Shown here in pieces: positions 1 to 64,000 of a DNA stretch of 64,000 nt. Source of the DNA: Eledone cirrhosa. Taxonomy: Eukaryota. The position numbers and the translations under genes are program-made. The stretch is from contig OZ024741.1 of assembly GCA_964016885.1 (NCBI GenBank), forward strand, positions 177,878,001 to 177,942,000. Direction: 5' to 3'. The notes beneath the pieces were generated by a model. The model was not told where the DNA came from and searched no databases. It saw only the letters and a program-made list of their open reading frames with translations. Numbering within the stretch: the first letter of the stretch is position 1; every line of letters starts with the position of its first letter.

Positions 1-218
1 TCATCATGTTTTGCAAATAGTTTCAGGTCATCCATGTAGAACAAGTGATTAATGGTTTTGTCATAGACTTTATATCCATGTTTTGTTTCATTGAGCATTT
101 TACTTAATAGTATAAGTGCGATGCAGAATAAAAGCGGTGATAAAGAGTCACCCTGAAAAATTCCACAATTAATATTAACTTCTCCAGCTTCCAGTGATTT
201 TGTTTCACTATTCAAAAA
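1..218 (-). mobile_element. R4/Dong-type non-LTR retrotransposon, 5'-truncated copy A (RT fragment; continues off the left edge)
   Basis: Nearly identical (about 5 mismatches by eye) to 4415-4630 of copy C; encodes CGIFQGDSLSPLLF and HLFYMDDLKL; its 5' end abuts a (TTA)n tract. Confidence 0.85.
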
Positions 219-245
219 ATATTATTATTATTATTATTATTATTC

Positions 246-2748
246 CTTGAGTCTCACTCATTGATGCTAGTTAACTGGAAAGTCCGTTGGAATGAATATC
301 AAGCCACTACCTGCAGCTTCAGATATTCAGGACGTATCGGAGGGTTCTTGCTGTTCCCAGCAAGCATGCCTTTTGAAGCGTTCCAAAAAGCGTGAAGGGG
401 CCGATTTTCTTTAACCATCCCTGGAAACTTTTGGAGATAGTCCCCAGTGCGCCTATGACAATCGGGATCACTTTGACTTCATGGCAGTTCCAAAACCCTT
501 TTTACCTCCCACTTTAAGTCCTGGTATCGGTTAATTTTCTCCCCCTCCTTCTCTTGCACTCTCTTGTCGAATGGGCAGGCCACATCCACAATCAGACACG
601 ATCTTTTTTCTTTGTCCACAACCACCAGGTCAGGTCTATTGTGTTCCAGTTTCTTGTCCGTCTGTATCCTAAAATCCCACAGCACCTTCACCTGATCGTT
701 CTCTATCACCACCTCTGGCTTATGCTCATACCATTTCTCAGAATGTGTTAAATTGTTTACTTTGCACAGGTGCCAGTGGATCACCCTGCCCATCACATCA
801 TGTCTCCAGCCCTTATAGTGGGTCTGGGCTAGGTGTTTACACTCGGATACAATGTGAGCCACAGTCTCCTCTCTCTCTCCACAGATCCTGCACAGTGGGC
901 TAGCCTCCTCCTTGTAAATATGGTGTTTCAACCACTTCGTTTTGAGGGCCTGCTCCTGCGCAGCCATTAACATTCCTTCTGTAGCCTTTTTAAGGTCTCC
1001 TCTTCTAAACCAGTTCCATGTCTGTGGATCTCTAAATTCAGTTTTCTCAAAGAAGGTACTATGAAGGGATTTTTCCTGAAGGCTGCTCTTTCTCCTTGAT
1101 GTTATTTCCTCCTTGGACATCCCCTGGCCTATTGTCCCCTCCTTCAGTACAGTTCTGAGCATTGGCTCCTTACTATCAGTCACGTATTTGTGTAGGTTGT
1201 TTTTCTCCATCTGAACACAGTCCTCTATGCTGATAAGACCTCTTCCACCCTCAGATCTCCTTAAGTAGAGTCTATCGACATCACTCCTCTTGTGGAACAT
1301 GTTGTAGATAGTCAATAGCTTCCTAGTATTCCTATCCATTTCCTTTTTGTTCAGCAACATTCCATCTCAGGATTCCCGCACTGTACCTAATAATAGACAC
1401 AACTCGGGAATTTACTGCGCTTATGGCATTTCTGCTGTTCAGATGTGACTTCAATACGCTCCTTACTCTCCGAATGTATTCAGTTCTTAACAATTCCTTC
1501 ATTTTTTTGTTCTTTATGCCATCAGCCTCCAGAACGCCCAAATACTTGTATCCTTCCTCATAGTCAATTTCCTTTATCATCTCACCTGTTGGTATCTGGA
1601 TTCCGTTACTTCTGCTCAACCTACCCCTCCTCATCACAATGACTCCACACTTACTAATACCAAACTGCATACATATATCACTGCTGAAAATACGGACAGT
1701 GTCAACAAGCACATCCAACTCCTTCTTACTCTTCCCGAAGAGCTTAAGATCGTCCATGAAGAGGAGGTGATTGATGGTAAGCCCTCCCTTTCCCAACCTG
1801 TATCCTGCTCTCACTTTTCGCAGTACACTGGTCAGGGGCATCAGGGCAAGGACAAACAGTAGAGGGGACAGGCTATCTCCCTGGAAGATACCTCTCTTGA
1901 TCCTCACGCTTCCCAAGGATTCTCCAGTTGATGTCAACTCTGTTTCCCAGGACCTCATACTTTTGCCCAACAACTGTCTGATGTTATCTGCCACCTTGAA
2001 GATCTCCAGGCTTTTGGTGATCCAAGAATGAGGCACCATGTCAAATCCCTTTCTGTAGTCTATCCATCCCATGGCAAGACCAGTGTGTCTCCTCCTGCAA
2101 TTCCCCATTACCATCTTTTCAATAAGTAACTAGTCCTTTGTACCACGTGACTTCTTTCGGCATCCTTTCTGTTCGTCCGGTAACAAGTTGTTTGTGTGGA
2201 GGTGATGGTAGATTTCCTCAGACACAATGCTCGTCAACAGTTTCCACATTACGGACAGACATGTGATAGGTCTATAGTTGGTAACATCATTACCCTTGAT
2301 TCGGTCTTTCATTATCAGAACTGTGGTACCTTTTGTCAACCACTCTGGCACCTCACCTGACATCAAGCAGTCATTGAACATGGTTGTCAGTTTCGGGTGG
2401 AGGGATGTTATATTTTTAATCCAATACCCCTGCACACCATCTGGGCCTGGTGATTTCCAGTGGGTTAGTTTTTTGGCCTGCCCCTTAAGAGTTTCAACGG
2501 TGATACTCAAATCAGTTTGTTGGTGTGCCTGTTCACCGATCTCCTTCTGTACTGTCTCAATCCACACTGCCTGGTCATTATGTCTAACATCCTGCTCCCA
2601 TATTCCTCTCCAGAATGTTTTAGTTTGCTCCGCCCCAGGGATCAAGTCGTTGCCTCTTTCTTTCCCCTCAAGCTGTCCAAACAGCATCTTCTGGTTGTTG
2701 TCGAACATGCGGTTCTGTCTTCTGGTTGTTGTCGAACATGCGGTTCTG
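246..2748 (-). mobile_element. R4/Dong-type RLE non-LTR retrotransposon, 5'-truncated, disrupted copy B
   Basis: ORF pieces 2130-2708, 1332-2114 and 479-1360 give RT motifs (NYRPITCL, WIDYRKGFDMVPH, RGIFQGDSLSPLLF, HLLFMDDLKL), a CCHC knuckle (CRICGEREETVAHIVSEC), RHD, and a restriction-like endonuclease PD..D..K motif (RPDLVVVD...IVDVACP...K). Flanked by (TTA)n on both sides. Confidence 0.9.
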
Positions 2749-2763
2749 ATTATTATTATTATT

Positions 2764-4960
2764 CCAGTTGCATTTATCTTGCTTTATGTTCATACGAGTT
2801 ATCACCAAGTCACAACCAGTGACCTCAAGAGACAACAAGGTCCGCCATGTTCAAGAAAGAACATACATATTCACACATGCATCTTTAGTGTTTAGACTTG
2901 TGATGTACTTATATTGACAGAATCTTCCTTAGTATATGGGCAGTTCCCATTAGTACTATCTTTTGTATTTCTCCTATACGCGGGTTTCCTGGGATTTGCG
3001 ATAAGTAATCATTAGACCCCTTAGGTATCATTCCCAGAGCGCCTACAACCACTGGTATTGTTTTAGTTCTCAATTTCCACATTTTTCCAATTTCTATCTC
3101 CAGGTCCTTATACTTGCTCAATTTTTCAAATGTTTTTATAGATACATTCTTGTCTATTGGAACAGACATATCAATTAGCAGGCATACCCTCTTTTTGAAG
3201 TCCTTCAATATTATATCAGGTCTATTTGCATCTATTTTTCGGTCTGTCTGGATGCTAAAGTTCCACAAGATTGAGATGTGATCTTTTTCAAGTATGGGAG
3301 GTGGTTGATGCTCCCACCAATTCTTTTGATGGGGCAGGTCAAAATACTTACACATTATCCAATGTATGTATTGTGCAGCTCTGTCATGCCTGTTTAGGTA
3401 TTCGGTTGGAGCTATAGGACTGCACATTGAAATTATATGGTCAATGGTCTCTGGTTGTTTTTTGCATACACGGCATAATGGGGTGCATCCATTTTTATTA
3501 TGTTGGCTTGGTAATTTTTTGTTGGTAGACACTGATCTTGTGCTGATATAATCAGTCCTTCAGTCTCCGATTTCAGTCCAGAGGATGCCAACCACTGATG
3601 GGTTAAAGTTTTGTCAACATCAGGATTGTTAGCTCGCTCTGGGTATTTTCCATACAGAGGCTTTTCTTGCTATTTCTTAGCCAGTTTCTGTAGCAGTTCT
3701 TTCTTTGCAGTTACTTTTACCTGCTTTTCTTTTTCTGTGTTTTCCATTTCAGCAGTAAATGGGACTTCTGAAATTTGTAGTCCATTACTGTATCTTTGTG
3801 CATCTTTTGTAATGGAATATGATCTTTTGATGCTTTCGTGTTTCAAAACGAGTTTGATCATCCAATCATGTGATTCCCTTAGATATGTAGATAATCCAAT
3901 TGTTGCAGTTTTCAACGCAATGTCTAACTAGATTAACCTACGTCCTCCTATTTTCCTAGGGAGATATATTCTATCTATATCTGCCTTAGGGTGATGCATT
4001 CTTTGCATGGTTAAGTGTTTTCGAATTTTTGTATCGAGCCTACGGATCTCTGTGCTTGACCAGTTGATGACATTGTAACTGTAGGTTACTACTGGTATGG
4101 CAAGCGTGTTTATGGCATCGATCCTATTCCTTGCATTCAATTCCGTTCTTAAGATTGCTCTTACACTGCGGTAACATTCCTTCCTTATCCTTTCCCTCAT
4201 TGTCGAGTGCTTGATTCCGTCTCCTTCACAAACATATTTGTAAGTTTTTTCTTGATCAAGTTCTCTTATCACGTTCCCCCGATCAAGATTAATGTCTGAA
4301 CTCTTCAGCAGCTTTCCTCTGGTGAACGTTGCTTTGGCGCATTTGTCTAGTCCAAACTCCATTTTAATGTCATCACTGAACTGCTCCACAGTGGATAATA
4401 GCCCTTGCAATTGTTCATCATTTTTTGCAAATAGTTTCAGGTCATCCATGTAGAACAAGTGATTAATGGTTTTGTCATAGACTTTATATCGATGTTTTGT
4501 TTCATTGAGCATTTTACTTAATGGTATAAGTTCGATGCAGAATAAAAGCGGTGATAAAGAGTCACCCTGAAAAATTCCACAATTAATATTAACTTCTCCA
4601 GCTTCCAGTGATTTTTTTTCACTATTCAAAAGGAGTGTCGTTTTCCATGTCTTCATACTGAATGACAAAAACCTCCTGACAACGGGGGATATTTTGAAAA
4701 TCTCTACACATTTTTCAATCCAACTGTGTGGCAAACTATCGAATGCTTTTTTATAATCTATCCAAGCAATCGATAGATTTTTGTGTCTATTATGACAATG
4801 TTCCAGTATCATTTTGTTAACCAGAAGCTGATCCTTACAGCCATATGAGCCTCGTTTACACCCTTTCTGCTCAATGGGAAATAGGTCATTTGTTATCAGG
4901 TGGTCATATGTGTATTCAGTTAGGACTGATGTTAAAATTTTATACATTGTGGTCAAGCAA

Positions 4961-4961
<1 letters not shown>
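2764..4961 (-). mobile_element. R4/Dong-type RLE non-LTR retrotransposon, 5'-truncated, disrupted copy C (different subfamily from B)
   Basis: ORFs 3928-4961, 3670-3915 and 2909-3532: GCKDQLL, WIDYKKAFDSLPH, GIFQGDSLSPLLF, FYMDDLKL, CRVC..ETIDHIISMC, RHD, RPDII..LIDMSVP..K. Flanked by (TTA)n. Confidence 0.9.

Positions 4962-5016
<55 letters not shown>
4962..5016. repeat. (TTA)n microsatellite, about 18 units
   Basis: Direct reading; source of the poly-Ile in ORF 3928..5058. Shorter tracts lie at ~220-245 and 2749-2763. Confidence 0.95.
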
Positions 5017-5017
<1 letters not shown>

Positions 5018-5215
5018 GGGCGGTGAATTGTCAGTATCGGTAGAGGGTCGGACGCCATGATTTGATGCAGGGTGTTACGGCCCTTGCCATTCTGAGTTCA
5101 AATCCCATCGAGGTTAACTTTGCCTTTAATCCTTACGGGGTCGATAAAATAAAGTACCAGTAATGCACTGAGATAATTGCTTGTCTTGTGCCAAAATATA
5201 GAAACAATTATTATT
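5017..5215 (+). mobile_element. tRNA-derived SINE (main dispersed family of the window)
   Basis: AGGGCGGTGAATTG head, A-box-like TGTCAGTATCGG, B box GAGTTCAAATCC, conserved body GCCTTT.ATCCTTACGGGGTCGATAAAATAAAGTACCAG, (ATT)n tail; many copies in the window. Confidence 0.85.
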
Positions 5216-7258
5216 TATTTGAATTCTAATTGTTTGAAATATTGTAATTGCTATACAACTGAAAACCACGCCCTTGTGAATGAGTTTTGGAAGAGACATG
5301 CTTCTCAGGCAAACAGACAGACAAAAGAAATCTGTATCGAATGCTTTATATAATTGCAGTGGAATAATGTATGTCATGAATTCTGACAATTTGGAATATT
5401 AACGGCAAAGCATTATTTAGTAGAAGCTAACGAAGAGACAGGTGTAGAAGTAGATAACCGGGTAAATGATACAGTTGGTGAGAAATAAGGCAAGTAATTA
5501 ACTTTGATGCTTATAGTAGCTGAAAGCTAGAATCTAAATGTTTTTGCTAAGACACTTGACACATTCCTTTCTTTTCAAAATCTTCGTATCTTGACAGATT
5601 AGAAAAAAATACATTTTTTTACTGCAAGGCATAGATGTGTTTGAGCAAAAGAGTGATATACTGTGTAGCCACAAAATAAACTGGATTTTGAAATGTCTAC
5701 ATTGTTACTTTATGGTTTGACAAGTTACATGACCGCTTCCAGTAGGAAATTGAAGTAGAAACATAGGCCGCAGTTGTTGACCACAGACTAATGGCATAAC
5801 TATATTCCTGTTTTCAAACAAGAAGGCATGACTCAGTTTTATCGAAGCTAATATACCTTTGATGCTCACTTTCCAGAGAATGGAAACGCTACGTTTTTGG
5901 TAGTTTTGAACTGGGATTAGAAATGTGATTGAACTCTTTTGACCACCTCACCACCACGTTAATATGTTAGAAAGTAACCTAAATTAAATTCATGTCAATA
6001 CAAGTTACATGTAGTTGGCTGTCTTTTTGACCCTTCCCCTCCACATACATATTTCATCGATCACTCACGAATTACAGTCTACTTAGACAACAGTGAGGGT
6101 AGGGATCTGGCAGACTAATTAGGGTATCATATTAAAAAGGCTTCGGTATTTGCTCCGGTTCATTTAATCCTGAGCTCAAATCTCCTCAAGGCTAACGTTG
6201 CCATTCATCCAATCAAGGTAAGCATATACAGATACTCGCCAGTATTAGTATCAAGTCTTTGACTATCAACTGCGTTCATTCATTCATTCTTTTTTTTTCA
6301 GTTGTTTAGGAAGATATCAACTGTATTCAGACATGGAAAAAGGTAGAGGTCCACATAACTTAAAATTTCCATGTAAAGATGTGTGTCCCGTCGATCCTAC
6401 GAGAGTTAAGATTCTTCATGTGTAATAACATTGCAACTATTACCAGATAAATGCAGTACAAGTGCTATGTAATATAAGATTATAGTCGCCTGGATCTTAT
6501 AATTTGTATATATCTTTCATTTATATTAATGAATGAAGGATACAAGCGAAAGACGACACCGGTGTGTTTAGATGTCGAACGTTGGAAACGAACATTACAC
6601 CGAAATATAAGGATTCACTATCTTAACAGTCAGGGTTGATGTACCCCAACGTTTGACATCATTTAAAACAGGAATGCAGTTAATTACATTGAATTTCATA
6701 CAGGTTATTGAGTATCCTTTAAAATTGTAGTATATACCATGTCTGATTCAGTTTAGGGCAACATGTGAATGGTTAAATTTTGTTAGAGATCTGTCATTCC
6801 TAACGATGACTGACCCAGGTGTTCCAACAACGGAAAAGCCTGCTCATGAAATTTAAAAAAAAAAGCCTGGGGGGTTCCAGTGATGTAGCCTTAAGGTAAT
6901 CCTCGCGGAGAATCAATGTAACATTGACTGACAGTTGGAGGTGCAAATCATCTCCCCTCTAAGTGGACTGGAACATTCTGAATTACAATTTCCTGATCAA
7001 GGACACAATGCGCCGTCCGATCGAATCAATGTACCTTCATACCTAACTAAATACGACATGATATATTGCCTGGTGCCCTACAAATTCCATATTTCATCAT
7101 TATATTTTATATGCAATTTGCATCATAATAGCACTAACTGAAATCTGTTTAACAATTGACTCTTTGCATGGTTTGTGTTTGATATTAACAATAGCCCTGG
7201 CAATATGAAGACAAACGTCAGGGGATTTATAACTTGCACTAATGAATAGGTTTAAAAA

Positions 7259-7358
7259 TAACCTCGGCGGGATTTGAACTGAGATCATAAAGGAAGGTAA
7301 CTCTATGCTTCAAAGCATGGCGCCCAACCCTCTACCGATACTGACAATCCACCGCCCT
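7259..7358 (-). mobile_element. SINE, 5' half
   Basis: Reverse complement of the family head and B box (ACCTCGGCGGGATTTGAACT...CCACCGCCCT). Confidence 0.8.
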
Positions 7359-7362
7359 TATA

Positions 7363-7429
<67 letters not shown>

Positions 7430-7496
7430 ATGTATATATATATATATATATATAGTTAAAAGAATAGAGGTGTAACACACAAGTTATTATATATTA

Positions 7497-7837
7497 TATA
7501 TTGGTAAACGGAATAGAAATTTCTGACAAATTGTTCACAGTTGAAAAATGGTTTAATTAGGAATAAAAGAGTATTAGTGATTGTATGGGTTAGTATTCAG
7601 TTGTGGTTTTAAGTTTTTAAGTTTTTACCGTGCTGTTTGCTCTGATCAGAGCAAACAGCACGGACACTCTATCTCAAAATTATTTTTGAAAAGCATTTAG
7701 AAATGCGCAACCGGTAAAAACTTAAAAACTTAAAACCACGACTGAATACTAACCCATACAATCACTAATACTCTTTTATTCATAATTAAACCATTTTTCA
7801 ACTGTGAACAATTTGTCAGCATTTTCTATTCCGTTTA

Positions 7838-7845
<8 letters not shown>
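7497..7845. repeat. Fold-back inverted repeat (~135-bp arms) of a dispersed repeat also present at 32217-32660
   Basis: 7497-7630 is the reverse complement of 7711-7845; internal perfect 36-bp palindrome at 7628-7663; lies between (TA)n tracts. Confidence 0.9.
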
Positions 7846-7917
<72 letters not shown>

Positions 7918-7998
7918 ATATAATATAATTTAGAGTTTACACTCAATGGGGTCATTTACAATTATTTCAGCTCTAAGAAACATTTCTGAGCAGTATAA

Positions 7999-8282
7999 AT
8001 TAATATATGATAAACACTTACGTGTTTTTATTGTAATTTACAATAAAATAGCTAGAATGAAATATCTTAATTCAAATACATATAGTCTGCTTGTGTCGAT
8101 CTAAAAAATAATAAATCAATACTCACAAACACATATCGGCCTTTTGCCGATATGTGTTTGTGAGTATTGATTTATTATTTTTTAGATCGACACAGGCAGA
8201 CTATATGTATTTGAATTAAGATATTTCATTCTAGCTATTTTATTGTCAATTACAATAAAAACACGTAAGTGTTTATCATATA

Positions 8283-8287
<5 letters not shown>
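7999..8287. repeat. Near-perfect palindrome, ~142-bp arms, 5-bp spacer
   Basis: ...CACATATCGGC-CTTTT-GCCGATATGTG...; arms are reverse complements with very few differences. Confidence 0.92.
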
Positions 8288-8309
<22 letters not shown>

Positions 8310-8322
<13 letters not shown>

Positions 8323-10024
8323 CGAGGATGTGAGTGTGTCTGTGTACAAATTTGGATAACTAAGGCTTTTACAATTACCAACCGAATTTGACCGTATTTT
8401 CTGTGCACGTTGCACAGATCACTAAGCTGGTCACTCCACAAAAATGTTTCCAATCGAGCTACGCTGAGCAATGAAAAATCGATATCAAAATTATCGGTAG
8501 CAAAATTGATGTAAGGGAGATAACCAACTTGATTGACAATCCTTATTAAAAAAAAGGCAAATAAGCAACTTTATTGACAAGCTTTATAAAGAGAGTGAGA
8601 TATGGAGACCTTCGTTTTCAATTTTAAAACAACAATCATTTTCGGACGAAATTTAAAAATATAAACATCAGATTCATTAATATTATTTGTTTCTTGTTTA
8701 TTCTTTGTTGCACTTTCAAAGTTAAAAAAACACTTGTTGTTTTAACTTGTTTCACTATATTAACTGTTAATTTTTGCGTTAAGGGCCTAATCTCGCAGCA
8801 GTCTCGAATTGACGAGAATTTGATGATGGTTTATTTATTTTTAGAACAATCGTTATGGGACTTTTCATTCAAACCATTAGGACCTACAGCTTTTACATTT
8901 TTAAAGTAATTTCGTCCACATTTCAGGCAGGCATTATCTATGCTTCCAGCTGTATTCGTACACATCAAACCTTTTTGACAAGGAAGGAACATGCTGAACA
9001 GGATTCTTCCTGGTTGTCCACGGATATATAAATATATTGATACTGTATGTAATCCATAGGATGCGGTCAACTATCCAGTTGGATTTGTTAAATTCTTTAA
9101 ATCCTCCTGGTTTACCTCCTAATACATTGGTTCTGAAAGAGGGAATGCCAGTTATTTTGCTGAGAAATATCACTCCTCCAAAACTATGTAATGGTACGCG
9201 CCTTGTGGTTAAAAAACTGTCTCCACTTAGTATTGACGCTACCATTCTACCCGGATGTGGAAAAGGCGAGGATGTGATAATAACAAAAATTAGCCTGACT
9301 ACGTCAGGCGTGAATACTCCCTTCTCCTTTCGCCGAACCCAATTTCACCTTCGTGTTGCCTTACCGATGTCCATAAACAAGTCACAAGGTCAAACTCTGT
9401 CCGTCACTGGAATTCACTTGGATGAACCTTGCTTTTCGCACGGACAATTCTACGTTGCCAGCTCACGAGTTGGCTGTCGAGATAATCTCTTTGCGTTTGT
9501 TCCGAAAATAAAAACAAAGAATATCGTCTATCCTGAAGTGCTTTAGTGTTAACAAAAACACTTATTACAGCACTGCCTTGACTTCACCTTACTTATTACA
9601 AAACATACCAATGAATATGTCATGCAGGATATTTTGGATTATAAGTTAAAAATGTAACCATACACAGCAAAGGACGCTCTCAAAGAATAGATTTTCTCTT
9701 ATTATACTCTCATTGTTTTTTTGTTTGTATACAACTCTGCTTTAATAACAACTTTTGTACTTTAGCAAAACTGCCTGTTTTTTTACAGATTTTCAACGTG
9801 TATTGTCTTTAATCATTTGTATAACTACATCCTGTTCAGTGTTTTCCTTCATTATCAACATAGTTTTGTGTACAAAGATTGCACTAAATATTCGTTTGCA
9901 TTAATTATTGAAGACTTCTGCTTATTTTGACAGGTTGGGGACAAATAATGTTCTTCTTTTACTTCTTAGCTGTATATTCTTACCATAATTTCAAACCGCG
10001 ATAAACGCCGGGTAAATCTGCTAG
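8310..10024 (+). mobile_element. Helitron, internally deleted, with C-terminal PIF1 helicase remnant
   Basis: ORF 9037-9546 (PPGLPP, LLRNI..KLCNGTRL, MSINKSQGQTL, CFSHGQFYVASSRV, TKNIVYPEVL); 3' GC-rich hairpin then CTAG|T at 10021-10024; 5' TATATAAAAGCGAG head. Confidence 0.85.
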
Positions 10025-10036
10025 TATATATATATG

Positions 10037-10179
<143 letters not shown>

Positions 10180-11045
10180 TGAATATGTAAAACCTGTTTT
10201 TCAGGAAACGTTTAATTGACAACAAATATTGGCTTCAATTATATGAGCGAAGATTATGATGTTGCACTTGAATATCTTTATTAAATCAATATTGTTGCCA
10301 TGCATATTCTAACTTCTCAGTTAATATGTTCACATATCTTCATGATTTTGTTGAAATAAGGTTTACGATTTAGAGCGTTTTCTGAGGGATATCCAGTTAT
10401 TAGGTTTCGAATAGAAACAAGAATGTTAACAAATACGTCATTGCTAAGCCTCGTATGGCCTGGGCCATACTCCGTTGAGAAGTTGTGTTACATCTACCAC
10501 TAAATTTGGAGTTCCCAGTAATGATTACAATTCCTCAATTGGCAACAATAATTCCAGAATCTCTTTTAGAAAATTCTATTTTTGAACGGGTTAATATCAA
10601 TATATATTTTACCGTATAATTGTTGTTGAGTAATAAATGATATAAAATTAAAGAAATAATAATTTCAATAACGTTTGAAAGGATTGCATGTGTTATATAA
10701 AGTGTATATATTGAAGCACAGTCTTATATACAGGTACTTCGAACCGTTCCAATCGCAAAAGAGATGTGAAAACAAGATATATTTCGCCTAAGGACAATTT
10801 AGGCATAGAAAGCTATAGGTCTAACGTTCTATTGTTGTTAAACGTCAATAGCATCAAAGTGTCTGTATATATGACTAAATAAATACTCTGCCAGTAAGCT
10901 CTGTGTAGATTTTTCCATGCTTAGCAGAAATTGTAAAATCACTATTTTGTAAAATCACTATTGCTTACAAAATACTCAAAGGAGTAGTCAAGTATATTAA
11001 AACCTAGTTTTAAAATTAAATGGTTAATAATATTCGAAACAACAC

Positions 11046-11079
<34 letters not shown>

Positions 11080-11082
<3 letters not shown>

Positions 11083-12362
11083 GGCGGGGCATAATTCCTG
11101 TTACAAAGTTTTAAATCAATTTAAAAATACATTATGTTGCTAATATAACTAATATATTTGTATCAAATCCATGCACTATAACCATATTAACTATTTTTCA
11201 GAACATTACGCCATTAACAATTTGCAATGTCCATAGAATTGAAAAAAAAGTTCATAATAGAGAAGCATGAAAAAGGCCTGACTCCACCCGATCGATATAT
11301 TTAAACTGGGGAAAACTCTTAAGATCAATAGAATGTTGATCAAAAGGACAATCAATCGATTTAAGGAAACTTACTCAACCAAAGACAGACCTCGATCAGG
11401 ACGCCCTTGCACCTCAAGAACACCAAAACTCGTTAAAAGTGTGAGGGAAAAATAAGGCGTAATCCAAGAAGGTCCATGAGAAAAATAGCAGAAGAATCAG
11501 AAACACCGCCGAGAACTATGCAGATGATATGTCGAGATGATCTGGGGATGTCACCCTATAAGTTCCAAAAGAGGCAGCTTCTTTCTGCAGCCTCAATTGA
11601 AAAGAGGCTCTCCAAAAATAAAATGTATTTGAACCGTATCAAGGATGGCACGCTGCAAAACATCATCTCTACAGATGAGAAGTTATTCACTGTGCAGTAG
11701 TCTCACAATCATCAAAATGATCGAGTATTTGCAAAAAGTCACCAATCGATTCCTTCAAGTGTAGGAAAATTGTTCAGAACACAGAAACCAGCATCACTTA
11801 TGGTTTGGGCAGCCATTTTTGAAAGAGGGAAGTCTCCTCTGATTTTTGTGCCTCTAGGAGTTTAAAATTAACAAAGAACTTTACATAAAGGATATTTTGG
11901 AAGGAGCACTGATGCCATGGTGCACATCTGTTTATGGCGATGACATTTGGACTCTCCAACAAGATGGAACGACAAGCCACACTGCTAGCGTAACACAACA
12001 ATGTTGTAGCGACCACTGTCCTGTATGGAAGCGTGGCCTCCCACATCACCAGATCTCAACCCTCTCGATTTTTCTTTATGGTCAATTCTTGAGAGTGAAG
12101 CCTGCTCTACTCCTAGCCAAAATATTGAAACTCTAAAATCAAAACTGAATAAAGTATGGAAGAAAATACCCATGGGAAGTGTTCATGCAGCCATCGAAGA
12201 CTTTCCTAGAAGACTTCGAGCGGTAGTGAGAGTTAGAGGAAATAATTTTGAATAAATCTTTGTGCAGTTACTTACTATTTGTTAATGTCAGATCTTGAAA
12301 TAAATGTTTTTTTCAAGAACTATTTGCATTTTATTTTGTATCAGTTTTTGTGCCACACCCTG
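11080..12362 (+). mobile_element. Tc1/mariner DNA transposon, maT/DD37D-like, full length, pseudogenised transposase
   Basis: Imperfect ~28-bp TIRs (CAGGGCGGGGCATAA... / ...TTGTGCCACACCCTG), TA on both sides; catalytic motifs STDEKLF, QQDG..SH and WPPTSPDLNPLDF spread over frameshifted ORFs. Confidence 0.88.
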
Positions 12363-14049
12363 TATATATACATATATATATATTTCTCTTTTTCACCTAG
12401 ATATACAGTGATTGGTGACTATAAAATAACTGGGTTCTCATAAATACTATTATTACACTGTGATGGGAATTTCCTTTAAGATATAGTGTCAAAAGTAATC
12501 TTGCATCTAGGTGCATCACACAAGAAATCAATAACTAACATAGATAGATATTATATGTATATCCCTGTTTATTGTTCCGTGCATTCACTTGTCATTTCTC
12601 TTGTCGTGGATAGAAGTGGTTTCATTTTAAGGTTATAGCAGATCGATGTTTCAACTATTATGTGCAGCCGGTAGTTTTTCATTTAGCAACACATTTAACA
12701 ATCAAGCAGATACGGCAACAGGGAAGATTATGGTTGCTTGACCTACTAGAAAGGGCAATTAAATCTCTTTCAAGTTACACACTATATTCTTGAAACGAGT
12801 CTGACACTAATAGGTAGGCTATGTATATTTAGCATATATTTGTTAAGTACTGGTATTAACCAACAACAACATGCCTGCAACATTTATCAATACATGGACT
12901 TATGAATGTGTGATCCATCATTATTTACCATAACCGAAAGGATAGTTTATATATGAATTCCCTCACATATCGTGAACCAATGAATAGTTCAAATATCAAT
13001 ATATGTCACTTTAAATCTATTATTCCTGTGTTAAAGCTATGGTATAAGAAAAATGCAGAAACTTAAACAGCATAACTCTGACGTCAATCAAATTGTAAAT
13101 CATAAAACGAAACATTCTTGAAGCCTAAATGAAAGAAACCCCGGTAACATATTACCTGTTCGTCATTTTGAGGAATCAAATACAAAGCAATCTACTCGAT
13201 GATATACTGTCATTTAGAGTAAATCCGATGATACGACATGCTTACACTTTCACCCTATCCTGTAAAAAACATGGACATTTTGAACTCCCTAATATTATCC
13301 TGCTTAGTTACGTGTCTTTGCTAATTCATTTAATTTTGAACAGGGCGTATCTTAAAAGTGATATTCGTGAGTATATAGAGACATATATATTAGATATTGA
13401 GTAATTTTGTAAACTGTGAATATGTATACGACTAATATTAATAAAGAGCTAAATACGAATTTATAAACACTATATTAAGTTAGCTCGAATGAATAAATCA
13501 GGTTAGTTCCTTTAGAAATACTATTGTCACAGAGGTTAGGAAGTAGATACATTATTTACATATTATTTCAATTGAATTGGCCATTTACGGCCAATATTAA
13601 GTTAATTTGCATTTTATTGGAAGTAAAAGCACAATTTAGTTAACTATTTCAATGGAATAGCATGGCGTCTTGTTACAACGTTCTACCATCTATCATTATG
13701 CAGTACATAACATTTATTTATCTCACACTGGTAGGTCATATATCATGACGCAGGAAACGACTGACATGAAATAACGGCTAGATATTCCTTTGAATTAAGC
13801 AACTAAGAGTCGAAACAGGTGTTGCTTCAATTATTTCAATTCTATCTGAAATTGAAAACGACGTCTTACGTATGAATTAAAAAGTCAACAGATTGCAAAA
13901 TATACCCTTATTGTTTCGATAACAATAGATGATGCAGTTTGTGTCTATTGATGTAAGCTACAAAAATATATGGATTACCAAAACTGTTCTATCAATCTGA
14001 TTACATTGTAATAAGTGAAACAAAGTCCGAGAAAATTGATGTGTTTTTT

Positions 14050-14205
14050 TTACGTTCTGACTTCAAATCCCGCTGAGGTTAACTTTGTCTTTTATCCTTT
14101 GGGGGTCGATAAAATAAATGCCAGTAATGCACTATTTTGATTTAACCGACTTTCTCCTGCCCCCTGATATTGTTGGACTTGTGCCTATAGTAGAAATCAT
14201 TATTT
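14050..14205 (+). mobile_element. SINE, 5'-truncated/decayed
   Basis: B box, family body and tail CTTGTGCCTATAGTAGAAATCATTATT. Confidence 0.75.
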
Positions 14206-14416
14206 TATATTCAGTCGGACACATATATATCCCATTCTCATTATGATATGTGGTCCCATCCAAACTATGAAACTATATTCTACATTTGAACAGTATTTTC
14301 TAGCTGCTACTTTATAGACTTAGATGTTCCTAGACTGAGGATTGTTATGAGAACATATCTATCCAGTTATGACGACATCTTTATATTATATGTAAACCAC
14401 ATTATCTAATGAACTC

Positions 14417-14566
14417 AGGGCGGTAGATTGACATTATCGGTAGAGCACAGAGTTATGGCCCTTAACGTTCAGGGTTTGCCTTTCATCCTTACGGGGACGA
14501 TTAAATAAAGCACTAGATCTGCACTGGGGTAATGGCTACCCTTGTGCCAAAAGTAGAAACAATTAT
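14417..14566 (+). mobile_element. SINE with internal deletions
   Basis: AGGGCGGTAGATTG head, GCCTTTCATCCTTACGGGG body, GTAGAAACAATTAT tail. Confidence 0.78.
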
Positions 14567-15143
14567 CTTATGCTTTCACATATTTCTGTTGTTTTTAGAC
14601 GGTTTGGTGCAATTTAAAAGAGCTCCGTCGTCTATTTCTGGTGGAATGACGGATCATATAAAGGATCACACCATTGATATATGTTGATGTTTGTAAACGA
14701 ATTATTTCTTTCGTGTGCTGGTAAATATGCGGATTATTTTTAACTTCAGATAAATCCCAATTGCATGTACCTTCTAATAAAATGTATTTTAATCGTAATC
14801 ATCATGGAAACCTATGGATATATAAAACTATATTCCATTGGAGAAAATAGTGTACTTTGTTAGAAGGCTGCAGCAATGCAAATGAAATATGGAATATTTA
14901 GAATAACAATAAGAAATATTTTGGAATGTTACCTCGGAATTGATTTATTCGGAATATAATACTTCCATCAAAAGGATACTACTTCGGGGCAGGATATACT
15001 TTGTCCTTCGTGTGCGGTCATTAGCAATGTTACAAAATATGCATCTTGCCCCAATGTTTTCCTGCGTAATTCTTCTGTTTATGACGGCTGGGTGTGGATT
15101 TTAAGGAGGTTTATCTTCTATTTCGAGCAGAAAATATCCAGAA

Positions 15144-18100
15144 TTACGCAGGAAAGAGTGCATCCACTCCTGATGTAGTAAGAGTTACCGTAGGTATTAA
15201 AACATCTTCTCCTTTTCCACACCTCGACATATTTGTAGCATAAATAATGTGCTGTGACATCCTATTGACAACAAGGCGTGTACCATTGCAAAGCTTGGGA
15301 GGGGTTATATTTCTGAGAAGTATAACCGGAGATCCTTCCTTGAGAGACAAAATATGTTGAGGTAGACCGGGAATATCCAATGAATTGAGGAATTCAATGG
15401 GATAATTGACCGCATCATGTCGATCGACATTGGTATCAATAGACTTAAAAGCCTTATCATTTCCAGGAAGACTTTCAAGCATTTGGCGATTAATGGCGGA
15501 GACGGTGACATTTGTAGGAGCTAATATAGGCCTCTCACACAGCCATGTATGATTGCGGTAATTATCTGCCAAGTTGGGAAAAACGGCTGCCTTGAGATCT
15601 TCGACAGTGTTAACCAGACAGTGCAATGTCTCCATGCACATCTGAAGGTACTTTGCCGTTGCCAAGAATGAGAAGGTCTTCAGCAAATTTTTCAGACACA
15701 GTATCGCCATTCAGTTGAACACGCACGTTAGTGGTCAGACGAAGTGTTATTACCTGTTGCCACAATGGAAAAGACTTCAGGCAGGCCCGAACTTGTTCCG
15801 CTCTGGTGCCCTTTGGAATAACCGGCAAAGTTTGTTGAAAGTCCCCTGGCGGTCTCTAATGTCTTTCAGTGTTCTATCTAAGGCCTCAATAGCTCCTTTG
15901 TGAGCCATGGTGCATTCATCCCACAAAATCAGTAGACACCTTCGCAGTAGTTCTGTTCTCGGACATCCTTGGTGATGTCACAGAGCGGTGTTTCAGCTGA
16001 TTCCAAGTTAAGGGGAAGCTTAACGGTAGAGTGTGCTGTCTTGCCGCCGGGAAGTAGTGTTGCTGTAATACTGGATGATGCAACGACTATTGCGATAACT
16101 TCATTCTGTCTAACTTTGGCAAGAAGAGGTTTAGTAACAAAGGTTTTTCCAGTGCCTCCAGGGGCATCAGGAAAGAAGATATCACCCCATCGACGAAATA
16201 TATTATCGGTGATAGTGTTGTATGCAAATTGCTGATCGGGAAGTAGTTTTGGTTCCATTTCAAACACATATCTAGCTAGAGTGCCGACATCATACGATGT
16301 TTCTTCGATGATGAGAGTTGGAATTTAATTAGAATCAGTGCGGTGGGTTTGTGGCAGACCGTATGCTGGCAAGGTATTCCCACCCATAAGGAAAATCCTG
16401 TCCTCTATGTCTATAAGCCCTTTATTGTATACATTATCACTGAAATCTATTTCTATGTCAGGAAGTACTAGTTGAGCCTGGTGCAGCAAGTCCTCAGACA
16501 GTTGGTTCCAAAACTTCAACCATAATGTGTAGGGATCACAAATGTTACATAAGTGAAGAAGCTTTGCAAAGAGCTCTGGTAGGCTTCCAGCTGAGTGTGA
16601 TGAAGCGATCTCCGCCAAGGTTGCAACCCATCGTGTGTCATCTTCAAGCATTCCACGAGCCAAACAGGCATCTCTGTATGTAGACCAAACACGATTACCT
16701 TAAGTTCTGAGGTCCTGAAAACTGGTTGGTCCTTTGACCTCATGCAGTAGCATTCGAAGATAGAAGCACTCGTGTTGATTTGGAGGAATCGTATACACTC
16801 GCCCCAAGCAATTAATGAATTTGATCCCGAGAACTTCAATAACTGGTTGGCCAGTCTTTCTGCGACACCATGTTTTTTTTATTCCATGTGTAGTATGCTG
16901 GCACCTGAGGATACAGCAATGATTTTTCGAAGTCATCGTATTCGCACAGTTTTATAAATCCAGTTAAAGTTGTCTCCCTTGGGGTCCCTGCCAATTTAGC
17001 AGCATTTTTGTTGGTATAGTACATCTGTTGACCGTGTTCTAGGTGTACATCTAATTTTACAATTGAAGGGTTCCTATCATGTATTGGAAAACCAAAGATT
17101 CGCCAAAAGGCCTCGCTACTACTTATGTAGTGCCCTACTTGGAATTGCGGTACTTTGTCTCTATTGTTTTCGTTGAGTATACCGAAAGAAGCAGCGTCAG
17201 AACCCTTATTAACATACTTACATATGTATTTGATGCACTTGACTGTCTGTCTGCACAAATTACTCGCCTATATCAACACTCTGCACGACTGTCTGCCAGC
17301 ACAACTTTATCGCCTTTATCACCTCTCTGTACGACTGTCTGTCTGCACAACTTTATCGCTTATATCAGCTCTCTGCACGACTGCCTGTCTGCATAATTTT
17401 ATCGCCTATATCATCTCTCTGCACGACTGCCTGTCTGCATAATTTTATCGCCTATATCATCTCTCTGCACGATGTATGTCTGCATAATTTTATCGCCTAT
17501 CAACTCCCTGCACGACTGTCTCTCTGCACGACTGTCACTCTGCAAAACTTTATCGCCTATATCACCTCTCTGCATGACTGTCTGTCTGCACAACTTTATC
17601 GCCTATATGACCTCTCTGTACTACTGTCTATCGTTTAAAATCATTGCTTCTAAATGAAAATCTCATAAGGATTTATTCGCGATCAATGTTTTTGTTACTA
17701 AATATTTGCTTGTTTTACGGTGTATTGAAGTAAAAATATTGTTTTGAAAGACATTTTAATGGAAATGAAGCAAAATGGAAGCTTAATGTTGAAACCTCGA
17801 ACTCATGAATTTTGCAGGTTAAAATTTTGCTGGTCCGAAAACTGCTCGCGTATTTTTGTACTTTTGCACGCGTCGTATATTCGTAACGTAAATAGGTAAA
17901 CAGAATGACGCCATGAAAGGGAAATAACTCGTCTCTCATCTCTATTTATACATTTGAACTGAAAAATCAATACATTACAAATTCGATTTTTGCACTTGGC
18001 GTGGGTCGATTTGAAAATTTTTTTGACCGATGTCTTCGCTGGACCTTCATCTATAAGTGAAGCAATTTCACCAAAATTTGAACGTACGGTTTAGGAGGAG

Positions 18101-18154
18101 ATGTGTGCCGACCGTTTTAGTAGACATACAGACAACCTCGGTTTTATATATAGA
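15144..18154 (-). mobile_element. Helitron derived from an autonomous element (Rep and PIF1 helicase pseudogene), 3' end lost
   Basis: 5' TCTATATATAAAACCGAGG at 18154; Rep-region motifs IKYICKYVNKGSD and SSSEAFWRIFGF; helicase Walker A DAPGGTGKTF, GKTAHS, ILAPTN, KLCNGTRL; many frameshifts. Confidence 0.88.
17240..17630. repeat. ~46-bp minisatellite inside the Helitron
   Basis: Unit ACTGTCTGTCTGCACAACTTTATCGCCTATATCACCTCTCTGCACG, about 8 copies. Confidence 0.9.
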
Positions 18155-18702
18155 CTAGTAGAAAACCACCCTGGGGGCGGTTTTCTGATAGTCTTATATA
18201 TCTAAAACAGAGAATGTATGTCTGTCTGTCAGCTCACTAAAACTTGAGAACCATCCAACCGATTGTTTTCAAACTTTAGACATGTAATACTTATGGGGTC
18301 CTGTGAGTGTTTTGAGCAAAAATTATTTCAAATTGTCAATGCCCTAGGGACCGCATTAGGCGATTTAGCGTTCTCTCTATATAATTCTTAGTCTTTCTTT
18401 TTAGATAGATACATAGATATAACGTTGCGCCCTTATAATATCTGTCTGTATGTCTGGCTGTCTGCATTACGTCATTATGACGCGCTCAGCGCGATTCCCT
18501 CAGCCTCAGTGACCAAAGTCAGTAAAGAGGGGAAGGTAATGTTTCTGTAGCATGTGTTTTAGCGTCTATTCACTATCTCTCTCTCTCCCTCCCGCTATCC
18601 CCCTCTCGTAGTCTGTCTCTTTCTTTCACTCTCACTCTCTCTCTACGCACGTGTTTCCACTGTCGGACAGACAGACAGAGAAATTGCTGGTTATATATAT
18701 AA
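18155..18702 (-). mobile_element. Short non-autonomous Helitron-like element abutting the previous Helitron
   Basis: On the minus strand it starts TATATATAACCAGCAATTTCTCTGTCTGTCTG and ends with hairpin AGAAAACCGCCC..GGTGGTTTTCT plus ACTAG; a second Helitron-like head lies on + at ~18195. Confidence 0.55.
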
Positions 18703-18879
18703 GTAGATATACAGACACACGTGCCGTATTATACAAACATTTAAATGCCCCTTGTTAGTCAATAAAATAATATTATTGAATGTAATAGTTCTATTTCTAT
18801 TTAAAGACATTTCTATTTTTTTATGTGAATTTCTTCTTCTTTGCATACTTATTCCTATGGGGCTCATTGGGGAAGTGTC

Positions 18880-19590
18880 CTCAAACCGTCCTTCCAGCGA
18901 GACATGCCAGACGTAACCGTCTCGAATTGATCCGGTTGGATCCCCAAGCGAGATCAACAAAGACCATGGATGTAACTCAACCAGCCTGCTCGGGATCTAT
19001 CTTTGGGTCTATTGCCGGTTTGATCTTGTCCTTAAAATCGGTTCAGAAATTATTTCCTGAGACATTCTAAAAACATGCCCATAGTATCGGAGATGTGAGC
19101 TCTCAATTCGGAGAAGCTGAAGCTCTGCCTGTAGTGACTCTCTGATCTCCGAGCTACGCACTCTATCGAATAACGTTACTTCAAGATACTTCGCAGGAAC
19201 CTCATTTCGGCCGCTTTTATTCGTGATCGTATACTTTCGGTAATTACCCAAGATCCATTACCATAGGTAAGATTGGCACGAATACCAAAATGACGCAACG
19301 AGTTTGGCGTTTACGCCTACGCCCATCTCTCTTCTTCTGATTAGTGAATACGCGTTACTATTCCAGCTCCTGAATTTCTTTCACTTAATTCAGCCTCCTT
19401 TATTCCATTTCCCTTAACACCGCCAATATTATGTTATCTTCTCTACGTGCTTCAGTGGAACTCCATTCACATACAGCGTGCAATGCGCAGCCTTCATTGA
19501 GAGGATGTGTGTCTCAGTTTTCGCAGCACTCGGCATCAAACTTATTGAGTGTAATTCGGAGATCACCTTCTGTCGAGTTAAGTAACACTT
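18880..19590 (-). mobile_element. RTE-like LINE 3' fragment, decayed
   Basis: DRVRSSEIRESL...RIESSHLRYYGHVFRM matches the RTE post-RT motif (LRWxGHxxRM). Confidence 0.6.
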
Positions 19591-19689
19591 TCTGAACTTA
19601 ATGATAATAATATTCCACGCTATCTGGAATTACTCAGATAATTCATATAAATATTATTGCTGCAGTTTATGTCGTGAGAAAGGATATAT

Positions 19690-22200
19690 TCAACGCTAGC
19701 ATGGCTAAACAATTTATGTAGAAGCTACTAGAAGAAAACATGGAATCAAACAAATCGATGATTATGGAATTCTTCATCATAACCATAAATCGATTAGAGG
19801 TGAAGATCGATAAACTGACGGAGGAGAAAGTGATTATTAAACTTGGAATAAAGAGATTAAAAGAATGCAGCGATTTTCAAAGCGATGTTTTTAATGAAAA
19901 ACTGAAAGGTACGCTAAAACAGAGAAACGGGACGTTGGAAGAATGTGAGAAACAGGAAATAAAATTGTCGGAGCTGGAGGATCATTTGTGATAAAATAAC
20001 CGTTGCTTCGACTGCTTCGAATAACATAAAGGTGGCAAGAACTGGGCGCATCCAAGAGGCAAGCAGCAAATATTTTTCAGAGACTAAAAAAAAATTTTTC
20101 AGGGCTACAAAAAAAAATAAAATAAAAACTGAGTGGAGTCACCGCACGGGGAAGAAAGATGCCGACAAAAGCGTCCGATCGTAGCTAAATTCCTAGATTT
20201 TAAGGATCGTGAATCTCTCTTGGATAAGTTCAGAGAACTCATGTTACGGGAACATGAAATTAATGTAAACAAGGATTTAAAAAAAAAATGACTGTCGATA
20301 TCAGGAGAAATGTATTATATATAAAAGTAGACTTCTTATATGATCGTGATTAAAGAACCAAACACTAAAGGAAATGTTGAATGACAAGCAGAAATTAGAC
20401 TAAAGTGATGAGAACTTTTTTCCTTTTTAGTAGACTCAATTAACGTCCTTAGCTTTGCCATTAAAAGTCATAATGAATAGCATTGATGATATGTCTATCG
20501 AAGGTTGTTTCTGAGGTATTAAATATTTTGAAAAATAACAGAACCTTACTACTCGTGAATAATGAAATAGATCTTAATGATTTTGTAAAATCGCAATTTT
20601 CAGAAAGTGTCATTGACATTTAGTGAGGAGTTCCCATGCTCATTTCAATTCGAAAATTCACTCTCATTTATAAGTTTTAACATAATATATTTGTCAAAAA
20701 TATTTATGAATTGAAAATACTGAAATCGGCGATGCTTTTTAAATGTTCTGTTATTTGCGCATCAAGAACAAAAGGGTTTCAATTTAAAATAATAATTTTC
20801 TGATTATAAATGTTTATGTACCTCAAGGAAAAATATGAGAAGTGGGGACTTCATTATGTATTTAAGGAAATATTTGAACGGCTATGAAAAAGAATAATTA
20901 CAAATTAATAATGGAGACATTGAAACCCAATTTATTGAAGTAATAAGACCCGAAAAACGAACAGATTTTACTTGTAAACATATATTGAACAACAAAGGGG
21001 AAAATGAAAGTGTTTCACCAAAATATAACTAGGCTCATAACTTCTATTAGGCAGACGCCAATATTTATTTCTGCTGACAGTAATTTCAAAGGTATTTGCT
21101 TAGTTAGGTATTTGCATAGGGTAGGAATTGTTTCCCCAAAAGTTATCTTATTTTTTCCATCACAAATGTCACTTGTGTAACAACCAAAAGAAACACTAGT
21201 ATTGACAACATATTTTTATTTATTTATATTATAACCGAGCTGTTAAATCTGGCATCGTACTGATCTATGGATGAAAGTAATGATTAAATCCTTTCAACAA
21301 GCTTAAGGAATGTATTTGGACATATGTTCCCAACACATGTGACTCACATCTTACGAAAACATTTTAGCTGATTTCGAACGTCTTTGTAATGAATATTTTC
21401 TTATAATCGAACAATTGAAGAAAAAAAAAAGTCTATTTAAATGAATGGGTGACTGTGGAAATTTTGGGTAGTTCTAAGGAAAAATGAAAGTTGTATTTGA
21501 AATACATATCAAATAAAATTCTTGAGAATGAAGAAAAGTACAAAAATATGGAAACATTTTTTACGCATTAAAAGAGAAAGCTAAATTCTCTTATTTTTTT
21601 AAGCAAATTGAAAGACACAAATTAAATGTTTCAAAAAATGTGGTCAATCTCGAAAACAATAATTTGTAAAAACAAACCTGTTAATAATTGCCGAATTGCA
21701 TATCAATAAATGGTGAAAAGGTATTCAACAAGCAGTTGATTGCTATGGAATTAAACTCGTTTTACCAAGGATTGTCCAAATCTCGCGTCAAAATAACCAA
21801 TAAAACTTCCTTCAATTTTAAAAAAGAACAACCATTTATTCAAAATAAATCCGGTTACGGATGAGTTATTGAAAACTGCTTTCACTCGGCTGAAGATGAA
21901 CAAAGCGCCATGATATGACTCTTTGAGCCAAAAGATTGTTAAAATTGCATATGAACCAATAAAAGTCCCATTTACAACATCTCTTTAAAACTTCAATTAC
22001 ACGTTTAGTATTTCCAAATAAAATGAAAATAGCAAACGTCATGACGCTTTTTACAGCAAAGGCAAAGACAGAAGTTTGTAAACACCGATCAATATCACTC
22101 CTACGAATCTTCGCTAAATTGCCGGAGCGACTCATGCATCTTTACGATTTATTTATTTAGAATAATAATCTTTTTTATTCTAAACAGTTTGGTTTTAAAA
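19690..22200 (+). mobile_element. CR1/L2-group LINE relic (ORF1, decayed endonuclease region and RT N-terminus)
   Basis: Coiled-coil ORF1 (19740-19991) and RPIVAKFLDFKDRE at ~20170; RT-proximal LKMNKAP*YD, VFPNKMKIANV, HRSISLLRIFAKLPERL and SKQFGF at 21870-22200. Confidence 0.7.
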
Positions 22201-23383
22201 GTAATTCAAGGTAGAAAAAACTTATTAGCTCAACCTCGTTAGCTCAGAATATACATGGACGGACATAATAATAAATTTCGGCAGGATAAGTACGCGGAAA
22301 CCAATAATAGGATAAACCCCTATTTTCCTGCACCAAATCGCACTTGAACAGAGGCCCCCTCAATTCAATCTATACATGGACAGATGGACAATCATATGGA
22401 TCATATATGTACTTTGTGATTTTGCATTTATTCACTGTTGGTTCTGTTCTTTTCTTCTGTGTACTTTATGTCTGTTTTTCTTTGATTTTGTTCCATGTGA
22501 TGGAAATTAGGACTGTGTACCAGATTCACTAATGCCTGGAGACTGTAGTTATAATGTACGACACCGTCGTTCAATATGTGGATAGAGTAACTGTGACACT
22601 AGAATCCCTCTCAGAACATATTACTTAAACACCTCTCTCCATATTATTTACTCACTTCAGTCTATATTTTTACTCACCTCAATCCGAATTATCACCTGCA
22701 AATAATTTTTTTTAATTCTCTTTTTAATTCTTTAATTTCTAATTGTTAATTTCTTAATTGTTTAATTTATAATTTCTGATATTTGATTTAGGATTTTAAT
22801 TTTTATTTCCAACTCTCACTCTTAACTTCCAACGTAAAACCATGATACCTAGAATAAGTTTATTTCCCTAATAAGGTGATGGTCAGCCGTTATCAAACGT
22901 TATCTCCTCTTCCTTCCTTTCAATGTAATCTAAAAAAAATCTCCATACATCCAATATGTGTTATACCCTCATAAAATGATTTACACTTATATATCTTAAA
23001 TTGCGCATAGGTGGGTATATATATATATATAGAGAGAGAGAGAGTCGCAACCGGTGGGAGGGACCGTACTGACGAATGCCAGTTAAGCCTGAAATGCATA
23101 GACGTTTGTCCCCCTTGCTTCTGCTGGACATCACAAGAGGGCGTTAACCCCCCCCCCCCCCCCCCCCCGCTGTTTGTTTGCATAGCTACGGCTTCCTAAA
23201 ATTGTATTTATTTGGAGATACGAAATATTTATAAATATTGTATAAAGCTATACTTGAAGCGAAATCCTAATTCTTCTATATATATATATATATATATGTA
23301 GGAGGTGAGTTTTATTGTAGTACAATAAAGCAATGCAGATATCGGATAAGAAGCACTCTACAGTTTGTAGGACTGGAGTATGC

Positions 23384-23723
23384 ATAATATAAGATCAAAA
23401 GATGGTTAAAGGAGTTCCATGTATTTTATTATGCGCATTTCAAAAACAAACATCATCATGCAATAATATTTGTGTTTTCATCAGATAAAACAGGAGAACA
23501 TGATATGAAGGCTAAAAAACACTTGTGGATAGTGCAGTTTTAAATCAACATATATATGTTGATTTAAAACTGCACTATCCACAAGTGTTTTTTAGCCTTC
23601 ATATCATGTTCTCCTGTTTTATCTGATGAAAACACAAATATTATTGCATGATGATGTTTGTTTTTGAAATGCGCATAATAAAATACATGGTACTCCTTTA
23701 ACCATCTTTTGATCTTATATTAT
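23384..23723. repeat. 340-bp palindrome with no spacer
   Basis: Centre CAACATAT|ATATGTTG at 23553/23554; 170-bp arms with one mismatch seen. Confidence 0.95.
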
Positions 23724-23742
23724 ATATATATATATATATATT

Positions 23743-25665
23743 GTTATACTTGGGGAGGGTCATATTTGTGTAATATTGCCAGAATTAATAACAGAACACA
23801 CTCACTGTTTGGTTGGTTTTCGCTTCTCGCTGTCTTTTATATTGGTAATCTAACTTACTCGGTCCTCAATGTTGCCATTGACTGACCAACGGTCAAAAAT
23901 AATACAGATACAATATAGACACAAACACATATATATAGTTTATCATAAATCTTTCGTTGCACATCTGCAACATCGTCAGTGGTGTTATATTTTCCTCCTG
24001 TTGTGTTGTATGTTTATGCCATTTTTATTCAGTCTGTTTATATATTTATTTATTTATTTGCTTGTTTGTTTATTTTATTTTGTCTTCTTTGCGCATGCGT
24101 TTGCGTGTGTGTATAGTGTTATGTTTGCTGTGTGATGGGTGACTAGTGTGTGTTTATGTGCTTGTGTATGTATTTATTTATTTATTTATATCTTTTTATT
24201 TACTTATTTATACTTCTCTTAGGTCAGTATTGTTTGTTTGGGTGTTGTTGTTATTCCATTCATTCTTTCTGTTTAGCTTTGGTCTTCTAATTTCTATTTC
24301 ACTAGCCTCTCTGATTTGCCTATCTGCTGGGTCATTTCTATGTTTAGATATTATTCTAATTTCTATGTTGTCTATGTTACCGCCATGTTGTTGTCTAGCA
24401 TGTTCGTATAGTACTGACCCGTTTTTTCGTCCTTTTAGTTCCCCCCAGTGTTGGTCTATCCTTTCACCTATGCTACGAGCTGTCTCACCTATGTATGCTG
24501 TTGTCATGTTTCTGCAAGTACCCTCTGTACATCTTATGCTATAGACTACGTTTCTAGTTTTACAGTTTATCCGGGGGTTCACCTTATATATGATACATTT
24601 CCTATTAGTAAAGTGGGTTTTCTTAAAAGGGTAGGTTTTGTTGATCAGAGATTTTATGGTGGTTCCTGGCTTTTATACCACCTTTATTTTTAAGTGGGTC
24701 TTTCTCAGGGCCTTTCTACACTGCTTAGCTAATTTCCCTCCAGGGGTGGCGTCCACAAACATGACACTCTGCTATCTCTGGTTGTCGTACCATGAGGTGG
24801 CTTTCCCTATCTTATGTCTAGCCCTATCTAAGCTATTCCATGATTTGCTCCTGTATAGTGGGCAAATTCCTTTCATGTCCAGTTCTATGAGGGTCTTATA
24901 CTTTTCCAAGGCTCCTTCGTATACTCTGACTCTGTCTCTTTGGTTGTAACCAGAGAACTGCATGCGGTTGATGAAGTGTTGGATGTGTCTTTCCATTTCT
25001 GTTGGGTCGCACATGCGGGACACATTTTTCATCACTCGTACCAAATCTGCGATCAGAATATTAAACTTAGCACTACTGGACTTTGCTGAGTTTTTGAGAA
25101 TCAGCTATTTGGAGGCCATGGGTTTAGCATAGTGTGAGTGGAGAATTTGGGCTCTCTCGTCTATAGTGTTAATCCAGAGTTCTGTGTCTAATACAGGTAG
25201 TCTATTGTTAGGGTGTTTGGAAGGGAAGTCGATAGTTACAGTTATACTCTGGTGTATGGAATTAGCTATCTGCTGGATGCTTTCCATCGTGCTACGTTCT
25301 AAATCAAACTTGTTAGTGCTCTCTAGTGGGGGTGTTCTTATAACTATATTGATATCGTCTACATAACGAGAGTACATGATGAGGTCTATGGAGCTTTCAT
25401 TAAGGAGATCTTTAAGTCTCGTTTCCCACCATACCATGAAAAGGTTGGCAACATCACCAGCTATGCAGACGCCGATGGCTGCTCCCTCATTTTGGGTGTA
25501 GATTTTCTCGTTGAACTTAAATATGTGGCCCTTTAGGGTAGTTTTGATACTAGCCCCTATTGCATGTGCGACCATTTATCTTTCCTGATCATTGTTTTGG
25601 GGGTCCGTATAGCTTTGGTCCACCCAATCCACCTTCCCATGGGAGATTTTTTGCCATTGAGATTA
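23743..25665 (-). mobile_element. Penelope-like element (probably Naiad clade), 5'-truncated; RT plus GIY-YIG endonuclease pseudogene
   Basis: RT: QNEGAAIG..ANLFMVWW, YSRYVDD, LPVLD, HYAKPMAS; GIY-YIG: NVVYSIRC..C..AYIGETARS..ER..QH, RQIREA..I..PKLN. Inserted in (TA)n. The clade call is inferred from motif style. Confidence 0.85.
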
Positions 25666-25766
25666 TATATATATATAGCGGAACATCATAATAAATGTTC
25701 GGTAGACCCATACGTACATATATATGTGTGCATGTATGTATCCATATATGTATGTACGTATACATA

Positions 25767-25824
<58 letters not shown>

Positions 25825-25827
<3 letters not shown>

Positions 25828-25875
25828 TGTTATTAATTCTGGCAATATTACACAAATATGACCCTCCACAAGTAT

Positions 25876-25916
<41 letters not shown>

Positions 25917-25966
25917 TACTTGGGGAGGGTCATATTTGTGTAATATTGCCAGAATTAATAACAGAA
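25825..25966. repeat. Inverted (25825-25878) and direct (25913-25966) copies of the 54-bp terminus (23743-23796) of the adjacent PLE
   Basis: GTTATACTTGGGGAGGGTCATATTTGTGTAATATTGCCAGAATTAATAACAGAA occurs three times, separated by (TA)n. Confidence 0.92.
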
Positions 25967-25993
25967 TATATATATATATATATATATATATGA

Positions 25994-26026
<33 letters not shown>

Positions 26027-26100
26027 TTTATATATATATGTATATATATATATATATTAGTGAAAAAGAACAAAGGAACTATTATGACATTATAACAAGT

Positions 26101-26156
26101 TTATTGCCGACAGCCGTTTCGTCCGACCCCATGGTGGGACTTATCAAGGCATATAA
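26101..26156 (-). ncRNA. Minimal type I hammerhead ribozyme, U3-A8 core variant
   Basis: Minus strand: TTATATGCC-TTGATAA-GTCC CACCATGGGGTC GGAC-GAAAC-GGCT-GTC-GGCAATAA (stem I, core, stem II, GAAA, short stem III, GUC site). Confidence 0.72.
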
Positions 26157-26528
26157 CATGTGATTGCAAGATCATTGTTTACATCAACGTATCACTCAAG
26201 GCTAGCAGTTTAAAATTGTTGTATACATCAGCAACTCCGCTTTAAGGGGGCTCTTTTATATTAGTTGTCGGGGTCAGGGATTGAAGTTTAAAAATTAGAC
26301 AAAAATATATAATTTACGCATCATTACACCAACACATCACCAATCTCCTTCCACTCAAATTAGAAGCTACATCCTTAGCGAGTATAAATGATAAGTAAGT
26401 ATGTTTTGAAACAGTGAGCAGGTTTTGACATTAGAAAATAGAATAACTTTCACCGTATTTTTGACAAAATAAATGTTTGCCTGATATTGAAGTTTAGAAC
26501 CCTCAGATAAATAGAAAAAGATGAGTAT

Positions 26529-26599
26529 TGACGTACATGGGAGTCGAACCCACATCTTTCGTTATCCAGACCACTGTGCTACCATTACACCAACACATC
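26529..26599 (-). tRNA. tRNA-like cloverleaf (pseudo-tRNA/Pol III unit); further minus-strand copies at 26790-26860 and 27047-27117
   Basis: 71 nt, A box TGGTGTAATGG, B box GGTTCGACTCC, weak anticodon arm, T5 just downstream. Confidence 0.4.
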
Positions 26600-27375
26600 A
26601 CCCATCTCTTTCCACTCAAATTAGAAGCTACATTCTTAGCGAGTATAAATTACAAGTAAGTATGTTTTGAAACAGTGAGCAGGTTTTGAAATTAGAAAAT
26701 AGAATAGCTTTCACCGTATTTTTTACTAATACAATTCTAGCCTGATAATGGGGTTTAGAACCCTCAGGTAAATGGAAAAAGATGAATATTGACGTAGATG
26801 GGAGTCGAACCTACATATTTGATTATCCAGACCACTGTGCTACCATTACACCAACACATCACCCATCTCCTTCCACGCAAATTAGAAGCTACATTCTTAG
26901 CGAGTATAAATGACAAGTATGTTTTGAAACAGTGACAAGGTTTTGAAATTTAAAAATAGAATAGCTTTCACCGTATTTTTGACTAAAGAAATGTTAGCCT
27001 GATAATGGGGTTTAGAAGCCTCAGATAAATGGAAAAAGATGACTACTGACGTACATGGGAGTCGAACCCACATCTTTCGTTATCCAGACCACTGTGCTAC
27101 CATTACACCAACACATCACCCATCTCCTTCCACTCAAATTAGAAGCTACATTCTTAGCGAGTATAAATGACAAGTATGTTTTGAAACAGTGAGCAGGTTT
27201 TGAAATTAGAAAATAGAATAGCTTTCACCGTATTTCTGACTAAGGAATTTTAACCTGATAATGGGGTTTATTCTATTTTCTAATTTCAAAACCTGCTCAC
27301 TGTTTCAAAACATACTTACTTCTCATTTATACTCGCTAAGAATGTAGCTTCTAATTTGAGTGGAAGGAGATTGGT

Positions 27376-27446
27376 GATGTGTTGGTGTAATGGTAGCACA
27401 GTGGTCTGGATAATCAAAGATGTGGGTTCGACTCCCATGTACGTCA
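27376..27446 (+). tRNA. tRNA-like cloverleaf in the inverted unit (nominal anticodon GGA, short variable loop; probably non-canonical)
   Basis: GATGTGT/GTACGTC acceptor, GTGT/GCAC D stem, GTGGG-TTCGACT-CCCAT T arm, TTTTT at 27456-27460. Confidence 0.4.
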
Positions 27447-27581
27447 ATACTCATCTTTTTCCATTTATCTGAGGGTTCTAATCCCCATTATCAGGCTAAA
27501 ATTTCTTAATAAAAAATACGGTGAAAGCTATTCTATTTTCTAATATATATATACAGATATATATATATATATGTGTGTGTG

Positions 27582-27613
<32 letters not shown>

Positions 27614-28584
27614 TGCATATATATATATATATATATGGGGGGGGGGTATGTGTTAGTGTGTGTGTGAAAATGCACACATATGTATCCAGGTATGTATGTA
27701 ATTTGATATTAGTGTGTATATCTGACTATGAATAGGCATTCTAAAATTACATGCAATATAAATGGAGTTTTACATTTATCTGTCCTCATTTTACTAGCGT
27801 CTAAGTCTCACAAGCCGTTTTTACTCATAAAGTTCCATATAGTGACTTGGTCTTAATACACCCCATACTTGTTAACGTACGGATTCATATAGCTAATTAT
27901 GAGTTTTAATATAAAATAGAATCATAGAAAAATATAGTAGTAAACTGATATTGTGTTACATCTTATTGCATTAGTTAATATTTTGCTATATGAACTGTCA
28001 TGCTCTATTATGTTATATTATTGTGGATTATATTTTGTCTTATTCTAACATATACGTTATATTATATATAATACGTGTGTATACATTTCTACCTGTCTGT
28101 ATATATATATATATATATATATACACACAGTCACATACATATATATATGTACCTATGTGTATGCATACAAACATGCTGGTTCCTTGGAGTATTAATTGCA
28201 CTTACAGTATTCCACGATAAAAATAAAAATAATTATTAAAAATTATTATTAAAATGCTTCATCGGTAAACACTCTTCTGAAGTGATACCATTAGCCAAGT
28301 CTTGATCATTAATTCACTGGAAAATTTTGAGTATAATTTGACACATTTAACTCAAGGCAATTATTTATTTGGCCATGTTAATAGGCCGAAACACCACCTC
28401 GCTCAATTAACAACCCTTTACTAATTTGGGGTTTGTCGTGTGAAATCAAATCTTTGAATTTAAAATTTAAAATTCATATTACAAACATTAGAATATGAAT
28501 TTAACCAATTTAATATGAATTTGATATGAATTTAACCAATTAAACCCTCTAAATATATTGGATTTTTTAATCAGATTAATATTG

Positions 28585-28781
28585 GTTTCTTAAATAGACA
28601 CAAGGCCAACAATTTTGAGGTTGGGAAAAGTCGATTAAATCAACCCCAGTGCGTGACAGGTACTTTATTTTATCGACCCTGGAAGGATGAAAGACAAAAT
28701 TAACCTCGGCAGGATTTTAACTCAGAACGTAAAGGGACGTAACTCTATGCTGATAAGTATGGCGTCCGACCCTCTAACGAT
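28585..28781 (-). mobile_element. SINE (longer-body variant)
   Basis: Reverse complement of the family body, B box and head. Confidence 0.8.
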
Positions 28782-30702
28782 GATAATTTATGCATGATTT
28801 TTATATGTTTTACGCAAAGTTCTTACCACTCTTTCAGCTAACAAACAATATTATTCAAATTATATAAGATAAACATATTAATAATATTATGAATAATAAT
28901 GTGGTAATGCTTTTTACCCTAATATATAATTACAATTTTCATTCAGCATCATGTCATCCTTTGTCTTATTTCTGATTTCTTAGACATCTGTAGATTTTGA
29001 GTAATGAACATTTTGAACGTTACAACAACTCTATGTACAGATTTGTTTTTATTTAATGGCTTGCTTTACGCCCAGTGTTTGATATGGGACCTATGCCTAT
29101 TACTTATTGAATTTGATAAACTTTGTACCTTCTCACATCTCCTGAAGGTGTTAATAATTGCTAATTTATTATGTCCTATTGTTTTCATAGGTATGTACTA
29201 CTGCAACCTGTATTGAAGCGGACGTAGAAATTAAAGAATAGGTTTACATTTTTAAACTTATTCTTTTGTCGTATTGAATATTTATGCTCTGCTTCCTGAA
29301 CTGTTCTCAACAATAAATATTTTAACTTTTGAAGACTTATTCTTCTGTTTTAAATTCTTTATGAGCTTAGGATTTTAGTATGCATAATGCTTCACTCATC
29401 TTACGAAAAGTAACAGTGGAACACGCCAATATTATTACCTATATATATATATATGTGTCAGTGTGTGTTTGTGTGCATGAAACTACTAGTCGCTACTTTT
29501 GGTTATTTGACTATAGTAATTATATATATATATATATATATATATCTTCCTCTCACTCTTTCTCTCTCCCTCTTCTCTCTCTCCCTCTCCCTCTCTCTGA
29601 TATGTATGTATGTGTCGCTATTTCCCATGTTATTCTGAATCAGTATGCACATATTTGGAACAAGTTACATATCTCAAACACATTTCTCCTCCTCACTATA
29701 TTTTTCTCCAAATATGTATTCTTGTATGACAGACCTCTCCCATGTACCTAACCATTTGCATTAAATTGTAGCATCTATCGTTATTGTCTTCTCACTCGTA
29801 CAGTCCGCTCAGCCGTGTAACTATAACGAACGCTGTAACATACTCTAACACAATATGGAATATAACATCTTCTAAATGCAACCAGGCGATCAAAAAATGA
29901 AATATAAGCTCTGTTGAAAAAGTTTGCTTAGAATTAAAATTGTAGTTTGAATGGCAGAATTAATTATATTTATGTAACAAAACTACGCTTACATTTTTCT
30001 TCAATGTTTACCGTGCAATAATTCAGTGGAGTGACTGAGTCATTAAAACCAAAAATAGAATATTTTGTATCAATCGCTTTGTCTCTCTGCGCTCTGAGTT
30101 CGAAATCCGCCGAGATCAAATTTGTCTTTCAAACTTTCGATGTCGATGAAAAATATGCCTCTTCCATAACTCTCATTTAATCTATGTAGGAAATCGGCTG
30201 TGTTGAAACTGAAGGCATATCTGGCAATACAATGCTATTACAAACCCACCAGAAGCTATGTGCACATACATATATTGTCATTTAGATTCATTGCACGAGG
30301 ATATTTCATACACAGTATTAAACCATATATAATAGTTATTTACGTTAATGAAAGATGTGCGGCCTGCTATATAAAATAGTAGAAACGCATAGTATATCAT
30401 TAGTCACATTATATAACAAAAAATTCTATTTTTAGATATATAATAAATTAGTTGGAAAGAGCAAAGACATAACAAATGTGTTTTCGTCTTTCTTTTTCTA
30501 TAATTTAGTTGCAAATCTATAGAAAAAAATTAAGAAGCAGATTTTTAATCTCCTATATAGATTTATAATCATGAACCCTCTTAACGATATAGCTTGAACT
30601 GAAACAACCACCTTAATATCTTTGTTGTCTTTTCTTGTGTGTGTTATATATATATATATAAATGTATGTGTGTGTGTGTATGTGTATGTATCTGTGTGTC
30701 TG

Positions 30703-30744
<42 letters not shown>

Positions 30745-31590
30745 ATATAGGGGGTTCTCTTGTGTGAGTGTGTATGTGTCTGTATATTGTTATATCTGGG
30801 TATCACCATTTTCGTCAATATTGCCAATAAAACACACGCATACTTTGAATTTCACTTTAGCGTTATTATTAATTAGATGTTTAGTCAAAGTTACTTTGTC
30901 ACACATTCCCTGACATATACAATAAATATTTTCCTCTGTGCCATCTCTTCTTACTGCCCTTATTTTGCTTACCCCACCGTGTCTTTCTGTTGTACGTTTA
31001 CTTGAACATGTTTGCGTCTGCACCTCTGTGGTGTACCTGTCGTTCTGTTGTGCATATGTATGTGAGTGTTGCTTAAGGTTTGTACCTTCATGTTTTCATG
31101 CGTGCTTTTCTGTCCCCAGTGATTAGTTTGTGAGGTGGTTGTGTTACTATCCCATTCGTGTTTTCTGTCGAGGTCCAGTCTACTCTATTATGCGTATGGC
31201 CGCCGTAATTTGTCAAGCACATTTACGAGCAGAGATACTTAATTTATATTGCGCGAGACTGCAATTATGTGTAGTCCCCTCTGTTGTAAATCGTGTGTAA
31301 CTACATTCCGGTACGAGGCCTGAAGATGTACCATGATGTGTGTGTGATTTTGTTTCGTTCATATTCATTTTCTCAATTTTCTTCCTTTTCTCCATTCGCA
31401 CTATCACTTCTCCCGACCAACACACGTTTATTCCTTTCCTTTGAGGTACGATTTTATCCGACGCCTCCATTAACGGCATTTTTATGTTTTGGCAGCTATT
31501 CTTGCGTTGAGATTTTCTCATTATTATACGAATCCTTGTACACTTGCACCTCAACTCGATTCGAGAAAACTTTATTTATATATATATATA

Positions 31591-31704
31591 TAGGAAAATG
31601 TTTGACCCCGACGGCAGAGCTCAAGCCGTTTCGACAGCTATTTCTGTCCAGAAATAGCCGTCGAAAGGGCGTGAGATCTGCCGTTTGGGTGAAACATTTT
31701 CCTA
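31591..31704. repeat. Imperfect palindrome (56-bp arms) starting a short insertion between (TA)n tracts
   Basis: TAGGAAAATGTTT...GCTATTTCTG-TC-CAGAAATAGC...AAACATTTTCCTA. Confidence 0.85.
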
Positions 31705-31767
31705 TTTCCCACTCTACTACACTAAGTATTGAGTACTCCGGTGAGTTATGGTCCACTCTTCCTTCGT

Positions 31768-31869
<102 letters not shown>

Positions 31870-32099
31870 GAAGAGAGAAGAAACATTTTATTACTAATTA
31901 TATCTAAATGTTTCTTCTCTCTCCATAATGTATTTTTAACTCTGATACTGGTTCAGTCTAGTTCAACTGAATTGGTCTGTCCCAGTCATTCATTGAGCAA
32001 CATCGGTGAAGTTGGCACCCTTAACTCACAGTTGGGTGCGGATGCATTCATGTATATATGTGTGTGTCCGCATGTATCTGTGTGTTTCTAAATATATTG

Positions 32100-32201
<102 letters not shown>

Positions 32202-32216
32202 GTATATATATATATT

Positions 32217-32786
<570 letters not shown>

Positions 32787-33410
32787 TATATATTTATATA
32801 TATATATATTAGTGTGTGTATCGTATTTCACCTAGTTGTGGTTGGGGTGATAACGTTGTTAGAACTTAATGTGTCCATGGAATGATGGTTATAGGGAGAT
32901 TTTGCTGTGCGACCAGTAGTTTTTGCAGTATGTGACCACCACTTAAGGTTTCCTCGAAGAAAATGCGGCCAGATTACAGAATCATTTCTATATATGTGTT
33001 TGTACATAGAACAATGAAAAAAAGACAGAAGTCAGAGGTAGGTTTTTAATTGGTTCATCGTTTTACGATCATTTCAGTGGGTCGATTGACCGTAGAAGAT
33101 CAATGTATTGACTAGCATGGTATTGGTTAGACTACTAAATATTTCTAGTCTCGAAATTATGGAACTCTGATTTCATTTGCTACACACATACACATAAGTA
33201 TAATGATATATATATATATATATATAAAGATATAAAGAGGCGGAGTCGCGTCATTTGTGTGTCTCAATGGTTGAGGAAATAAAGGAGTGGTGGATGCGTG
33301 AAATAAACGTAGAAGACATAGAACGCATATAAAGGGTGCTTAAACAAAGATAGATAATACAAATAATAATAAGAGGAATAGTGGTTGTAATACTGCTACT
33401 TATAATAACG

Positions 33411-33820
33411 GTTTCTTATATAGGCACAAGGCCAGCATTTTTTGGGAGACGGAAAAGTCGATGAAATTGACCCCAGTACGTGACTGGTACTTTATTTTAT
33501 CGACCCCGTAAGGATGAAAGGCAAAGTTAACCTCGGCGGTATTTGAACTCATACCATAAAGGGACGTAACTTTTTGCTACAAAGCATGGCGTCCGACCCT
33601 CTACCAATACTGCCAATCCACCGCAAATAGCAATAATTGTTTCTATATTAGGCACAAGGACAGCAATTACCCAGTACATTACTGGTACTTTATTTTATCG
33701 ACCACGTAAGGATGAAAGGCAAAGTTAACCTCGGCAGGATTTGAACTCAGATCATAAAGGGACGTAACTCTATGCTTCAAATCATGGTGTCCGACTCTCT
33801 ACCGACACTGCCAACCCACC
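33411..33820 (-). mobile_element. Two SINE copies in tandem (33411-33624 and 33633-33820)
   Basis: Both match the family consensus; one long-body and one short-body variant. Confidence 0.85.
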
Positions 33821-34658
33821 AGTAATAATGGTAGTAAGATAGGATACGGTTATCGGAGTTGTAGTGGGTAGATCATTCTCTTTAAGTGTTATGGTAATTT
33901 GATGGAGTTGTGTGTTTTAACCAGTTGAACCAAACTAGCCGAAGGCGATGGTTTGTGGGGTCATAAATAATATAGAAGTTTAGTGTGGTCAAAAGTGGCT
34001 GTCATCATTCAGAAGCCGTGCTGATAACGTTTGTACTTTCAATAACTGGGTAATGCCTTCATTTGTGATCAGGTTTAGGAGGGAGGTAGTTTATCTACCT
34101 CGAAATAACATCATATAAACATTTCTGCCAGATATACACAAGGAAATACATTCTCTCATACGAGCATGTAAGGATCGATTCACAAACATCCAGACACTCA
34201 CACAGCCACACGTATCCATAGACAGGAGAATTTTAAATGGGAATTTATAGCCGATCTTACACATAGCTGGCCGTATGACCACATGTACACATCGAATGAC
34301 ACCGCTCAGTGTATTGATCAATAAATCAGATACTTGGAAAAGTATTCAAAGCTTGTATTTGTATCCATCCCATAGATCCGGGTATAAGTATCCGCTCCTA
34401 CGCACATACAGACACATATATATGGTCATATTTCATTACGGGCCTACCTATAGAAACACTCCTACATATGACTCTGTACCCTTATGTACATAAACGTAAG
34501 CTCACAGAAGAAAAGTGACATGCCTGCATGCACACATACACGAACCGGGGACAGGCATATAGGTGTACATATATATACACCCACAGAGACACGTTCCCTC
34601 GTACGGAGGTATGTACGCATATGCATAGGCATATAAACACACGCAGATATGTCTAACA

Positions 34659-35119
34659 GAGAGGTTCTCAAACTTTTGGGGCCAGGTAATACCCTCAGCG
34701 CCTCCCACTATCAGTCTATGATGATACATCCAAACCTTACTAGCAGAGAAACTGGACATTAAACAATGGTGGTGATGATGTTAGTCTATCATTAGTAACA
34801 GGTGTAAAAAGAATGTGATTTTTCCAATAAGAATAGACATCTATGAGATCGTGTAGAATCTATACAATCTCATAGATGTCTTTATTATAGATGTCTATAT
34901 GTCTTTATTATAGATGTCTATATAAATGCTTAATATACATACGCAATATATTTATAAATAAAAGAAAAAAACAAGCTATTTATTGTTTAAAATTTAAACA
35001 ATAAATAGCTTGTTTTTTGGGTTTTTTTAATACCAGACTGTCGCCCCCGAACCACCCACCGATATCAAAGCACCGGCCCTAGTGGGAGGGGGCGGTACCG
35101 CCCACTTTGGGAAACAATG
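34659..35119. mobile_element. hAT (Charlie-like) non-autonomous element
   Basis: Ends GAGAGGTTCTCAAACT / ACTTTGGGAAACAATG; degenerate 8-bp TSD GTCTAACA / CGCTAACA. Confidence 0.45.
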
Positions 35120-35179
35120 CGCTAACATATACACCCACCCGTAGACGCACACACGTTAGCACACACATACACACACACA

Positions 35180-35228
<49 letters not shown>

Positions 35229-35249
35229 TATATATACATATATATATAA

Positions 35250-35351
35250 TAATTGTTTCTACTTTTGGCACAAGGCCATCAATTACCCAGTAAATTACTG
35301 GTACTTTATTTTATCGCCCCCGTAAAGATGAAATGCAAAGTTAACCTCGGC
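35250..35351 (-). mobile_element. SINE, 3' half
   Basis: Family tail and body. Confidence 0.78.
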
Positions 35352-35499
35352 GTAATACAAGGTAGATTTGTTATGCCTTCATTACGTTTATTGTTATTTT
35401 TTATTACACTGTCTAGCACTACACCTCACTACTGACCTGAACCTAAATATCGAGCGCTCACCTGAGTGAACCTATAGTAACTTCACTTTACACTTACTG

Positions 35500-35550
<51 letters not shown>

Positions 35551-35639
35551 CAGGAGGCTGGTTGGTCAGTCGTCCTCTCTGTCTCTTTCTCTGATTTTTC
35601 GGATCCATGGTTTTTACATATTCCTTTATTATATTTCGA

Positions 35640-35697
35640 ATACCTGATGATATCACCGGATTCATATGGAACCCGGTCATTGAAATGATCATAGTAT
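35640..35697 (+). ncRNA. Type I hammerhead ribozyme with canonical CUGAUGA core
   Basis: ATAC-CTGATGA-TATCACCGGATTC ATATG GAACCCGGTCATT-GAAAT-GATC-ATA-GTAT; palindromic short stem III; base of stem II imperfect. Confidence 0.7.
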
Positions 35698-35890
35698 AAT
35701 AAACCTTTCAAGGAATTACACCAGTCCAGCCTCCTGTTATTTTTCTTTATAATTAACACCGTATTCCCACCACCAACTACACACACGAAGACGAGTGAAC
35801 TGCACTGCGTTGAGTACTCTCCACAATATTACACCAAGATTGACTATACAGAATGATCAATTCTATCCAGTGGTGAACCAACAAACCTAA

Positions 35891-35927
<37 letters not shown>

Positions 35928-36379
35928 GATCACAGGTAAACAACACACGTATACAAACACGCACCTATCAAATCTAATTATATAGGCAGGTAAAGATAGA
36001 TACAGTCGGGATTACATGTAAAAATGAGTACACGCGTGTAGACAAAACAATATACATATAAAAATAAGCACACATACACGCACAAGAGATATATATCCAC
36101 ACGATTTCTAAAGGCCACAGGCTGTCATCGATGCTGTATATCAGATTCCTATGGTACATGCGCGTATTATGTTATGGCGTTAGGCAAATGTGCTCGGTTG
36201 TGGATTAAAGTGGATAGGTATTACTTGGGGGTGGATGGGTGACCGAATGCATGCACGCATTTAATCTGGGTATAATGTGAACAGAGAGGTATACATTTGA
36301 CGTGTGTATAGCTTGAACAGAGCAGTAATTGTATGGGTAAATAGCTGAAAAATGTGAAGCCTTCCGATATCAACCTGTG

Positions 36380-37030
36380 AAAACAATGACAGCACAATGA
36401 AGCTACAACCGACCAGGGGGGAACGAAATACCCGTGTCGACATCGATACGAGACCCGGGTATAGACATGAGCGACAATGCATCCTTCACACATCATGAAA
36501 TGGCGATAATATGCAGACGAATAGCTGGCTGGATCTTGATCACTTTCAAGAGAAATCAGTTGGTACTGCGGAGGATATTTGTCCTAAGCCGACTGCACTA
36601 TTGCTCCCAGCTGTAATCACCCCATCTTGTCAAATTTACCTAGGAGTCTGCAGCAATCCACTGAAGCTACACCAAGATGTGCGCAGTGATATGCATATGG
36701 AAGATCCTTGAAACACTAACTCCACACTTTGGTACTGAGACCTGGTCCGACCCTCGAACAGGACATCACGTCTTTCACATCTAGAGTAAGAAGCAAATAT
36801 TGAAATAACTTGGGGTTCATAGGCCATCAATTCTTTAATATGCTGCCAAGAAAATTGAGAGATATACATGCATGATTTCAAGAAACACTCGGCTATCCAG
36901 GATCTCAGATGAACCCATCGCACGGAATGAAGGTAACCTAAAGACAGCAGCAACGAACTCCCTCCTACATCAGTGGCTAGCCAACGCAGACTGAATATAG
37001 AAAGTGAAACAACAAGAGCGGTGCCCCAGT
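36380..37030 (+). mobile_element. CR1-group LINE 3' relic
   Basis: CRRIAGWILITF...FVLSRLHYCSQL*SP resembles the CR1/L2 post-RT motif (xRxxLEYCxxxWSP). Confidence 0.55.
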
Positions 37031-37419
37031 ATAGCCTCAGCCGGATGGCTGGCACAAGTACAAAAAGATATAATTTATTCGAAGATCACCGTTTGCCACT
37101 TGTTCCATGATTTTACAGAAATTGTATTTCGTAAACACAAGTCCGTATATCAGAACGCAGACTATTAGTTGGATAGCGGTAGAAATGGACTTGTGTGGGA
37201 GCATAATTAATTTTTGACCCCCGGCCACGTGATTTCATTACCGATCCCCATGCAGGTAGGATTGGTATTCTATTGAGGACGGTATTCTATCGAGGACGTC
37301 TGTTCACGACGGCAGTGGTGACGGAGTGTAGAAGTCCAAGAGAGCAGCAGCACCACGTGACATTCCAAAGAGGAGAGCCGTCGGGGCTAGTTGATGAGAC
37401 TAACCACTCTTTTGGAAAT

Positions 37420-37830
37420 TGAATCCAAACTAACTAGCTCACGCGGGGCTCTCACTACGCGGACAACTATCTAGGAGACGACCTAGAGAACACAACAGAC
37501 GTTGCTCGCTGGCCAACTGCCCCCATCGATAACACAGACATATGTCATCAAGGATACGCCATTTACATATTCCAGTGTGATAAATGCGACAACTTCTATA
37601 TAGGTAGCACCACCAGAAACCTACACATCAGGATTAAGGATAAAATCAACATTAAAGCTTCCTCATTCAAGAAACAATTAGAGAAAGGCAAAAACACCAC
37701 AAAAAAAAAATAACAGTTAAGTTTGAAACAAACGAAAGAAACATCGGTAATCTCAGAATTAAGGAAGCATTTATCATATCCAGAACACACCCGCCGATTA
37801 TTAATAGACTAAAACTAAGTACACAATATC
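37420..37830 (+). mobile_element. Penelope-like GIY-YIG endonuclease fragment (absent from the ORF track)
   Basis: Manual translation near 37540-37650: ICHQGYAIYIFQCDKCDNFYIGSTTRNLHIRIKD; Cys motif upstream, IKEA..PIIN downstream. Confidence 0.72.
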
Positions 37831-38599
37831 TAACATAGAACTAAGCACACAACACCTAACTTAGAAGGCTACTGGACTCTACATATACGGGCACACATAG
37901 GCCCGCTTAGGAGCACATTATCTATCCGGGAAAAATCGTGTATATGACTTCATGTGTTTACACGATTCTACCCATGCGTGTTTACGTATTTCCGTGCGCG
38001 CTTACACGGACACATGCATGCGTCCACGTGTATGTCACCACGTATTACTATATATATACGTCTAAGCGGATTTAAAAAGAAACAACTCTATGATTTTTTG
38101 ACCTGTCCAGGCCTTAATTTTAACACAAAAGAGGTTAGAAAAAAAAAATAATGGTAAAACCACATCCGCCCAGCATGGTATAGCAAGCCACCTCGGACAC
38201 TGGAATATTTACTTTATTTTCCTTGGAAGAAAAGATATTACTCTCGAAATATCAGGACATATGAATAAATTAAGGTAATAAACAGGCCCTGTTTCTTACG
38301 ATTTAATAATTGTCATAGTTTTCAGACAATATTTACCCGGGAATATCTACCGAAAACAGCATCACCGGGCGATGCCTTTCAAATCATATTTGGACAACAT
38401 GGCCCACTCAAGTAGAGAGTTATTGTTTACGGAGATATATCAAGGTGCAGGAGGTTTATCCGGGTGTTTTCTGGGAGGAATTTGTCCAAAGAATGTTCGA
38501 ATTTTATGGGATCTGTATTTGTTTTAATGTGTTTTGGTTAAAGAAAGTGGTACATGTTGAGGCGAAATAATTGCTGCGTAATGTTGAGATGCGAGTTTG

Positions 38600-38800
38600 C
38601 TTTTTCTTTTAACGGGGCCCATGCTTTAGTTGTACATTAATGGGCATTGGTGATGGAATATTTTCCATATTATATGCAAAATATAACGCTCACTGCCGCG
38701 TTGGAGAGAGTGAAGTTTGAGCTTTTCTAGTCGACCCCAATGGTCAAGGTCTGTCATTGCGTCTATTTTCTTTGTTATTGAGCTTTGTGGTACTTCAATT
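38600..38800 (-). mobile_element. CR1-group LINE fragment
   Basis: DHWGRLEKLKLHSLQR.SERY...WK resembles YxERLxxLxLxSLExRR. Confidence 0.55.
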
Positions 38801-38914
38801 TTCATAATACGTTGTTTCGTGTGGAGAGACCAGAGTGGAGAACAGCATATGTATCTATGTGTATTTATATAGGTAAATACATTTGTAACTCTCTCTATAT
38901 ATATGTGCGTGTGT

Positions 38915-38984
<70 letters not shown>

Positions 38985-39280
38985 TTCAAGAGTAACCAAT
39001 CTTAAAGAGAGAGATGGAGGTAGGAGAGGAGATAGGAGAGGAGAGATTGGTGAATTAGTTAGAAGCCAAAGCGTAAAGGCATGTGCTCAATGTGCAATAT
39101 GCAGTGGAAAGCAGCTAGGTGGCTGGGTTCATGCAGAAGTTAGGCGCGTAGAGCTGGAAATATTCAAGAGTTAAGGAAAACAAGACCATAAATTTCACAA
39201 GGAAGACATTATTAAAAGATTGTCAAGATATTTTAGTTTGATATAAGGAATGTAGAGAATAATAATAATAATATTAATAA

Positions 39281-39470
39281 TAATTGTTTCTACTTTAGGC
39301 ACAAGGCCAGCAATTACCCAGTACATTACTGGTACTTTATTTTATCGACCCCGTAAGGATGAAAGGCAAAGTTAACCTCGGCGGGATTTGAACTCAGAAT
39401 GTAAAGGGACGTAACTAGGCTAGAAAGCATGGCGTCCAACCCTCTACCGATACTGCCAATTCACCGCCCT
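39281..39470 (-). mobile_element. SINE, full length, inside (TAA)n
   Basis: Close to family consensus; (AAT)n on both sides. Confidence 0.88.
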
Positions 39471-39487
39471 TATTAATAATAATAATG

Positions 39488-40215
39488 TCCGTTTACAATT
39501 GTTTCGCTACTCCATATAATATTTCTGGATCAAATGACTATGTATCATTATTGATCTGGTTCAGTTGAAAATAATTAAAATATTTAAAGACAGAGCGGTT
39601 CATCGGAACTTCAAAGGAATATAAATTGAAATAAGGAAATAATGTTACATAAGGTAATGTTCCATATATTGGTATTTCACTATGGTGTCTTGGGTGTATC
39701 AATTGTCAGCCATAATCAAGCAGTATTCATCTGTCGAGGCTGCATTGTGTGAGATCTGCCTATGGATAACAAGATGGCCGCCAATGGACATATTTACCTT
39801 ACTAATTAGAGGGTGGTTTCAGGGGAAGTAACTCCTCGAGAGATTAGAAAGTGTGGGTAGTTTATAGTTCAGTGCTAATTTTTTAATTTTAAATGAGAGA
39901 CAATATCTAAGTTAGTTATAGCTATTTAACTTATTAGCTACAAATAAAAATGGGGCTAGATGACTATGGTGGGTCAAATATTCTGTTGGCAAAGGAATTA
40001 GCCCTTCGATGTTGACAGCTAATAGTTACCTCCGTTTATTCGTTAATCGGTAGAGGTCGTGATAGAGTTATGTAATATGCTTCGGTAATACAGAGATCAC
40101 AAGATTTTCTCGCCCATTGAACGGTTGGGCCCTAGCTAAGATATCCCATGTTAGTGAGTGTTCAATGTTGGTTAATTTAAGGTTTTTAATGAGCCTAGCT
40201 AGAGATGTGAACATC
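39488..40215 (-). mobile_element. Penelope-like 3' fragment (GIY-YIG C-terminus plus pLTR with hammerhead-like motif)
   Basis: Manual translation of 40215-39990: TSLARLIKNLK...LTWDILARA...SCDLCITEAYYI...IN...SCQHR, similar in layout to ORF 43794..44177; hammerhead-like motif at 39491-39609. Confidence 0.65.
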
Positions 40216-42205
40216 TGTTGTTAGGGTCTCTAGTAGCAGTTACAGCACCTATACAGGGAACTGTAATGGTGGCAGCAGCCTGCTCCCCACTCCTAGTAGC
40301 AAACTAAAAATCAACCCTAGAATAGGAATGAGAAATGGGATGACAAATAACAAATCCCCAGGTAATAATAACCCTAGGATGGCCCCTACCTACTCCACTA
40401 GATCTTTTACTCTTTTAAGAATGTTTTCCTTGTGAAATTTGTGGTCTTGTTTTGCTTAACTAATGAATATATATGTATATATATATATTATAGTAGCTAA
40501 GATGCGTCCATAAGCGGTATGCCGGTTGAGCACTCTCTGCTCCGAAACCAGTAGATGTGTCTTAGGAAACTGCGAATCCAGAGTCAGGTCGATCCACACA
40601 CTTCTCGAGCTCTTCGCCGGGGAAATAATTGTAATACGCAATAAATTGAGTTCCGATGCATCACTGATTTTTCGTTTTCCATTATATATATATATATATA
40701 TATACATATACCTACATTAATGTATACATTCACACACACATAATATATATATATATAACAATCAGCTAATTGGCGATTGGTTTTGATTAGCTGTCACACT
40801 ATATTATTTGTGAAAACTTAGAAAGTTTCCGAGTGATTGAATGATTGTAAGAGATGGAAAATGCGAAGTTTATGACATACCTCGGTGTAGTAAACAAGGG
40901 AATAGTGAAAGTGGGATAAGTGAAGAGTGACTGATTTTAAGTAATATATGTATAACGTGGTTAGAATATACTGTACCATTTGATTATTGCTCTAGATATA
41001 ATGAGGCATTACGCCCCTTAACATACGTCGCCTTATTTTACGAATAATTGAATTTAGCTCAGAATATCCTTGACGGTTTTTTTTACTAGGTTTTGATTGA
41101 TATATATATATATGTATATAGAATGCTTTCATTTATAATGAATAAATAACATTTTCGAAAAAAAAAAGTGGAAATAAAACAGTGCAATCAAATGTTTGAG
41201 GGAAAATATTATGTATTTTGCGAAATCCAGAGTCTTTCAATAAATACCAGAAGCCGAACCTAAATATTACTAATAACTCTAGGAAAGCCAGGAACGATAC
41301 CACTTCTTTTTAACTGTGATTTTGAAAGTAGGTTTATAATTGTAAATTTTCATTATACTTTTGTAGCCGTCTCGGTGGCTAAATTTTAGGAATCATAGAC
41401 GGTGGCGTTCTTGGTTTGAATTTCGATCCTGGTCGGGTGTAGGGCTCGAGGTAAACCATTTCACTTTTTTTTTATTGGTTGCAAAATAAAAACTGAAAAG
41501 GGTTACATGTACCTCTTGACCGGGATTGAACCCAAGGTCAGGATTTCCACCGTCTCTAGTAACTACTGCTAGGCCACAGAGACACAGCGGAAATCTTATG
41601 AAAATTCATACTTATAAACCTACTTTCAAAATTTTCAAAACAAAGTGTTGTGGTGTCCTTCATCTCTTTCTTAATGTTATTGCTCCTACTTAAGGTCGAC
41701 TTCTAAATCATTTGCATGTTCCATAAACTACATCCTCATTTTGTTTCAGATCTATCTAGACAATATTTTAACTTGTAATCCATGTTTCTTTTCTGTGGTA
41801 CCTCATTTACCCTCCCTCTCTCTCTCTCTCTATCTCTCTCCCTCACTCTCTCTTTCTGTCTGTGATATTTGAATCTACTTTGAATTGGGCTTACCTTATT
41901 CCTATATATACATTTTTGCATGTCAGTTAGATTCAAACTTATAATGATTGGCATTATATATATATAGTAGCGGACTAGGTCTAAAAATATTGGTTGCCAG
42001 ATGAAGGGGTCCCACCTACATATGCTATTATTCAATTTTTATAATGAATAAATTACATTTTCCAAAAATACATAATGGGAAACAAAACAGTAAAATCAAA
42101 TTGTTGTGGAAAAATATCTTACTTTCCTTTCTCCAATAAAAGATAATATGTATTTTGCGAAATCCAAAGACTTTCAATAATGACCTTTGGTCTTTCCCAC
42201 TCAGT

Positions 42206-42280
<75 letters not shown>

Positions 42281-42368
42281 TATATATATATATATACTCA
42301 CACACATACATATATATATATATAAGTTAAAACAATGAAATAAAAAATCAAGTCATTAGAGATATACT

Positions 42369-42476
42369 TCACTGCTTTACGATCGTTTCTCGATGATGAT
42401 AATACATTGTAGCTATACTCCGTTAAAGAGAATATTTACTTACATGCATATCACCAGCTGTTTTCAAAAGCAATAA
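42369..42476 (-). ncRNA. Hammerhead-like motif in the PLE pLTR (U3-A8 core, long stem II); decayed second copy at 46637-46771
   Basis: Minus strand: TTATTGCTT-TTGAAAA-CAGC TGGTGATA...TATCATCA TCGA-GAAAC-GATC-GTA-AAGCAGTGA (9-bp stem I including GU pairs). Confidence 0.6.
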
Positions 42477-43243
42477 TAATTTTATTCAATAATAATGTTA
42501 TTCAGAATTACTAGTATGTTAGTAACATGTCCTTATTTGGGGTAGTTGAAGAACTAACGAATCAAATTGTTATTTTCATATGATGTTAAGATGAAAAGTA
42601 ATACACTTTAGTTGAGGTCATGACTCTTTGAAAGGAATGGTTGAATGGTGTTAATAGTAGAATTGGCATAAAAATCTATTAGGAGGAAAGGGATTGTCAA
42701 ACTGATAGTTGAATGTATCTGGTATAGTGAAATTAAAAAGAATGTTAAAATAAATGGTGATTACTGTTGTATTGAGTTTTTAGGTGAATATAAATTAAGG
42801 TTATGGCTAGGAAAGATGGTATATTAAAAGAAGAAAATTATAATAAGATAAGGAAATACAGTAATGCGATAATATAGAACTTAACCAACACAATATAGTA
42901 CGGTGTGGTAAATTGCACTTAGTATAGTACAGCATATGATACGCTCTAAAATATTATCAAGTATGTTTATGCATAAATAATCAAACTCAGATAAATACAT
43001 GTTGGCATAGTTAAAACACATACATTTCATAGATTACAAAGTGCATATATCCACACTATATATAGAAAGAGGTACAGTTATATTGATATCCAACAAAAAA
43101 AATATACATACGCACAAATAGATGCAAACCTAAATACACATTTACACATATGCACATAATCATATACACACATATCCATATATATCTATATCCACACATA
43201 CACACCTATACATATACATATACACACATATACATACACTCAT

Positions 43244-43277
<34 letters not shown>

Positions 43278-46200
43278 ATATACACACACACATATATATA
43301 TGTGTGTGTATGTACACTCCTCATACATGTACACACACTCCTATATAAACACTCATACACCTATACTCACATATACGCACACATAAAGACACACATATAT
43401 ATATATATATACACATACACACACACATACATATACATATATATATTCATACATACATACATACATACATACATACATACATACATACATACATACATAC
43501 ACATACTTAAATATATATATATATATATGTATACACACACATAAATATATTTCCATATCATACATAGATATATATTTACTCATGCAATTACGGGTGGTTA
43601 TGTACCTTGTTGCCTTTAGTCATTAATGCATAAACCTAAGGAAGCTAAAACATTGAAAGGTAAAAAATAAGCATGAATGCATATAATTAGGGGAAAGGGG
43701 TACTAATAAATGTTACTCTATATATTAGAATATTTAATGCAAATAATTAGGGGAAAGAGGTACTAATAAATGTTACTCTATATATTAGAATATTTAATTA
43801 GGTTTATTATATTTAATTAGGTTTATAGTATTAAATGTTTTTCGTATACGGTGATTACAAACTAAGACCAGTTCCTGCCTTTTATTTAATAAATCGTCCT
43901 TAGATTTAGTAATTTCCAAGATTTCCCCTGAACATTCCCTCCTGTTCCCAAGATATAGAGTTCTTTGTAGAATGGTGTTCCACGATAACTTGAAATCTAT
44001 TTTTTTCTTTTCATAATTATATACCGCTTCAGCTAAAGATATGGTGTTAGCTAGTTTAGTATTGTTGAAACTACAAGAGTGTGCGAAATATCTTTTCTTA
44101 AATGTGTGTGATCCTATATATGTTTTGTTGGAGTCTGTAGTAGACACAGTGCATTTATATATTACATTATTAATCAAACAGTTGCCATTTAAGGGGCAAA
44201 TGCTTCTATTTCTGCAATTACAGTCATACGTAAGATGGTTGTTGAGGGTGCCTATACTATTCTTATTAATCCTTGAGCTATTCCTATTGTAATTAATGAT
44301 CGCAGGAGAATGAAGGTTGCTTTGTGGGTGGTTTAGTGCTAGGGTTGTATTGTAATTTTGTGTTCTGTTGTTTTTGTGTTGGTGATTTGGGTGGTTGTGT
44401 TTTCTAGGTTAAAGGATTGTATTATTTGCCGTGTTAAAAGGTGCAGTCCTATTTAAATTATGTTGTGGTGGTGCAGTCATATAATTTTTAAGATTATAAA
44501 TGTTGTGGTTGCTTATTTTTTGCTGGAGATTGATTGATGTAGAGTATGAAAATTTAACAGTATATTTGTTAAATATTTGGTGGTATATGTGGTTTGGTGG
44601 AAATGTTTATATAGAATTTCGAAGAATTTGTTGGGGATTTGTCCAATAGTATCCAGGTTGAAGGGTGCGTTATACCATGTTATGTTTATTTTGCGGTTTT
44701 TAGTTAAGGTCTTATTAACACTTATATTATTGTGTCGTGTTCTAGAAGAATTCCTATGGTTAGTATCCTTATTTGTGGAATTTGGTAAATTACCGTGGTT
44801 GTATTTGGTGTTATTTTGGGGTAAATTATGAGATTTTGAGTGCTTGGTATTCATATGTGGTTTGATAACATTGGTCATAGATCGTGTAGTAATAGTTGTT
44901 GTGGTTTTTCAGTTGTTTGGTGTAATAGGAATAACCACTTACGTATTTGTTTCAATGGTATTTTTTGGTGTTTGTAGTTTTTGCTAGGTTTTATGTTTTG
45001 GTCCATAGTAGTGTTGCGGATATATGAGATTTTTTTTGTATATCCACTTCTAGTTAAGGCCTCGTTGTAGAAGGGTGCATTATTATAAAATATATCTTCA
45101 TTGGAAGATAATTTAGAAAGTCTAAGAGGTATGTTATATACTAAGTTCTTGAGTATAGAGCCTGGGTGGTTAGATCGTGTATGTACATAATGTAGATTCT
45201 GGTTAGGTTTGTAGTAAGGTCGATAAGTATTCCTAGAGAGGTCTAAGGTAACGTCATGGAAATTAGCTACTTTTGAAGTGTTTTCAAAAGTGATGCGAAG
45301 GCTGTAATAGTCCTTGAGGAATTTTCTAATTTGTTTTTTTGTTTTTCTCTATATTGGAATTGTTAGGATTGTTAGTTAACAATAGATAATCATCCCGATA
45401 AAGACCACCTTTCAGCTGTGGAAAAGAGTCATTAATGTTATAGAGGAGAAATAGTCCAACGATGTCTGTAACTTGAGCAGAGTCCATGGACCCCATCGTA
45501 ATATCGAATAAGTTGTTATATGTGTTTCTTGTCCAGTGTTCTTCTTGGAAGTTTAGTAAGGTTTTTCTAGCGTGGGTTATGATGTTGATTTCCTCAGTAG
45601 ATAAATCCGATCTATATCTGGCAAAGATCAGTGTTTGTTTAAAAGAATTGGAGAAATCGAAGAATAGTAAGAATCGATGTCAAATTGAATGAATGGAGCT
45701 GAGTTTTTATTCCCAATGGTAGTGAACCATTCAATAACATGGGAAGTGTTAAACATTTTCTAATTTGGGGAATGATACGATCAATAATCTTTTTGCTGAT
45801 ATTACCGATATCAGATGTTGATGGGCATATCAGTCTAATAGATGGGTTCGAGTTAAAGTCAGATTTATGGTCTTTCAGGTTGAAGTGCGGGCTTTTAGGC
45901 GTGAAATGCTCAGTCCTATCTTCAATCTGGAGCTTTTTTACTATATCACATGATATGTCGTTCAAGGATGTTAGTGCGGTAGTATTTGCTTTCTTATAGT
46001 TTTTTCTAAGTTCTTTATATATGAACTGGTTATATTTATCGATATCCATATGGTACAAGTTACTAGTTTTGTCAGAATGGACATGGAACTTGTTTGAATT
46101 TTGGAATTCTGATTTGTGTTTTCTGAATTTTATGTTTTTAATCATGTTCAGTAGGGCGCTCTCAAAATGTTCAAGTTGAATATTATGAGGGGAATTTTTG

Positions 46201-47237
46201 TATGTTTTGAATCCATAGCGGTACTTCATTTCATTTGTCTTAGTTTTGTTGTCAAAATTGTAGGCCCTCCATCTCATTCTCCTAATAAATTGATTAGTTT
46301 TTTGTATGAGCAAGAGTAGATATTCATCTTTAGGTGGAATTGGAATATTCTTCAACGAGGTACGCAAATATTGTTTTTTCATTGTGATACAGGAATTAGA
46401 TAAAAAAAAGAGCTCAACTAAATATTATAATCAATTATGAGAAATATATTGAAGAGGCAAAACGCACAGAGGTATCCATAGTAAGTTGTGGGGTCTATTC
46501 TGCATGAAGAATTCGATGTAATCCATATGTGGAAAATGTTGTAGGTTAAGATAAATCTCGGAAAACAAAAAAACATTAAAAGTCATGATATAAGTTAAAA
46601 CAACGAAATAAAAAATCAAGTCATTAGAGATATACTTCACTGCTTTACGATCATTTCTAGATGATGATAATACATACTCCGTTATTAATCTATGTAAGGT
46701 TAGTTACAAAATATCAGATAAAGAGAATATTTACTTACATGCATATCACCAGCTGTTTTCAAAACCAATAATAATGTTATTCAATAATAATTTTATTCAG
46801 AATTACTAGTATGTTAGTATCAAGTCTTTATTTGGAGGTAGTTGAATTAAAGAATCAAATTGTTTTTTTCATATGGTGTTAAGATGAAAAGTAATACACT
46901 TTAGTTGAGGACATGACGCTTTGAAAGGAATGGTTGAATGGTGTTAAGAGTAGAAGTGGCATAACAATCTATTAGGAGGAAAGGGATTGTCAAACTGATA
47001 GTTGAATGTATCTGGTCTAGTGAAATTAAAAAGAATGTCAAAATAAATGGTGATTAGTGTTGTATTGAGTTTTTATGGGAATATAAATTAAGGTTATGGC
47101 TAGGAAAGATAGTATATTAAAAGAAGAAAATTATAATAAGATAATGAAATACAGTAATTCGATAATATACAACTTCACCAACACAATATAGCACGATGTG
47201 GTAAACAGCATATGATACGCTCTAAAATACTATCAAT

Positions 47238-47804
47238 TATGTTTATGCATAAATAATCAAACTCAGATAAATACATGTTGGCATAGTTAAAACACATATA
47301 TTTCATAGATTACAAAGTGCATATATCCACACTATATATATAGAGAGGTACAGTTATATTGATATCCAACCAAAAATATACACACGCACAAATAGATGCA
47401 AACCTAAATACACATTTACACATATGCACATAATCATATACTCACATATCCATACATATCTATACATATCCATACATATCTATATCCACACACACATATA
47501 TATATATATAAATATGTATGTATATGTGTGTACATATTTATATGTATATATGTGGGTATAGGTGTGTATGTGTGGATATAGATATGTATGGACATGTGAG
47601 TATATGATTATGTGCATATGTGTAAATTTGTATTTAGGTTTGCATCTATCTGTGCGTATGTATATTTTTGGTTGGATATCAATATAACTGTACCTCTCTA
47701 TATATATAGTGTGGATATATGCACTTTGTAATCTATGAAATGTATGTGTTTTAACTATGCCAACATGTATTTATCTGAGTTTGATTATGTATGCATAAAC
47801 ATAT
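47238..47804. repeat. Inverted duplication (~240-bp arms) inside the upstream pLTR
   Basis: 47238-47490 is the reverse complement of ~47565-47804; absent from the other pLTR. Confidence 0.88.
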
Positions 47805-47905
47805 ATATATATATATATATGTGTGTGTGTATGTACACTCCCCATACATGTACACTCACTCATATATAAACACTCATACACCTATACTCACATATAAACA
47901 CACAA

Positions 47906-47957
<52 letters not shown>

Positions 47958-48573
47958 GCATATACACACACACATACATTTACATATATATATATATACA
48001 CATACTTAAATAGATATATATATACACACACACACATAAATATATTTCCATATCATACATAGATATATATTTACTCATGCAATTACCTTGTTGCCTTTAG
48101 TCATTAATGTATAAACCTAAGGAAGCTAAAACATTGAAAGTAAAAAATAAGCATGAATGGATATAATTAGGGGAAAGGGGGTACTAATAAATGTTACTCT
48201 ATATATTAGAATATTTAATGCATATAATTAGGGTAAAGAGGTACCTAATAAATGTCACTCTATATTTTGGAATATTTAATTAGGTTTTTAGTATTTAATT
48301 AGGTTTATAATATATATATATATATATGCCTTAGCAAATATTTTTTAAGCGGGTCGTATTATTCATTCTATAAACAATTTTACCTGTCAGCGCATACACA
48401 GAAAAGATAATGAATATTTGCTTTTGCATCATGGCATGTTTGAGATCTTCTAGGAATAGTGTGTCATATACACGAAATTAGTTATATATTCATTCAGTGG
48501 CGGATTGGCCAAGTGGCCAGGTTGCCCACTGGCAACAGAATATCACTTGCTACAAGAGTGACAGAGAACACTA

Positions 48574-48679
<106 letters not shown>

Positions 48680-50604
48680 CATTAATGCATTTAAAGTGCT
48701 GCATCCATGAAGGGACCTCATACTGATTGAGAATTGTTAATGAGGCTGTGATCTCGACTTGCCATCACACGATCTATAAATCTCACCAACAAATTATCAT
48801 ATTTATTATATGGTGTTACATGTAGAGATAACATAATATATATTCATAATAAAGCAACGTCCTTGATAGACATTTGGGAGCTTAACATTCTTCATTTTGC
48901 TTTTGTTTTATTAATCGAATATAGAGAACTATTGCAAGAAATTTAACTGATTATATTTATGACTCAAGGTGGTGAATCGGTATGATATCATTGTATGTGA
49001 TGACCATCGTTTCGATGGAGTGGATTTCATAAATGAATAATTCTACATACAATTTTCAATTTGTAACGATAGCTGATTAATATATATTGATATCGTAATT
49101 CTGTATGACGACCTTCAGTTAAGAAAAGATGAAAAGAGGCAACTACGTGAAAGTTTCTCTTCATTTTCTTCATACAAACAAAAGAAAACAACTCCACATG
49201 TATTATCGCCACAAAGATACAACAGTAGATTTTTCCTGGTTTGTGCGTATATATATATATATTTTTTTTTTTAGGACAATAATATGACCATAGACTAAAG
49301 TTAGTTTCCGTCTGCAACATTAACACACGAAATGTTCACACGTTTGACTGTGCTTTACAAATTCGATTGAATAATTGATATTATAGAAACGACGTTAATA
49401 TATTTGGCTGAGCAAAAATGAATGAGCCAATGGTGCTGTCGTTTTACTAAGGTGACATGTCATATATGAAGCAGGAACGCGACCTGACTATTTCAAATTT
49501 GTAGAAATTAATATGAGATGCATATCTTGGGTTTAAAATGTTACCTACGTGACACTGATCATAGGACAGATATAGATGAAATAGTAGCTACTATTTCTGC
49601 TTCTTTACACTGGCAGAATTATGAATCACTTTTAATTCAGCTTAACTGGTTGCGTACTTTGATTCTGTTGAACAGAGAGCTTTCTCATTTTGATTCTCCG
49701 ATATTTGTGGAAGTAGTTATTCACAATGGAGTCCTTTCCAGTCCCATATGAATGCGCGATGGGAAGAACTATATGTGTTGCCGCTTTATTTGATTAAAAA
49801 TGCCAGATATATTACTGGTTTATGATAGGATCAAATAGATCCCATACCAAAGAAGTAAGACTAAACTAACTCGTGATGAAGTCACTAGGGTATCAGTAAT
49901 AAGTAATATCAAAATAATTCAGATATCGATAAATGTTATCAACTAGATTCTGAATTTACTTACATGATATTCATAAAGCAATTTCCTCCATTAGATCAAT
50001 AACATATCCAGATCAAGTATGCGTACACGCAATGAGAAGAGTTGCTTAAAAATTAATTTTCATGTTCACAGCTGTAGTTTATATCCAATATTAAGATTGA
50101 GTGCCGAAAGATGATAATTGAGAAATACTTGACACAATTATCTGTGAATGGAAATCGTAGCGATGAATTGAATTATGATCTTCATGGAACTGAATAAATA
50201 TAGAATGCATTATATATTTAGATGATGATTCTGTGCCGTTTGTATAGGGTATGGTTTACTGGAATATCTTCCATTTAATATCAAAATTAGGGATGTCTTT
50301 CGTTCAGTGTTTTGTTATTTGGTCGCTTTAGTAGAAGAGAAATCTAATTCATAAATATTTCTTCCTTTCGTTTTCATCAATCCGTAAGTATTTCTTAGTA
50401 TTTAACACATGCGTACACAGACTTCAGCACTCGATATAATATACATTCCAATGTGATATAACAAAGCCGTCGAAATGCGTATATCAGCAATGACGTATTA
50501 ATATAATGGTTCCAGCATACCGCCTTATATTCAATTATATGTATATATTAGATATTCATTTAACAATGAAAATAATAACAAAGTCATATTATTTTGCCTA
50601 TTCA

Positions 50605-50792
50605 AGGGCAGTGGATTGGCAGTATCGGTAGCGGGTCGAACGCCATGCTTTGACTCATAGAGTTACGACCCTTGCCATTCTGAGTTCAAATCCCGCCAAG
50701 GTTAACTTTGCCTTTCATCCTTACGGAGTCGATAAAATAAAGTACCAGTAATGTACTGGTTGATTGCTGGCCTTGTGCCAAAAGTAGAAACA
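50605..50792 (+). mobile_element. SINE, full length, with 17-bp target-site duplication
   Basis: ATTATTTTGCCTATTCA at 50588-50604 and 50793-50809. Confidence 0.92.
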
Positions 50793-50813
50793 ATTATTTT
50801 GCCTATTCATATT

Positions 50814-50939
50814 ATTGTTTTACGATCGTTTCGGAGGGTTGATCATATTGACATATTGACTGATCTATAGCAGTTATATAACTGTATACTATCAGGCATC
50901 ATATATAGGTTCGACCAGTCCGTCTTCTTCGGGAACAAT
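50814..50939 (-). ncRNA. Hammerhead-like motif with long stem II in a PLE-type terminus
   Basis: Minus strand: ATTGTTC-CCGAAGA-AGAC GGA...TCC-GAAAC-GATC-GTA-AAACAAT. Confidence 0.5.
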
Positions 50940-51225
50940 GAAGTTAGAATCTTTATTGGTAGTATATAAACAGGGTACATACAAGAATAGCCATACCATA
51001 TAAATATATATTCCAGATTGCCACTTTAGACTGATAGAGATAGTGGGAGCAGAGTAGTAAGACACTATTTACAAATGTCTTTTGAGGGGGGCAAGTGGAT
51101 GAATAAGCAGAGCAAAGTGAAGGATTAAGAGGGAGGTGTAGAATGGGAGGGATCAAAGAAGAGGGGGTATATTAGGAGGGGTAAATGAAGAAGAAGGAGA
51201 GGAAGATGGATAGCAGGATAGATAG

Positions 51226-51555
<330 letters not shown>

Positions 51556-51999
51556 GATCATTAATGTGGTGAGTGTCCTAGGTGTAATGAATCATCTATC
51601 AACAGTTTAGTTTCTAAACCCTTGTAAATAATCAAAGCAATATCGAAATCAGAAATCTTAATCCAACTTTAATTGCCATGCATTAATATCTCCCAGCCTG
51701 GGATACATTTTGGACCTTAACATTTTCTTTATATTACTCAATAATGTTTCCGGCGTTACTGTTACAATTCACCTATAATATGTCTTAAGAATTAACGGGT
51801 GACTGTAGCTTTTTTGTGGGCTCTCTCCACGAATGACCCTTTTTTTTGTTACATCCTTTGTTTTTGTTTTTTATACATATAAGTTTGTTTTTGTTTTTTT
51901 TATACGCAGAAATGCCCAATTTGTAACGCCCTATTCTGTCCTATGCTGTCCTTAATGTTATATGTTATGTCAACCCTTGTGGTTAATAAAGAACGCATT

Positions 52000-52218
52000 A
52001 GGAGTTTAGCAGTATCAGTAGAGGGTTGGACGCCATACTTGTCAGTATAGAGTTGTGGCCCTTTACGTTCTGTGTTCAAATCCCGCCGAGGTTAACTTTG
52101 CCTTTCATCCTTACGGGGTCGATATAATAAAGTACCAGTAACGTACTGGGTCGATTTAATCGACTTTCCCCTCCCCCCAATTACTGGCCTTGTGCTTATA
52201 CTAGAAATTATTATTATT
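52000..52218 (+). mobile_element. SINE (longer-body variant)
   Basis: B box GTTCAAATCC, family body, (ATT)n tail. Confidence 0.82.
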
Positions 52219-52249
52219 TCTCTTTTTCTTACTTCAAAAACTAAAAACC

Positions 52250-53520
52250 TACTTATCATAATCCTACTTCTCTCTCTCACCGACCTGCTGGATGTTATCC
52301 AACCATATTACTTGTGGTCTACTGCTGGTTCTCCTGTCGGTATGCTTTACCCTCAATATCTGCCCGGCTATTCTTTCCTGAGACATACTGACAACATGTC
52401 TGTAATGCCGGAGCTGTGTTTTCTAAATAAGCTAAATTCACGCCTGTACCTGTTGTGACTCACTTATCTCCCAGCAATGCATCCTATGGAGCAACATTAC
52501 TACAAAGCTTTTATTCGAGATGGTATTATTTCTGTTATCTCCCAAGATTCATAACAATAGGTAAGGGGTGGAACAAACACCGAATTGAATATAGCTAAAT
52601 TGGATCCTACCTCGCTACATCTGATGAACAAGTGCTGAATTAAAGTCAGCTCTGAAATGTAGTGAAACTATCGTCAATGGTACAGCTCTTTTATCTGCTA
52701 TTGCTCAGTGTTGTGGCGCACCGTTATCTTATTCTCATTTATTTCATCTTCATTTCTTGTTGTGTAGCTAATTTAGATAGAGTATTACTGTTAAATCTTT
52801 TGGGACGAATTTCATTGTCTCCAGCAGCCTTGTGTCATATGTGCTCTTTAACAGTTCCTGTGACCTCAGCCTCAGGAGGATTAGTCATCGCTCCCAGATG
52901 CAACTCGTTTAAAACGGAAGATGCTATTTGGTCGGGTTTAGGAAACCAGCAAAGTTTTCTCTACATCTCGCGAGAATCCCATTCTCTGAAGTGAGGAGAA
53001 TCACAGGCGTGCTCCTGATAGCAGGCATGGTGCAACATTTCTTCTTTTTATGATATCTGAGAATGATCCGCCTTTGCTGTCTCTGCTGCGATTCTTCTTA
53101 CCTACTTGTACCACAAGTGAAAGAAGGAGATCTTATTCCCAAGCCAAACATTGTAGGCTCCCTTCTTTGCTCGTATGGCATCATTGAACAGTTGATTGAA
53201 CCAAAGTATCCTCCCGCCATCCGGCGCCACATTAAGCCTCTTTCGCCCATAGCATTTAAAACCTAAAGCAGAAACTGCGGACTGAACCATTTCCACTCAG
53301 TTCACCGTCCTCAGGGACGTATCTGTATTTGGATGCAATATTATATGCATGCCAGGACCTGACTCCCTTGTCTTCCAACGCTTCCCACTTTATCCAATAG
53401 GTCGACCTTGATCTGTCAGTTTTGTGGGCAGATAACGAGGTGGTTATCAGCTGACAGCTCAGTCCGTCTTTTAACACGAAGATCCAGCACAGAATCGAAG
53501 AGATCAGAGACAATAACAAA
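52250..53520 (-). mobile_element. Heavily decayed LINE (probably RTE-like)
   Basis: Fragments such as LWFNQLFNDAIRAKKGAYNVWL and a KAAGxxEI-like motif near 52810-52830. Confidence 0.4.
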
Positions 53521-54775
53521 AGAAATTATTGATCTTTGTCCCTGATTCCATTTATACCATGTATATTTATGGATATAATATATGCTACATTTGAAAATAT
53601 GAGATATACTAAACAGCCCAGTTGAATAATTAATTGCGAAGAGTTCGGAGAAAATAACTGATATGTTGTTACTGAATTGGTAGAAACAAAGGAAAAACCG
53701 TTACGTTATTGATGTATTGTTTTATATAATTCCTAGCTCGAGTCAAATATCGCCGACCATATTTAAAGTGATATATCACCAGACAATGAACTTATGCATA
53801 TTTATGTTAACATTATACTAACTATGACATATTTTCCTACTAGAATATAAACAGCCATCAATCAACACATTGAACATGGAGCAATATGATATTTACAAAA
53901 TATAGTATTTGTTATTAACACTATGTCATACACTAGGACTATATTTGCCTTTGCTTTGGTTACTGATTGGCTTTGGATGTGGGAGAAGGAGCCATTGCAC
54001 TCATAGAGATGTAACTAAGACCTTCCATTTCTTTAATTTGAACGCGAATACTTCTAGACCAAAATCAAAGCCATCCACGAACTCGCGCAAATGTAAACTA
54101 CATATTGGGTATCAAGTATGCAATTTGTAGAAATTTGTTTTTTCTCTACAAATTTCATACTTAACGACCCAATACTTACGTCTCTACTCCCAGGGCATAT
54201 ACCACACAAAGAACAGTAAAAATCACTTGTAATTCAAAACCATAACCAATCCCCCAGGCAAGTAGCTATCAACATGTATCAATTACTGATACGGGGATGA
54301 CCGATTTTATCATATTCCGTTGATTCTATGTCAACGTATGTAAGGAGGATATGGTTATTAATTGACCTCGTGTAAAGGTATTGACACAGAGTTTTATTTT
54401 TTCAATGTTATCATCAGACAACTAGTTGTGGATTTTTTAAGGTCTATGCTGTACATTGATCAGAAGGTTCAGTACATTATAACATATATTAGTTTACAAA
54501 CAATTCCATTACACCTGGGAAATTATATGTAAATAATACGTATAACATATCCATTAACTGAAGAGACTGCTCCTGGTTACTTTGGTTAGAAAGCACTATT
54601 TTATGATGTGATATATTTACCTACTGATAGGAGATGAAAATAAATATTAATTCGTATATGGCAGGACGGCCATCACGACTATAGGGAGAGCGTCTTTGTG
54701 GATGTAATGTATTGAACAAACAAACAAACTGACGGCTTTTATTCCAATCTAAATCTATAAAGTACCAGAAACTTA

Positions 54776-55697
54776 TCTATATATATAAAACTGTGGTTGT
54801 CTGTCTGTCTATCGATTTTTGGCACACATCTCCTCTTAGAATCTCTCACGGAATTGCACCGAAATTGCTATACTTGTACATTGAGCCCTAGCGAAGACAT
54901 CGGAAAAAAGAAATTTCAAATTGACCCACCCTATGTGACGAAATCGAATATAATGTATCGATTTTTGAGCGTTATCAGTTATTTCCCTTTGTTCTGTTTA
55001 CATTGAGCGTCTTACGTAAAAAATTACGCTGGCTTTCTCAGCGTTTAAAATGACATTTGCAAAATTCATCAGTTCGAACACTAAGCTTCCGTTTTGCTTC
55101 ATTTCCATTTAAAAGCATTTTAAAACAATATTTTTACTTGAAAACAAGTCTATTTAAAGACTACGTAAAACAAGCAAATATTTCGTCGTTAGGCGTGCAG
55201 ACAGACAGTCGTGCAGAGAGGTGATATACGCGTGCAGACAGATAGTCGTGCAGAGAGGTGATATAGGCGTGCAGACAGACAGTCGTGCAGAGAGGTGATA
55301 TAGGCGTGCAGACAGACAGTCATGCAGAGAGGTGATATAGACGTGCAGACAGACAGTCGTGCAGAGAGGTGATATAGGCGTGCAGACAGACATAACTGAT
55401 AATTTGGTTACGCTAATGTTTTTCTCTGCGTTGCAGTGTTTACATTTTCGATCTTTGTTAATAAATAACCAGTGCAGTTTCTATCCCCAGCATCCTCTTT
55501 TGTTATAATATTCGGGTTATCGTTATGTTTTCTTAACTTCATAAGGCATATTGTTGGTTGAGGGAATATTAATCAAAAACACCACATGCAAGTCTGCACA
55601 GTAGACACTACAGTTTTTAAGCCAAGAAAGAAACTTAACATTGTAACTTTAACACAGCTACTGAGCGACCCCGAGCAACGCCGGGCTTTACTGCTAG
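54776..55697 (+). mobile_element. Complete non-autonomous Helitron with internal 37-bp minisatellite (55191-55392)
   Basis: A|TCTATATATATAAAA 5' end; 3' hairpin CCCGAGCAACGCCGGG then CTAG|T; no TSD. Confidence 0.88.
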
Positions 55698-56277
55698 TGA
55701 CCTATAAAATATGCCATCTATTTCTCCGGAAATCATTTCTAGTGAAGGAAGAACACACTATTGTTTGTAATATATGACTTAAGAATTTCTGAAAGAACGT
55801 ATAAACTGTTTAATATATATATACTTCGTGGTTAGCGCACTTCACTATCGTAATAGAAAGTGTAACTAAACAACGTAACGGGGAAGAAGAAACAATACAC
55901 TACCATTTTTCCTTTACAGTAATTGTATTAGAATATTCAAGAAAGGATATGACATCCTCAACCACAAGATATTATCACCAATAATGTTCAACACCATTAA
56001 TAGATCCATGTCCTGATTTTGATTTTATCTACATATGATTGCTGGTGGATTGTAAACGCGGAGAAACAACATGCCACATGTATCCATCACTAGATGTTTA
56101 TATTCTCCTATTGCTAGTGCTTGTAAGATAATAATCCATCATTTATGCTCAGCGTTTCAAACATATATCAGTTAGTAGATCACACCATTTAAATTATTTT
56201 AATAATGGCTACTACAAAGTCGGAACTATTTGTAAACATATCACAAGGCATCAACGTGTTTTTATGAGTTTAAATAT

Positions 56278-56546
56278 TTGTTTCTACTTTAGGCATTACT
56301 GGTACTTTATTTTATCGACCCCGTAAGGATGAAAGGCAAAGTCAACCTCGGTTTAAATATTGATTAGACATTATGAATTGCTATTCAAATATTAAACATT
56401 CAAAGGTGTGCTTAATATTTTTTCTGGCGTGTAAACGGAAAGACAAACCTGACCTCGGCAGAATTTAGAATCAGAAGGCAATGGGTCTCAATTAAATTGT
56501 AGAAGGCATTTTGTTCGGTGCTCTAACAATTTCACCAATCCACCAC
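56278..56546 (-). mobile_element. Two SINE fragments (56278-56352 young, 56433-56546 decayed)
   Basis: Family tail/body and a degenerate head. Confidence 0.7.
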
Positions 56547-58644
56547 TCTTATTTAACGGTACTACATTCACACACACGCGCGCGGGCACATTCAGTAGGT
56601 ATATTTCAATATGAAACATTTCTTGGTCGTTTTCATAGCAGCAGTTTCTATATTTGAATTTTACAGTTTAGCGTTACATAAAGAAAGGCCATATTAATTT
56701 GTTTTATCAAACCTAGATTAATTTCAGACTCTCATAATGACCACCTAGCTAGTGAGTGATTTATTTTTAATATTAGATCTAGGTTGTGCTCTGATAAAAA
56801 TCAACACATCTAATTACAACATGATTTAGTTCACCCAGATGCACATAGATACTTTGTTGTGAGGTGACAAATCACACTGATGTAAATAGCAGTAATATGT
56901 ATAAATAATGAGGGCATCATTAATATGCGGTATTAAGAGATAAAATACTCTAAGTATGTTTTACACAGAGATAGAGTCCACTACGGAAGCTTATCTTAAA
57001 TACGCTGCATTTAACGAAATCCTTAAAAGTATCTGACATATTGCAATAGAAAAATGTTACTATTATTTATTGTTTTATATTTCAAATGAAATGAATTATT
57101 CAAATTGTCCAATTACACAATTAGAATAAACAGAATTAATCGTGTTGTCTATCATATTTCCATGCGACAAACGTTATTTGAGATTAGATCGGTGTTCTAT
57201 TATGAAAAATACCAGCAATTAGAGATAATGACATTTTCAACGAGAAAATAGATATGGGGTCAGAATGATGTTAATAGATGACGTTAAAACTAATGGTGAG
57301 ATTGGCTTTGTTGCGAAGCCAGTGAAGATAGCAATATTGTATTCCACTACTAAATGTTGATTTAAAATCGGCTGGCCTTGAAGCACTTCCCAACGTAATG
57401 GACATTTTCTGATAGCAGATGAATGATCGAACGTCGTGGCTTGAGATGCATTAAAGAGGAAGGAACGTTAATTGAACTACTGGTAAAGAGAGAAATAACT
57501 TCCTATTAGATAAATAATCAAGCAAAGAAAATGAAGCAGAAATCAAATCAAAATAAGAAATAAAATATATCTTCGTACGGTGAGAGTTGATTATCAGTAT
57601 ATAAATAGAAAAAAAAACAGTTTTTTTTCTCCTTTTAGTGGGGTTTCAGTGCTGTTGTTAGAACAGAGTAAAGATGTTAGAGCTTATGTCATAGTTAAAT
57701 GCAAACTGTATAAAGCTCGCTAACAACACATGGCCTAAGTTTAAATACTGTAGAAGATGTTTAAAGGCTGGAATTCGCATGTCTAGGGGTGGTACATAAT
57801 ATAATTAAAATAATTAAAAAAACAACCAAGCATAGTTATTGCTGATGAAAAAAAAAAACAACGAAGAGGTTGTACATATCTGCTTGGCCCACTATTATTA
57901 GCCAAATATTTCTCTTACATTAAACAGCTTCTTAAACGAAAGTGATACATTACCTAATGTACTCAAATTAATATAATTTCATGTAAACGATGGTCTGCTT
58001 ATAGCCGGAACACCATTTATCATATATCTATTCGTATAGGTGTGATCTCAAATTAAACATCTCATAAACGGCTCGGTGAACTCCGAGACTATGAAGATTC
58101 ATTTTATTCGACCACAAGCCTATACAGATATAGTCAGGGATCAAGAATCGCATAAACATCTATGTGAGCATGCGCGTAACTTCTTTGCAAACGTATTTGT
58201 AAAATATCGGCCCCTCATACTTCAAACATATTTTAGCATATACACGAGTCTTTCTTTCAAAGAGATGAATGAATATATGCTACATAACTGAACCTCTCAA
58301 TTAAATTAATCAATCGTAACATTTAACTGCAAAAACACTCCTTCACAAGAGGGAACTATATATTTCTGCAAAAAATCGAGCATTGAATACATTCAAAGTG
58401 TTATTGTTAAATACAAACAATCTCAAAAACATCGTTTGGCGCCTATGATTAACCCAAACTGTATCACCAACAGGTGGAGCATTTTCAGATCCTCGAAATA
58501 TTCTTTACCGTTCACCCAACAAAGAATTTATCTCACCACCCCAGACGATACAAAACCCATTTCGTCCAGCTCTTACTAATCTTAACGGTGATCCTTTACA
58601 TTCTATCACTTCACACATTTTACAGTTTCGGATTCCAGTTCGGA

Positions 58645-59805
58645 TTGTTCGGGTCCGTTTTTTATGGGGGGGGGGGGGGGGGGGGGTCGTATTTTATTTG
58701 GAGGAGAACTTTTTATTGGAGTGGTCAGTTTTCTTTTTGTTTTGGGCGCGACGGGGCCGACCTTTTATTTTGGGCGCAATGGGAGTCCGTTTTTTTTTAT
58801 TTTGGGCCCGGCGGGAGTCCGTGTTGCATTTTGAGTTCGGCGGTTGGTCCATGTTTTATGTTGTGCGCGGTGGGAGGTCCGTTTTTCATTTTGGACGCGA
58901 TGGGTGGGTCGGTTTTCTATACTGGACGCGATGGTAGGGCCGATTTTATTTTGGGCGTGATGGAGGTCCGCTTTTTATTTTGGGCGTGCCGGGTTGTCCG
59001 TTATTTATTTTGGTCTCCATGGGCCCATTTTTTTTTATTTTTGTCCCAATGGGATGCCGTTTTTTTTATTTTGGGCTCAATAGGGTCCATTTTTTATTTT
59101 GGTCTCAATGGGGGTCCATTTTTTTTGGCGCAGTAGGGTGTCGGTTTTTTTATTTTGGGAGCGGTGGTGGTCCGATTTTTATTTTGTTAGCGGTGGGAGC
59201 ACACATTTTTTTGTCTCGGGCACGGCGAGGCATTCTTTTCTCTTTTTTTTTGGAGGGGGGAGTCCGTTTTTTAATTTTGGCGTGGTGGTTGTTGCGTTGT
59301 TGATTTCAGGTGCGGTGGTGTGTCCGATTTTTGTTTTGGGTGCATCGGGGGGTCCGTTTTTAAATTTTGGGCGCAGCGGATGTGTGCTTTTTTTATTTTG
59401 GGCCCGATGGGGGTCCCGTTTTTTTGTTTTGGGCGCTACAGGGGTTCCGTATCCTATTTTGGTCTGAAATGCAGCCCGTTTTTTTTATTTTGGGTACAGC
59501 GGGGTGTCGCTTTTTCTTGGGAGGGGGAATACGACCGATTTTCAATTTTGGGGCGGTGAATAGTCGGTTAATTCTATCGCTGTAGGGCTTCCGTTTTCAA
59601 TTTTGGGTGCAACCGGGGTCCCTATATTTATTTTGAGCGCGGTAGAAAGGTCAATTTTATGAGGTGAGTGGGGCTGTGGCAGTGGGTCTGATTTTGGGGG
59701 GGAGGGGATGCGGTTGGGGGCCATTTTTTTTATTTTGGTGTCCGTTTCTTTTGGGGGGGAGGCGTGTCAAGGTGTCTGTTTTTTTGGTGGGGTCCGTTTT
59801 TTTAT
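58645..59805. repeat. Diverged ~31-32-bp satellite, G/T-rich on + strand
   Basis: Recurring TTTTGGGCGCGGTGGGGGTCCGTTTTTTTTAT-like unit, roughly 35 copies. Confidence 0.85.
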
Positions 59806-60496
59806 AAAATGCACACTTTAATATGAATGAATTGTATCAACTACTTTCCAGGAATGTGTTTTAAACTAGAAACATAGTTTTGTAGTTGATTACGAATTAA
59901 GCAAAATGTCACATAAAAGCTGAAATGAGCTTAAATTCGCATGATGTTAAGGTATCTATGATGGAAACCTAAAATGAGATTAGGGAAATAAAATCGAAAC
60001 CAAATCCATTTAATCAAACACTTGAAATAATGCAAGAACGAAACAATTTGATTTTAGATCTATACGCACATTCTACGTAAGCAAACGTAGCAATAATATA
60101 ACTAGCACAACCATTATCATCATACAGTTTGTCTCCATTTCCGCCCTCAGCATCACCAACATAATTATTGTCGCAATCATTTTGTGTGATAACATTTGAA
60201 AAGAAGTAGGGTACGAGTATGTTAAATTTAACGTTAACATTCTGAGATATCAAAATCACATTTGCTTGCATCACAACAAAGTTAACAAGAGCTGCTATAA
60301 ATATTCTATTAACCATAAGAAGATAAAACAATCATAACTTCTATTGAAGTAACAGTAATAGATAATTTAAACATTAATGATAACATGTATAACAAACACT
60401 ACGTAATAACAAAAAAAAAAAAAAAAAAACTATTGTAGGGTGTTTGATATTTGTGGTAAGAAATATAACGAAACCAGTATTGAAGCAAAACTAATA

Positions 60497-60629
60497 ACTG
60501 TTTCTACTTTAGACACAAGGTCAGCAATTAGCCAGTACATTACTGGTACTTTATTTTATCGACCCCGTAAGGATGAAAGGCAAAGTTGACCTCGGCGGGA
60601 TTTGAACTCAGACTGTAAAGGGACGTAAC
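60497..60629 (-). mobile_element. SINE, 5'-truncated
   Basis: Family tail, body and B box. Confidence 0.82.
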
Positions 60630-61632
60630 ATTAGTATTTATAAGGAAGTACTTATTCTTATTCAGATACTCGATTAATGTAGATGCTTCAAATAATAATA
60701 GATTAACTTTCAGTATGTACATGTCTCAGGGTTTCTTAAAGGATGGGATAGGATGGATTTAATCGAACCTTCAAAGTACTGCAATGAATACGCAAATGAC
60801 AAAACAAACATCTAAGTAGTAACATTCAAAATATTGATATGCTGAAATAATATGGCTTTTTAATATCACTGTTATCACTTTTATTTATAATATAGTAAAT
60901 GTTTCAGGTAGTTTGAACCATCAGTACACCTAGGTGGTTAAGGTTATCCTGAGTTTATTTCTTAATAGCGATCAGTGATATTTAGAAAAACCAAATATGA
61001 CTGTACGCCATATCTTTTTAAAATGTGGACGATATCTATCCAAGTATCGCTTTTATTGTAGGACATTCTCTTTGGTCATATGTATAGAATTCTTTGAATT
61101 AATATGTTTATTTCTTTATTTTTGTCTCTGGTGAGGGCGCTAAATATAGTATTAGTTTTCACTGTACGTTTATCGATTTTCTGATCGGTAATCATTTACT
61201 ACATGTACAAATTAATCTTCGACTTCCGAAACAAATTGTCAGCCAGTAAATAAACACATTCAAAAATGTGTTGTTGTTTTCTCTGATATTTAATACATAC
61301 ATATATTATCGAACACACTATCGATAATAATAATTATCAAAAGTATAAACAATTGAAAATTTCCCTTAACGAAATCTTCCAGAGAGAAATTAATTCATGT
61401 ATAAAGTCTTGCTGAACGTAATAAAACAACGATACTAAATAAATTAAAACCAAATAATGAAATCTTACATGCTATTGACGAAATAGGGGATGAATATTTC
61501 GGCAAATCAACGACATAGCAACGACAGTGAAGCATTATCTTGGTAATAGCAGAGATATTAACAAGAACAAACAACACAAAAAATACCATCATATGTAACT
61601 AAAATCGAAAAAAGTTTGCTGACCTACGGATA

Positions 61633-62524
61633 CTAGCAGTAAAGCCCGGAGTTGCTCGGGGCTGCTCAGTAGCTGTGTTAAAGTTACAATGTTAAGTTCC
61701 TTCCTTGGCTTAAAAACTGTAGAGTCTACAGTGTAGACTTTCATGTGGTACTTTTGATTAATATTCCCTCAACCAACAGTATGCCTTATGAAGTTAAGAA
61801 AACATAACGATAACCCGAATGTTAAAACAAATGAGGATGCTGGGGATAAAAACTGCACTGGTAATCTATTAACAAAAATCGAAAATGTAAACACTACAAC
61901 ACTTGTCTCAGAGAAAAAATCAGCGTATCAGTTATTTTGAAACAAAGAAATTGGATGGACATGAAAAACAAAAACAAAAAGAAACGGTCTCTGTATGTCG
62001 TTTAAAATCATTGATTCTAAATGAAATTCTCATAAGGCTTAATTTGAGATCAATGCTTTTTTTACAAAATATTTGCTTGTTTTACGGTGTATTCAAATAG
62101 ATTTGTTTTCAAGTAAAAATATTATTTTACAAGACTTTTTATGGAAATGAAGCAAAATGGAAGCCTAATGTTGAAACTTCGAACTCATGAATTTTGCAGG
62201 TTAAAATGTTGCTGGTCCGAAAACTGTTCGCGTATTTTTGTACTTTTGCATGCGTCGTATATTCGTAACGTAAATAGATAGACAGAATGACCCCATAGAA
62301 GGGAAATAACTCGTCTCCCATCTCTATTTATACATTTGAACTGAAAAATCAATACATTACAAATTCGATTTTGGCACTTGGCGTGGGTTTATTTTTTAAC
62401 CGAAGTCTCCGCCGGACCTTCATCTATGAGTGTAGCAATTTCACCGGAGGAGATGTGTTCCGACCGTTTTAGTAGACAGACAGACAAACAGACAGACAGA
62501 CAACTTTAGTTTTATATATATATA
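61633..62524 (-). mobile_element. Non-autonomous Helitron
   Basis: CTAG and hairpin at 61633-61665; 61633-61900 matches the 3' part of the 54776 element, and 61990-62500 matches the 5' part (17625-18150) of the Rep/helicase Helitron. Confidence 0.87.
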
Positions 62525-62599
62525 TGTGACAATGCTCCTTACATGCAAACAAAAATAAATAAAAACTTCACTCTTCACCAAAATAAAATAGAAAAAGTG

Positions 62600-64000
62600 A
62601 AAAATAAAATAGAAACGATGTTTGGTAATAGTAGAACCAGAACTCTTCAGTATAAGCTGACTACTCTCAAACAAGAATTCAGAGCTGTCAGCGAGAAACG
62701 TCCATACCAGAAGTAGGTAGATGGAAAAAAAAGAACTTAATAAAAGATTCAGACGAAACCAAATATAGAGATATGAAGAGCAAAATAATAAGTGTCACTG
62801 AGACACTATCCCAGAGAGACATAGATTCCTTTTGGCGAAAAATATGGGGTGGAAACAAATTTCAAACAAGATGCAGTGTGGCAAAAAGAAATCCAAAATA
62901 ACTATTGCTCCTACACTACAACAAAAACATACAAGAATAAATGAGGATAGCCTTGAAACTGTGATAGGAAAACTCCAAGATAAGAAAACACCAGCAAGGG
63001 ACATGAATGTCGGCTACTGGTACAAAAAACTGATATTCTATCGGATGTATCTTATCGACCTCTACCAATAAGTTCTCAAGGGAAATACACTTATACCAAA
63101 ATGGTTGACAAGAGCACAAATAATACTGGTCCCGAAGAACAAAGATACCCACTTGGCAAAAACTATCGGCCCATTGCATGCCAGAACCTGATGTATAAGA
63201 TATATACAGCCTGCCTGAACCAATTTCTCCAAGATCACTGTGAAAATAATAACATCATCACAGATGAACAAGCAGCTGGAAAGACAGGTATTTGGTGTGG
63301 GTGCTGAACAACTCCTAATCAACAAAACTGTGATGTCGTAGGTGCGATAACTTAGGAGGAATATGGCTAAGTCTGGCTGGACTACAGGAAAGCTTTTGAT
63401 TCTGTTCCGTACTCTTAGATGATAGAGACCCTCCGACTTGCTGATGTCCCAGACATTATTATCAGAGCCATAGAGATCCTGTCTTCTTCTTGGGCTACTA
63501 TCCTAAATTTAAAAACAGAGAAGGAAGACTCTATTTTCACTGATAAAATAGAATATCACAAGGCTATATTTGAAGGAGACAATATCTCTGTGATACTATT
63601 TATCCTGTCATTAAACCCCTTGTCCTTTCTGCACAAGAAATGTGAAAGATGCATCATTGGCTCAAAGGAGGACAGAAATCTAACCCATAATTTCGTTGGG
63701 GATGATCTAAAACGCTATGCTAAGAACAGATGGGGTGAAGAAAATTCTTGACCTGGTTACAACATTCTCAAAGGATATAGGAATGGAGATTGGCCAAGAT
63801 AAATGTTTATATATGACTGTAAAGCGGGGAAAAACTATTACCCAATCTAGTAACGTTTTCATCAGTGGCTTAACTGTTTCACCAATAAATGATGAGGACT
63901 GCTATTGATACCTGGGGACAGATGAGAACATATCCTATAACGGTATTTGTATAAAGAACGCATAACCAGAGAATATTACACCCGATTAAGAAAAGTGTGG
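62600..64000 (+). mobile_element. R4/Dong-like non-LTR retrotransposon RT region, decayed, running off the right edge
   Basis: KNYRPIACQNLMYKIYT, EQAAGK, WLDYRKAFDSVP, IFEGDNISVILFILSLNPL, FVGDDLK, DIGMEIGQDKC; many stops and frameshifts. Confidence 0.8.

Follow-up and report, generated by a model that had tools for sequence, protein, structure and literature searches.

Layout of the Locus

The window analyzed here, a 64,000-base stretch of the Eledone cirrhosa genome, holds a block of repeats that consists of two mobile elements, not one. The block begins with a (TA)n target tract (25966–26057, identified from the sequence) at the 3′ end of a fragment of a Hydra-type Penelope-like element (PLE). 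This fragment, the 3′-terminal 266 bases of a young element (26058–26323, minus strand), stops at the element's short end, and the 115-base tail of other copies is missing. On the same strand it carries a predicted hammerhead of minimal type I (26103–26152) with a U3-A8 core variant and a 2-bp helix III that has a self-complementary loop; the cut is predicted to fall after 26109.

At the joint (26322–26332, minus strand), an 11-base microhomology relates the D arm of a tRNA-like sequence (unit positions 7–17) to the PLE sequence upstream of the break. The direct arm of the tRNA-mimic element (26322–27270, minus strand) comprises unit positions 104–260, three whole units, and then positions 1–17, and it has no 3′ end of its own. 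Its cloverleafs, called by both ARAGORN and Rfam, lie on the minus strand at 26529–26599 (non-decoding, with a GGA loop), 26790–26860, and 27047–27117. The inverted arm (27269–27544, plus strand) consists of unit positions 155–260 followed by 1–170, its terminus being the commonest short end of the family, and contains one more tRNA-like cloverleaf (27376–27446, plus strand; ARAGORN, Rfam). A fifth cloverleaf is broken off after base 17, at 26322–26338. Under the cloverleaf of the inverted arm, a leader (27357–27375) and a trailer with the T5 run inside it (27449–27467) are predicted to form a 19-bp stem (27357–27467, plus strand), and this leader/trailer stem recurs in each unit. A (TA)n-rich target tract (27543–27636) lies at the end of the inverted arm.

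Much of this layout had been given in a preliminary description of the same DNA. The two flanking (TA)n tracts and the inverted unit at the minus-strand 5′ end are as described there; the 3.6 head-to-tail units of ~260 bp come to 3.7 copies of 257–261 bp by our count. The 71-nt cloverleafs number four, are called Ser(GGA) by ARAGORN, and score 37.7–46.4 bits with the Rfam tRNA model (cut-off 29). A T5 run, previously placed ~10 nt downstream, is found 8–12 nt past each cloverleaf, and the hammerhead, previously placed ~45 nt from the end of its segment, folds with a helix I ending 47 nt from that end.

Some other repeats in the window also border (TA)n. A 55-bp inverted pair (25826–25880 and 25913–25965) surrounds a (TA)16 tract and adjoins the element; a third copy of this piece is present at 23741–23795, similar pieces stand beside other loci (L065, L085, L358), and all are probably ends of another (TA)n-targeting element. 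Long near-perfect fold-backs adjoining (TA)n (23384–23723, 7994–8292, 7429–7917, and 47238–47803) probably represent stubs, set back to back, that belong to other PLE-type families. A broken copy of a different PLE occupies 43833–45750 (minus strand), with a protein 37%–39% identical to that of the Hydra-type family.

The Hammerhead Segment Is the End of a Hydra-Type PLE

The segment at 26058–26321 had been taken for a unique sequence. It is a repeat: in the assembly searched (3.0 Gb, 1,796 contigs), this 264-base segment has ~1,000 first-look candidates (1,056), and the 39 other copies that were scored are 98%–99% identical. These other copies run on upstream into RT and GIY-YIG frames. The RT was recognized by motif, as Pfam gave no RT match, and is followed by a C-terminal GIY-YIG domain (Pfam E 0.0019, below the Pfam cut-off). 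Motifs read by eye include a CxCX5C linker, CxxC and CxH round conserved E and N residues, DKT, and RW-R, the last found where the description of the Hydra clade (PMC8557442) gives an RWK-like motif. That clade is marked by an RT followed by GIY-YIG, CxCX5C, CxxC/CxH, DKT, a hammerhead, and a (TA)n target (PMC8557442). Judged by motifs and domain order against this description, the 26058–26323 piece belongs to a Hydra-type PLE: its element has the same RT–GIY-YIG order, linker, CxxC/CxH, DKT, hammerhead, and (TA)n target, and it differs in the U3-A8 hammerhead, the 115-base tail, and ~2.5 kb of sequence 3′ of the ORF. This sequence, between the ORF end and the hammerhead, is non-coding (L061:4772–7400); elements of the clade are described as <3 kb in all.

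The hammerhead and the (TA)n target are both features of the Hydra-type PLE, with the hammerhead near its end. Rfam gives the hammerhead at 26103–26152 a weak score of 19 bits (E 0.34; cut-off 34); its fold is complete, with all three helices and the core, and U3-A8 replaces C3-G8. Of 46 other copies, 42 have a hammerhead of identical sequence. The loop of the 2-bp helix III is predicted to be able to pair with that of a second copy, so that helix III would form between two molecules. The element has two alternative ends, one short and one long, the latter 115 bases further on, and each of the five back-to-back pairs among the 29 fetched loci combines one short with one long end. A similar hairpin is seen a few bases past both the short and the long end (L048, L077, L036).

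A Dispersed Family of tRNA-Like Units with PLE-Type Ends

A 17-mer from the spacer of the tRNA unit has 4,907 exact matches in the genome, against none for the reversed control. The family is a short, AT-rich, non-coding tandem repeat, found from monomer to multimer, and among its subfamilies are A (260 bp), A2 (257 bp), B (290 bp), and one whose anticodon loop is changed. We surveyed the ends of 92 arms at 57 A loci and of 51 arms at 31 B loci. Ends are non-randomly placed on the unit (KS P 4e-20), with a short zone of 3′ ends (mode at 170 in A and 179 in B) and a long zone (~203–216 in A, 243 in B), and the unit ends and (TA)4 follows in 70/92 A arms and 46/51 B arms. Back-to-back pairs combine a short and a long end in 31 of 35 A cases (P 2e-6) and 19 of 20 B cases (P 2e-5), or 50/55 in total. 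Partial tandems, 5′ truncation, an inverted 5′ copy, an optional tail, and a microsatellite target complete the PLE-type traits of the unit.

Tandem and inverted copies and a tail are described for PLEs (PMC8557442), and the tRNA unit resembles the Hydra clade in its target, in its tandem and inverted layout, and in its optional tail, but has no detectable sequence in common with the Hydra-type PLE. At the fetched loci, in which few PLE families were sampled, comparison of the unit with PLE ends and 3′ regions gave no homology beyond chance matches of 11–13 bases. Only a 4-bp GCT..AGC hairpin after the unit's long end, with its stem kept and its loop changed between subfamilies, resembles the twin hairpins of the PLE. 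A PLE-type partner enzyme is likely, to judge from the ends of the unit.

Neither consensus contains a hammerhead core on the sense strand, and no Rfam ribozyme family matches over the units down to E 5. We rejected a hammerhead-like string on the antisense strand, which has a C3-A8 mismatch and a helix II that does not adjoin GAAA, as well as a candidate leader variant taken from one loose end, which matched a single unrelated place. The sense strand carries no A-to-G excess as a mark of RNA editing, and the inserted copies show no region-specific constraint, as expected for neutral decay. In metagenome contigs, an exact 24-mer had no match. In one run from another organism (X4, share 0.27), seven contigs cover all bins, five of them fitting only in part, a weak sign that relatives exist.

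The preliminary description had noted that the repeat has no LINE tail and had suggested that it may not be an ordinary SINE, and the ends bear this out. Copies do not start at the tRNA start: in most, the 5′ half of the tRNA is absent or the copy extends upstream past the tRNA start in tandem. Their 3′ ends fall at internal unit positions (142–216) and are joined to the target (TA)n. The tRNA-unit family is a separate, ribozyme-free family with PLE-type ends, and can be classed neither as a cluster of genuine tRNA genes nor as an ordinary SINE. The literature searched describes no tRNA-bearing, PLE-dependent element, nor is such a passenger described in 10.1101/596502; an entry for the family may exist in Repbase, Dfam, or SINEBase.

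Cloverleaf and Stem

The cloverleaf of the unit is non-decoding, with a GGA loop, a 4-nt variable arm, U37, an anticodon stem topped by a G-A pair, and no CCA, and the anticodon loop is altered in one subfamily. Rfam scores the unit cloverleafs at 38–46 bits, compared with 60–75 bits for the other tRNA matches of the genome, in keeping with the earlier remark that a GGA cloverleaf with a short variable arm is not a normal tRNA-Ser; nor are the units the genuine tRNA gene cluster that had been named there as grounds for refutation. Calls of tRNA-Ser(GGA) are inflated by this family. Except for one base, the D arm is the same as in the tRNA-Gln genes of this genome (51 pattern matches). We do not take tRNA-Gln as the parent, since only the D arm points to it and full-length identity does not discriminate (43–47/71 with Gln, 41–44 with other tRNAs).

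The 19 bases before the cloverleaf are predicted to pair with the T5-holding trailer at −24.8 kcal/mol, a value that none of 1,000 shuffles equaled. The 19-bp stem has four G-U pairs and zero mismatches, with G-U departures on the tRNA strand only, and the predicted folding energy of the unit circle is −57.8 for the sense and −37.1 for the antisense strand. Changes between subfamilies affect 3/92 sites of the tRNA core and stem versus 22/150 spacer sites (P 0.004); two of the three are in the anticodon loop and one turns a G-U pair into A-U. The A and B boxes are intact and the same in all subfamilies compared. The acceptor stem of subfamily B is imperfect or damaged, which weakens any strict need for tRNA processing. 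In the folding model, a monomer cut at tRNA +1 would hold both of its ends side by side in the 19-bp helix.

Other tRNA-bearing repeats also occur in this genome. Genuine-looking tRNA-Gln genes are clustered in tandem higher-order repeats at C1:168,211,720–168,275,618 and C6:47,250,647–47,302,430, and tRNA-Thr clusters occur at two loci (L079 and L081). Another repeat of ~1.7 kb (L080, L082–L090) contains an internal 73-nt tRNA-like gene with GGC, GAC, GGT, or GTC loops, has inverted arms inside it and begins with a small hairpin, and dominates the top Rfam tRNA matches fetched.

Breakage at A58

In a first tally, 5′ ends appeared near-uniform; the loci had been picked for whole units, and an unbiased sample overturned this result. 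That sample consists of the first 100 places among the 17-mer matches, from which 88 arms were scored after three unanchored matches, repeats within an arm, and identical-context matches had been dropped. Position 66 is reached by 58 arms, and 37 of these end at 57–66, just 3′ of A58 (unit position 56), a hazard of 0.064 per base versus 0.001–0.011 in seven other bins. Just one of 67 arms ends at 81–100, where a much stronger stem begins. Contig depth in public runs X1 and X5 rises where arms break near A58.

m1A58 blocks reverse transcriptases. Second and third passes in subfamily B stop at the next A58 in 7/35 cases, compared with 12/21 first-pass stops in B (Fisher P 0.008) and 37/58 overall (P 4e-5); the second-pass arms, picked out by similarity search, do not form a fully unbiased sample, and their 20% of stops exceeds background. 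A-type second passes (3/60) are too biased to use. Independent marking of the units in a linear multimer predicts equal rates, and the re-reading of one molecule predicts fewer stops at the second pass. On this sequence evidence, the A58 break and the rarer second stops fit a block by methylation and an enzyme that reads one molecule, possibly a circle, more than once, and ~70% marked templates with ~10% read-through would match both stop rates. Rare variants are common to units within a locus at 7.5%–8% versus 1% between loci, a pattern equally compatible with a circle and with a uniform multimer. Break points peak at 61–63 and not at 57, which requires trimming to a local 4-base palindrome or to TA, and the break may instead be a structural stop at the T arm or an RNA end there. 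A58 is changed in 4/121 passing segments, no clear excess of mutation in the copies that get past it. The DNA copies appear to record a host RNA modification.

Long Arrays and a Satellite

Three A-type arrays of 17–30 units are 7%–11% diverged and have internal duplications, and one of them keeps an inverted arm and both PLE-type ends. A B-type satellite at C28:19,440,624–19,716,546 covers ~276 kb, or 950 units, if continuous (15 inner stretches were sampled, and all are full). Its units, of the 290-bp subfamily, are 3.7% from their consensus. Three nearly fixed satellite alleles occur in 1/87, 0/92, and 0/90 dispersed segments, and because these alleles are nearly absent from dispersed copies, we conclude that the satellite grew from one insertion and does not seed the family; one copy of the tRNA unit has grown into a 276-kb satellite. 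At one of its edges is a coding fragment that we take to be Helitron-like from its motif, and at the other is (TA)n. The giant satellite and the 17–30-unit arrays were considered as source loci and rejected, the former on its private fixed alleles and the latter on their 7%–11% divergence.

Origin of the Block

The tRNA unit and the hammerhead segment are separate families. No tRNA unit lies within 1.5 kb of the hammerhead segment at any of the 29 fetched hammerhead loci, and the hammerhead segment is absent from 26 distinct tRNA-unit loci, from 22 taken in genome order, and from 66 further ones (114 in total). In a joint search, one of 40 scored candidates (of 1,563) covered both sides, and it was the window itself. 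Since the two do not co-occur elsewhere in these samples, tRNA units joined to a hammerhead end are not an element. The preliminary description had proposed a PLE-mobilised element built from tRNA-like repeats: what stands of this, and more firmly than had been proposed, is a dispersed unit family with a PLE insertion signature, and what falls is the hammerhead end as a part of it.

The joint is at tRNA position 17, where 10/11 bases agree with those of the PLE immediately upstream of the break; against one PLE copy the match is 9/11 and is the single best among the 260 unit positions. The units of the window differ from one another at 157/2,300 sites, or 3.4% per lineage if they were identical at the start, and the PLE piece has three differences from the majority in 265 (≤~1%), one of them common to 12/42 copies, an age contrast with a Poisson P of 0.006–0.02. 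Because the microhomology at the joint is near-unique and the units are older than the PLE piece, a nested insertion is likely, and we hold it very probable that the PLE piece is a later insertion into the (TA)n flanking the array, deleting ~190 bases or more. The age argument fails if the units already differed in the template; no other copy of the middle unit of the window is >94% identical. The surviving inverted arm ends at unit position 170, the short end of the family, and since pairs are nearly always short-plus-long, the end of the lost arm was probably long. None of the contig pieces listed from public runs (X1–X3, X5) bridges the joint.

Two readings would make the block a single event or a single element. 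The Hydra-type enzyme might have begun on its own RNA, switched at the microhomology to tRNA-unit RNA, and copied 3.6 units. This would explain why the joint is at the best microhomology in the unit, why the PLE piece and the units have one orientation, and why no remnant of the unit's 3′ end lies beyond the PLE piece, and, if true, it would prove that the Hydra-type enzyme is the partner of the unit. We judge it improbable: the units are ~3-fold more diverged than the PLE piece, a matching source array was not found, and both outer ends would be short, against a short and a long end in 50/55 pairs. The single mobile unit of the preliminary description, with tRNA units and hammerhead end together, has in its favor that two (TA)n tracts enclose both parts, which are oriented alike, and that schistosomes have a SINE-like repeat, Sm-alpha, that derives from tRNA-Gln and bears a hammerhead (PMC2770079). 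It can be set aside almost entirely, as the 29 hammerhead loci, 114 unit loci, and 40 scored joint candidates gave no second example, and as the hammerhead end elsewhere continues into an RT gene. The lesson for annotation is that elements with a common (TA)n target produce false composites.

A Proposed Mechanism

We consider the block likely to be a composite of a two-armed, ribozyme-free copy of the tRNA mimic, probably made by a Penelope-type RT, and a 266-base Hydra-type PLE end that was inserted later and removed the 3′ end of the repeat. For the unit, the steps of transcription, methylation, and circle formation are those we infer from the sequence of its copies. Read-through transcripts of tandem copies would fold the cloverleaf on the 19-bp stem, and the host would methylate A58 on most molecules, with the methyl group stopping the enzyme. 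A PLE protein would nick (TA)n on both strands, and the RNA would be copied from the short site on one side and from the long site on the other. With unmethylated molecules the enzyme could go on round one unit, most simply a monomer circle, and so produce tandems. A Hydra-type element would later have nicked the (TA)n left by the unit insertion, and a short PLE copy would have been joined to the tRNA D arm via the 11-base microhomology, with the deletion of ~190 bases or more.

The template of the unit might instead be a linear read-through RNA, made by Pol III past T5 or by Pol II from the flank, with no circle and no processing and with the cloverleaf serving chiefly as an internal promoter, as it does in SINEs and Helenus. 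We lean against this reading while giving it real weight. Both Pol III boxes, A and B, are undamaged and do not differ from one subfamily to another, PLEs are themselves transcribed as tandems (PMC11167929), some second passes do stop (7/35), and long unit arrays exist. Yet second-A58 stops are much rarer than first ones; the long arrays are 7%–11% diverged or have fixed private alleles that are missing from dispersed copies; a three-unit pattern search found only two A-type places; 5′ ends do not pile up at tRNA +1 (3/15 at risk stop in 1–20); and Pol III halting at T5 would give RNA without the start sites. Far less probable is the spread of the unit at the DNA level, as a satellite or tRNA gene cluster whose rolling circles were inserted at breaks. 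The 276-kb array, built of the 290-bp variant and bordered on one side by a Helitron-like fragment, might suggest such a course, but the private alleles of that array mark it as a product and not a source; the fixed 3′ ends, the stems with strand-specific G-U pairs, and the break at A58 are signs at the RNA level; and the genuine tRNA genes of the genome, at 60–75 bits, differ from the unit. As a tentative extension of the composite reading, and one that we rather doubt, the units could be ribozyme-free retrozymes in which the tRNA mimic replaces the hammerhead: the host's RNase P would cut every unit at the tRNA start, the 19-bp stem would bring the two ends together to be ligated into a 260-nt circle, A58 methylation by the host would limit copying, and a Penelope-type enzyme would read unmethylated circles repeatedly into (TA)n.

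Comparison with Known Systems

Animal non-LTR retrozymes are non-coding, AT-rich units of 150–450 bp that occur as monomers to long multimers, and PLE dependence and rolling-circle copying have been proposed for them (PMC7229834; bioRxiv 10.64898/2026.07.22.740005). The tRNA unit resembles them in being short, AT-rich, and non-coding and in ranging from monomer to long multimer. It differs in having no hammerhead, the defining feature of retrozymes, and in having a tRNA mimic on a long stem instead; retrozymes have circular RNA, whereas the unit is known here from DNA copies. In the Poseidon element PAc, two internal RT start sites give an optional tail in vitro, both strands are cut in AT-rich DNA, and insertion needs no hammerhead cleavage (PMC11167929). 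The short and long ends of the tRNA unit recall these two start zones and this optional tail, but PAc is an autonomous element of another clade (PMC11167929).

Sm-alpha and Sj-alpha of schistosomes are tRNA-Gln-derived SINE-like repeats, and Sm-alpha bears its own hammerhead (PMC2770079). The likeness lies in the D arm of the unit, which matches tRNA-Gln except for one base; the difference is that Sm-alpha has tRNA and hammerhead in one unit, and here the hammerhead is an accidental neighbor. Helenus TRIMs have a tRNA-like sequence in a non-autonomous LTR retroelement (PMC10886601). Like them and like tRNA SINEs, the unit is a non-autonomous retroelement whose tRNA-like sequence contains Pol III boxes. 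It differs in having neither a LINE tail nor an LTR, PBS, or PPT, in copies that continue in tandem upstream of the tRNA start, and in having ends of PLE type.

The family offers a 260-base natural substrate for studies of PLE template choice, of tandems and inverted arms, and of the need for a hammerhead. Small-RNA-derived passengers are known for LINEs (SINEs) and for LTR elements (Cassandra, Helenus). For Penelope-like elements, we found none described in the literature searched, and the tRNA unit is a small-RNA-derived passenger with PLE-type ends.
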